In this document: positions 1 through 64,000 of the stretch, one piece after another
Layout: every line of letters starts with the position of its first letter
Position numbering within the stretch: position 1 is the first letter of the stretch
DNA from: Pavona decussata
Taxonomy: Eukaryota
DNA: 64,000 bases
Assembly (NCBI GenBank): GCA_977016875.1
Contig: CDRNST010000414.1
Coordinates: 62,001-126,000, forward strand
Direction of reading: 5' to 3'
Made by a program: the position numbers and the translations under genes
The notes under the pieces: model-generated
The model's database searches: none
The model's input: the letters and a program-made list of their open reading frames with translations, nothing else
Told to the model about the DNA's origin: nothing

Positions 1-429
1 GCATCAGTGGCAATAATAATGGTTTCTTGAATTACTGTACAATACTAGGGAAATCTATTATTTATTACTGTAGAAGAAATTATGTAAAACCAAATATACA
101 ATTATTTAAGGTGAAATTAAAGCAAAAATATCAAACTGAATTGTATTTAGCTCGGAAGAATGCTACTCTAGATAATTTTAATCAAAAGTGGTTATTCAAC
201 CCTCTGGCGCTTAAATTTTGAAGGAGTACTCGTTGCGAAGTATCCGTTGCATAATGTTATGTACAGTTTCTTTTGAATTTTAGCGTTATCAATTGTGCTT
301 AGTCTTTTGTTTTGTGTTTGGGTGTGTGTGTGTATGTGTGTATGTGTTGCATGTGTCTGGCAATGCCTGTAATTAATCTTTTTTTCAAAATGCTATGTAA
401 CGGTTTAAATAAATAAACAAGAAAAAAAA
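1..429 (+). mobile_element. 3' end of an L1/Tx1-clade LINE (ORF2 C-terminus, 3'UTR, A-rich tail)
   Basis: Frame reads FLNYCTILGKSIIYYCRRN..PNIQLFKVKLKQKYQTELYLARKN..FNQKW* (stop at 221), typical of an L1/Tx1 ORF2 C-terminus. It is followed by a (GT)n 3'UTR, AATAAA and an A-rich tail at about 408-429. Confidence 0.75.
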
Positions 430-1339
430 TCTTCGTGCTGTGTGGATCTCAAGGGATGACAAATTTTAACTTCAAGAAAGCAGAAAACTGGAATATACGG
501 CAATTTAATCGACAACTTCAGTTTCTTCAGTTACCGTTTGCTTACATCGAGTGACTGATCTAACGTTCAAAACGTTAGTTTTGTGCGGCGATGCTATCGA
601 TCGAGCGAAAGGCGTAGAGCCGAAACTGCTTTCACTACCGCCATGTTAATTGAAAAAGCAATACTGTGGGCCTTCTAATGTCCATTGATAGCTATAAAAA
701 CGTATCTTTTGCTTTATGATTGTCGATCATGAGCTTGAAATCCTGGCACTGAAATATTCAGATTTTCCCAACCACAAGAATCTAACTCTGGTGGCAATTT
801 ACAATCTCGGCGGCTGTAATAAATGCTGTTTGTTTAGTGCTGTTAACTGCTGTAGTGTATGTACAATGAAAACAAATTTAGCATAAAGGCGTGCACCTCT
901 AGGGGAGTAGAAGCTTTTCACACGCTATCACGTATATTTATAGCCGGATATAGTGACAAGTTATTGGCAGCTTATCGGCGTTAAGTCCACAGTTTAAGGT
1001 AATATGCCGGCTCAGTGGGTCAGTATCCGCTGAAATCCGCCGTCGCTTTGGTGTGACTTACATATATAGCTTTGGCTGAGCAAGGGTTGATGGACCCTTC
1101 TTTTCAAAATTTCGCAACCGCTACTGAAGTTTCAAGCCCGCATACCACAACGACAACAAACTTTGTAAGGATCATTTCAATCGATAAAAGTTTGACAATA
1201 ACACGATGAAAGTAAATGAAAACCCAAGTTAACTACGGCTTTTCGATAAAGAAAGGTTAACATTAAATCGAGGCCTATTTCCGTAAATTACCGTTTTAAT
1301 AAGATTTGGATTGAAAGGAAATGTAATGTAATTTATTTT

Positions 1340-1490
1340 TAAGCCTGTTTAACAAATGAGAATGGTGCATTATTTAGTAGTGACACAGGCAAACTCGGAA
1401 AAAGAAGTCTGAGTGCTCCTATCAGGAGTCAAACCTAAGACCTTCCGATTACTAGTTCGGATGCTCTACCAGTGAGCTACAGGAGACTAC
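1340..1490 (-). mobile_element. tRNA-derived SINE
   Basis: Reverse strand reads gtctcctgTAGCTCACTGGTAGAGcatccgaactagtaatcggaaggtcttaGGTTTGACTCCt (A and B boxes), then a body also seen at 7330-7445 and 41530-41650. Confidence 0.75.
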
Positions 1491-1554
1491 AGGGTGAAGG
1501 CTGTTAACATTTCAATCCTAGCGAGGTGAAATCTGAACTTGAATGTGATTTGTA

Positions 1555-2048
1555 TAGGTAATCACATGATTTCGAGTGCAATTTGGAATAAATAAGCAGG
1601 AGTAAAATTTTTAAAGGCTAACAAATAATAAAGGACTCGTAAAGTCCTTCGCGTCTTTTTTACGCACTGTTGCGTGAAATCCTCGAGAATTTTGTTGAGT
1701 GCCTCCGGTTCATAGTTTTCAATTTTTTGGTCGTAGCCCTTTTGTGCTGTCCAAGGCCTTCAAATTTTTAGCCTGTTATTTTTGCTTTGTCGAGTTTCTT
1801 TGCATTAATTTTTACTCTAAACTTCGAATAAAAATGCTAAATGCTGCTACTCTCCTCAAACCTGTTCGCTAATTTGTTTCGAGACAGCCGATTTGCAAAT
1901 TTGTATAAATGTCAATCATTTTAATTTCACCTTTGTTGCACTAATTTCAATTTTCTGCACTCAGTTTCACATTTCTGCACTACATTTAGGATAAATTAAG
2001 ACGCTCTCCACCAATCACATTGCAGAAATTTTTGTATGTATATTATTA
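1555..2048 (-). mobile_element. Non-autonomous Crypton-like (tyrosine recombinase/DUF3504-type) relic
   Basis: Minus strand at about 1655-1760 encodes a degenerate AWTAQKGYDQKIENYEPEALNKILEDF..TVRKKD, resembling the N-terminal region of Crypton/KCTD1-type proteins. Confidence 0.6.
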
Positions 2049-2465
2049 CAGCCAGATAAAATCGGATCTTGCCAAGATGAAATCTGATCTGGACGATGTT
2101 TGTAATAATGCCATATCTTCTAGGCCTTAAATTTCCCATATCACGAAAGTTCGAGGTGGAAATTCTCTTCAGAAAATTGTAGGGGATGAAGGGCTTTCCG
2201 AACACAATTTACCGAAACGATCTGTTGGGTGCCCCTTATGATTACAAAACGATGTGACTGTCCCAACTTTAAGCTTAAATGAAAATTACAGTTGCATAGC
2301 CATATGTCCTGATAGTTCAAACATGTAACTTTGCTTAATCAGGGAGCAAAAAGTACGAGAACATTCTTCTACTGTCCACTGTCTTGCAAGAATTAATTCA
2401 CGTCTGAAGACAAGTAACAGATAAAAATAACAACACCAGCGGCAACAAAAGCCTAGTTGTATATT

Positions 2466-3004
2466 TACGCGTGATACCCTGAGGGCAGCACGTGTCTTAA
2501 AATGGGCTCGATATATTCGTCGTCGTATTTTGTTTTTTTCATGGTAGCCTAAAATCTGCATCTTCCAATTATTAACTCGTTACGCGTGATGCCCTGAGGG
2601 CAGCATTGTGGCGACGATCTTGTTTACATGTTTTAGACTCCACTAGGCCGTTCTCAAAAAAGAAAATTGAACCTGTCAAAGCGGTAAATGGAAAGAATAA
2701 CTTCTAAGAAGCACTCGACAATTAAAACGGTGGAAATTGGAGAGTTCCTGGCGAAAGAATCATGCTTTGTTTGACAGTTTTAGAACCACGAAAGGAGACT
2801 GATAAGCCCACGTTTTCGTAATGGAATTGCCAAACGTTCCGGTATAACCTTAAGTAGTGTAACACAAGGGAAACAACATAATATGATCTTCATGACTCAA
2901 ACTATTCCATTAGCAAGGATAGTTTTATCAATCCGTGAAAAATTCAATTGGAATAAATGAATCATTCACAGCATCACGCGTAACTGCCAGTATAGGCATC
3001 TTGT
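2466..3004 (+). mobile_element. Helentron/DINE-1-like non-autonomous element
   Basis: Absent from the duplicated copy at about 5285. It has a 5' subTIR TACGCGTGA (repeated at 2581), a 3' subTIR GCATCACGCGTA and a short stem-loop TGCC-agtata-GGCA. It sits in a T-run with no TSD. Confidence 0.6.
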
Positions 3005-3440
3005 TTTTAATTGAATTGATCAGAGTTAGAAAGGGTGAATAGCTGCATTTGCACGTGGACCAGGAAGTCTTACAATGATTTTCACGTGTTAATATTCACA
3101 GCTATAGAAACCAAGGTTGCCAGCTCATGCTGTGGTTTCCCGTTTACAACCGTCATAAATATTGTTTTGTTTTTCTTGAATCCGGTAAAATAATCCGCAG
3201 ATTGAATCTTTCAGGCAAGGAGTTCAAAAGATTATTGTAGTTCATTTTCGCTGGTAAAAATCGTACGGTTAATGATTGTTGAGAAAATAAATGACAATAT
3301 TAGAAACGTTTTAGTTGTGCGTGTCCGCTAAAGATAGGTATCTCTTTCTACTAAAAATAAACACGACTATATTAAGATAGTGTGTCCTGTAGACATGTGT
3401 AACGGTTGCATTTGTACGTGAAACAGGAAGTCTAACATAA

Positions 3441-3681
3441 GGGAGATTTAGAATTATGTTTACACCAAAATGCAAACGGCAGAAATGACCACGTGACCAT
3501 GTTTATCCTCTATTTGTCGTTCGCTGTTTCTAGTTTTACGGTAAAATTAAGAAGTTTTGGGTTTGCACACAAAGAACGAAATTATTTTAAACTATTCGTA
3601 TCCATGCTCCTATTTTTTCAAGAAAACACAAAAGTGAATCTTACGTTCGCCGTTTGCTGTAAACGTGATTCTAGATGTTTC
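3441..3681. mobile_element. PIF/Harbinger-like MITE
   Basis: Imperfect TIRs (gggagatttagaattatgtttac / gtaaacgtgattctagatgtttc) flanked by TAA on both sides. Paralogous copies at about 3070 and 5700 lack the insert. Confidence 0.7.
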
Positions 3682-4573
3682 TAATGATTTTCACGTGTTC
3701 GTATTCACATTCTTTGGTCACGTTTACAATCGACATAAACATATTTATGACGGTTATAAATGGAAAACCACAGCATGACCTAGCGACCTTAGTTTCTATA
3801 GCTGTGAAACCAAACACGTGAAAATCATTCAAATCATTCACGTGAAAATCAGTCACGTCAAAACATACTCTTTTATTGTTGGCATTGATCCTGAATTACT
3901 GTCGCCGCGGTCAGCGAAAGAAAATTTTATTATTTTTATCAATTTTGTTCAAGAAAATAATTCACACATCAAATCCTTCAGGCGTGAAATTCGACAGATT
4001 TCATGTTGTTTAATTTGGATGATTAAAATCCACGGTATGTGCCCGCTTTATACAAGATTTTTGAGGAAGGAATGACGATATTAGCAACGTTTTAGGTGGT
4101 CCTCTTCGGGTTATGGGAGGTACTCTGCTTAATATAGACTTGGTTACTTACAGTAACCAAGGAAACAAAAATTGAATACATTGCATACTTCTGCTTAATA
4201 GTAATTATAAGTAAAGAACACTTTATTGTTCTACACTGTTTTACGTTATAAATCTTCAAACGATCTTACTATATCTTGGCCGTTATATCTTGCCCGTCTT
4301 TGAAAAATTTAAGCACACAACAGGAAACGCTGCACTCCTTCAACCTTATGTTTTCTGGTCTAATGGGCATCAAGTTCAGTGCATGTAAAATTAATTATTT
4401 ATCGATATTTTGGCCAGGAGGCATGGGAAAATTATTGGCAAGATTTTTTATTTAACCTGCTGTACTGTTTGGGTACAAAACATTACTCTACGCAATCGTG
4501 TTGTGATCTTCCGGTGATCGCTAACAATCGTCTTTTCTTGTCACGTTGGTTGAAGCTGACTCAGACTTAACAG

Positions 4574-4778
4574 ATGGATATTAAACCGAATCCGGAGGAA
4601 ACCTTTGGTAAAATACAGAGGCTTTTCACAGGCAAACGTTACAAAGACAGCATCTTCTCCTGGGTGGTATGTATTTCATCAGCCGTTTGCAATGCTCTCA
4701 GCCTTGGTTTTGCGCTCAGCTTTGGAGTTCTGTTTCCCGAGTTGATGAAATATTTTGATGAAACAAGAGAAAGAACTG
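4574..4778 (+). CDS. SLC16-like exon 1
   Basis: ATG at 4574; MDIKP...DSIFSWVVC...FDETRERT; donor G|GTTAGT, phase 1. Confidence 0.85.
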
Positions 4779-7700
4779 GTTAGTAAGAATTTTTCCTTCT
4801 AACGACTTGTAAATTTTTTAAACATCCGTCTTTTTGCAATACCAGTATCTCGTGCATTATGGCAAGTCTGCGAAGAGCGACTTTTCCTTGAACATTTCGC
4901 TTCACTTCTTAAGTTTCTTTTAAATTTTTCCTAAAACGTCCATATCTAAGAGCCGTTTATACTTAGACACAGGCGGGTGTGTTTGTTTGTTTCTATTCTT
5001 AAGGATACTTTACATTACGCAGTGATTTGCAAGTACAAATCGACTTTCCAAACACACCTCCATTAATGTTGTTCATTGATCATTGGTGTTGTTCTTGTAC
5101 GAAATCAAAAAACCTTGATTTTCAATTTGGAAATAAGTCATAGCCATATGCCCTGATAGTTCAAACATGTGACTTTGCTTAATCAGGGAGCAAAAAGTAC
5201 GACAACATTCTTCTACTGTTCATTGTCTTGCCAGCATTAATTTACGTAAAGAACAACTCCAGCGGCAACAAAAGCCTAGTTGTATATTTTTTAATTGAAT
5301 CGGGTCAGTGTTAGCAAGTTAGTTGCAAAAGAAATATTGAGAAATATTTAATCAAGATAGTCATCCAATTTGTATCTAGTACAACACTTTTGAGAAAGAA
5401 TTTTATGTGTAAAATAGTGTGCATATTACCACAATAATAATCAATTAAGCAATTTGAAAAGTATGCACCGTTGTACGTGACAAGAAGTCAGATTATTTTT
5501 AGTTCTAAGCTTGTTGGTGATTCGCTAATTCGCTAACTATCTGTTTGTATTGTTCAAAGTAATAAACTGATCGTACGTACATGAATTACCGTAGATACAG
5601 CTTGCCTGAAAGTTTCTCGAAAAGTTAATTTCTACTGACAAACACAACTGTATTAAGGGCACCGCGTGAACAGTTGCATTTGCACGTGGGGCAGGAAGTC
5701 TGACAATGAGTTTCACGTGTTAGTATTCACAGCTACAGAAACCAAGGTTGCCAGTTTATGCCCTTTTGGTTCCCGTTTACAACTGTCATAAATATACGCT
5801 TTCCTTGTTGGCATTGATCGCGAATCAATGTCGTCAGCGAAATAATTTTGTTTTTTCTTGAATCCGGTAAAATATATTCACAGATCCAATCTTTCATGCA
5901 TGGAGCTCAAAATATTATTGTAGTCATTTTCGCTCAGGGTAATAATCGTACGGTTAATGATTGCTGAGAATATAAATGACGATATTACAAACGTTTTAGG
6001 TGTGTGCGTCGGCAATTTCAGTGAATTGGATCTAAGGAGAAAGTCAGTGGTCGCCGCTAAGGACGTCCGCGCTAATTGTTTATGCAGTGCGCAAGTAACG
6101 CACACGTCACGCAATGTCACGCGCAATTCATTGTTGACGATACACGGAGGAACACGAAGGTAAACACATATGTCGACTGATATGAGAGCATTAAAAGAGA
6201 GGAAAAGGGGGAAAATTCATCTCCGTTGCACAGTTTAGAAAACAAAAACTCGACGTGAAACGATTAGACGGGTTAAGGTTGCTACAAAGTGTCCAAGAAA
6301 AGGCGTTGATACCTGAGGATATTTCGCGCCAAGAGATTTATATATTTACTTCACTCTCGATATAACAAAATTATTGAAATGCAAAACTTTATGTGGTCTA
6401 TTCGTCATACGAAGTCACCTTAAAGCTTTTTTAAGTTTTGATAGTAAACGAGAAAGTCTTAACTTACAAGAGAGCAATTTTATTGATCATCAATCCCGTG
6501 TACAATATCAATCTCCACATATTACCCATTCTAGGTAAATAAATAAGCTTACTTCTCACATTTTCGCCTCGCTAACGACTATAGATGTATTTTCTTGGCA
6601 TTGGCTAAACAGCGGTATAGGTTTTGAAGGTATAATAACAATAAACTACTTAAACTTAAACTAAGGGATAGATAACCCTGGTTTGTCGCTAGTCTTCTCC
6701 GACCTGTCACGCAAAAACGTGACTTGGAAATTTGTCAACACAGCTACTACTTTGTCTACATTATAACTCTCTAAAATGTTCGGTGACCCCAACTTTTTTT
6801 TTTTTTTTTTTTTTACAATTGATCACTACTATCTTTATCTATTGTCTACGTTTTAGGGAAAAATGAAAACAAAATCTATGGTGCAGAAGTTTGATTATTT
6901 TCTATTTTTCTGTCCACGCGCCGACCTAGCGCATTTTCGAAACAAAAAAAGCGAGAACAAGAAAAACATTAGCCTAACACTTTTCATGTTTCAATCCATT
7001 CCGACCTACTCTGTCGTCTCTGGCCAGAGGCATTATTCGACAGTTTTATTGCACTGGGGTGATAATTTATAACAAACTTGACAATTATTTCTTTGTTTCT
7101 GCTGACAGACAAACATGTTTGGGTTTTTAAATGACATCAAATTCCCGTGATACTTCCCCTTTAAGTTAGGTAACTTAGGAATTTCCCTTACTACCTATAT
7201 CTCCATTGGCATTGATATTTATCTAAACAGCTCTCTTTTGTTAGGTACTAAAAACTTTGGAGAATCAAGTCCTTGCATTATGCCGGACGTTTTCCACGTG
7301 AACATATTTTAATGGCCGTAGCTCATATGAGTCTCCTATAGCTCGGTGGTAGCGCTTCCAAACTAGTAATCCATGGGTCATAAGTTCAACTCCTGCAGTT
7401 TCTGAATTATGCGTGTGTCACTGGCTGAATAGCACATCATTTTCAACATTTCCCAATGTCTTCATTTTCAGCTTTGGTCGGTTCAGCAACTTTGGGGATG
7501 CTATGGTTTGCAAGTCCGCTGGCTGGCTATCTCTGCGATCGCTTTGGTTGTCGAATTGCGACATTTTATGGAGGGGTGCTATGCATCACGGGCTTGCTGA
7601 CGTCGTCATTTCTTCAGAGCCTCACTCCGATGTACTTCACATACAGTTTGGTGCTTGGCTTGGGAGCTTGTTTTATATTCACTTCCTGCTTTCTCGTGAT

Positions 7701-9881
7701 TGGAAAATATTTTGAAGAAAAGTTGTCCATGGCTACTGGGATTGTATCATTGGGTGCAAGCTTGGGTGTTCTTTTCACAGGACCATTGCTTCAAGTACTT
7801 TTAGACTCGTTTGGATGGAGAGGCACTTTAAGGATAATGACAGCATCTTTCGCTTTGGTCTGCATCCTCAGTCTGGCTTTCAACCCGAACGTGGAAAACA
7901 AAGTTCAAGTTGACACAATAACAAACAATGAGAATGAAGAAAAGGAAAGAAAGGGAATCTCTTTGTACTGCAGCGTTTGGACATTTCCTACTTTTACTGC
8001 GATCGTGACTTCCTTAACATTAGCAAGTTTTGGAATTTTCATCATTTACATCAATTTGGTTAGTCGATAAATTATTTGAATGTAACCTAAATCTTATTTA
8101 GCTCTATGTAACAGGAAAGGGAACGAGAGAGTTAACTTACTTGCTACGAGCTAGAATAACGTCATCTCCAAAAGTAAAATGAAGCGTACCGCCCTATAGC
8201 AAATTAAAGCCATAATCGTAGTGCAGCCAAATTTATTCGACTCATTTAGCATATATATTTCTCAATACATTTCCTGAATGTATCTTTAAACATACCTATA
8301 ATTATGCTCAAGTAGTTCTTGATTGACGTAAACCTTACACCGACGGACAATCACTATAACCAATCAAAACAAACGACAACAGCATATTGAACGAATCAAA
8401 ACTTGAAGCAGGAATGCGAGCAAGTTGCAGTTTGTTTTCTTGTTGGTTGAAAAAGAGGCGTCATTGTTTTTTTCCATCACACATCATATCACAGTATGTG
8501 TAACACTAAGTTTAAGGCAACCATGATTACGTTACTTTCAAGATGACAATCTCTACTGATATGATTCTACTTTTCTTCCTTAGGTTAAGTTCTCTGAAGA
8601 TATTGGAATCACGCCACAAGAAGCCTCTCGCCTGTTTATTTTCATCGGCATTGCTTCATCGATGACACGGCTGGTATCAGGAAAGTTGTGTAACGAGAAA
8701 ACTGTGAATCCCGTTTACATTTATCAAGCATCTGTGCTGGTAGCGGGCCTTTGCGTGTTTCTGCTGCCATTTTCCACAAATTACTGGCATTTAATTGCCT
8801 TCAGTGTTACATATGGCCTGAGCGAAGGCGTTTATACAACAACGCATCATTATATTTTGCTTAAATGCGTCGATGTTAAGAGAAGAACAGCGTCTTTTAC
8901 CATCAACAATGTGTTTTATGCCGTGGCTGCAACGGCTGGTGGGCCTATTGCTGGTAGGTTATTGGTGTATACAAAACTTAGGCTAGGCTGTAGCCCAGGC
9001 CATGACCNNNNNNNNNNNNNNNNNNNNNNNNNNNNNNNNNNNNNNNNNNNNNNNNNNNNNNNNNNNNNNNNNNNNNNNNNNNNNNNNNNNNNNNNNNNNN
9101 NNNNNNNNNNNNNNNNNNNNNNNNNNNNNNNNNNNNTACCATAGGGTGGGCCATTAAGCTGGACCATGGCATGATCTGCATGGCCTAGCCCAGTTTTTTG
9201 ATACACCTGTTGGTTACTGTTCTGTATGGAGGCTCACAGCAATTTTTCTGGACTATAAAGGGTGGAAGTTTGGAATTTACAATCTCGCATTGAAGACAAA
9301 ATGCGATCTCGTTTATACTACATCATCATTTCAACATTCATCAAAATTAATTGTTCGTTTTTCTCTAAGCAACAACTATTACCATAGCAACGGTAGCACA
9401 TAGCCTCTCATTTAAAACGTTGTCGATTATCTCGAAATCTTTAGACAGGAACTTTATGGCGAAACTTTAAGCATTTAAACTACTCGAACAATTTTTACCG
9501 GGCTATTTTGTTTCCTTTTAACTATTGACAGTTTTGTCCAACACCAGCACTCTCAAATGAAACGGGATACCAACTAGAAAGCCGGCTAATACTATCGATA
9601 CCTAATTTGAGGAGGAGGGTCAACGACTACAATAACAGCAAATACAAAAAAAACATTACTTTTCAATTTCACTTATAGACATATTATCCTCGTCTTCTTT
9701 TACAGGTCTCATAGCCGATCAGACGGGAAACTATGTTTATTCGTTCTACATGACGGGAGGTGCGCTGTTGACAGCATTTTTAATTCCCATGGTATTAATA
9801 GTTATCAACAAGAAACAGTCAAAAGTTCATCCCCAGAATGTGGTAGAAGTAGTAACTGAGAGCATTACTGTTAAACCATAA
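4574..9881 (+). CDS. SLC16 / monocarboxylate transporter family MFS protein (MCT10-like), 4 exons, about 445 aa
   Basis: Exons 4574-4778, 7472-8058, 8584-8953 and 9706-9881 have GT-AG boundaries and consistent phases (1338 nt). Motifs: DSIFSWVVC (TM1), AGYLCDRFGCR (MFS motif A), YFEEKLSMATG, FGWRG, GGPIAGLIADQTGNY. Confidence 0.92.
7330..7445 (+). mobile_element. Degenerate tRNA-derived SINE abutting the exon 2 acceptor
   Basis: gtctcctaTAGCTCGGTGGTAGcgc...aaGTTCAACTCCt; same family as the copy at 1340-1490. Confidence 0.65.
7472..8058 (+). CDS. SLC16-like exon 2
   Basis: Acceptor ttttcag|CT; ALVGSATLG...IIYINL; donor |GTTAGT. Confidence 0.92.
8584..8953 (+). CDS. SLC16-like exon 3
   Basis: Acceptor ccttag|GTT; VKFSEDIG...GGPIA; donor G|GTAGGT. 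Confidence 0.92.
8964..9207. mobile_element. TIR element spanning the assembly gap (N run 9008-9136)
   Basis: Left end ggtgtatacaaaacttaggctaggc is the near reverse complement of the right end gcctagcccagttttttgatacacc. Confidence 0.6.
9706..9881 (+). CDS. SLC16-like exon 4 (terminal)
   Basis: Acceptor tttacag|GT; GLIADQTGNYVYSFYMTGG...TVKP*. Confidence 0.9.
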
Positions 9882-10670
9882 AAATATGCTTTTGTGCTGA
9901 ACGTAACGTTTCGACATTATTTTCTCAGTTTGCTCTTTATTTGGGTTAGTCAGTTCTATATTGTGGTTAAAACCATAATGAGTTGTGTGCACGATATTAT
10001 TGTGTATTTTTCACTTGTTAGGGGAATTCATATGAGAATTGTTATGTAAATCCTTGTCAGAAGCAGACTTAACTACCAAACGTCCTGGAGTTAACTTGTT
10101 TTCCATTCAAGTGTATTGGTAGGGATGTTTTGGTCTTGGGGTGATTAGCCAAAAACAGAACATGACATCATGCTATTATAATGTATTCCACAGTCCAAAA
10201 ATGAAAATCCATCGCATTTTATTTGTGAGATCAACACAATAGCCTATGAAGTCATTGGCGTTATTTTGTTATTTCATTCCTCCGCAAATTAATGACTGAG
10301 ATTCCCCCGCCACAAAAACGGCCCAAAACATCCCTTCTCGGTTCAAACGGATCAGCTTAAGAACGAAATAATTGTGATTTTAGTGAAGACTTCGCCGCTT
10401 TATATTCTCTTGATGTAGTTTCTAAGTATAATTGCGTAGATCAAAGGTTGTTTTGTCCTGGTTTTTTTTCCATAATAATAATAAATTGTTTGCTTCAGGC
10501 CGTTTCATATTTTCTGTTTTGACCTTCTGTTGACTTTTCGCTTTTGGTAATTCCCAGAAATAACATTTTTGATCGTTTTGGTTTAATTCCACCGTCGTTT
10601 TTTTACCAAATTTTCACCAGTCGATGTTTGTACTCTAGACTCTAGATTACTTTTCACCTCTAGAACTTAA

Positions 10671-11169
10671 CCCTATCTAGACAGGTCTTTTTTTTTTTTT
10701 GGTCTTCCGGGTCTAGGAGATACGTCCAAAGATGTCTCTTTTGACTACCGCAACATGAAGTGATGACGTCGTATAACGTTGTAATGACATCATAATTGTC
10801 AAATTGTGGCCATCTAAGATTTCTGGGTTTCTCCAAAACTTCAAAAAAGCGCCGAAATCAGGCGAAAAGTAATCAGAACCAACAAATGAATACTAATATG
10901 GGCTACAAAAAAAAGTTACAGAAATAAAAGCAACTTTTCTTCATTTTAAATAGGGATTTTCAATTATTAAAAAAAACGGCCTGTAAGAAGTTAGTTGCCA
11001 TAGCAACATCGAAGTCAATGAACTGTAGCGAATGACATCTACTTGTTTCCAGATAAATGTCCTAAAAAGTTCTAAAAAAAGCAGGCCGTTTGCTCAAATA
11101 TTAAAACAGTTATTCAGGTTTAAAGGCGACGCCTGCACAATCGCCCCCTCCTTCCCGGTCTAGATGAGG
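10671..11169. mobile_element. piggyBac-like MITE
   Basis: TTAA|ccctatctagac ... gtctagatgagg|TTAA. Confidence 0.65.
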
Positions 11170-12479
11170 TTAAATAAAATTTAAAGGTGATTTTAGTGTA
11201 AATACCTCTGTATTCTAAGTAATTAAGTCTCTATATCTTGTAAGCATGATAATTTACCATAATTTACGGATATAGGCGTGGCTTTACGTCCAGCCTTTCT
11301 TTATCCAAAAACGACTAGCTTTAGTTAACTTCATTTTTTTTTACTTTCGTCGTGTTATTGTCAGGTTTTAACAATAGAAATGTTCCTTACAATTTTTATA
11401 TTGCTGTCGTTGTATTATGCTGTCTTGACACTTCAGTAGTGGCTGTGGAATTTTGTGAAGAAGGGTTCATCAACCTTTGCTCATCCGAAGCTATACACGT
11501 AAATCATACCGAAGTGAAGGCCGATTTCAGCGGATACTGACCTACTGAGCAGCAAATTAGTGAGACATTTCAACAAAACACAGTTCAACAAATTTTCACT
11601 ATATCTATTACGTGACAGCGCGTTCAAAGCTTCCAGTGCCGTTGCTGCTGAGTGAAGTAATAAAATCAATTAAAGTGTGAAGTTTTCTGTCCCGGGAATT
11701 CCCAACGTGATCAATCCGTTCATCGTGATTTTTTCAAATAAGGTTTATAACAAGTATCCGGTTATTGGCGGTAGCATCACCAAAACTAGGAAATCAAATT
11801 ATGCTGCTCAGCTGACCCTACATAGTGTCGGCCGAGTCCCAGTCTACTGAGTCAAACGGGTTGATGGTTTATTCATCCCAAGGGCTAAATTAAGCAACAT
11901 TACAATCAAAGTTTTCAAATTAAAAAATTCACAAGTATAATAAAAGTATCAACAATAATCTAATTCGAAATAATATTAAAGAAAACATCACGCCTAACAA
12001 ATTTTAAGTAGCAACCGATCTTTAGACAAATCTGTAAAAAAATTCTAGAGTTTTTGACGGGTCATTGCGTAAACAAAGGAGTTATTTGCTTTGTTTGTTT
12101 TTACACAAGGTAAGGCAAAAGGGCGATGATTTCTGAGTTTGTACTTTGTTGTTTGATGGTGGTAGTAAGCTGTTCAGTTAATGATTGGGGTTCGAAACAA
12201 CATCGTCAAACAGTCTACTGCATAGCAGACTATGGTGCTTAGCTATAGGCGTTTTGCCCAAAAAACTGTAAGCACTGTTGTAGCTCAGGCTGGGCAAGAT
12301 GATCGAAAGCGCCCTTCTTTAGATGCGCACGAGCTCCTGCGGCAGCGCATTGTAGAAAACTGGCACAGCGTAGTCTACAGAACTGAGATCGAACACACGA
12401 TTTGTAGAACAGAACTAAACCTTAAGGAGGTGATTAAGCTCTTTTAGGCTGGACTAGAAAATAATTTTTTGCTAGCTTT

Positions 12480-12972
12480 CTTGACTACCTTGTTCCCAAT
12501 GGGGATTCCAGGTCAGGTTGTCACTTGTTGTTAACCCTCATAACTTCGCACTCTTGACCAGTTTAAGTTTTTTGGCATCGATGGTTATGGCATCAAAATG
12601 CCCAGGTTTATGAGTAAAAGAAATTCTGATTTGTTTGCACCCTATCAGAGACCACTCGATTACTGGGTCGGTCATATCCTGAGCGTTGCTTGCATTTCCC
12701 TTCGGAACTATCCCCGAGGATGTGGTGTCATCGACAAATTTTCATGGATATGGTGAATTAATATCTAGATCATTGATAAATAGAATGAATAGCTACGGGC
12801 CCAATTTGATACCTTAAGGTTCCCCGGAGGGGACTGGACCCCACTCGGAGTAACAGCCCTTTGCTAACTTAATCCGTTGAAATCGGTTCGAAAGGAAATC
12901 TATAATCAAATTTGCAACACTACGGGGAATATCTAACCTACATAGCTTGTTTATCAGAATACTATGATCAAA
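12480..12972 (-). pseudogene. Degraded CR1/L2-group LINE reverse transcriptase fragment
   Basis: Minus strand: DHSILINKL..IIDFLSNRFQRIKL..SEWGPVPSGEP*GIKLGP*LFILFINDL..KFVDDTT, an RT core with in-frame stops. Confidence 0.85.
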
Positions 12973-14860
12973 GGGAGATCATAACAAAAGGTAAAGGTGG
13001 CTGACAACGGTTTCCAGCACTTTCCAGCGCATAAAATTGGCGAATCAATACTACCACTTTTTACTTGTTCACGTGACAATAATGGTATCAGACAAATGCC
13101 TTATCATTGAAGAACATTGGTCGTTTTTCTCATAGCAACAGCAAAAATTGTCGAAAACTCCCCTTATTTTGGCTTTAATTAGTCAAACAAGCTGAGTGAC
13201 CCCCATTTCTATTATGAAACTGTAATCGGAATGCTAAAATGTTAAATTAATTGATTTATTTATTCATGTATTTAAATTTATTTGTCATTTATTTATCTCA
13301 TGTTAAATTTTCGAAAATTAAGGTGGCTCTAAAGACCTCCCAGCCAGATGCATCTACACATGTATGAAGGGAAAGAGGGTCGGCTTTTTGTCAATTTGAG
13401 GATTTTAAGCAGATCTCGCCCTCCTTCGTAGCAAGTGTTTTACCAGTTTGAAGACAATAAGAATAATAAAAGATAATAAAAAAGCTAAAAGTGAAAGAAG
13501 CACCTAAAACATACTGCAAGTAGTCTATCATTGGTCTCATGGATAGTTGAAAACGCGCGAGCGCGTGCAAAATGTATACCGCGAGTAGTCGCGACGTAAT
13601 GAGGAAGGGAGAAAATGAGCTCTTATTTTTTTCTTTTCACTCTGGTGGTGTTCTGCAGGTTCTACTACCCTTGAGAGAAAAAGAAACAGAGACTTTTAGC
13701 CAAAGCTTGGAAGTATGTATTAGTCCACTTAGCTGAGAATACCTTTTCGCAACGGCGCAGGACGTTCGGCGCATATTTTTCTCTTCTCTTGGCCGCTCAA
13801 ACATTCCTACACGCCAGTGATAACACGATTAGCAAAGCTGATGATTAAACAAATGTACAGCAAAGAACAAGGCCAGCTAGTCTATGTAATCAATTAGAAA
13901 AATAAGCGATGTTTGCCTGCAAGAGTATATTTTGAGCAATAAGGAAATAAATTAATACATATGTATCACAATTGGGCTACAGAGGAGACATCTGTCAGTT
14001 TCGATAAGTCGGGATTTATTCAAACCCTAAAACAATAAACGTCAGTTATCAGGCCCTAAATCTAAAACCTTTCAGTACCTTGCTCGTAAGAGTTAGAGAT
14101 ATTTTATAAATATCAAAATATCAGTCAGTTATAGACCAGAATTTCAAAATAGAGCATGCTTGAAGCGGCTTCTTGTTAAAGTAATCTCCCGGTGCAAAAG
14201 CAATTAAAGGTAAAGTTTAGAGTCAATCCTTTTTACAAATAGCTCAATAGATTTAAGAAGAAATACAAAAAAACTATAAAAACTACGAAATTCAATTTTC
14301 CCAGATCAGCAAAAAAGTAGAGTATAAAAATTCCAAAATATTGTTTCTTTTCTCGGCGAATTCTCTCACGTGTTACATCAATCAAATAATAGATGCATAA
14401 AGTGGAATAAAGATGTAAGTCAATCTTTCCTTCTTGTTAAAAAAAGCAATAATTACATTTCAAAAACTTATTTATAATTCGTAAGCCCATTGACCTAGCA
14501 ACTGGTTGATAAAACATCATGTGCAGTGGTTTTATATCCGATAAAACCTCCTCCTTATTAGTATGCGGTATTTAAAGGGCATGCAAACCTTCAAAACGCG
14601 AATTTTTCTGGTCACATAGTCATAAAGTACACATTTTCAGTATGCCGAATCTGTAAATTTTTTTAAAGCAAGCGCGTTTTCAGTTGGAAAAGGCCGCTGC
14701 AAATTCGAAGCGCCCGCCATTTTGATTACGCCATCTTTTCCGTGACGTCACGAGTGGATCTCTACCGACAGGAAGTGAACTTTCTCCCTTCCCGACCTTT
14801 TGTAATACGCACGTGTCTACATAAATTCCACCAAATATTCATTTATTTTCTTATTCCAAT

Positions 14861-15150
14861 ATGGTAATGCGCTGTGTCGTCCAGTTTTGTGGCATTCTAA
14901 CACTGAAAACAAAATTTTCCAAGAGACTTCATCAGTTAAGGCGACAGTGGATTAAATTTGTTCTAGTCTTGGAGCGGGGTGATTTTATAGAGCCGAACAA
15001 AATCTTAGTAATTTGCGGCGCTCATTTCTCATCGGACTGCTTCGAGGGTGTATATCCCATCGGACTGCTTCGAGGGTGTGTATATATATATGAGAATTGG
15101 GTTTTAAAAAGTAGACGGATTTAATTCCCAGTGCAGTACCGAAAATTCAA
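14861..15150 (+). pseudogene. THAP zinc-finger N-terminus of the Kolobok transposase (disrupted)
   Basis: MVMRCVVQFC...RRQWIKFV...ICGAHFSSDCFE and the AVPTI-like box LIPSAVPKI in another frame. A short tandem duplication (about 15030-15080) lies between them. No DDE core is visible. Confidence 0.8.
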
Positions 15151-15509
15151 CAAACACCACAGCAGAAAGCCTTGTGAAAAATGTGTAAGCGAACAATGGA
15201 AAGCGAGGAAACAGAGCAGACTGCTGGGACATCTAGTAAGAGGTCACGAGAGAGCAAAGCTATATCAAAATTCGCAGTCGCTTCAGAAATAACGCCAAGA
15301 CAGTAAAAGACACTTGTAAATTGTTCTTGTATTTATGAATAGACACTTTCACATTTATTATTTTTTTGACATACATATCTTAAATGTGTCGACATACCGA
15401 AGAAACCTGAAAGTTGGAATCGAGCTCAAAAACGGCATAAAATCAGGGCAATCTGTTATAAATAAAAAAAGGTTTTATTCGTCTTTTTCGTATGTTTGGT
15501 GGCGTTAAC

Positions 15510-16311
15510 GTCGTGTGCAAAGGACCAAAATCCGCTAGAAATTTACTTCGTATTTTGTTGACCTCACAGGACAGGAGCACAACCACCACATTTCTGCCGA
15601 GATAGCCCCAACACCAACGACGAGTTGTCTGTAAGCAATGTACGAAATTTCGTACAAGAGACAAAAGGAATTACTGATAACTGTGCGATTCCCTATTAAC
15701 TTTGTGATTTTACAGTGCGCTGTTCACAGAGAAAGGTAATGTGATAAGTGTACACCTGTACGATTGTCTGCGCCATACTGTTGTCGGAATGCATAATACG
15801 TAGTTTTAGAACCTAGACATCAAGGCAATTGGACCGAAATCCTGGATGCTTGGTTATACAGTGCATTTGCACTGCTGGTTTCTGGTCCTCTATCTTTCGC
15901 CAAATTTGGCCGATTTCTACATAGCAAACGCTCTCGTGAGTCGTTGGTTCGCACCTTATCATAACAAGAGAAAAACAACAGCATTCATAAACAAGATTCA
16001 TGGTAACTTTCAGTTAAAAAACTCAATTTCTGTCTTTCAAAGGCGTAACAATCATATAAATGCGAATGAATCACAACACGAAACAATTACCAGTCTGTGT
16101 TTCCAAGACGATTCGTCTCGCTTTCGCCGTCTTCCTCGTTTGATTCAGGCTGCATATCACGCCGAACTCTGCGTGGCTCAAAGTGAAATGGACGAGCTCC
16201 GACATCCACGCTAGTTTCTGGCACTTTACCAACATCACTGTCGTACAAATAACATTTATTCATCGGATATTAAATCTCCTCCGAACTGCTACTATTTTCT
16301 CTCGGTGCCAT
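15510..16311 (-). pseudogene. KolX-like protein (P2X7 C-terminal ballast / Nanor-like domain), degraded and spliced
   Basis: Pieces LGNTDW|CEPT..ESVCY, CITKHPGFRSNCLDV, YAFRQQYG and YIAYRQL..WCWGYLGRNVVVVLLSCEVNKIRSKF, with frameshifts. Confidence 0.8.
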
Positions 16312-16959
16312 GATAATTACAGTGGTATTCTCAATTGCGCAATGTTTGTGTTCAACCGCTGACGTCACGAGCACTCGTTATTGTTTTAACCGGAAGTGAA
16401 CTTCCCACAGTAAATGCCGTTTTTCTCCTAAAATATTTCGAATTGGCAAAAATAAGCCGCAAAACTGTTTTAAGCACCACTTTGTACATAATATGAGATA
16501 AACTTGTGTTTGGGGGTTTACATGCCCTTTAATGTTTTTCTCGTATGCGGGTAATTTCCAACGTTCACAAAAGCATCATTGTTATGAACTCTCTTGACAC
16601 ACGCTTTTCCAGGAATATTTTTGAAGCCGATCAAAAACTCGCAGCACGTGTTTTATCGGGTCCAAAACCACTCGGCTGCGCCTCGTGGTTATAAATCCCT
16701 ATAAAACACTGCTGCTCGTGTTTTAAACATTACATAATATTTTTACACAATACTTAATCCTTTCTGTCCATTTTGCCTCACTTTGCCAGGATAACATTAA
16801 GTTTCTTCTACAAGCTTCTATTAAATATTTCACCACAGCACGTTCTACATTAAAGTTCTTGAAGTTTTAAATACTATAACACCGTTTCTTTTCTCGATAT
16901 CTTCTCTCTCATATAATAAGTTCTTTAAGTCGATATAACTGATATAACTCGATATAACT

Positions 16960-17453
16960 GCCGACTGCTCTACTCAGTTAATAGAGTACCGGACTAGGTA
17001 AGTAGGGCAGGTAGGTTGCCTTTATTTATACAGCTATTTCAGTTAACGTTGTCGGATCAAAGTATAAAGCTATAAGACAAGACCTCAAGATTCTGTGGAT
17101 TTTTTATGAATAATTTCATCAAAATCAGCTAAAACTCGTCTGTCCAGTGAAGATATACGATGGCGAGCCAATTGGATGAAAGAAATGGTAGGACATCAAC
17201 TTTAAAGCTGTCTTTAAGGTTTAAGCTTTTATGCTGCAACGTTAATTGAAACAGCTGTACACGATGTATATAAAAACTAAAAGCTTATGGGGTCGTGTAC
17301 AATACATTACTACCAAATCAAATACAAGTAGAACTAAATATTGAATACAATTAAATGCAGACTACGGGAGGTCGTGCGTTCAAACCCCGGCCGGACTAAC
17401 AGTCAGGGTCTTTAAATAACTGAGAAGAAATTGCTTCCTTTGTAATGACATCT

Positions 17454-17485
<32 letters not shown>

Positions 17486-17695
17486 GAGGATGTTAAAATG
17501 CAGGCCCCGTCTCAAAACCCTTGTTTGTAGGGGAGAGTAGTGGGCTTAATTTTCCAGTGTTGTGGTCTGGTCTTGGTGTGTATATTCTCATGGTTGGGTG
17601 GGTAAATGCTAGGGGATACTAGCTGCATACGCTACTCTAAAATTCGAGGGTAAACAAAGAGATGAATATAAATGTTATTATGATGATGACGATGG

Positions 17696-17738
<43 letters not shown>
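16960..17738 (+). mobile_element. tRNA-derived Nin/Deu-core-type SINE with (ATG)n tail, interrupted by a 363-bp insert
   Basis: Head ctctactcagttaatagagtaccggacta (16960-16996) resumes at 17365 cgggaggtcgtgcGTTCAAAcc..cagggtctttaaataactgag..tcttctcggatgaggatg. The tail is (ATG)n at 17680-17738. Confidence 0.7.
17680..17738. repeat. (ATG)n microsatellite
   Basis: Direct reading. Confidence 0.95.
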
Positions 17739-17777
17739 CCCTTCTATCCCTTCCAGTACAACATTTCTACATAATAT

Positions 17778-18248
17778 TTACCCATTTGTTTCCTTTTTGT
17801 CTAACTTTGCCAGTACAGCATTTAGTTTCTCCTCCAAACTTCTCTTTACTTCAAAAATTTCATATTTCACCTCAGCTAGTTCTGACTTAACATCTTGAAG
17901 TTTTAAATCCTCGTGAACGTCTGCAAGGTTAGATTTAACCTCAAAGCGAACTACTCCCTCTTTTGTAGACATCACATTTTTACAAACATCGTCCAGATCA
18001 GATTTCATCTTGGCAAGGTCCGATTTCATCTGGGTAAATTCACATTCAAGTTCAGATTTTACCTCTTGAATTTGTAAGTCTTCGTGAACAATTGCAAGGT
18101 CGGATTTCACCTCATGCCGAACTACATCTTGTTTGGTAGATATCAACTGCTTGCAAACGTCGACAAGTTCAGATTTCACCTCCGAAAGATCAGATTTCAA
18201 CTCTTGAATTTGTAAATCTTGAAAGTCAACATCTTCCCTCGGACACAT
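17778..18248 (-). CDS. TRP-SPRY terminal exon: repeated heptad coiled coil
   Basis: tttcag|ATG TGT CCG; [20 protein letters not shown]...KKETNG*. Confidence 0.85.
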   Translation of the reverse strand: MCPREDVDFQDLQIQELKSDLSEVKSELVDVCKQLISTKQDVVRHEVKSDLAIVHEDLQIQEVKSELECEFTQMKSDLAKMKSDLDDVCKNVMSTKEGVVRFEVKSNLADVHEDLKLQDVKSELAEVKYEIFEVKRSLEEKLNAVLAKLDKKETNG

Positions 18249-21200
18249 CTGAAAAGGGAAGGAAATAGAACATCTTTTAAACGAAAACCATAAAAGCTTA
18301 TATATGCATTTAAGAAGACAGTGAGACCCATTAGTAGGTTTATCATTATTTTTTATGTATGCTTGCTGCTCGTCGTTCACCTCTCATAACCACGCAAACA
18401 AAAGCGTTTTAGCCTACGTTTATAGCGGCAATTTTTCACGCGACTTACGCAGCACAATTTGCGGCGATTTGACTGCGATTTAAGCCGGTACTAATAAATA
18501 AACCTGGGCTATTAAACCACACAAGGCGAGCACAAACACCTCATAGTTTCCTGGCAGGGTACCTACAAGGTGGCTGTTTTGTGTTAAAACGCATTGAAAT
18601 TGCACAGCAACAAAAACTTGTCGGTACTTCATTTACACATAAACAAATCGCCGTTGATATGGACCCTGAATCGGCAATAAATCCACATCCAAATTAATCT
18701 GTGTAAACAGCCTTCTACTAGAAACCTATGATGTTCCCGGAGTGTTTGCCAAAACTCTGGTTTATAAGAAATGCATGGTACTTGATCCACGGAACCTTTC
18801 ACATGTACGAGGCGGTCACCGAGAGAAAAACATATACAAATGCAAACGATGTTGATACACAATGCAAATTAAAATGTAAGTATACACGCAAACGAAGCTC
18901 ACATCACACATGATAAAAGTACCAATGTAAGCACAAACAGGCGGTGAAGTGGTGTTCATACGTAATACAGCGGGAGCGGTGACAGTGTTTACCTGACGCA
19001 AATTTCAACACAAACGTAAGCAATGCTTACAAGAAATATATATGCAAACAAAGTGCTTTTTCCGACGTTTGCGCATGCGTTTGGAAGGTGTTTGCAAAGT
19101 TCACACGTGAAAAAAATGCAATCACAATTGGAAGCCAATGAAAGGGGTAAACAAATTTGTTACACGCTTGAAGGTTACTTGCCCTAAAGATTACTTCTGT
19201 CCTTGGATTTGCGTTTTGATTTGACTCGAAATTGTCAATGGTATTTAAATACACTGAATTGACGTTAACTTACACCTTCTTTCTTCTTTTGCTATTAATA
19301 AAAACACACGCACACAACGAATACGCAACAGGTAAATACGGCGTGGCTGTTGGAATGACGTTACCAGTCCCAGTCTAAGTTTCGTTAGACGCCGCGGAAA
19401 GTAAGACAAGAACAACTGTGAATCTAAACGCATTATTCTTCGTGTGGGGGGGGGGGGGGGGGGGGGGGTCAAACAAAGGCGTAAACAAACGGAAGTGATA
19501 ACAAATTCCCATACCAGGCTTGTTTTCTATCATTCCCAACAGAAGTTGGCGAGGAATGTAGGTTAATCACAAACCGTTGAGATTTTGCGCGCTACCATAC
19601 ACGTTTGAGGCTTATGAAGAAATGTACTAAACTAATTAAACAGAATACGCCATGTCATATTGTTGGACTCCTCCTCCTTACCTTGGCCAATACACTATTT
19701 TCATAGTAAAACCCTATTTGAGGGTAGAGTGGTCTGTCCGGATTGTACTCAATGTTTGTCTGACCTCGTTCTGAAACGATTTTACTTCCGTTTACAGTAA
19801 ATACAACTGGAACTTCAACTGTCCCATCTCTCTCTTGTATATCCTCAAACATTACTGTACACCGAATTACGTCACCTCGACGGGCCGCACCAGGACCTGC
19901 GAGAGACAACACATTTTGTTACACTGCAATCTAAAACACCAAAAAAAAAAAAGTACAAAAAGACGCAAAGTTCAGTACAAGAACTCCTACAGTCACCAGA
20001 GTATTTTTTCGTTTCAATTTATTTAATTGGAGGACAGTACACCAGCAAGCCAGTGATTAATCTATAGACGAGTGGTCCATGAATAGCATAGTAAAAGGAG
20101 TTGGAATAACGCAAAATAGTATTATTATATATTAGCGGAGCTCCGCGCGCGTGGAGCCCCATAGCTAAGAGATTTTGGTAAATTCATCAGTGCAAGAAAT
20201 TTTGGTTTGGTTATGACGTCATTTCCGTGTGAACGACCGCCCGACCGTAAGTACGAACTTACGTACGGACGTACGCTCCTTCATGTAATCCAATGTGAAA
20301 TGAGACACTTAAACGCTGTGCTGCAACCCGGGTTTTTTTCGGCGGGAAGTCTTATGGCCAACTTCTTTCAGAAAAACAAACGAGAATTTTGAAGAAAACT
20401 AATTTTTGTATGCGTTGAATATTTCGACAAACGACATATGTCGAGAAAGCAGGCGACTAATAAGGAAATTTCAAACCCGAGAGCAACTGAGAGGGCGAAC
20501 AAACAGGCGAAATGTCAGTTGAAAACAAGCATGTGGTGAGTAAGCAACTCGCAAGGCGCTTAGAAATTAAATGCAATTTTGCAGACAATTTTCGGTAATT
20601 TTCCATATTTAACATATTTCGAACTAAACACAATACTTAAGTCTTTGCCATACGACAAATATTCGTGGATAAATTAATTTTGAACATTCACAGAGCTATT
20701 CACAGTTATGAATTCAATTGTTTTGAACATTTTGTGTTGTTGTAGGTTAACGAGTATTATAAATTCATTCGCAGACCATATTTGTAAACAAGCAGTAAAA
20801 GCTTAACTATATTTTGGACAACAACCAAACATTAGTTTTCTTGTATTTTCCTTTTGTTAACATTTACTTAGAGACTAGAATTATTTCTGTAGGAGAAATA
20901 TTCCCTGAGTTATGAATTGTTTTCAACATTTCGTGTTGGACTTGTGTAATCGGTGTAATTCATACGCCATTCGCAGCGCAAATTTGTAAACACGCTCTAA
21001 TTAATTTTAAGCGCTCACTGAAATATTTCGCGTAAACGGTTTGCTTTATATTGAGATATATTTTACTCCAGAAAGGGTGAGGAATTTGTGACGTTATTAC
21101 GTGTTATTACGTTCATACAATAAGCAGACTTGCATGTATATGAATTCTAATAGGAAGGAATTGTGGAGCTCCGCTTTTAGGCTGGGCCAAATTTATATAT

Positions 21201-24200
21201 TATACAATGAACAGTGTAAAACTCGCGTTTTGTTTGGTTTAGCGGAGTTTGTGATTAGAGTATAGAAACACGATTGACGTCATCAAGTGGTGTGACCGGC
21301 GCAAGTGATCAGAGTCTAGAGTCCAGCCACAGTGACTGGTCAAACTGCTTTGGAGAGTAGCGGGCAAACATGGGCAAATTTTCTCAGGAAACCAAAACTG
21401 CCCGATAAAAAATTGGCCAAAGACCGTTGAAAGTGACCTCAACCAAGATAAAAAAGCTAGGACTTTGTTGTGACATGAAAAGGAAGCAAATATTTGTCCA
21501 AATATGTCGTCGATAGAAATCCGGTAATCGACAACAAATCGTAGTGAAGCGACTTACGTGCTGTAATATTTTGGGGTAAGGATTTCCTGAAAATAATTAA
21601 TAAATTTTCAGGAATAAAGGTTAGTTTTGAAAATATTTTTAGTAAAATTCTTTCGAATTATACTCTAATTTAGAGTATCACAACAGTATGTGTGTAGTAG
21701 TAGTCTAAAACTGAGTTTGCTGGAACGTTTTAGTCTCAGCTCAGTCAACGCTATGTTCGCTCACGAAATGTGTTATGTCTTGGTTATTGTATAAAACAAA
21801 TAGATTCCATTTTGCCGTGGGTCTGTACTCTGATAACGCACATAGGACGTCAAACGTGGTAAAAACATCAGTCACGCTACTCGTCGCACTTCTTTGTTCT
21901 CCCACGTTTTGACGTCATTTGTGTGGCAAATAGATAAATCTATGCGTTATCAGAGTACAGACGCACGGCAAAATGAAATCTATTTATTAAGTATTACCAT
22001 TACTTTAGTATTAGTATCCCACAACTACTGTTTCAAAACCCATCGTGTCTAAATAAAAGGTATGGTATGGCATGGCATGGCATGGCATGGCATGGCATGG
22101 CATGGCATGGTATGGTATGGTATGGTATGGTATGGTATGGTATAGTATGGTATGGTCAGCTCTAGAGAGAAAGAACCTGCGTCTTTATTGTTGTCTTCAA
22201 TTGTCGTTTTAAGTCATAGTAATTATTGTATTTCCCATATCCACGATGCTTCAGTGATGAACAATATCGCTCCCTATACCTTTAGTAGCCGTCTTTTTAA
22301 CGCCTTCCGCGTCGGCTGACCAGACTGTTCTTTCACCTGTGTGGTATCCCAAAGTTCCTTGCGCCTTTCCTGGCAGCAGGTGAGCGTAATCTTCAAACAC
22401 GACTCCGAGTGCAAACCACTTACTCACCCCACTTTCCAATACCATTACCTAAAAGAAAGTATCCGAGAGACGTTTTACCTTCTGTTGAATCGAAGTGCAA
22501 ATACATCACACGGCCAAATTTACTGTCAGACATGGTTGGCATGACTGAACATCAAACAGCTAAAAGTTTGGCAGTCCATTACATGGCAGCTTGCACCATG
22601 ATTCTCATCCGTGCTTCCTTAAAATGTAACTGGAATAAGAATGTTCATTCCATATTGTCTGTATGTGATTTCACTGTTAATTTTTGGTCCAGATGGCAAA
22701 ATCCGACAAGAAATCATTGGAGTCAACATGTCTAAAACATGCAGTTCATATACTCTAATTACAAACGTTCTCGTACCAATGACCTTTCTACGAAAAAAGT
22801 TCCAAATTTTCCGATTATAAATATTTTGGCAAACGTGCAAATCACTGCTATTTTAATAATTTTAAAACAAAGAAGGTTACAAAAATGCTCCAAAATGTTT
22901 CTCCATCTGCTAGGATAAAAACATTGAGATAGTTATCGTCTTCCTTAAACGCAAACTGTGAGTTTTGATATGGAGCGATATTGAAGACAAAATATGTAGC
23001 CACACCAGGAGTTAAGGCGCTGTTACTCTAGGCACGAAGCGTTGCCTAATGTAACATGCCCTGAAATGAACATGTCTCGCATTTTTTTTGTTGCCGTAAT
23101 TATAACCGTTGCCAGAAGTAGAAGTCAATCCGATTTGCTTCGTGCAACGGTGACTACAACAAAAACGTCGGTTGCGAGACACGTTAATTTCAGGGCATGT
23201 TACATTACGCAACGTCCGTGCAACTTGTGTCGCAACGGCTCAACGAGATTGCGAGACAATTTGCAAGAAAAATTGCCCAGTGTAACAGCAGCTTCAGTTG
23301 CTATATAATGTTCGTTACGGAACTGTGCTCAATAAATTGACATTATTTGCACCCTGCATGTTTCCTTCAAGAGTGTTAAGTCGGAAATTTCAAGAAATAT
23401 ATCAGAACTGTGCCAAGAAATCACCGAAAAGTCTGAAGATTATCGTCCGAAAATTATAAGTCAGAACATTTTCTCAGTTAAGGTATCGTAAAACTTTCCA
23501 TTTGCCGGAGCAGAGCGCACAAGGAATAATTGGGTAAATTTCTACATCTTCCTACAATCTAAATTCTGTACTTTCTTTCAGTAGTAAGGTTACAAAAATA
23601 TTTCCAATTACAAAATCACAGTGTACAGTAAAAACCTTAATTCAGATGAATTTGCTGTTCTCAAAGTTTGGAAAAAAAATGCAAAAGTTGTTAAATTTCT
23701 TTTTCAAACCAAGGACCTTCTGATGTTAGCTAACGTCATTCATCTGCATTATTCTAAGATTAACGTCAATAGATGATTTTCTATAAATATAATGTTCCAA
23801 GTTATTTCACACGACACAGTGTCTCAGTTTCTTTCAATGTGAAATATTCGCCTTTGCTCGCGCTAAATTACAAGTAAATAACGGAAACGGAGAAAGACAG
23901 AATTTTTTTACGGATTTCAGAGAATAGAAATAGTACAGGAATGTTGTTATTTATCCTTGCAGAAAATGGAAAGGTGCTAACGTGCCACCATTGCGCACAT
24001 TTGTGAGAATATTATTTACTGAAATATGAAACAAATTTGGTCCGGAAATGCTGGCTAATGTCTCACAGTTCTTTTAAAAATGTCACCAAGTTTGTACCAG
24101 TTAAATAATTGGTGAATGTAAATCGAAAAAGACTATTGAACTCAACATGAGGCCATTAAGATGGTTACCCACCTCAAAATGGGGAAATCTGCGAGAAAAA

Positions 24201-27200
24201 GGGGTTCGGTATCTGGCGCTACCATTATTCGTCGCTGTTAAAAGGAAGCCTTCCACAAGTGCGTGTCTACTAGTCTCCCACGCCTTTGGGAAGAAAAACA
24301 ACAACTTGTTGTCAGAAATAATTCCAGAAAATATTTCTTGAAACACATTGCAAACTGTGTAAACACAGTAATAAATATTGGTAATAAATATGACTGTCAT
24401 CGTTTTGATCAGACTACTTCATTCGCAGGGTGAGAAATCTGGGAACGGCGTTGCTGTTCAGAAAATTTAACTCGATGACTTAATGGACTACAATCACCCA
24501 GACAGATCTACCTGTAAACCAAAAAAATACATCCGATTATAAGCCCCCCTCCCCCTCCCCCCTTCGAACTAAGCCCCCCCCCCCCCCCGTCTAGCTTTCT
24601 TTGTTGTACTTAAAACAGGAAAATGGAAAAACTATACACCGTATTCACAAATGGCGGATGCGCAGGAAAAAACTGGCACTAGGCATCAAAACGAGGCGTT
24701 ATAGGATAAACAAAAAATAATTTGCCTGCGAGTACAAGCTCACAGAGAGACTATTTAGCTGATAAGCTCTTAAACAGCAAGTTTTTCAGATCGCTGGTTT
24801 CATTCCGAACGAGAGAGGTCTAGCGTTTCTTGGTTCGTTTCTTGTAGCAATCCCAAATGCAAAATAGACAATCGCGGAAACAAATCGGTTAGAGTTTTTG
24901 TTTCCGAAGGATTCAACTTTCGAGTGCAGATGGATAGAGATACTACAGAAGTTTGTTTGGTATGTCTTTCGGAATCCGAAGGTAAGGTAGGTCTTGAAGG
25001 GAAAAAAATGAACATACAAAAGGATGCATTTCTAACGAGAGTTACGTGATCAACTTCGTATCGAACGTTCCGAGCGCAAGAGAGACTACAACCATTTGTC
25101 TAAACCGCTATAATACCAATAATATTCGGTTGAAATCATTAAAGATTTGCATACTTAATTAGGGAATTTGTCAGAATTAGATTATCGTATTCCGCTTTAC
25201 ACTGGGTTCCTAAACTTGCCATTCCTTGTAATGCAGTTACAATATAACGCATTTGAGAGTGACATTCCTGAATTTTCTTGGAGGATCGTTTTCTTAAAAT
25301 TGATACCTTACTTCCAGTAGTTCCTCTTGACTTTGGTAACTGCTACATTTTCAATGACTTGCATGAATCTTGGCCAATCTTGCGATGCATGATATCTTTT
25401 TTATTTCGGGGGAAAAGCGCCTAAAATGTACCGAAATATTTAAATCTTGGCAATATATTGCTTCCTTAGTTAAACTTTTCTTTCAGTAGCTTCCCTCCAC
25501 CTCCTTTTGTTTTCGTTTTTTAGGCATTAGAGCTGTTAGGAGTCGGTTTTTGAAGCTTTTGTGATCGGAACTTCCGAGTAGTAACCACCACGCAACCCCT
25601 CTTTGGAACCGCGTCCGTTTGTAGATTCGTTTTCTTTCCTTCGAAACCTGTTTTAATTCCCTTTCCAAAAAATACATTGAATAAACCGTTGTGGCTCCTG
25701 CTAGAGTGAAGATCTTTCTAACAACTTTTCATATTTTCTGTAGACATTACACTCGTAGGTTTGAAACAAACAATCTAACTCAGTTTTTTTCCTGTGAGTG
25801 TCTAGTTTGCATTTGAGATTGCTACAAGAAGCCAACCAATAAATAATAAACACTAGAACTTGAACTCGTTCGGACTAAGTGATCAGAAAAACTCAATTTT
25901 TAGAGACTCAGCACTTATCGACCCTCTATAAGACTACATTCGCTGGAAATTTTTTTTGTTTATCCTAAAACGCCTCGTTTTGATGCGTAGTGCCAGTCTT
26001 TTCCGCGCGTGTCCGCCATTTGTGAATACGGTGTATTGTAGTACAATAAGTTTATTACTCTCTTTTTACATAACTACGATACCTTTATTGTAAAATACCA
26101 TTAAAGTAACTTTTCAATGCTTTACTGTAGTATTACTGTACAACACTGAGTTAATAGGCTTCAACTTAACGCGAAATTAAAGCTTAATTGAAAACCAGTA
26201 ACTAGAAAACGTTTTTCGATCAACACTGCTATAGCTCGTTTCGAAACGTTTTTTTTTTTTTTTTTTTTTTTTATTCGGGTAACCCACCTAAAACCCCTTA
26301 CGAAGTTATGTATACGCCCAGGATAAATAAAGCTGCCTGTTACGATCAGTACCTTTGAACCCGTAGGCAAAAGAGCTTTATTACAGCCGTGTTGCTTTGT
26401 GAAGGCTCTGTAAAGAACTTGATTGACCATGCCTTCAGTATTCTCTGCGTCATCAATCACTTTGTCCAATTTATCTTAAAACAAAACAATAACAAATCAA
26501 TAACTGAATAAATAAAAAAGTATGGCAGATATTTAAAATCTCGGCTACTGTAGCATAGCCAAGACAGAGATTCTAATCATAGCGTCTGAATTTTGACGCC
26601 GTTATTTTAGTTTATTATTTGTGGGGACATTGTCACAGATGAAATGATTAAGGTTTGTTATGGACCAAAACACGAATGGTGCATCCTTTAGTATCAGACA
26701 TATACTACTATACTTTTTATGCTTGCCATCATGAAATGTTCTCAGGGAGTTCTGATGACACAAGTCAAACCTTACGGGAACAGGAAATGTAAAACAAATT
26801 AATGGATTCCTAATAAACAGACCAAGCACCGTTACCTGAGCCATAATAACACCTGAGAATACTATCTTTAATCCTTCAAAAAATCCACAATTTGTTACAC
26901 TAACTAACCTGTAGGAGGAAAGGCATCCCCGTATTTCAATCTGTACTTATGTTGAAGATTCGCAACTACCAGGTTCAGCTTGTAGTTCAGCTTCAATGTA
27001 AAAAAAAAAAAAAAAGAGAAATGGGTAACTTCTACAAGAAGAAGTTCAGTTCAATGACACTTTGGTTAGGTGTAGTAATTCAAATGGCTTACTTTAAAGA
27101 CATTTAAGAGGAATTATTACATATATTGTGAAACTCCAAATTTCACCCACTTTGGATTTGTTCTAACTCGTTTTCTTTTGTCTTTTAAAATGAACCTTTG

Positions 27201-30200
27201 TTCTCCAAACTTAACGACCTCAAAAATTGTACAGATCATTCTTGGCTATCAATTAAAGCCATGGTATTCAAAACTGAGTCAAGACTAATGGTAGACAATA
27301 CAAGCCACTTATCTTGGAACTCAAAACACCAAATAGGAAAGAGAACAAGTTTTCAAACGGACAGTTGCCAACTGGTTGAATTCGTAGGATTATCTTTGCC
27401 ATTTTTAATATTAATTCCTTCAAATGAGATGAGGTTCTGGTTTATTGACGCGTTTGTTTGTTTAGAAGTAGTCCAGAAGTTTCCATCATACAATTTTAGA
27501 AGGACCATACCTCACTTTTTCTACTGGCTACTAGGTAGTCTTCTCCGAGACTGATAGATGTGAAATTTACTCCAGTTATTAGTTTTGAATTGAAGCTTGA
27601 CAGGATTGATATTTTTGGTAAAACCGATATTAATCCGACGACAATAAACAAAAATCTTTTAAATCAATAAATCGGAGATTTTGCGCATTCCAGATTAGAA
27701 TTCAAAAACCAATGCCAACAACTTGAACTCCGGTATATAGCAAACAAAGTAGGCAAACATGTAAACAAAAATCTGTTTATTTGATTTTAAATGAATCGCC
27801 AAAACATTTTAAACCTTTGCCTCGTAAAAGTAAAAAATACGAAAAACACTACTTTGACGAAATTACCTGAAAATAATGCCAAAATTGTGCCCTGAAGTTA
27901 TTATTTGACGCCACAGAAGTCTTGTTGATTTTCCCTGTAGCGACCTTAAGAACGAGTTTTGTTTTTAGTTTCGTTTTTGTTTTCGTTTTTTTCTCAGGTA
28001 CGGTAATCCTCGCCTATGAATGTTGTTTGATTTTCTTTTCTCTGCGTTTTTGCAAAGATTTCTGGAACCACTCAAAGGACATTTTTTAAGATCCTTTGTT
28101 TGCATTTTTGATGATGTAAATTCAATTTTAAACCGCGGAATCGCTTCACTTCCGATTTATCCCAAAACCTGCGTATGGATTATTCGCTACGGCTATAATG
28201 TGTATAAGAAATGATTTACACAGCACAATAAGCATAAAAAATCGTAAAGGAATAGGAATAGATTTTATTTTATTCTGAAATTTGCATTCCAGAAGCTGGA
28301 AATAGGGAGGAGCAAAGCCTTTTATACCGGAATGAAATAAATTCTTTTATTACACCCATTTTGAAACCACTGGTTATCCTTGCAATTTGATTGGCTCTCA
28401 ATAGTGCGATTCACTCACGAATCGCACTATTTTTGGCTCTAAATCGCGTCATTTGTTTAGCCCATCAAAATGAAAATGTGAAATGTGAAAGTGGATAAAT
28501 AAATATCGAAATTGACAAAAAAACTGTGTGATTTCAAAATGGGTGTAATAAAGTGGTAATTGAACTTCGTGTCATGCAATTTTGGTCGAAAATCATACTT
28601 GTGATTTCAAATTGAATTCGCGCTGTGCGCTCCTTAGATTTAGAAGTCATGCGTATGATTTCAGACCAAATTACAGTCCACTCAGTTCAATTACCATTAT
28701 AAATTATATTTTGTGTTTTGATCATTTTACTTTTGAACATAGATGATTAACCCTATGTGCCGCTCGGACTCACCAAACGTTTCAACTTCCTTTGGGTAAC
28801 TGACACGTTTTTGTTGATCGTTTTAGTGTTTTTCTGGTGTTAATCAATTTTTGGTCAATTTCTGTGGCTTTCTGCAATTTTGAAGAAATCCAGAAAATAA
28901 AGCTGGTGGATAAAAGATGGCCGCCGTTTGAATCACGACGTAATTCCCGCCTCTTGTGACCTCATCACCTCACTCAAAAGAAACAGTCAATACCAGGAAC
29001 TCCATTTGGACTTTCAACTTAATGTGAACTTGTTTAATTATGTTCAGTCTTAACTGTAATTTAGATATTTTGGGATTTTTTAGCTGTTTAGCTGTTTCTT
29101 GTTTTGTTTGTTCCTCCTTTGACTGTGATGTTTTAAAATCAATGTAAATGGCGTTAGCTCCCTCGATGAGCACTTTTTTGCTCTTAGAGCAAATGTGGAA
29201 ATAAATATTTTTTAAATAAAAAAAAGGAAACAGTCCCGAACGTACCATTCACTTTCCAAGTTTTCATTTCCATAGCTTGATACTCTCGAAGTTATGGTGG
29301 GAAGCGAGGGTTCCAGCTCCCTGCACCCCCACCCATTCTCCCATTCTTACGCCCAGATCTTAGGGTTAAATATTGGTAACTATACCGTTCAGTATCGATC
29401 GTTTCATAGCATTTCTGCAGGGTATTCTATTAAAAAGAAAGAGAACCTAAACGCCGGGGATTTTTTATTTTTTTTTTTATTTTTTTTTTTTTCAGTACTA
29501 TGACAGTGGAAGTAATATATCAAACACGAAAAAGCGTGTTTCATCAGATATCCAAACACCGAGAAGTAGGTTGAGAAAACGAGGCGCCAACGAGTTTTTT
29601 TAAACGACTTCGAGGTGTTTGGTTATCTGATGAAACACACTTTCGAGTGTTTGATATGGCTTCTCTAATGATCAATAACTCGTGGACAAATTCAAGGCAA
29701 AAGATGGCAAAATTTTATGGTAATTAGTAACGCATATCCAAACCACTGTCACAGTAGTGATTTTCTTTGTTTTCTCTTGATGAATTAATTGAGTTTGAGA
29801 AAGCCATTTCTTTGCTAATCAGTCTTTGTTTGCTGGTGTTCGACTTACCCCAGCATGTTGTTCACGTCTTACCACTGCTTCGTCTACTTTCCATTTCTTT
29901 CGAAGAAAACAACAGCACATAACGAGGGTAGAGAAAATGTTGAAAGGCACTGGTATGGGGTGATAACTGCTATACGTCTGGATAGTAACAGCGTTTTGGA
30001 ATGCCCATTCCTTTTGTGAATTATCCTGAGGATAAACATCAGTTAATAATGTTGTATAAACACCTCTGAAAGGTTTTTTGTTTTTCTTTTTGTTAGGCAG
30101 GCACATTACTGACTAAAACCTATTCCATTATTTCAGAGAAAGTTATACGCATCTTTTCTAAAATGCCTTACCTCTTCCATTACCGTTTGTTTCGTTTTCT

Positions 30201-33200
30201 TATGCAAAATTACCAAAATTGTCCTTTCAAATGACCCAAACTTATACAAATATCCATCAAAACACACCACTAAAAACTCGTGTTTTAAGTGCTTTCAGGT
30301 GTAAATCGTCGTCAGAATACTGCAGACTCCAGTTCATTTCTTCACGTAAATCTACCAAAATCGTATTTTAAACTCTCTCAAATTTCCCATACAAACGTAA
30401 CTAAAGTACAGTGACCTCGCGAAAATCGATGAGACCGTCTGACACCACAGCCAGTCCGGCTAAGTCTTGCAGTGGCTTCTTCAGGACCAAAAAGTTAATA
30501 GTGCACGGATTGAATTGCGATTTCTGAGCGACGAAGGTTTTGGTTAACGGAGGTAAATTTAATTTTTTCCCGTCCAATGAGTATTTTGGGCACCAATGAA
30601 CTATTATAAGTAAAAAAAATAGCCAAAAAAGGACAACTTTCCCCGAACTGGAACTTGCTAATTTGCTTGTCACTTCTATATCTGTGTCACACAAAGGCAA
30701 CAAAGCAGCTATTTCATGGAACTAAGGCCTCAAGGCGCTTAATGGACACAAGAGGAACTCATTTCAAATCACGCGTTTTTGCCAAAACTGAACTAAATTC
30801 TCCAAAAGTCCGTTGAACCATGAACTGAAACATAATACTAACGGCTTGTGTATCACAACTACGATGTCATTTAAACCTAAAAAACGAAGACTAAGTTTTC
30901 CTATGAACTACTGAAACTTGATTTACCGTCATCATGAAAGTTATGTTACTTGGATGCATTGGTCAGCCTGAAAGAGTGAAATATTTCAAGCAGCATCGTA
31001 CAACGCATACTGCAACAGAGTTGTTTAAAATTCCTACGGGGGCTCGTCAAATTTACCGGAATATTCTACCGATAGGTACAACAGAGTTTCGAGACCTCAG
31101 TCGGTTTCAAAGCTAGTTACACAAGTAACTTTTACTTTTATAATTAATACAATTGCATTTGCATTTTTGTGCCTGCTTTTTCGAAACGAAAAACATGAAA
31201 GAAATTCAAACTCGCCAAGGAAGAACTTGTCGAGTAAAACAACTACCTCTCGTAAGCGAACAGCAAGTTTTCTTTGACAAATTGTAATATGGCAAACTTT
31301 ATTTCCTCGTGGGTTTGACAACAATTTCCAAGTTGTTTCTTTGAAAATTTTCCTTCTTCAGAAACAACATAAACAGCAGGAAACAGATAAATGATAGCCA
31401 GTTACCTGTACTCGCTGGTAAGTGTTGGACAGTAACGCAATCAACATGTTAATGAGAAGGATGACGGCCATGACAAGGTAAGCAGCAAATAACAGATGGA
31501 CGAGAGTTTCTGATAATGAACCAGCTGATTTGAAGAAATCCAATCCGTTGGATAACTGTAGCACAGACCAACCAAGGTGAGTAGTTATCCTCCACCAACT
31601 GAAAAAAGAAAAAAAAACAGGCGCACGAAAGCCTGAGAGATATCAAAAGGCTAAAAGAGAAGTGCAAATGGAAAAATAGACAGTGGCCCACGAAAGAGAT
31701 ATCAAAAGGCTAAAGGAGAAGTGCAACTGGAAAAATAGACAGTGAATGTTTTGTCTGTCTGGTCTTTGTACCCTTGTTAAGTTGAAAGGGTATGTTTTTT
31801 GTTTTGTTTTAAGACGTTACTCTCCAAACTCAAAACTTTTGGATTTGAATAAATGATGTTTGACATGCTCTAACCAGAAAAGATTTGCGTCGTTTGTGCT
31901 CTGCAGTTAACATATGGGAGTCAAACGCAAGATCCCAGGCAAGGAGGTCTCAGCGCACAAGCAGAACCCCAAGTTATTTAAAGGACTCACGTTTTGGGAA
32001 AAGAAAGGTAAATATACTACCACCTACTCCTTAGCCATGAGTTAATGTCGACATGATACGTCAAAGCTAATACATTTGAATGTAGATCCTAGTATAAGCT
32101 GAAATAGCCGATGAATTCTTAATAAAACAATGATCTTGTTCTTGAAGATTATCGTCTTGTAGTCAGGTGTCCTTTTGGGCGATATTTTCACGAACTCGTT
32201 ACAAAGTCGAAGAAGCGTCAAATTTGGCACAAAGATGTATCATGGTGTAAGAAACAAATTTACAAGGATTGCTACTGGCTGCAACATCAAGGAGGTTAGA
32301 AATTACGACTTACATTTTCCAGGGGGTGGGAGTAGGAATGACTGCAAATAATATATCGTTGAGCTGAATTATTCTTCCAAATGTACATCCCCATCAAAAT
32401 ATTGAAATCACCAGTGTTCGAATAAGAAAAAAATATGTCAACAGAAAGAGTTCTGACTAAGGATGTTTATTTTTACAGGGAAGTGTGAAGGGGTGATCAT
32501 TAGCCAATGGTATCAATTTCTGCAGAACACCAAAACATACGCTGATCGAAATTCCTTCTCTGTCTTTGATGTAAGAAATGCTAGCAGCGAAACAATAATT
32601 TTCTGCTGTATATTGACTGCATCTTCATTTCACCATGGGCTAAGTTCATGGTTATTTCAAAATCTTAAAGGTCAATTAGCTTCTTAGTATTGCTGTTAAG
32701 TAGCAAGCAATTGATCTTGAGGTTAATATTCTACAGCCAGATAAAAGAATTGAAGGTGACTGCGGGAACGTGTCTTCCAAAAGAAGCTCGAGTCTTCCAC
32801 CGAGGTGTCCAACTTAATGCAAACGAGAACAGCACGAAACAAGAGAGTTGACAAGAGGTCGAATGAGCAAGACAGTTATGGCACTACACCTGCTCATTTC
32901 TTTACCGTCTTCCGCAACTTCAGATGAACCAGTTCAAGGTTAATACAGAACGTAAACACATACAAAGACGCCAATTTTCCTTTCTCTTTTTGAACTTCAA
33001 CGCCTTCCCTACAAAATGACTTAATGGATGGTTCAGCAAAATTTCACAAATTGACAGACATGGAAAAATCCCGAATCATTAAGTGACGTTTCCTTGATGT
33101 TGACGTCCATCTTTGTTTTAAACGCTAAGAATTGCCAAATAAACGATAGATTTTCAGCAAAGCAATTATTAAGAAAAAGGAGAAAATTCCACAGGGTCTA

Positions 33201-36200
33201 AATAAAGCGACATAGACGACACCCATTTCTCCGCATGCGATGCTCGTAAGCTTTTATGAAGAGACTTTTTGGATTTATACGAAAGGGAAATTAAATAAGC
33301 CAAAATAACAGAAACATGTATAGACAGGCGATGAAACGTTCGAAAGTTTTTTTCAACTCACCATACTATTCCGGTTTTGTTGCACATGCTGAAAAAGAAC
33401 GGAAGAAAACAAGAATAAATAGCTTTAAATAAGTGTATTACTATATGTCGCGAGGCAATTTGACCAGCAAAGATTGTTTCCACATCTTTTAACTAGGGAG
33501 AAAAGTGTGCCCAAGTAACTAGAAAGTGTAAATCCTAACCTATATTCTGATGAGTGGAAAAAGAGGGACGGAAAAGGGGAGAGAGTGGAGAGAAGAGGGG
33601 AGAAGCAAGAGTATAGGAGAGGAAAGGAGAGGAAAGGAAAGAAAAGAAACGAAGTAAAGGAAAGAAAAGAATACAAGCGAAAGCGAGACAAGAAAGGAAG
33701 AAAACAGAATAGAAGAGGAGAGAAGAATAGAGAAGAACAGAATATAAAAAAGAAAAGGGAAAAAAACTTGTAACAAAATGTTTCGCTTTATACATCAGCG
33801 CAATAATTACACGAGTAGTTTACCCTTATCTACACCATAAACCGGCTGTTCGAAAGCCGATTAACGCTAATCCCCGCTTAATTGTTAACCGAGGTTTTTA
33901 TCCTGCTCATTAAAAACGTTTTGAAAGGTGCTTCTAAGCTCAAGGGGAACTGAACGAGAAAAATCGTTTGGAAAAATGATTATCGATTACTAATTAAACT
34001 TGAATCAAAGTTCACGTTAACCCAGGATTAGCTTAATCGGGATTTAAACAACTGGGCCCAGAGCTACAATTTTGAATCGTTATACTTACAGGTTCTTTTT
34101 TGTCTCCTCGTCAACAATCGACGTTTCCACAACAAATACTTTCATTATTGTGCTTGAAAATGCCAACATGATTGTACCAAAATGCAGCACCACTACAGCT
34201 GCGTCCCGGATGATTTGAAATAATGCGATCTGAATGGTTCCAACTTCTTCAAATGCTTCCAGAATGGAACCAAACACTCTGAAAGTTAACAGCATCGTGT
34301 TCAATCCATAAAGATAGCCAGCTATCTCCAGGATCCTGTTGTCTGTTACTGATTCTGACTCCACCCAAGTAAATATTCTGAGAGGAGTTATCGCACAGAA
34401 AAAGGTGAAGAGAATGCCAAAGTCAAAATAGTTCCAACGATCTCTGCAGGAAAAAGAAGTAAGACATATGTTGTCGCAATTAATGTACAACTAAACTCTT
34501 AAAATATTATAATAAAACGAAGAAGCTTATAAACAACATATTTCACAGAACCGATTAAAGCTGTAAGAAATTCTTGACCTCCGCCAAGACCATTGCCACA
34601 CTCTACCAACCGAATTAAAAAAATAAAAATAACTTTATTGCCACAATTGTCAGTTAATCTCTAGATTGGTTTTGGTGATTGCCATTAATCATTTAAGTGC
34701 AGCTCAAGTACATGTATAAGACTTAACTGTTAAACAAGATATACTGTCAAGATCTCGGAATAAGTGTTAAGTTTTAGATTTTGACGACGAAGACGGACAT
34801 GTAGGGATTTCTCACTATCAACAGACCATATTGGTACTCTCGATAATCAACTGGATCTAGTTAAGAATTGGTTCATGCTTAGCGTGTGTATATCGAGTTC
34901 TGGATGTACGCAGGAAGTTTGGAGAGCACGAGAGAAGCGCAAGAGTTTTAGTAAATAGTTATAACTTCAATATAACTTTTCAACACACAGCAGATTAAAG
35001 CATCGCCATTAGTTCTTGGCGACTAATCAGTTTTCTAGCGAACGTTTACAGCAAGAGATCACCAACAGTGGTCGAAAAACTATCTCATTCAGGGGAAAGG
35101 AGAAAAGCAGACAACAAAATTAAATGTCAGTGATTGACATGATCAAGACAAGTGAAAATTAAGTACCTGAAATAATTAGTTAATGCTCTTGATTTCTTTC
35201 CGTCGTCTTCAGAGCGTACCAGGCGTGTGATCTGCTTGATTTCCATCAAAAGGCGGCCTAAGAGAAACACCAAAATGGTCCACTCTAGGCCGCTGAATGT
35301 GAGTTGCGAAGGCTCGAAACAAATTGCCAAGTGTAGTCCAAGAAGGGCCAGGTAACTCAGCGAATCCCGGACAAAGATAAAGTAGGGGAGTGTGAAAAAA
35401 TCCTTGTATCTTTTATATATGCCTAGAAGGACGATATAGACATTTCTCAGTATTTATTTTCTCCAACATCAAAACGAAACATGTATCAATCAAGGTTGAA
35501 CCGCCTCATCTTACTGCCCCATTATTTTTCATATTATATTTTAGTCTTCATGCGCCATCCAGGACGATCAGGTTTTCACACAAAGGAAATTGACTTGCTA
35601 AGCTCATGTATAACACAGCGTTTGTGATTTTAGGTAAGATTAAGAAAAACCTTAGGAACTGGCTAAAGAATCAGTTGTCATGACAAGTTATAAAAAAAAC
35701 ACTAAGCGATGCCTTTTTTTGATATAAGAGCAAAATCAAGTGACGATGTGCCATAAACGCTTTCTATACTAACATTAAGTTGTAAAACATTCCATGAGAG
35801 GAAGTTTATAAAACCCAAAAATGTCAGGAGCGTAAAAAAGTCGGATTCGAGTGTTGCTGTTTCTTTTAATGGCGGTTTGGTTTTCCATCCGATGAAGTTC
35901 AAGTGGAACAAGTTAACGTACTGATAGAAATTTTACAAAAAAACTCACATGTAGACTTGACCTCGTCTTCTCCTAAGAAGAATAGTCTTCCTTTAAAGAA
36001 AATAAAAGAATAGAAACATATTTAGCTCAATTTATCTAAACATAAAAGTTTTTTCCACAAAGTTTTTTTCTACGCAGTCAGATTAGCCTTGCAGTTATTT
36101 CAGTTACTTATTTTTATTTTTGGCTGATTAGATCTTTCTGATCCTGCGTATACTTGCAGCATTTTCGTTCGCAGCCCTTTGCAGTTTATTCTTCTCATCA

Positions 36201-39200
36201 ATGCGCACATGCGCTTGGAGTGACATAGTGCCTTTAAATAAAATATTTCACTCTATTTCACTGTAACAAAGAGTCCGAAAATGACACTAGCACGTCAGCA
36301 ATGTCTTCTAGACAACATCTGCATTCTTAAGGAAAAAACTGACTTACTTTGGAAAAATGACCTAAGACAGCTGACACGGGCTGCCATCCACCCTGCACAG
36401 AAACAAAAGTATGTCAAATAAATGTTTATAAGATCTTAGGAGTTATTATGGAAAATGACCTGAAGTGGAACTGTCATGTTGATTACATTATTATGAAAGC
36501 TTGTAAGACGTTATACTCCCTTAGAGTACTGCGCAGAGCCAGGGTGTGCCAACCCAACATCTTGAGGATATACCTTAGCACAATTCGGCCAGTTTTAGAG
36601 TATGCTGTACCAGTCTGGCAGGACATTCCTGCATACCTGTCCGAAGCCATAGAACGAGTGCAAAAAAGGGCGCTTAAAATAATCAACCCCGAAACAGAGC
36701 CATATGCTCATGCCTTACAGTTAGGTAAACTAGATAGGTTAGATGATAGAAGAGTACACTTGTGCTACAAATATATGACGAAAATGAAGTCCCCCAGCCA
36801 CCCTCTGCGCCATCTGCTTCCCAGCCCAATTCTGGATGCGCCTAATTATTACACCTTAAGGCAGAAAACACAAAAGTATTATCTTTTCCGGAACATTCAG
36901 GTCTGTAGGACAAAGAGAGTGGAGGACTTTTTTACATTTAAATATTTTAGGTGAATCAATTGTTATTATCATTGTTATAACTGTAAATTACTATACATTA
37001 GATAATAGTTGCCTTACAATTGTAAATTGTATTCGATAATTCAGTTCTTTTACTGCAAGAGAGTTTTTAATAAACTTAAACTTAAAAAAATAATTGTTCG
37101 AACACTCTAGTTGACATTTAATTTGCACGGCCGATTCCATTTGAGAGTAAATAACTCTGCCGTCGTTGGTGTTGGTGTGAGTCAAAAACACTCACTCTTG
37201 TTATCTTCCGCTTTTATTAGGAATTAAGTCGCACCTTTCGGAAACCGATTGACATTCATTTCTGACATAAAGTAAGAAAATGAATAAATTGGCAGCTGTT
37301 CACATTTTATTTATTTCGTTAATCTTAGTCAGAAGTAACCACGCATGCAAAAATTTGTGGCAATTAACTTCTGGAATAAGGAATACAGCTGTTTCGACAA
37401 AGGTTGTCCAAAAAAGCGTAAAAGCGTCCGCGACAATGCCGAAAGGTAAAGTCTGGGAAATATCCAATAAATTTCAATGAAAGCTCAGAATCCATAATGG
37501 CTCGACCGTACAGCGAAGACTTGAGATGGCGGGCAATATGGATTCTGAACTTTGATTGGAATTTATTGGGTATTTTCCAGACTACCTTTCGGCATTATCG
37601 CGTACTTTTTACGCTTTTTTTGGACAACCTTTGTCGAAACAGCTATATATCACATGTCATGTTCATGTTCATGTTCATACATAAGATTAAAAAAAATGGT
37701 CATGTTCGCACTTTTTGAAAAGCCAATGGAAGTTAATAATATAATATTATCACCAGAGATTCTAGTCTTTTACATTTGGAGTGGAGCATCAAACAAGTTG
37801 ATAATTTATTACTTACCTGCAGCGAAAGCTAAGAAGAATGACAGCGGGAATAGTACCATGTCTAAAATGCACCAAGTGTTGAGGAACAACCACCACAGTT
37901 TTGAGTCTTTAAATGCTATGCGACGATCGCCATGCCATCTCTCATTTAAAATGTCGATGATGATAGGATGGTCAAAAAACTACAAGAAAACAAAGTAAAG
38001 TTTTGGGCTGCAGTCCGTTTGGATATTACAGTGCGACTAATGTTACCGGGCTCACTTAAAAAAAAAAACTGGCCAATCAGATTGCAGGACAAGAACAATG
38101 AATTTCAACCACAGCCGATTGAACCAATCATGAATAGACGGAAAACAACAGTTAAAACCCAAAAGTTTGGAATTATTGATCATTCGTATCATAATGTGAT
38201 CTAATTGGCCAGTTTAAAGTGACCCCGGCAATAAAAGTCGCACTGTAAGCAACTTAGCTGTTGGCTACATGTCACAGTCATGGATCACTTGGCCGAGAGC
38301 TCCACTTTTAAATTGTTAAAGATGATGTCAGAATTCCAAAGTTTAGTTTTAAAAAGTATAGATAGCATCTATACTAATCGCCTTAAATTTTTTCACGCGC
38401 CGCCATTTTGGATTTTATGATGTCAAATGCCAGGTTCCTATTTTCTAGAAGCAGCCATGAGTCATGAAATCGAGAATGGGTGCAGCGCGCGGGAAATTTA
38501 CACGCGAATAGGTGACAGTCAAATTCTACTTTACCTGAAACTGAAACATCATTTCCGTGCTCTCCCACGAAATTTGAAATTAGTCGTATGCAATGAGAAG
38601 CATGCAACGACTCGTGATGTTGAAGCCAAATCTATGTGGATTTGGTACTGAGCGAACAGGTTACAAACCGGCGTCGCATTTAAGGAAATTTTCTCCTTGT
38701 GGTTGACACATTAGTTATTCAGTATGCCTCTCAGACGTTCATTTTAATAGGGAGTTTTAGCAACGCGACGGCGACGGCAACGAAAACGTCAATATTTGTG
38801 GTAACCAAAACAGCAACTCTCCAGGTGCATTACACTTTTTGGTACATTTCTTTGCCATCACTGCACGACTAGGGCGTGAAATTTCCTGATGGCACGTTAT
38901 ATGGATTACGTAAACACAAGACGAAGAATTTTTGCTTCTCTTTTTAAACTTGGGTGCGCTCTCCAAGAATTCATCTCCAGAAAATTTCACCTACATTTTA
39001 CATCTAAAGCAAGTTGGAATAATTGCGACGACGTTTGAAAAAAGGCGGATTCATTTTAATAATGACATTCTCGCTGCCTTCGCCGTCGTTGTTGCTAAAT
39101 TTCCCTAATATCTTTAGTTAAGACTTTCGAAACACGTTCCAAATATTACCTTCTTTTGCTCAAGCTTAATTGCGGTCTCCAGGATAATGTCCGTTTTAGG

Positions 39201-42200
39201 ATTGAAGGCAAAATCTTCACGCCAACGTTTCCGATCTTTCAAAGGATCCAAGAAACGCAGTGTAAACTCTTCTACGCGATTGGCCAGATCGATAAAATTA
39301 TCTTCATTAGGCTCCTTTTTGCTTGCCCGTTCATGGAGCTTTTCAGTCACCTGACAAAACACAACAGAACTATAGTAAGCCAAACCTTATATTACAGCAC
39401 TGTAACGACCAAATTTACTCGAGTGTTAAAATTTGAAATTGACTAATGCATTAAATGAGTCATCAGTTTACGAGCTACTATCTTAAAATTTTAACACCCT
39501 TTTAAAACGATCACTTATTCCATATTGCACTGGAAATCGTTGTATAACCTATGCATGAAGACTTAACTTACTTTGATCGCCAATAGTAGAGGGTTTTCTT
39601 CATCATTCATTAAGGCCTTGGCGGTCACTTTTCGTTGGATGTCGTCATATTCATCCCAATCCCAGGATACTTTGTCTAATAATGACCACTTTCTCCGGGT
39701 GGGGCGCTCTGGTGAATAAAATAGGACGATGACCAAAATTAAAGGTACGTTCGAGTTGCTACAGTGTACAAGTGCAGCCTGAGTCTCTCAAGGAAGGCCG
39801 CTTCCCCTTAGACGTTTACCAAAAGAGAACGCTTTCTGTTTTTATCCAATCACAGCGTTGCATGAGATGATGGTGCCGCATAGAAAGCGTCGCCTCGAGC
39901 CTTAAAGAGCAAACTGCAACTACGCTGCATTCATACAACTACATGTACAACACCATGCCCTTGTAAACTAGTCTCCTGTAAAGTAACAAGTGAGTATTCC
40001 CTGTCAACAAAATTCAGCTGCAGATTGAGATGCCTAAAAGTTACGCACAAACCAAAATCTGCTCGGTGCATTGCGTAATAGCTTAAAAAGTGGACCGTTG
40101 CAATAAGATTGCTAAAAACAGCTGCAATGTCCCGTGGAAGGCTTTACTCACATACCATTATCAGCAGCACCATTTTCTCCTTCAGCTACTTCGATAAGTT
40201 CAATGTTTTCCTGCGCTCTCCTATCAAATAATAAAAGCCTAAATTAAGTAAGTCAGCAGGCTATCTGCAAATGTATCTGCTAGCACCTTTAAAACAGATG
40301 ACTTGGGGTCCAACATGTTCTTCATAGCAGGTTTTTAATTTTTTTTTTTTTGTCTCACCACATACAAAATCTGCAAAACGAAAACTTTTGATCAGCGCGC
40401 TCATACACTAATACAACATACGCTAATACAACATCCGTGCCTCAATGCGGACCACAAAGCATATTATTTATTACAGTCAGTAAGTCAGATAGTCAGGTAA
40501 AATTTGAAAAAGGAAATGTCCGAATTCTCCCAACAGGAGAAAACTCAGATTTCTTTTTTCTGAGTTGATACAACATCCGCGCCTCAAAGCGGACCACAAA
40601 GCATACAGGCGCGTAGCTAAGGTTTCGATAGGGGTGTTCGTTGAGCCCCAAATGTTACTGAGCGCCGGAGGCGCTCTTACTAGGGGGGGTCCGGGGGCAT
40701 GCTCCCCCGAAAATTTTTGAAAATCTAGGTTCCCAGAAACCTCATTTCCTGCATTTTGAGACCCATTTTAGGCAAATCACAACTTTACATCATTTCGACG
40801 GCATAATTGTTTCTACTTAAACAAGAAAGTTCAATGTACATTCCGCACCCTGTCGACGTCAAGTTCTTATAGTTATTCGATCTGCTGATAGTCACACACT
40901 AAGCTAGTAAACTGCATCATTCTCGGGTGTAGGCCTTCGAACAAATTGACTATCTCGTCAAGATTGACAGGCATATCATATTTGATATGCATTAGAGCCA
41001 GGGCGGACAGCCTACTCTCTCCCAATCGTACACCTTATGTAGTTGTTCAACCTCCACATTGCGCTTATGGAACGTTCACATTCACAAGTGAATGTTCTCA
41101 GGCGAACTTGTACGTAATTGCGCGTGAAACTCAACAAGGCTTGAACTATAAAATTTGAAGTGAATCGCATTCAGAGAACAAAACGTAACGCAAAGCATGC
41201 TTTTCTATGGCTTTTTCGGGCGGATGCGGTTTTACCGCAAAAATTGAAACGTCATTAAAATTAATCTCCAAGGGTTCTTGACAATTTTTATTTTTACTGA
41301 GGATAAGACATAAGGCCTAAAGAACGGGTTTATATCTCTATTTTTCTTTGGTTGATGTATTTCGACCAGAGGAACTCTATTTAAAAAGTTTTTCTTCCGC
41401 CATTATTGATCTTCAAAGGGGGTTCGTTCGAACCCCTCGAACCCCCCCTCCTACGCGCCTGGCATATTATTTATTACAGTCAGTAAGTCAGATAGTCAGG
41501 TAAACTTGGAAAAAGGAAATGTCCGAGTTCTCCCAACAGGAGAAAACTCAGATTTCTTTTTTCTGAGTTTGCCTTATGTCACTGATTGAATAACACAACA
41601 TTTCCGCGTGTTTACCAAGCGTAATATATACCACTGATCACATTTATTCCATTGCGCATAATTATTATTAATTTTGTAACGTTTCTTATTGCTGTCTTCA
41701 GTCACACATTTTTTTTCCTGCTGTGCAAAAACTTACCGAATGTGGATTCTACTCAGCTTGTCTCTGAAACGTATCACTGAAGGTGGTTCACTAGTACTAG
41801 CATTTTTCAAAGGCAGACCATGATTCAGGATTGATGGGGCCAGAATTGAGCTATGTATTATTTCACTGCCAGAGCTATATAGGCATGATACTGCACCCAA
41901 GTACAATGTATTAAAGATTGAATAAACGCAGCCTATGTTACCTGTATAACCTGTAGCTCTAATCGCACCAAATTATCTCCAATTTACAAATAAGTCTTAG
42001 TTAAAACCCTCTCACCTATCACTTTCTCGGTTAGGTTCGTGTGCTCTTGCTCCCTCAATGGATTCTGGTGAGAAAAATAGTTGTGGTGAAATGTCAAGCT
42101 GCTTATTGGAAAGTTAACTGAGAAAAGTAAAAACGGTCGATGCTATCTATCCTTTGTAATACTAGAAACTTGAATAGCTCGTGATTTTCTTGCTTACTAC

Positions 42201-45150
42201 TTTTACCTATTTAACGGGTCCTTTGGGCCAGAGATATAATTTTTGGTATTCCCTTCAAGTCTAATATTTAACAATTAGATTATTCGCTCTCGATTTCTAT
42301 CGCGTGATAGTTGATGAGGGCGAAGCCCGAATCAACTATCACGCATAGAAATCGAGAGCGAATAATCTAATTGTTTTAGTATAAATCTACTAGTCGTTCA
42401 AAACTAAACAAGTAAATTATCTATTTCCCCATCGCAGACGCTTCGAAAACGCGAAGAAGCGGGCGCCATTTTGTTGAAAATCGCTACTCACTATCTATCA
42501 CAGAATAGATAGCGAGTAGCGTAGCCAATCAGAGAACGGCATTCGTGATAGAACACTAGTAGATTTATACTAACAACTATTAGAAACCAAAATGCTAGCA
42601 GAGCCAGAAGCCCTATACCGTAGTCGTTCTTAAGATATACGGGGACCACACAGTTGAGGATCTTAACTGCAGTTTCCATCAATAGCATATGCATATACAG
42701 CAGCTTGGAGTATTCCTACTACCCCCTGGATGGCGAGCTTATTAAGCTTATTAAGCTTATTAGTCCATTGCAGTGTTACCGCCAGCAATTTGTCACTGAT
42801 GCCCACTGATACTGATACATCTGTGTAGAAGACTTTAATACATGTACGTGTACAAGTGTATATCGACAAAATAATTGTCATGTCTAAGGAGACAACACAC
42901 CAATGCAGAGACCAACCTTAGACCCTCAAGCGATCAAAAACCTTAATCTTCCAACTGAAAGCCCTGTGTGAAGTCTGACACAATAACCACCACAACACTA
43001 CTCCTCCAATAAAGACAAATACACATACAGTAGATCAAATCTAGCACAGGCTGGTTGAATGGTGTTATATATATTTGCAAGAGCTCTCAACTGTGGATTG
43101 CTTGGGAAAGTAATTTGAACATTTGCTAGAATGAGTTTATATTTCCTTTATACAATGCATCAGTAATCTGCTCATTAATTAAACTGTCAACACTCAAAAT
43201 TTATTAACATTTTCCTGTCTGTCCTTTTCCATTTTGCCTCTTTCTCTCCTTAATTATTAGTATTAAATACTAACGACTGCTTCTTATAAACCTCATCCTA
43301 CTTTATAACTTATCTACTTATATTATTTGATGCCTTTCATTTCCCTTTTTTCTTTCCTCCCTTCCATTTATCATTCAGTTCATGCACATACCGCTGTTTT
43401 GTTCACCTTCAATTGATACAGCAAGATATCCTTGATGTCCTTTACCTTCTGCAACAGCATGTCTTCCTATACACACAGTAAAACAGCAAATTACTTAGCC
43501 ATCTAAAGGATCACTTGTTTAGACTTCCTATTATAGCTTTTATCAGTGTGGTTCAGCTCAACTTGAAACAAACCACGTGTCCAACAGGCCAGTGAGAGTG
43601 GAATCTTGTCAATAGAACAGCAATGCTTAACCCTCTAACCCCTAATATCAAAGAACAAATCCTCCTATCTTGTCCCCATACTTTTCTCATAAAAATACTG
43701 GGGAGAAGTTATTAAAATATCAAGAAAATTCACCTTGGGGCTGATCATATCCTTAATTCTCACAACCTAAGGGTTGAATAAGCATTGATATTACAAGGCA
43801 AAATTTGATGCTGATCACACTTTAAAAGGGTTAATTAAAGGAGACAAGGCTGTAGACTAGGTTCAAGTCAAACAAAATATTTTTGTGGAACCTGTGGGTG
43901 GGAAGGGGGATTGCCAGAGCAACATTAACACATGATTGGAGAAAAATTCAAACTACATTACTGGACTAAAATGCTGCCTGCATCATGCACAAATGGAAAC
44001 AATTCACTTACAAGCTGCACACTGAACGATTGCTGACAGCACATTGTACTTAATTGGGCTGGGAAAATTTGCAGACTGAAGATTGTAGATGTAAATTTGG
44101 AGTAAAATACAGACTCTAGACTGTAGACTCTGCAGATTGAACACTGACGACTGGGGAGGGAGGGGTGGATAATATATAGACTGCAAACTAACATGGAGAT
44201 TGAAGTCTGCAGACTAAGTATAAAAGTATGGACTGATTTCCTGCTTAATTACAGACTGCTAGCACACTCTAAACTGTAGACTGGAAGTAAAATGCAGACT
44301 GCAGGCAGTACAATTTTGGGTAGAGACAAGCAAAATTCAGATTGCATCCCACAGATGACTTGGAAAGGGGGGGGGGGGGGGGGGGGGAATGACCATGGTC
44401 CACAAACTAAAGCTTACTTGAGATCAATATGGACATTATGGGGATGTTTAGCCTAGGAGGTACCATCAGTAATATTTTAAGGCTTACCAGTAGGCCTGCA
44501 TGCATTCAAATTATTAAGCCTAATAATCTAGTAATCGATAAATTAACATTGTGCATGTGCCATGTGAATACATTCACATGCACATTATATAATGAAACTA
44601 TTATTACAGACTTCAATTGCCCTGTGTTTAATCACGCACTCACAATAACCAGACAACAAGAGGTTTGGGCAATAAGTTCATTAAGTCAGGTTTTACTGCT
44701 GTAAAATGAGTAGCAAATGACGTCATAGCTGAATCAATAGACTCCCATGGGAGCGAGGGTCGGGTTGAGTCATGTGTTTGCCCTATGAAATAAGCTTATG
44801 ACTGACCGATCAACAAAGCTCACGTTCCGATAAGCTTAGTGACGTCATATGACATGCGCCTAATTAGCAAAAACCGCTAAATGTAATTAGTTCCCATTTA
44901 TTATAGAGGATCTGTTGCAGTTTGTTTAGTTCTAGTCACTGCCACTGTGACTAAGGGCTTTGTTTATCCTTTGTCATTTATTTATTTTCTGCATAGTGTG
45001 AATGGCTTTGAATGTGAATGGCTTTGAATCTTTTACATCACTGTTTTTCCTTTTATTTCCTTACAGGGGAAACTTGAATTCACGCCAATCCAGGCATTTA
45101 ACTTAGATGTATTATTTGACAAATTTACCTGTACTGAAATCGTTTTCCAT
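17778..45150 (-). CDS. Group-1 TRP cation channel (TRPC-like core, no ankyrin repeats) fused to a C-terminal SPRY domain and coiled-coil tail; 20 coding exons, about 1010 aa
   Basis: Exons in transcript order: 45129-45150, 43446-43466, 42016-42064, 41737-41874, 40156-40220, 39572-39708, 39150-39350, 37817-37979, 36348-36392, 35949-35990, 35167-35422, 34090-34443, 31406-31598, 29849-30025, 26909-26990, 26353-26474, 24173-24283, 22280-22448, 19682-19896, 17778-18248. All are GT-AG and phase-consistent, total 3033 nt, with no internal stop seen. TRP motifs: [57 protein letters not shown]. Confidence 0.88.
19682..19896 (-). CDS. TRP-SPRY exon: SPRY C-terminal half
   Basis: [31 protein letters not shown]; GT-AG boundaries. 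Confidence 0.88.
20125..21203 (+). mobile_element. Helentron/DINE-1-like non-autonomous element (second family)
   Basis: 5' subTIR AGCGGAGCTCC plus a partial inverted repeat, a CGAC/CGTA microsatellite at about 20235-20275, 3' subTIR GGAGCTCCGCT and a short stem-loop. Confidence 0.6.
21795..21990. repeat. Hairpin / inverted-repeat element
   Basis: aatagattccattttgccgtgggtctgtactctgataacgca pairs with tgcgttatcagagtacagacgcacggcaaaatgaaatctatt. Confidence 0.75.
22059..22156. repeat. (GGTAT/GGCAT)n pentanucleotide microsatellite
   Basis: Direct reading. Confidence 0.95.
22280..22448 (-). CDS. TRP-SPRY exon: SPRY core
   Basis: [32 protein letters not shown]. Confidence 0.88.
23015..23292. mobile_element. 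Harbinger-like MITE
   Basis: Ends ggcgctgttac / gtaacagcagc, with an internal inverted pair atgtaacatgccctgaaat / atttcagggcatgttacat. Confidence 0.6.
24173..24283 (-). CDS. TRP-SPRY exon: SPRY start
   Basis: [33 protein letters not shown]; phase 0-0. Confidence 0.82.
24637..26033. mobile_element. 1.4-kb non-autonomous DNA transposon with long TIRs (TA flanks)
   Basis: TA|caccgtattcacaaatggcgga ... tccgccatttgtgaatacggtg|TA; imperfect inverted similarity extends about 300 bp. Confidence 0.8.
26353..26474 (-). CDS. TRP-SPRY exon: linker helix
   Basis: [22 protein letters not shown]...LLPTGSK. Confidence 0.8.
26909..26990 (-). CDS. TRP-SPRY exon: rib-helix-like segment
   Basis: [27 protein letters not shown]. 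Confidence 0.78.
28348..28700. repeat. Inverted-repeat / hairpin dispersed element
   Basis: ttattacacccattttgaaa / tttcaaaatgggtgtaataa, followed by an imperfect hairpin ggtaattgaact...agttcaattacc. Confidence 0.65.
29509..29665. repeat. Hairpin dispersed element
   Basis: atatcaaacac..gtgtttcatcagatatccaaacacc pairs with ggtgtttggttatctgatgaaacac..gtgtttgatat. Confidence 0.7.
29849..30025 (-). CDS. TRP-SPRY exon: TRP box region
   Basis: [12 protein letters not shown]...[10 protein letters not shown]. Confidence 0.92.
31406..31598 (-). CDS. TRP-SPRY exon: pore helix and S6
   Basis: [15 protein letters not shown]...[20 protein letters not shown]. Confidence 0.92.
33555..33767. repeat. GA-rich polypurine low-complexity tract
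   Basis: About 200 nt almost purely A/G on the + strand. Confidence 0.9.
34090..34443 (-). CDS. TRP-SPRY exon: S3-S5
   Basis: DRWNYFDFG...[13 protein letters not shown]...VGTIQIALF... Confidence 0.92.
35167..35422 (-). CDS. TRP-SPRY exon: S1-S2
   Basis: [20 protein letters not shown]...[19 protein letters not shown]. Confidence 0.9.
35949..35990 (-). CDS. TRP-SPRY 42-nt microexon (phase 1-1)
   Basis: Pyrimidine tract ending aaag|; [14 protein letters not shown]; donor |GTGAGT. Confidence 0.6.
36348..36392 (-). CDS. TRP-SPRY 45-nt microexon (phase 1-1)
   Basis: tgtgcag|; [15 protein letters not shown]; donor |GTAAGT. Confidence 0.68.
36422..37090 (+). mobile_element. 5'-truncated CR1/L2-group LINE (RT C-terminus, ORF 36448-36954, 3'UTR)
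   Basis: [52 protein letters not shown]; tail aataaacttaaacttaaaaaaa. Confidence 0.88.
37386..37645. mobile_element. IS630/Tc1-like fold-back MITE
   Basis: TA|cagctgtttcgacaaaggttgtcc ... ggacaacctttgtcgaaacagcta|TA with arms of about 110 bp. The loop encodes [15 protein letters not shown], like a transposase start. Confidence 0.75.
37817..37979 (-). CDS. TRP-SPRY exon: pre-S1
   Basis: [17 protein letters not shown]...[18 protein letters not shown]. Confidence 0.88.
38749..39106. mobile_element. Harbinger-like MITE
   Basis: agggagttttagcaacgcgacggcga ... tcgccgtcgttgttgctaaatttccct. Confidence 0.75.
39150..39350 (-). CDS. TRP-SPRY exon: helical linker domain
   Basis: VTEKL...[14 protein letters not shown]...[11 protein letters not shown]. 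Confidence 0.88.
39572..39708 (-). CDS. TRP-SPRY exon
   Basis: ERPTRRKW...[12 protein letters not shown]. Confidence 0.82.
40156..40220 (-). CDS. TRP-SPRY N-terminal exon
   Basis: [22 protein letters not shown]; phase 2-1. Confidence 0.7.
40426..41570 (+). repeat. Tandem duplication of about 140 bp (second copy split by the hAT-like element)
   Basis: 40426-40566 matches 40568-40605 plus 41467-41570. Confidence 0.85.
40606..41461. mobile_element. hAT-like non-autonomous element with a 5-bp TSD (hAT5-type)
   Basis: GCATA|CAGGCGCGTAG ... CTACGCGCCTG|GCATA. The empty site is visible in the tandem duplicate at about 40459. Confidence 0.78.
41737..41874 (-). CDS. TRP-SPRY N-terminal exon
   Basis: [10 protein letters not shown]...RDKLSRIHI; phase 2-2. 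Confidence 0.68.
42016..42064 (-). CDS. TRP-SPRY N-terminal 49-nt exon
   Basis: [16 protein letters not shown]; phase 1-2. Confidence 0.62.
42263..42575. repeat. Dispersed element with a near-perfect hairpin of about 50-bp arms
   Basis: aacaattagattattcgctctcgatttctat..gtgatagttgat / atcaactatcac..atagaaatcgagagcgaataatctaattgtt. Confidence 0.75.
43446..43466 (-). CDS. TRP-SPRY 21-nt microexon (phase 1-1)
   Basis: tatag|GAAGACATGCTGTTGCAGAAG|gtaaa. Confidence 0.5.
43631..43830. mobile_element. Short piggyBac-like MITE
   Basis: TTAA|ccct ... aggg|TTAA. Confidence 0.55.
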
Positions 45151-45191
45151 CTTCAGTTTAAGGTACTTCAAGGGAGTAACTGTTTTTCCAT
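45129..45191 (-). CDS. TRP-SPRY first coding exon (ATG at 45150, MENDFST)
   Basis: Strong acceptor tttttttcctttcag| and donor CAG|GTAAAT. Confidence 0.62.
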
Positions 45192-46092
45192 CTGAAAGGA
45201 AAAAAAATTGCTCATTTGCATGTAACAAGAATTGCACACATCAGTTAATGGATGCACTGGTGTTTGTTTAACGTTTCATGGATACACCCTTACGATTGTA
45301 CACTGTTTTAGTGAATTAGATTGAGAGAATATATCTATGTCACAATACAAAACTAATACAACTATTTTTATTAATTTACCATACACTTGAAGAAACTAAA
45401 AAGAGGTTATAGGGCAACTTGAGAAGTATCCAATGACAAACATGTAGCATTGTCCAAGGCAGCTGATAGAGCATTCCATAGACTAGACTTAGTGTTGCTG
45501 CAAAACTACAATGAATGATAACCAAGGATAATATCATGGAATACCTATTTGTACTGGATGGTACGAATTAAGGATCAAGTGGTACTCATATCATCCCAAG
45601 TTCGATTATATGCATGGTCTGCATAATCTACAGTCTGCTAATGCATTTATTTTACATTGACTGCTCTAGCACCTTCCTTTGTCGGGTCCACACATCAGGG
45701 CTTGGATTTCGAAGTTCACTTCTAAAAGTGCTTTCCACTGGTTTATTATTTTACGGTGACAAGTGACAACAAACTTTACCAATAACAAATGGAAATCAAT
45801 ACAACTTGCGCGACTAGAATGCGAAATTTTAATCTGCCGGAAACTACATGTGTTAATCGGAAGAAGTAATCAGGCCGATTAGATTTCAAATACGTATCAA
45901 AAAGCAAAATTTCAAGAAAATTCCGTCAAATGTTATTCTAACTTTAAAGCACGTACACAGCTGTATTGACACAACGTGATACACATCGGTAAGTATACTC
46001 AAAGTGATTGAGCACAAATTATTACGGTTGCCATTGAAAGCCTTTAGTTAGGCTCTTAGTGAATGTTACATGTTTTTCAAAGAAAGTCTTAC

Positions 46093-46170
46093 CCGTTCAG
46101 TTCAGCAGAGATTAAAAAGAACAAACCTCAACAACAGTCACGCAAAGGCCGCCATTGCATACACTGGGGT
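46093..46170 (-). other. Probable non-coding first exon of the TRP-SPRY gene
   Basis: Donor CGG|GTAAGA; YY1-like AATGGCGG near the 5' end; an in-frame TGA precedes the main ATG. Confidence 0.45.
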
Positions 46171-46739
46171 CCAGACTGTCTCGGAGCTTAATGAAAAGCA
46201 TCAGTCGTAATGACTGGAATCGTGGATGGACCACCTAGAAACTTGGATTCCAGAAAAACACCTTCTGGAGGGCGCAGCTGTGACGAAAAAATACAGCAAT
46301 TTCCTTGCTAGGACTAATGCTGATAGGGGATTTTACGGGTTTATTTGGCACTATGGCAAAAACTGCAGAGTTAATTGTCTGATCCATAATTTATGCTAGG
46401 GTTACTCTGGCAATGGGTTCAAAAGTATATGTACAGACATAATACTGTCAAAACAGAAATAATCTTGGCGTCAAATACTTGACAAACTGCACTGAAATTA
46501 AATTTACTTGTGTCCGCCACTACATACTGTAGGGGTATTCTACTTCCTTGGAAACAGGCCCAAAATCAGCCCAAGAAGACCACAAATAGCAATAAATACA
46601 ACACAACAAGGAGTTAAGTAACTTTTTTTTATTCCAAATGTATACGCGTTTCTAGCATTTTAATTATAATTATTTGCTTTATTCCCACGTAAACTCTTAT
46701 ATTTGAACAAGAAGTCTAATTAGAAGCTTATTTCGCTGC

Positions 46740-47280
46740 TCTCAGCATGCGCTTGCAATGCCTGTGATGTAACGAGCTTGATTATTATTGTGATTTATTC
46801 CGTCTGCTCTCAAAAAAAATTAATAATAAAAACGTCGTCCATTGAATACCTGTCCATTCAGAGACGCGACAACAAAACATTTAAACCTTGAATTACGAAA
46901 GTTTAAATTTGCCTTGAGATATATTGCTAATTCACGACAGAGACCACTCAGTCACATACTTTGCTGAAAGATCATCAAGTGTTTCACAATTATATTTGCT
47001 GTATTTCCATGCAAACGTGTATATTTAAAAAGTCCAATTAGATGCTTTAAAAAAGATCTCGGCATGCGCTTGCAGTGGCAGTGATGCAGCGAGCTTGATT
47101 ACTATTGCAATAAATTCCCTCTGCTCTCAAAATAAATTAATAATGAGAATGTTGTCTTTCCAGTGACACAATAAAAGTTTAATTAAAACATTGAATTGTA
47201 ATGTTAAGGGTTGCCTTGAAAATGCTAATTTACAACAGAAGCCACTCACATTTTCCTGTAAGATCATCAAGCGCTTCGCG
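46740..47280 (+). repeat. Diverged direct duplication in the divergent intergenic region
   Basis: 46740-46985 is similar to 47058-47277 (ctcRgcatgcgcttgca...aagatcatcaag). Confidence 0.8.
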
Positions 47281-49656
47281 CAGCTTAAGGTAGGATACTC
47301 TTGTTAATTAAGTTGTAGGATCTTTTTTAAATTACTTGTTTTATAAGTCTCAGTTTTTTGTTTGCTCGGTTTCTTTTCTTTTTTCTTTGTACTTTTTTTT
47401 TAATGCATCGGTTAATCACCAGAAACATCACTGTTTTTTCTTAAACTCTGACCGTGTTGCTGCGAAAGCAAAGAGAACGGGTTCTGAGCAATTTGTTGGA
47501 AAATGACCAAAATCCTTGCTATATAGGGGTTTGGGGCTTATAATTAATTGGTAACCTTCTGAGAAGTTGACAGAACTAATAAGAGGAAAAGTGGACAGAA
47601 CGGCGAAAGTTTTACTATTATGCCATCTGGCAGCATATAACAAGCTGTTAACAGAGACTTGCTGTTCTCGGCGTCTCCGTCGTCATTTTTGCGTGCAACT
47701 TTATGTCGCGTAATGACACCTGTTCGTTAGTTTGAGCTCATGGACTAAGATCTAGATATTTCTAAGGGATATTTCTCTATCGGGGTTCGGTTCCATGCAT
47801 TTTACTGTAACTGCTTTATACAGGGGTTAGTTATACCGGCTGCCATTCTTTGTACTAAGGCTGTATTCGTTAAATGCAAAGCTAGACATCTGATACCATC
47901 GCTATTCAATTTGTTTAATTACAAAAGAGAAGAAGCATGTGTCACTTTTACCAACTAAACTTTTCTTCAAGTTCAGGCGAACCGAAGGGAGGTGGTGTTT
48001 GGAAAACTAATTAGGGCACGAGAACACGACAGCAGATGAATTACTATTTAAACAGGAACAATATAAGGAACGGTTGCAAATAAAACTTCATGCTCGGAGG
48101 AATACAGCACGAAAAATGAAAGTCCTTGGTGAGCTGTACCCTTAAGATATTTTTAAAATGGAATATTCAGTCAGCACAATACGAGGTCGCCACGGTAGTT
48201 AACAGGTACGACTGAGAACCCGCAATGTCTCGAACTTCCTGTATTTATCCAATTAATTAACCACCCTGGGGCCCGTTTCTCGAAAGTCCGGGTAACTTAC
48301 TGGGCCCAATAAGTGTTTCTTAATAGAAGTCAATTTCTGTTAGCTTTGAATACTAAATTTTAAAATCTTACAATTCTATGAAAACATTGGCCAAGTACCA
48401 AGTCTGTAATCACTGTGTAATCGGCGAAAAACATTTAAAAATATATTCATCGGGCTCGGTAAGTTACAGGGACCTTCGAGAAATGGGCCAATGGGCGCTT
48501 ACTTAATTTTAGACCCATGAGGGTGGGGCGCTTGTTCGAGGATGGGCGCTTATTATTTTCCCAACATTTTCAGCAAGAGAGAACATTTTTAGGGAATAAA
48601 AAAACAAGGGATAAGAAGTTTATTTCGCTTCAACAAATGCGGTAACTTTTTTGTTTTAAATTTTGTGTAGTCTCACTGCAAAATTAAACGAATAATAATA
48701 ATGATGTCCGATAGACTATCATTGTAATTTTAAAACGAAAATGTCAATGAGCCATCGCTCCACAAGACTTGCACAACTTCCGTTCAAGGGAAATATTCTC
48801 GCAACTTAGGGTAAAGTTTTTCAATATTACGTGGTAATAAGACTTGATCATCAGTTTGAAAATAGGGCAAACTTGGTTTAAAAATTTTCCATGCAATAAA
48901 AACAAGTGTTTTGACGGAGATCCTGCTAATTTTTGTCACGATGTATATATTAATTTTGATATTCTGGAGAACGAAAGGAATGGAAAATAACTGCTTCCAT
49001 TTTTAGTTGCAATTGGCGGAGAATCCGTCCGACCCGTTTTAGTCGCCTACCTCATTTTCTCAATTTTCCCAACAAGTTTGGGCTTCTTTATAAATGCACG
49101 GCTGTCACAAATGTTAAACCTTCTTATTCAGCCATGTTTTCTTCATTCATATGATAGCCAGATATGTTCGTGTTCTCTTTCAGTTGTTTGGTGACACGCG
49201 AAATAACCTTTACCCAGTCTGTTATTTGACCTCCCTTTCAGGAGTTTTCCTGCAGACACATCGTCCAACACACACAATCATTCTAAAAATTAACACTTAT
49301 CATTAAGAGAAAGTCCACATAAAGTAAAAAAAGAAGGCCTTCCAGTGGTATTCGTAGGCTTTTACCCTTAGGACTTTTATTCTTAAGTCTACCCTTAAAC
49401 GACGAAAAAGTGATATGCTATAATATTCTTCCAATTATAAGAAGTGGAAGTAATTTTGGGCATGGGTTCACAGTTCGTTAGCTGACAAATGATTCAAATT
49501 TCTTTTCATTAATCATGTTTTCATCCAAAATTATGCGTTTTTCCAAGCTTCAGAGAATTTTTATGACGTCGCAAGCTTATCTTTATAGGGAAGTTCAATT
49601 AAAAGCCCCCATTCCCAGATTAACAATAACAGGCAGTTTTCTATGAAACGGCTATG

Positions 49657-49663
49657 TATAAAA
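49657..49663 (+). promoter_or_regulatory. Candidate TATA box of the PAN/USOMP5-like gene
   Basis: TATAAAA about 100 nt before a candidate 5'UTR exon donor (CAG|GTATCT at 49754), with an acceptor tttag| at 49847. Confidence 0.4.
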
Positions 49664-49869
49664 TCAGCCTCGCATAGATTTTTGTGTTGGTGACAATCGA
49701 AATAGCCCCATGATCAAACTAACATGAAATCACGCTAAACTGTTCAGACCCCAGGTATCTTTGAAGTTGTTTTCCACGTTATGTAGTAAAGAAAAATCAA
49801 GATAAATATAGCTATTCCATGTCTATGTTCCTTTTTTCTTTTTTAGAACTCTTTTGAGCTCACAATCAA

Positions 49870-52800
49870 ATGGGAATTCATGAGATGGGTCTTGCATTCT
49901 TTGTGCTTTACTTGATACTCCAGATTTCTACAAATGTGGCCTCAGGCCAGCAGTGCAAACCTCCCGAGGTTTCGGTGTTTCGGTTTAAAAACGTAGCGGT
50001 TACACAATCTTTTGAATGTCAAATGCTCTGTGAGAACGAGCGTAAGTGCCAGAGCTACAACTTCTTCGTTTCGGAAAAGATTTGCAAGCTGAATAACATG
50101 ACAAAGGAGGCGAGACCTATGGATTATGTTGCAGACCAAACCAGATTTTACATGGGAATGTGGCACATTAAAGGTAAGATTAGCTCTTCATCTGAACACA
50201 CCTTAGCTTAAAACAAACAAAAAACGAAAAACAAACACCACCCAACGGAAAAAAGAAGTCTTCGTTGCTTTATTGCCTTGATGATGCAGGAAGCTTTTCC
50301 AGCCAGGTATGTCTGGTAGGCTCAACCTTGCTGGACAAGCTCCAGATCAGATGAAGGGTACAATATTACCGGATCCACTTAAAGACATACACAGGTCGTA
50401 GATCGCAAAGCCTTTACCTTAAGGGAGAACCCATCAGCAGATATAAACTATATACTTGCCTACCAGTGATTCCGGAAATCAGTTAGCGACACGAGAGCCA
50501 TGCGAGGCGAGGAAGTAGCTTCAGACCATCTACCCTTCAGACAGTAGATCAAACTCAAGCTAAAGAGTAAGGGATATACTTTCAAATTGAGCCGGTTCAG
50601 CGATACGTATAATAGTTCCGCAGAAAACGTGCAGGGAAGGAAGAAGAAAAACAGCAATTTGTGGATTAGTGTGCAGTGTGGGGCAAAGACTGAATAAAGG
50701 AAGCACCCGATAAGAAAAGTAGAAATTCCATGATAGGAAGAATACAAAGCATACGTACAAGATACAAGGCGAAGAAGTCATAGTAAGATCAGAAATGAGA
50801 ATAGGGAACGGCTTGATGATCTAATGGACGATTTTTCGAATGAAATAGGTAAGGGTAACAAGGAGACTTTATATGATATCACCAAAGACAACTGCAAAGA
50901 TGAGCCCCACATCTCAGAAGATGAAATAAAGAACATTTTGAAGAAATTCTAAACAGGGGTACTCCAGTGAATATAAAACTAAATACCACAAAATCATAGT
51001 TGACGAACCAATTAATGAAGAACAAGTAGCACACAGAATCAAGACGCTCAAAAATGGGAAGTTAGGAGGCATCGATAATACGGCTCCGGAACTCCTTCTG
51101 GTAGACGTAGAAAGTTTAGTTCAAAAGCTGCAAAAAATCATCAGAACATCACGCTAAGGCAGATTTGGAGAGGTCAACTAAAAAAAAGAATAAATTAATA
51201 AAAAGTATTTGGAAGAAAGGAAAAGCTAATTGCAGACAAATGGCAAAAAGGATGCCAAGATCCCCAAGGGAAGGGATGACGACGAGGAAGCCACAATTGA
51301 GAGATCTGGTGCCAATTTCCCTCACTTTGCAGCTAGTAGCTGAATCGTGGAGGAACCAGAGAGGTGAGATCGGAGGGCAGCATATGGAATGCGTTTCTAG
51401 CTGCCACTGCAGGTCATGTATGATCTCACCCGACCCAAACCAACGATAGCACAAGTCGGATAGACCATGATACCGGGAACTCTGTACCCTACTCTTTTCG
51501 AACATTGGCGAGGAATTACAATCCTGATAGTTGAAAGCACCGGTCTCGAGAAGATACTTAATTATCAGGGGATGAATGGAGGAGTAAATAAGAAGCAAGA
51601 CGAGAGTAAAGAAGGACTTCGGGAAGGGAGAAACTCCACCTATCATGAATGGTAGGCTTCACATACAATTTTCTTCATCTTACCATGCAAGAGGCTGGTC
51701 AAGGTTTTTATACCTCCCCCGATCCTATCGAGGCAGTAAATGTGTTGTAAGCGATGGTGGCCAAACCTCATCTTGGTTCAAGTTACAACGGGTGTGAAAC
51801 CAGCTACAGCTGCACACTAGCTATTGAACAGAGTCAACTTGATTCTGTTGTTATACTGCTTTGTTACCCATTCTCGAGTGTAGCTTGCATAACTTGCTCT
51901 GCATATCTCTACAAGCTACGCTCTATTGTAACTCACTGTTCTACCGGGATAGTCGACTTCGCTAAGTTTTTGGGTGTCCTCGCCATCTGGGAACATGATC
52001 GGCTTGTTGATTTTGCAGTTCTCCTAAGAACTTGCCTTTTCGTGTTCTGATTCTTAGACCTATGATTATGCCTATCTTCTGATGCTTAGAGCCTGATACT
52101 AGTTTCTCCAGAATCTGATCCGGCCCCGATCTGTTAACGTGAGACGAAGGCTACATCGCCTGCAAACTCTTTTCGTCTAAAAGCTACATCGTCTCCCTCC
52201 TGGTGCCAGCTTTGGCCGTGTTTATTTTTTCACATATGGTCCAGTTACTCTATGGATGTGACAAACGGAAGATAAATGAAAGATTTAATAATAAGCTATA
52301 CTCCTTCCAGTATTAGTGCTTCAGAAAAATCATGAAAAGTGATTTTGGCCACTCATTGTGTCAAACAATGAACTTATTATTAATTAGGAAAACAAGTCTC
52401 AGAGAATCAATGCTGAAGTGAAGAAAAGAAGATACAGATGACTTAACACAGCTGTGTTACTGCTCTCTCTCGTGGCAAGCTGATGTGAAAAGGACGGTAA
52501 TTACCACACCCAAAATGACAAGGTGTCGAACCGAACGTTCGTAGGGAAAGAAAGGATCCGTCAGTGGGCTGAAACTGTATCCCGATAAAAAGTTTGACAG
52601 CAGCTGGTTTGCATCAAAAAATTGCATTTTAAAGGTTCAAAATTCAAAACTACGACAACCATTTCAATGGTTCACACCAGGTGAAGGTCTTAGGGTAAAG
52701 TATAGTCTTAAAGATGGAGTGTTGAGAAAATTAAACTCCTGCATAAAACATGGAAAAACAACATTTCTTTTAACATTTCATAGAAAAACAACATTATTGA

Positions 52801-54680
52801 ACATTTCTTGAGTTCCGCGTCTATTGAATTAATGTTATTCCTTTTCAGAACTCAAATCATGCAAGGAGCTGCATGACGTATTCAAGTAAGTGTCATTATG
52901 TAAATTAACCACTACCCAGCGTCATAGTCCAAAGAATAAGGGATTATAATAGGCCATTTCCGAGTTGCTTTGAACCTCATTTTTAAAGCGAGGCTAAGTG
53001 TAAAGTCTTTATTATGAAAATTAGTTTTCATCATTTGCATTCATTCATATGAAAAGCACTCAGCCTGGATTTCATGATGAGGTTGGCAGCAACTTGGAAA
53101 TGGCCTATTGAGTGGGTCGTCTTAGACAGTGTTCAACGCATTCTTTGTAATATCTGTTCTAAAAGATCTCTTCGATGTTTAACAGGTCGCGCGAGAGTCA
53201 GGTAATTACCCTTAACTTGGAATCGAAGCCAACTTCAGTTCTGTGTCATATGGGCGATTTTGGGTGCGGAGCTGGGGGCTGGACCCCAGTCATGAAGATT
53301 GACGGTAATAAGGTATTAAATTGGTACTTTTTCTCAGTCTCGTTACCTCAATTCCTTCCTTGAAAGAACAACCCCTAGAGGGTAGTTTTTGGTTAAGGCA
53401 TTGTGAGCTTTGAAATAACGTAACGTTCGCAACATCACACCTAATCAAATACAATCTCAGCCTACCAGAGCAACGAATACTTTTAAAAATAGTCTTAATC
53501 TTCCTTTGCTTTTTCCTCAAGTGTATTAAGGCTTGACCTGCCTAATAATTTTACATATTTTTATTTGAAAGGGAAGCATTTGTCAAATATCCGTAAAACG
53601 TCTTAAACGTGGTAAACAATTTGTTATTGGTATACTAATGAATAGTCCAAATTTGTTATATTACAGTCTAGTCACGTGACCTGAAATTTTCTTATAACGG
53701 TTACAATCTTAAAAGTGAGGTACAGAAAGCTACGTTATATCAATCTTATTTGTCGCTTATTAGATTACTCCTTTCAAGGATTACTCCTTTATCATTCCGC
53801 CTTTTAATGATGTCGACATGTTTGCAGTAACTGTCAATTAAGGAAATAGGCTACGTGACTTGATAAAAGTCCAAATATCTTCAAAAGGTGATCGAGGAGT
53901 ACCACATTAAAAGGCGGAATTATGTTTCGCATTTTCAGAAACAAGTTATGTGACGTCATCAAGCAAAGAATGTCAAATGACACCTAGGATGACTTCCGTT
54001 TGATTAAGGAAGTCAAACAGATTATTGAATGAATTTCCTTTGGTCGCGCAAGTTTTTTTTATCAAAAGAGAATCTAAGATCCTTAAAATCTTTGTTGCAG
54101 GTCTTTACCTTGAACCGGCAAATAACAATCATTATTAATGTTTGTCTTTCCTTTCTTTAGAATACCTTTTACTACAATTCCAATCTCTGGAGGAACAAAG
54201 TCGACTTCAACCTTGCCGGAAGGAAGACTGGGTTTGACTCTCACGAGACAAAATTACCGACCTACTGGAACACACCTTTCTCCAAGATCTGCCTCGGTAT
54301 GAAGATCGGCCAGAATATCAGGTTCGTTGTCACCACTAAGCAGGCAAACTCTTTACATTCACTGATCGCTGACGGGCAATACCGCAGCACATCACTTGGT
54401 CGTGAGATGTGGAAGACGCTAATTTGGATCTGAAGCTTCCTTGCAGACCAACTGTAACAAGGAAGGCTTCAACGTAGTGGGTGGCGTAAATTCTCTTGCC
54501 AAGGCAGGAATTGGTATCCTTGCTAACGAACAAAACGACTGCTATTCCCCCGACTCTAGAATAGGGTTTGGTACTGCAGGCGACCCTGATGACTCCAGCA
54601 CATGTGGAAATGCGGCGAACCACGGTGGCGATAACGGCAACAGGAATATAAAGGGCATGGGTTATATTCTGGTTATGTGA
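49870..54680 (+). pseudogene. Secreted PAN/apple + fibrinogen-like (coral USOMP5-type) protein gene with a frameshift
   Basis: Exons 49870-50173, 52849-52885, 53186-53312 and 54161-54680 (GT-AG, in phase). Signal peptide; PAN C..C..CQSYNF..C.LNN.TKEARP; SCKEL; CHMGDFGCGAGGWTPVMKIDG; [19 protein letters not shown]; CNKEGFN; SPDSRIGFG; MGYILV. An extra T at about 54425 gives TGA at 54431. Confidence 0.85.
50280..52530 (+). mobile_element. Heavily degraded RTE-like LINE in an intron
   Basis: APE-like DTRAMRGEEVASDHLP at about 50485; RT-like INEEQVAHRIKTLKNGKLGGIDNTAPELL at about 51010; 3' region INAEVKKRRYR at about 52410. Confidence 0.65.
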
Positions 54681-54917
54681 AAAGTAAATGACGAAGCTGA
54701 AAAGCCACGTCAATTTTCCAAACATACACACATTTTTTAAAGCATTTTTTTTATCTTAAATGTTGAGGATTTCTCTAGACCTTCGACTTCTTAAATAAAG
54801 GTTTACGCTGACCTCAACCGTACTCAAGCTTCTCTGAATTGAAGCTTCTTTCATTGAATTTTAACGCAAAAAAATACAAAAAACTAAATACTCGGGTGAT
54901 TAATTATGATGACTTAA

Positions 54918-55311
54918 GGACGGTGCCTACTAATACCGAAGTATTTTTGCCTAGTTTATGACTATGCGGGAAAAGTATATCTCAGCAGGGGCTAGTGGAA
55001 TCCAAAAAGAAAACTGGGTGTAACCATGCATTTTATAGAGATAATCAAGCAGAAATATAATTTTAAAAAGTGATAAATACAAAGCAATGTATGGCATTTT
55101 TTCCCATTTTGAAGCTCTATTATCTTTGAAAAATACATGGTTACTCCCAATTTTCTTTTTGGATACCAGCAGTATTTGCTAAGTTCTGCTGTCTTCGCAT
55201 AGTTTTAAACCACACAAAAATATCCCTGTATACGTAGGAACCACCCATAGGAGACTTGAGTATCTCGAGATGCGCAGAACGTAAGCGCAGTAACAACAGT
55301 AGGCATCGTCC
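54918..55311. mobile_element. TTAA-flanked MITE (Kolobok-type termini)
   Basis: TTAA|ggacggtgcctact ... agtaggcatcgtcc|TTAA. Confidence 0.75.
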
Positions 55312-56149
55312 TTAACTAAACATATAACAGAATTATGAAGTGGTACGATATGTTTTTACAATGTTTAAGAACACTACTCTGTAAAAATCAAGCAAAGTAG
55401 GAAATGAAAATTTTTGACCCCCACTCAAATCTGGCATGCAGAAAGATCTTCAGGAGGCATGTTCCAAAATGCTCTTTATTATTCAAAATGCCCTTCCGTT
55501 TGGAAGCACTGACAAACATTGGAAACACAGCAAGAGACACCGGGTAAGCTTTCTCAGACTTTTATTTTTTGTGGGTTTTTTAAAAAAGTGGGAATATTCT
55601 TGTCTAAATTTCGATTTAATCTTAACGCCATATAAACTCTTATATCACGCTTGCATGGTTACCTGTGTCACATACACTTTGGTGATCTGTGTTTCAAGCA
55701 AAGTAAAGATTTAGATTTTAAGATAGATTTTAATTAAATTTGAAGTTTTGTTATAAGGTAGCTAAACTGCTGTTGTAGTTTCTGTAAAGCCCAGGTTGAG
55801 TGATCCTTGTAAAATGTCTAAAGAAGCAGAAAAACGTGTGTTATTCTTTGAGTCCAGCAACGAACTATGTATGTTGTATTAGTGGAACAATTAACCCAGC
55901 CAAACCTTGAAAGGGTGTGGGAAAAGCATAGAATGCCTGTTAAATTTGAGCGTTTGATAACGGTCTAGCAGGACCCTTATGTACGAACCATGGCGATTGA
56001 TACCGACATTACCTGTAATGGTTATGAGACGCTTGTCTGTTTCGGCGTCTTACAAATTTTATGAAATAGAAGAAATATCCTCCCAGTTAGCACGCAACAT
56101 AACATAACTTTATTATTTATATAGCGCAAAATACATGGGTATATGATCT

Positions 56150-56910
56150 AATGGTCTAGATAAAAGCAGTGAGGAAATTCATTTTATGAAAAACAAGACA
56201 CTCCTGAGTTTTACAACAGACATGTTTCGGCAGTTGCCTCTGCCATCTTCAGTGTGAAATGAACTCGTAACAAATTACAGTGGAATATAAATGCTAAAAA
56301 AAATACAATAATAATAGAAACAATTAAGACAATAACAATAGTAATACAAAATTAAACAGAAAGTTTTAAATTAACGTGTTTGATTTGTGCGTTGAATGTA
56401 GATTTTTCCCAAACTATGTGCAACGCCTCTTTGATTTTAAGGGCAAACCGCGTGGATGCCTGATCGATGATGGCAAAATTGTCGCGGGAGCATGCAGAGC
56501 GACATGCTGGCGAAGTCTTCAGATGTTTGAAGATGTGTGAGGCCCTTTCCGTTTTCAAGTGTTCCCTTACACGTGTGTTGAAATGTCTGGTGGTCTCACC
56601 GACATAGCAAGATGTACAGCCTGCGCACGAAAATTTATAAACCACACATGATCGGAGTCCATTGGGGATAGGGTCTCTCACAGTAAAGAGGCTACCTACT
56701 TTGAAAGAGGAAAACGCTAACACTTTTTTTGTATTATTTCAATAGAAATGTGAAAGTCGACGAATGCGCTTTTGAGCGATGCTAGAAAAATAACCCATGT
56801 AGGGTAATTTGAAATAAAAGGTATTAGGCGCTTGTTCATCAGTTGATCTTACATAGTTGCCTGTTACTTACTGAGTGACACTGTGGTTAATGATTTTTTC
56901 TATTAGCTTG
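56150..56910 (-). mobile_element. Penelope-like element 3' fragment (GIY-YIG endonuclease + pLTR)
   Basis: VVYKFSCAGCTSCYVGETTRHFNTRVREH...LKIKEALHI..K..FNAQ (56352-56723). Confidence 0.9.
56216..56255 (-). ncRNA. Minimal type I hammerhead ribozyme (Penelope pLTR)
   Basis: Minus strand: aca-CUGAAGA-u-GGCAG-aggcaa-CUGCC-GAAA-cau-GUC-ugu. Confidence 0.75.
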
Positions 56911-57121
56911 GAAAGATGATCTAATGCGCTTTACATTACAATGCTTATAATACTACAATGTTACAGCTTTTAAATGGTTAATAAATGGATACTAAATAAA
57001 GAATATCACATATATATATTTATATGCATACAAAAGATCTGTGTTAAAATACTACAAGTCATAAGCTAAAGGCTAATTTAAAATAATGAGTTTTCAACCG
57101 TGCCAAAAGCAGTTGCGAAAA

Positions 57122-58189
57122 TAGACTGCAAGCAGTCCCTTTCTGGATAGTCGAGAGGTCGCGCGAAATAGCCGAGCGAGAAAAACCTGGAGCAAACGAG
57201 CGGAGGGGAGCTTGGGGAGAGGCGTGAAAGAGGGGAAAGGAAAAGAAAGGGACTGCGCTCTTAGCTGTAACAGATGCGTTTAGGGTAACTCCGCCCACAA
57301 TTCGTTAAACCCATTAAAAATCCAATTTACTGAATGACAGCTAATAAATAACAACTCAACATTGTTATTCAATCACCAGAATATAGGAGCGAACAGGAAG
57401 AATCGCCGAGCTTGGGCATTGATCCAAGCTTCTCTGAAAAGCCAAAATCTCTAGAAGTTGTGGTGCATTTAAATTTTTTTTCGAGGCCCAGAGTAAAAGA
57501 AATCGACGACACAAACGCCCGAAGTGTAATTAATTCTGCCGACAAAGCTTGTTCCGCGGATGCGAAAATTACATTGTACTAGTTGACACCAATGTCTTTT
57601 AATAATTTTGGGATCTTGTCGAAGGCAACTGCTTTTAAACCAAAGTCATTTGACTGCAACTGGTCTTCGATAATACTGCAAAGCGGAACAACAACCACGA
57701 TCGAAGCCGTGATGGCAAAGTTTTTCGCTATTTATTATGCAAAGCTTTGATATATAATGGATTTCCCAAAACCAGTGGGAAGAACGGCCATTACATCTTT
57801 TCCCGACAAGAGCGCTTCTACTGCTAGCTTCTGTCCCTCTTTGAGAACTAAGCCGCCGACTTGATCGCTTAAATTTACGAAGACATCGCTGCTACTCTCT
57901 TTCACGACTGAAACCATTTTCTTAGTGATCTGAAGTGTTGACATCAAACGTGTGAAGAAGTTAATTACACATCAAACTTGTTTGACAGCAGCTATTGTTT
58001 ATGGACCAATCGGAATTTTCCGTTACTGGAGCGACGGGAAATTCGAACGCGTTTGTTACAGTTAGCAGCGCAGTCCCTTTCTTTTCCTTCTCTCCCCCAG
58101 TCTCTTCTCGTTTATTTCTCCTCGCTCCAGTCTCGCTGCGCTGTGAGCGCACCCTCTCGCCTGACCAGAAAGGAACTGCTTGCAGTCTA
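57122..58189 (-). mobile_element. AcademH-type non-autonomous DNA transposon with a RecQ-helicase fragment
   Basis: TTGCGAAAA|TAGACTGCAAGCAGT ... ACTGCTTGCAGTCTA|TTGCGAAAA (9-bp TSD, TAG..CTA termini). Internal minus frame reads LKEGQKLAVEALLSGKDVMAVLPTGFGKSIIYQ*..VVVVPL..IEDQ..IFASAE. Confidence 0.88.
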
Positions 58190-58920
58190 TTGCGAAAAGA
58201 AAGCCTGACAAAATTTTAGGCTTGAACGAGATTCGAGCCTATGACCACTGGCTCATTATATGTTTGATTGAAATCTCGAGGTGTGAGTTCACTGTTTCGA
58301 AATGGGTAATTTTGGCAGGTACTTAAGGAGGCTGGTAGCTAAACAGTCAACTCACTTTATTGCGGACACCCTCGGGACCGCGAATTAGTGTCCTTAATAG
58401 CGAGGGTCCGTAAAAGTGGGAATTTTTTTCAGTCAAACATGTCTAATATATTTTTGCCGGAGGGTTAGCTGCTGCCCGTATTTTCGAGCCTGTGTTTGTT
58501 TGCGCTTGCGCTTGCATTTGCGTTGCGTTTGCGTTACAAGTGTGAATCAGCCCTTAGCAATGGTTAAAATTGTATCATGAAGATATCACAACAATCTGCT
58601 TTTATTTCTAATCTATACTCAAGTGGTGCACAAAGCAGCAGTAGCCAAGTTAAAAAAGTCAAAATAACACACTTCCTTTACATTAAATATTGCGGCGTAC
58701 TAGACACACAACGATAATTACTGGTGCAGTTTGCAAACCTAGACTTCTTTTTGACTAAGCTTTTATCTTTTGTAATCAATTACAGCAATCAGAAATATTT
58801 TGGCCTGATTATTGAGGTATTTTTTTCTACGCACCAATCAAACGAACGCATATCAGCGACATTTCACCACACTTTTTATCACGTTACTTATAAAAGCATT
58901 ATACTAAAATACTTATGCTT

Positions 58921-59394
58921 ATCAGATCACAGGCTGACCACCCTCTGTTTGTGTGGTGTAATGACTGTTTGCAACTTGAGACTTAAAGTCATCTTTTAAC
59001 CTTTATGTTGAAAAAAAGTTTCAAGGAAATGTTGATTGAGTCACGCGTGGTGTTTTTTTCCCCATTCCGAGCCGTAGAAACCCTCCTTTGGCGCGTTTAA
59101 TGTTTTACAGTGTTGCCGGCTGAAGGCTGGTATACCGGCCTTCGGCCGGCAACACTGTAAAACATTAAACGCGCCAAAGGAGGATTTCTACGGCTCGGAA
59201 TGGCAAAAAAAACACCACGCGTGACTCAATCAACATTTCCTTGAAACTTTTTTTCAACATAAAGGTTAAAAGACGACTTTAAATATCGCTACTCAGTAAA
59301 AATTTCAACCCATCGTGTCGCGAGAATATAAAGTCTCAAGTTGCAAACAGTCATTACACCACACAAACAGAGGGTGGTCCGCCTGTGATCAGAT
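58921..59394. repeat. Spacerless palindrome of about 470 bp (fold-back element)
   Basis: Centre GGTA|TACC at 59132/59133. The arms pair nearly perfectly; the right arm has an extra segment of about 45 nt (59284-59331). Confidence 0.92.
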
Positions 59395-60002
59395 TAACTC
59401 AAACCTTGTTACAAAAGCAACGAATGTACATTTTAGAGTTCAGGAACTCAAGCCATGCATTAAATTTATATATAGTACATAGCATTGTGGTGCAGTCAGA
59501 GACAGCAGCCATCTTGGATCTGTCATCTTGTCTTTGCCGATTTTTAAAATATCCAAAACCTCTGGAAACCATTCGAATTTAAAAAAAAAACATGACCGTG
59601 AAAATGCCGTTTCAATGGAGAGAAAATGGCACGTAGACAATTAAATGTCATACCAAACATTTTAGGAACTGCCACAAAGTTTGGTTTTGCTTGGTTTTTT
59701 AAGGGTTTGAAATTGGTGTGGCTTCTTTCTTGACTCCCAAATAGCCCACTTTGAAAATGAGTGATGGCCTAGGTCGAGGGTAACTGCCCAAGCGATTGTG
59801 GGATTGTTTGGGGGACGATGAATGCGATGGTAATAGCTAACGTCCCCCAAACCTTCCCACAATCGATTGGGAAGCTGCTTTCGACCCAGGCTATCGCTCT
59901 CTTTCAAAGTGGGCTCATGTTTGATCTTTTTTTAACAATTTCAACTGCAACCAACTCCCTTTACTGTGGACACCCTCGGGACCGCAAGTTAGTGTCCTTA
60001 AT

Positions 60003-61304
60003 CATGAGGAGCCGCGTAGAGGTGTTAAAACTAATTAGGTTGAGTGACGGTTGCTATGATCGAATTCCTGTTCGAAAGCAGCAATCTATCAACAGTATAG
60101 TAAAGAATCTTTTTCAGTCGCGTGTAATGTCTGGATCGAGCTTGCCGCAAAGCAATGAAGTTTTTGTTACTAGAAAGCTTGGCTTCTGTGGAAACGCACA
60201 GTTAACTGGAAACGAAAACTCCTGTGATCTGTCCAAAAGCCTGACTACACATCGACTGTCGGAAACGGAAAAATGACGATTTTTGCTAAAGGTTTTCGTT
60301 TCCCGCCAATCTAATTGGCGCGCTAAATGATCCTAAATCGACGAACCATAACATGAATGATTTGTTCGCCCATGGTCTCTACGATGGAAATTTAGAGTTT
60401 AATTTTCGGCAAGCTAATTTTCCTCATCATTTTCCAATAATTGAATGAAAAATAAAGTCAATCGTCATCCTCCAGTGGTCCGCAAAGGTAAGTGCGATTT
60501 TTATGTTTACGTTATATATTTGATCAGCACTCGCGAATTCGTGATTTGGGAAAAAGTGTAACGGCGTCGATCACCAGCTTCCATTTCCCACGTGTGTAGG
60601 AACTCTTACAATCAGAGTCAAAACAAAATATATTTTTAAAATGCCTGTTATGATGATATTGTTGCGGTACCGTGTTACTGTACACGTTAGTATTTCAGAC
60701 GGTAAGACCAAAATAAATGATAGATACTGGCAATCAATGTTCACCACGCTGAGTGCGACAAAAGTGTCCAAAATACCGGTTAAATATTTATGGTTTTATT
60801 GTGTAAAGGTAAAAGACATACATGATACTGTTAGGTCACAGTTGTTCTCTCGGGTGTGTCGCCTGAGAACAATAAGCAATCGGGTGCGTCGCCTTTGCTT
60901 CGTGAGCTAACTCCGATAATAATATTAGAAATTTCTTCACAGAGAGATTTTAAACTCGGCCGTTCTTATCTCGGGTGAGTCGCCTGATAAGGACGAGCAA
61001 TCGGGTGTGTCGCCTTTGCTTTGCCGTGTTTAATACTCGCTGCACATCGACGATAAATTTATTTTTCTCCGGGTTTTTGAATTTTCCGGAGGTTTTTGAC
61101 TGAACCGGAAATATTCGACTGCACGCAGTGAGTGAATGTTGATTGCTGTAAACTTTTTACAACGTTAACGCACTGGAGCTCGTATTGCACCGAAAATGTG
61201 GTTCTAAATTGTCAACAGCACTCCCGTAAACAATAGGCCTCCTGTAGTGATCGAGGAAAAATTTGGATGGCAAAATCGGTTGCTAAGGCGTGCGGCTCGC
61301 CATG
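60003..61304. mobile_element. 1.3-kb TIR element nested in a MITE
   Basis: Termini CATGAGGAGCCGC / GCGGCTCGCCATG. It interrupts a MITE (59941-61435) whose uninterrupted relative is at 58344-58490. Confidence 0.65.
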
Positions 61305-62022
61305 AGCGGCAGTAGTTCATAGCGGAAAATAATTTCAGTCAAACGTCTAAAATTATTTTTGCCGGGATTTAGCTGCTGTCCGTATTATCGGGGTGTCCGT
61401 AATATCGAGGTGTCCGCAAGGCGAGAGTTGGCTGTGGCTGTAGTTCTCTGACGCCCGATTTAGAAGAGAACATGCGCAACAACTGAGAATATATGCCTAT
61501 CCTGACTGGCGTCCATTCACTCGCTATCGTATTACGTATAATGTAAACTGATTTCAGGGGCATTCAACGAGAAAATTTTAGGAAAATACTCAAAACGTTG
61601 TCTTCTCTGTTCTAAGATCGTTTTGTAGCCTTTTTTAAAGGCATATTTGTTTAAAACTAATACAGTATGATCTGTTTGGACGCTATAGCCCAAAATTTTA
61701 GTTACAGAAAGTTTGTTAATAAGTGAACGGAATTCTATACCCCGAATTTGCCAGCTCTCCTTTTACCATTTTTAGCGAAATAAAAACGAAAAGAATTAGT
61801 TTTCCAGTGCTGCTAGGTTTTTAGTTTCAATTTTACTAAAATCAAATATTTGAGGCGATTAAGGCCTTCTGAAGAGATGTTCACCAAACTGAATCGTCGA
61901 GTGCCCCTGTGATTTGTCATTCATACCTCGTAACATCGCTACCTTGTTTCTGTCTGAAACTTTAGCAATTATAAATGGCTCTGTTACTGACAAGGAAAAA
62001 CAAAGCAAAACATGATGCAGCA

Positions 62023-62262
62023 CTACAATCCTACTTCTGAGTCTTTGCTTTTTATGCACAGCTTCTCCTTATCTTTGATCTTTCGCTCATTCATTTTTCT
62101 TCTTTTGTTTTTTTCGCCCAACTTCAGGAGCACGGCATCTAGGGTTTCCTGCAGTTTTGAGCATTGGCTCTTAATATCTGAGGCTATCTTCTCCTCTAGG
62201 GCTGCAAGTTTAGATTCCTGCATTTTGGAGCATTGGCACTCAATATCTTCCTTCGGGCACAT
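62023..62262 (-). CDS. Terminal exon of a paralogous TRP-SPRY gene (rest lies beyond the window)
   Basis: ttttcag|ATG TGC CCG AAG GAA GAT (MCPKED) matches MCPRED at 18248. LEEK..LDAVLLKL matches [12 protein letters not shown]. Same strand and phase. Confidence 0.72.
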   Translation of the reverse strand: MCPKEDIECQCSKMQESKLAALEEKIASDIKSQCSKLQETLDAVLLKLGEKNKRRKMNERKIKDKEKLCIKSKDSEVGL

Positions 62263-64000
62263 CTGAAAAGATCCATTAAAATCGTCATTATGTTGTGAAG
62301 CGAAGCCAGGAAAAGAAGAGTTAGCAATAGAAATTCACACGCTGTAAATTACGTATTTAGACGAGGAATAAGCTTAAATTATTAACAAATACATCCATGT
62401 ACAAATTGATGCATGCATGCACACAAAGCTAAATCATTATCAGTAATAAAACGAAGGCGAATTCTTGCCGGCTGTAATTGTGCTATTGAACAAAATTCCA
62501 CAAGAACTAGCAAAATAATGCGTCTTTACTTGTTTCCTCCAAAAAATTATAAAGTATTATAAAGTCAGGAATCCAGAAGTTATTAAAAACAATTCGCTGG
62601 CTTTTGAGACCCCCATTGCTGTGTTCGTTAGGGTTTGATTACAATGGATACCCCCAAACAAGGTTCAACACCCGACTATGATGTTTACGCAAGTTAACCG
62701 ACTTATTTCAGAGTTAACACTGTAAAAATAAAGTTAAAAATCAAAATACTGTACACCTGGAACCCTGGTTCGTTGGTTTTACATGCATATTTTCAGAGAG
62801 TTAGCCAAGCGGTTAGAAATGCTACTCCCTTCGTTGAGAGTTTCCACAACGAATTGAACTGAAGACATTTCCAACGTTTTGTGGAGTAAACATATTTTGT
62901 ATACTCAAAGAAATTGGAAATAATTCGAAGCAATAAGTTTACGAGAAACAAATCGATCGAATTGGTCTGTCCTGATTTGTTTTAAATATACAACAGGCGG
63001 TGTGCGCCACGAAATTTGACCTATCAGAACGCGTTGTTTGATCAGTAGTTTTCGCGTCCACTAACACTGATCAGTCCGGAGAGGTTAGCCTGTTTAAAAT
63101 TTCGTCGTTAGGGAAGTCTGTGATACATTTTTCCCGATTTAAATTCGTTTGAAGTTAGAGGAGTAAATTGGCTTAGTGCTGGTTAAGTTACTTTTCAAAT
63201 TGAAGTGTTTGTTCGCGTTTGTAGCTATGTCAAAGGAGATGACCTCGCGCCTGCCACCATGTTGTTTTGATTGTTGAGTTATCGCTTTTCTTGAGGCTAC
63301 AGCTACGTACTGTTGCCGGGTTTTGCCATTTCTTTCTCTTTTTACACATTAAGCTTGCTTATCCTTTCTACTTGAGAATTTTCGGAGTCTTCCAGGGTCT
63401 ACCCCTTGTGGTTTTCCCGTTGGAAGCCATTGAACTTATAAAGAATCTATGATGAGATGGTGTAAACCAAGTGGATCAACTGCCGGGAAACCGGCTGGAA
63501 AAGCCTACGAACGAATGCTCGAATGCTATTTTCCTCCAACAAATCCAGGAAAGAAAAGTAGATCTCTTTCAACCTAAGATTAAAAATGGGCAAAAACAAT
63601 AAAACATAGACTGTTAGTAGTCGTTCTTTTTTTTCCTCCAGATCATGCGCACTAAGTGGCGGTAAAATTATGCAAATTACGAAAGTGAACTCGTTGCTCG
63701 CGGCTTCACCCGCGCTCGCTAGATCCATCGCGCGCGATAGAACTAAGGAAAAGAGAAAGCCTGCTCGTGTTCTAAATAAAAAAAAGCGTCTAAAGGCAGA
63801 CGTGACGGCACATTATACTAGTACAGTAATAAACATAATAAAATTCTCGCCTTCGATTGTCTCCGAACCGCGAATAAGCGTAACTTATCAGTTAACGAAG
63901 TCGCCTTGTGAATCCAACAAGAAGCATCTACGGCTTATACTAGACCTTTTAGATTTGCCGCGTTACTGTCTTTATTGATACTTTGTAGGAAAGGAAGAAA

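Follow-up and report, generated by a model that had tools for sequence, protein, structure and literature searches.

The last exon of a second TRP-SPRY gene in Pavona decussata and the probable stop-loss origin of its basic tail

Exon structure and splicing of gene 2

The window, by which we mean the whole 64,000-nucleotide stretch analysed here, corresponds to C414:62001-126000, C414 being a contig of 220,786 bp in a 602-Mb assembly of Pavona decussata; the best protein matches of the locus are from stony corals and one sea anemone. The last exons of two genes, referred to as gene 1 and gene 2, lie on its minus strand (Table 1). The gene 2 exon reads MCPKEDIECQCSKMQESKLAALEEKIASDIKSQCSKLQETLDAVLLKLGEKNKRRKMNERKIKDKEKLCIKSKDSEVGL up to its stop codon, begins with MCPKED directly after TTTTCAG, and carries the motif LDAVLLKL. 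Translated in six frames, the 64 kb contain MCP(K/R)ED and L(N/D)AVL(A/L)KL just twice each, in these same two last exons, where they stand in the same order and on the same strand. The SPRY exons upstream in both genes end AAG/GTAAG (slashes mark exon boundaries) and both last exons begin after TTTTCAG/ATGTG, and these matching acceptors and donor ends place the intron in phase 0 in both genes. The open frame, the MCP(K/R)ED start, the L(N/D)AVL(A/L)KL motif and the shared acceptor phase described in the initial annotation are thus all confirmed by the sequence and the scan. The size of the open frame alone is not significant, with 37 ORFs of at least 40 aa in 6 kb, and a Pfam scan of the gene 2 tail exon gives no match; that of the gene 1 tail gives weak coiled-coil-like noise only. 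Exon, acceptor and frame are kept at four further loci (one each on contigs C6 and C389, and two on C258), among which the indels are in-frame and fall in the helical part only.

The exon had been taken for an orphan, and it is not one: six open, collinear minus-strand exons of the family lie upstream of it, beyond base 64000 (Table 1). They were found by comparing C414 beyond that point with the exons of gene 1 and with P0092, a full-length relative from Montipora; the gene 2 exons were searched singly, and codon alignments were pooled only for counting substitutions. Positions beyond the window are given as extended coordinates, which carry the window numbering on past base 64000 of C414. 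Where exon matches contain stops, these fall in the polypyrimidine/AG sequence immediately preceding the exon and are therefore intronic. The last SPRY exon ends AAG/GTAAGA, and on C6, C258 and C389 too the tail exon comes after a SPRY exon.

Table 1. Positions of gene 2 features and of the gene 1 last exon, in window or extended coordinates
Feature	Position	Strand	Remarks
Gene 2, S6 pore-helix exon	extended 89244-89444	-	also L006:5244-5444
Gene 2, exon of TRP box and following helix	extended 85810-86049	-	open
Gene 2, linker exon	extended 80732-80893	-	open
Gene 2, three SPRY exons	extended 77557-77691, 72854-73030, 69269-69484	-	open
Gene 2, last intron, 3' part	62263..64000	-	runs on to extended 69268 (C414:131268); about 7 kb in total
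Gene 2, polypyrimidine tract and AG acceptor	62263..62283	-	…GGATCTTTTCAG/ATG; intron phase 0; acceptor kept in all four other copies
Gene 2, last coding exon	62023..62262	-	79 codons and TAG stop; C-terminal helix after the SPRY domain
Gene 2, codons 52-79	62026..62109	-	inserted Asn codon, two codons shared with C6, Lys/Arg-rich read-through from codon 55
Gene 2, codon 55	62098..62100	-	AGA (Arg); homologous C6 codon is a TGA stop (nucleotide alignment of copies)
Gene 2, 3' UTR	61407..62022	-	616 nt or more, to the end of the run X2 contig
Gene 1, last exon (comparison copy)	17778..18248	-	begins MCPRED; ~3 helical repeats, each ~45 aa

The locus was also compared with three RNA-like sequence runs (X1, X2 and X15) and a DNA run (X16) that may derive from the assembly's own sample; one RNA run with pieces of the stretch carries the label 'coral metagenome', and since the run data are contigs they do not give strand or expression level. 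Record 31 of run X2, a contig of 1180 nt about 95% identical to the window, aligns to 61407-62264 and departs from the genome at the acceptor, the end of the match being uncertain by the 2 nt of the AG. The 30 letters that follow belong to the last SPRY exon, whose 3' end they match exactly in the C6 copy and with one mismatch at 69271-69300; the joined reading is …FKHANTVLAK/MCPKED…. Intron bins at 62347-62702 have no depth in X1, X2 or X15, and X16 covers everything. The spliced contig represents a different allele, about 95% identical, with a 45-nt in-frame deletion and the usual stop kept; the long form seen in the window is matched only by one 96-nt, depth-2 unitig of run X1. An origin of the 45-nt deletion by unequal exchange between 23-nt internal direct repeats was considered and set aside, the spacing of the repeats being 69 nt. 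The presence of a second TRP-SPRY paralogue on the same strand, as the initial annotation had it, is upheld by the S6, TRP-box and SPRY exons upstream together with the RNA contig spliced from SPRY to tail. Searches past base 64000 and genome-wide found TRP and SPRY exons rather than their absence, and a SPRY exon rather than an unrelated gene as the splice partner.

The run X2 contig ends at an abundant repeat, at about 61279-61456. Depth rises to a very large peak over this segment in each of the four runs, RNA-like and DNA, and many contigs break there; it is an abundant dispersed repeat in or just past the gene 2 3' UTR. A further dispersed repeat, with at least 35 genome copies at 76-79% identity, occupies 62995-64000 within the last intron. 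Elsewhere in the window, a minus-strand open frame at 56352-56738 has a GIY-YIG-like motif (…SCYVGETTRHFNTRVREH…) and relatives on L004 at 33-34% identity, and by eye looks like a Penelope-type retroelement endonuclease. Two plus-strand open frames at 7456-8070 and 8662-9144, the second entering a masked stretch of 129 N, look by eye like exons of a multi-pass transporter, of the MFS or monocarboxylate-transporter-like kind.

A TRP-SPRY channel family of anthozoans

The gene 2 S6 exon (67 aa) matches only TRP channels in the PDB (best E 8e-5), including Nanchung/Inactive, TRPC3/4/5/6, YVC1, NOMPC and TRPM2, with E values of 1e-4 to 1e-3 against the TRPC4/5/6 and TRPM2/TRPM7 structures, and as a 67-aa piece it scores 23.1 bits against the 25-bit Pfam cut-off for Ion_trans. 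The stretch directly after S6 (…/QDNSRNEWAFKKAITIQTY…), called as a TRP box by alignment and motif rather than with a dedicated model, aligns with the relatives and through them with the TRP helix of TRPC4 and TRPM2. When the SPRY exons are compared singly with Pfam the last one alone matches, weakly (E 0.023, 15 bits; cut-off 26.3 bits). All three align at 42-57% identity to residues 573-742 of Desmophyllum P0091, a range that encloses the Pfam SPRY match of that protein (616-738, E 5e-12), and by homology through P0091 gene 2 is assigned to the SPRY family (PF00622). Gene 2 is a member of the TRP superfamily, and its C414 copy, in which S1-S5 are absent, cannot encode a channel by itself.

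Among 1.84 billion protein representatives there are 86 matches to the gene 1 S3-S5 exon, and all of those whose source was looked up are anthozoan (stony corals or Nematostella); the long ones have Ion_trans followed by SPRY in Pfam. The relatives used here are from Montipora foliosa (XP_068673868, P0092), Desmophyllum pertusum (KAJ7323454, P0091), Stylophora pistillata (XP_022789481, P0044) and Nematostella vectensis (EDO31100, P0062). These anthozoan proteins, named 'short transient receptor potential channel-like' or uncharacterised, share with gene 2 the exon order S6, TRP-box-like EWAF(Q/K)KA, linker, SPRY and helical tail, the pieces being 42-70% identical. Unlike them, the C414 copy has a basic extension beyond the lost stop and no N-terminus-to-S5 half; the helical segment of the gene 2 tail is also shorter than that of gene 1 or of the Montipora protein. 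The 'TRPC-like' names are automatic annotation. Because no Pfam Ank domain was found in the full-length relatives P0092, P0091, P0087 and P0089, we describe the family as TRPC/TRPM-like rather than TRPC; a TRPM homology region was likewise not detected in the anthozoan relatives by Pfam.

Between pre-S1 and the TRP helix, Montipora P0092 matches structures of the TRPM2 chanzyme and of TRPC4/5/6 with E values of 1e-17 to 1e-12, and TRPC4/5/6 and TRPM2/TRPM7 (5z96, 7b05, 8sr7, 6bwd) are homologous to the coral family from pre-S1 through S6 and the TRP helix. The coral family differs from TRPC and TRPM channels in having a SPRY domain between the TRP helix and the terminal helix, and we know of no solved TRP channel with this arrangement. 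In TRPC and TRPM channels the C-terminal helix forms a coiled coil in the tetramer. The SPRY domains of the ryanodine receptor and of TRIM/B30.2 proteins belong to the same fold family (PF00622), a cytosolic protein-binding module that is in one case also carried by an ion channel; the sequence kinship is limited to the domain, and here a single SPRY follows a six-transmembrane TRP core. A full-text literature search on TRP and SPRY in corals or cnidarians returned nothing relevant. Gene 2 is a further member of a family that databases already predict and that is not known to have been characterised.

Copies of gene 2 and variation of its tail

The whole genome has at least 45 S6-like and at least 23 SPRY-type exons, near-duplicate contigs being counted in, and genes of the gene-2 type are found on C6, C414 (partial), C258 and C389. 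The second gene does adjoin gene 1 head-to-tail, as expected of the tandem array that had been proposed, but the array amounts to two genes and an orphan tail fragment. This fragment, at C414:59055-59291 (-) and 2.7 kb before the window, is a copy of the gene 1 tail with a counterpart at C6:7463908-7464153 (+); it comprises the last ~83 residues at 80% identity and ends LNAVLANLNKRT before a stop, with no acceptor, MCPRED start or nearby channel exons. A second orphan, at C258:57600-57797 (-) (L021:7595-7798), is a gene-2-type tail exon with an intact acceptor whose stop has been independently lost; it reads …GEKKNEEGMSAKSNEKVKVYMKRKDSSSY before terminating, its read-through enters a stretch homologous to the basic extension in the window, and no family exon lies within 22 kb upstream of it. 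A genome search with the Desmophyllum tail gave no match, and one with the Montipora tail gave weak matches only, adjoining SPRY exons on C258, C341 and C328.

Contig C6 (7.6 Mb) carries a complete gene 2 at 7357463-7398990 (+) followed by gene 1 at 7417489-7437092 (+), the end of which (C6:7436625-7437092) is an allele or duplicate of the gene 1 tail, 97% identical. C414 and C6 are collinear, in inverted orientation, over ~92 kb at a nucleotide identity of 91-95% and an exon dS of 0.03-0.06. The collinearity ends at extended 90750, ~1.3 kb upstream of the S6 exon, and beyond this point are transposon remnants and a repeat unit of ~1.5-1.6 kb that has arrays on other contigs. In tblastn with P0092 and all gene 1 pieces, the 72 kb upstream of gene 2 gave no match to residues 1-525, and a genome-wide search with the S3-S5 exons of gene 1 and of the C6 gene 2 found, on C414, gene 1's exon only. 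All seven of the retained gene 2 exons on C414 are still open. When changes are polarised with C258 and C389, the C414 branch shows 13 nonsynonymous changes and 7 synonymous ones and the C6 branch 4 and 6, respectively, a difference that is not significant (Fisher p = 0.26). Seven of the 13 C414 replacements (Q11K, N21D, P24H, V32I, V37K, L40R and A53G) fall in the exon of the TRP box and the following hydrophobic helix, three of them inside the conserved EWAFQKA…YHP(I/V)P stretch. Raw C414-C6 dN/dS values (0.43 and 0.62) rest on few changes with some intron overhang and were kept out of the inference. The C414 gene 2 is most likely an incomplete and probably decaying version of the C6 gene, either a haplotype variant or a recent duplicate.

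Several repeats surround the end of the collinearity. A 310-bp element at window 42264-42573, in an upstream intron of gene 1, is 97.7% identical to C414:154220-154529, which lies shortly upstream of the gene 2 S6 exon and ~1.5 kb past the point where the collinearity with C6 ends; it matches itself in reverse over ~105 bp at 88% and looks like a small inverted-repeat mobile element. Also upstream of the truncated gene 2, C414:156001-157539 (L007:1-1539) is 96-98% identical to head-to-tail arrays on C694, C74 and C379, an arrangement by which the ~1.5-1.6 kb unit is classed as a long-period satellite. Tandem Repeats Finder reported microsatellites only at the collinearity break.

The gene 2 tail contains an amphipathic C-terminal helix with a heptad pattern, as judged from an AlphaFold2 model and a shuffle test. 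The model has residues 4-77 as one helix with a mean pLDDT of 91, and the a/d heptad pattern over residues 23-50 was reached by 14 of 500 shuffles, which is a modest signal; the tail of the Nematostella relative gives a weak match to the HSBP1 coiled-coil profile. The triplicated repeat of gene 1 is replaced in gene 2 by a shorter helical segment, and this segment varies between copies by in-frame indels. The tail is 40 residues long in the RNA allele of run X2 and in the C258 paralogue, 59 in the C6 copy, 63 in the C389 paralogue and 79 in the window copy as assembled (~54 without read-through), compared with 156 in gene 1. Three tail forms of gene 2, of 40, 59 and 79 residues, may segregate.

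The basic stretch had been described as standing in place of the triplicated repeat; it is instead appended after the conserved LDAVLLKLGEK end. Tails of the gene-2 type end with LGEKKR (C6), LGEKKDDE (C389) or LGEKKDEE (C258 and the RNA allele), each followed directly by a stop. At the SPRY-to-tail junction the orthologues read …VLAK/MRARDE… (Montipora), …VLVK/MCSRED… (Desmophyllum) and …VLTK/MCHRDR… (Stylophora). The Montipora tail ends LDAVLAKVGEQQNE and that of Desmophyllum has VEDVLAILKDILKKDPPKV, each before a stop, and the Stylophora end is without that motif, such that a motif like LDAVLAKVGE or VEDVLAIL is present in two of the three aligned relatives, all of which stop soon after the helix. 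Overall the other full copies and the orthologues stop 3-9 residues past an LDAVLxK-type motif. The window copy alone runs on, through a change of TGA to AGA, a 1-nt deletion near 62073 that bypasses the next stop, and an in-frame AAC insertion. No such read-through is seen in the C6 copy, in the paralogues on C258 and C389, in the transcribed allele or in the orthologues. With TGA changed to AGA and one base lost, translation enters an A-rich former 3' UTR: residues 51-79 include 12 K+R among 29, and their DNA is 54% A against 33% in the first 150 nt of the exon. The stop-loss is probably a real variant and no homopolymer error, because a 121-nt unitig of DNA run X16 equals the window exactly over 62010-62130; a second X16 unitig has the C6-like form.

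The frame past the normal stop is open for 13-50 codons in several copies (62023-62100, C258, C389 and the X2 allele), continuing after the stop as M(N/S)ERSKEKEKLCIKRK…, which explains why loss of the stop gives a long extension. This open stretch is most likely due to chance in purine-rich sequence. Programmed stop-codon read-through was considered and is unsupported, the stretch being purine-rich and the C6 and C389 copies closing the frame early.

Readings of the basic tail

We consider it probable that the exon is the genuine last exon of gene 2, that it encodes a helix and has lost its stop, and that the C414 gene is a partial and likely non-functional copy with a functionless basic tail. 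On this account gene 2 lies upstream of gene 1, head-to-tail on the minus strand, its last SPRY exon spliced in phase 0 to the tail (…VLAK/MCPKED…), and the tail forms a single long amphipathic helix. TRPM, TRPC and TRPA channels carry C-terminal coiled coils, and by analogy the tail helix most likely bundles with the helices of the other subunits under the pore axis, aiding assembly or subunit selection. In the C414 copy the ancestral stop has been lost, so that Lys/Arg-rich former 3' UTR is read as ~25 extra residues. Of the gene only the 3' half, from S6 through TRP box, linker and SPRY to the tail, is present in this copy, which is therefore most likely an incomplete, non-functional version of the C6 gene, and the basic tail is in consequence probably without function.

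Were the gene 2 on C414 instead a complete working allele, its 5' exons would have been lost from the assembly by a misjoin in transposon-rich sequence. This we hold to be unlikely, although the collinearity of C414 at 91-95% with 92 kb of C6 is as expected for an unpurged haplotig, the break sits in transposon remnants near the satellite-like ~1.5-1.6 kb unit, all seven retained exons are open, and DNA run X16 holds both tail forms. However, the break does not coincide with an assembly gap (N run), and the assembly contains no second exon nearly identical to the S3-S5 exon of the C6 gene 2, the next best matches, on C258 and C389, being 95% and 94% identical; the C414 copy also combines an excess of replacements at conserved TRP-box residues with a lost stop. 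A dead relic, that is a duplicated tail fragment outside any transcript, seems hardly credible to us: orphan tail copies do exist, at C414:59055-59291 and C258:57600-57797, but the exon at issue has six family exons upstream in order and in frame, and the orthologous junction is used in RNA, in the spliced run X2 contig.

The initial annotation had seen in the KNKRRK tail a diverged oligomerisation module. This does not hold, as it is a read-through in the C414 copy, with 54% A and no equivalent in other full copies. The broader proposal that the tails diverge stands for the helix, whose length differs between paralogues by in-frame indels, and fails for the basic KNKRRK extension, which is a product of stop-loss. 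That the extension is a selected functional tail, binding for example membrane lipids, calmodulin or importin, is very improbable. Its ~25 extra codons are open and are modelled as helix, the homologous stretch is likewise read in the orphan at C258:57600-57797, and an exact DNA unitig backs the window form with no obvious homopolymer error. Against this, the extension is absent from C6, C258, C389, the transcribed allele and all orthologues, requires two recent mutations, and is carried by a gene copy without its front half, and a 54% A content is what is expected of a translated A-rich UTR, where stops are rare by chance. The basic tail thus probably has no function. Variation in helical length through in-frame changes fits fast-evolving tails, but we think it improbable that tail lengths and stop-loss together make up a fast-evolving 'assembly code' that decides which paralogous subunits co-assemble.

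These findings settle the gene structure at the locus: gene 1 stands in tandem with a second gene whose last exon is built alike, and the splice from SPRY to tail is confirmed by RNA. They also call for two cautions in annotation, in that near-duplicate contigs, partial copies and orphan tail exons in the assembly affect counts of the family, and that a striking 'new' tail can be merely a lost stop read into an A-rich UTR. The in-frame variation of the helical tail among alleles and paralogues would matter if the tail controls subunit assembly.
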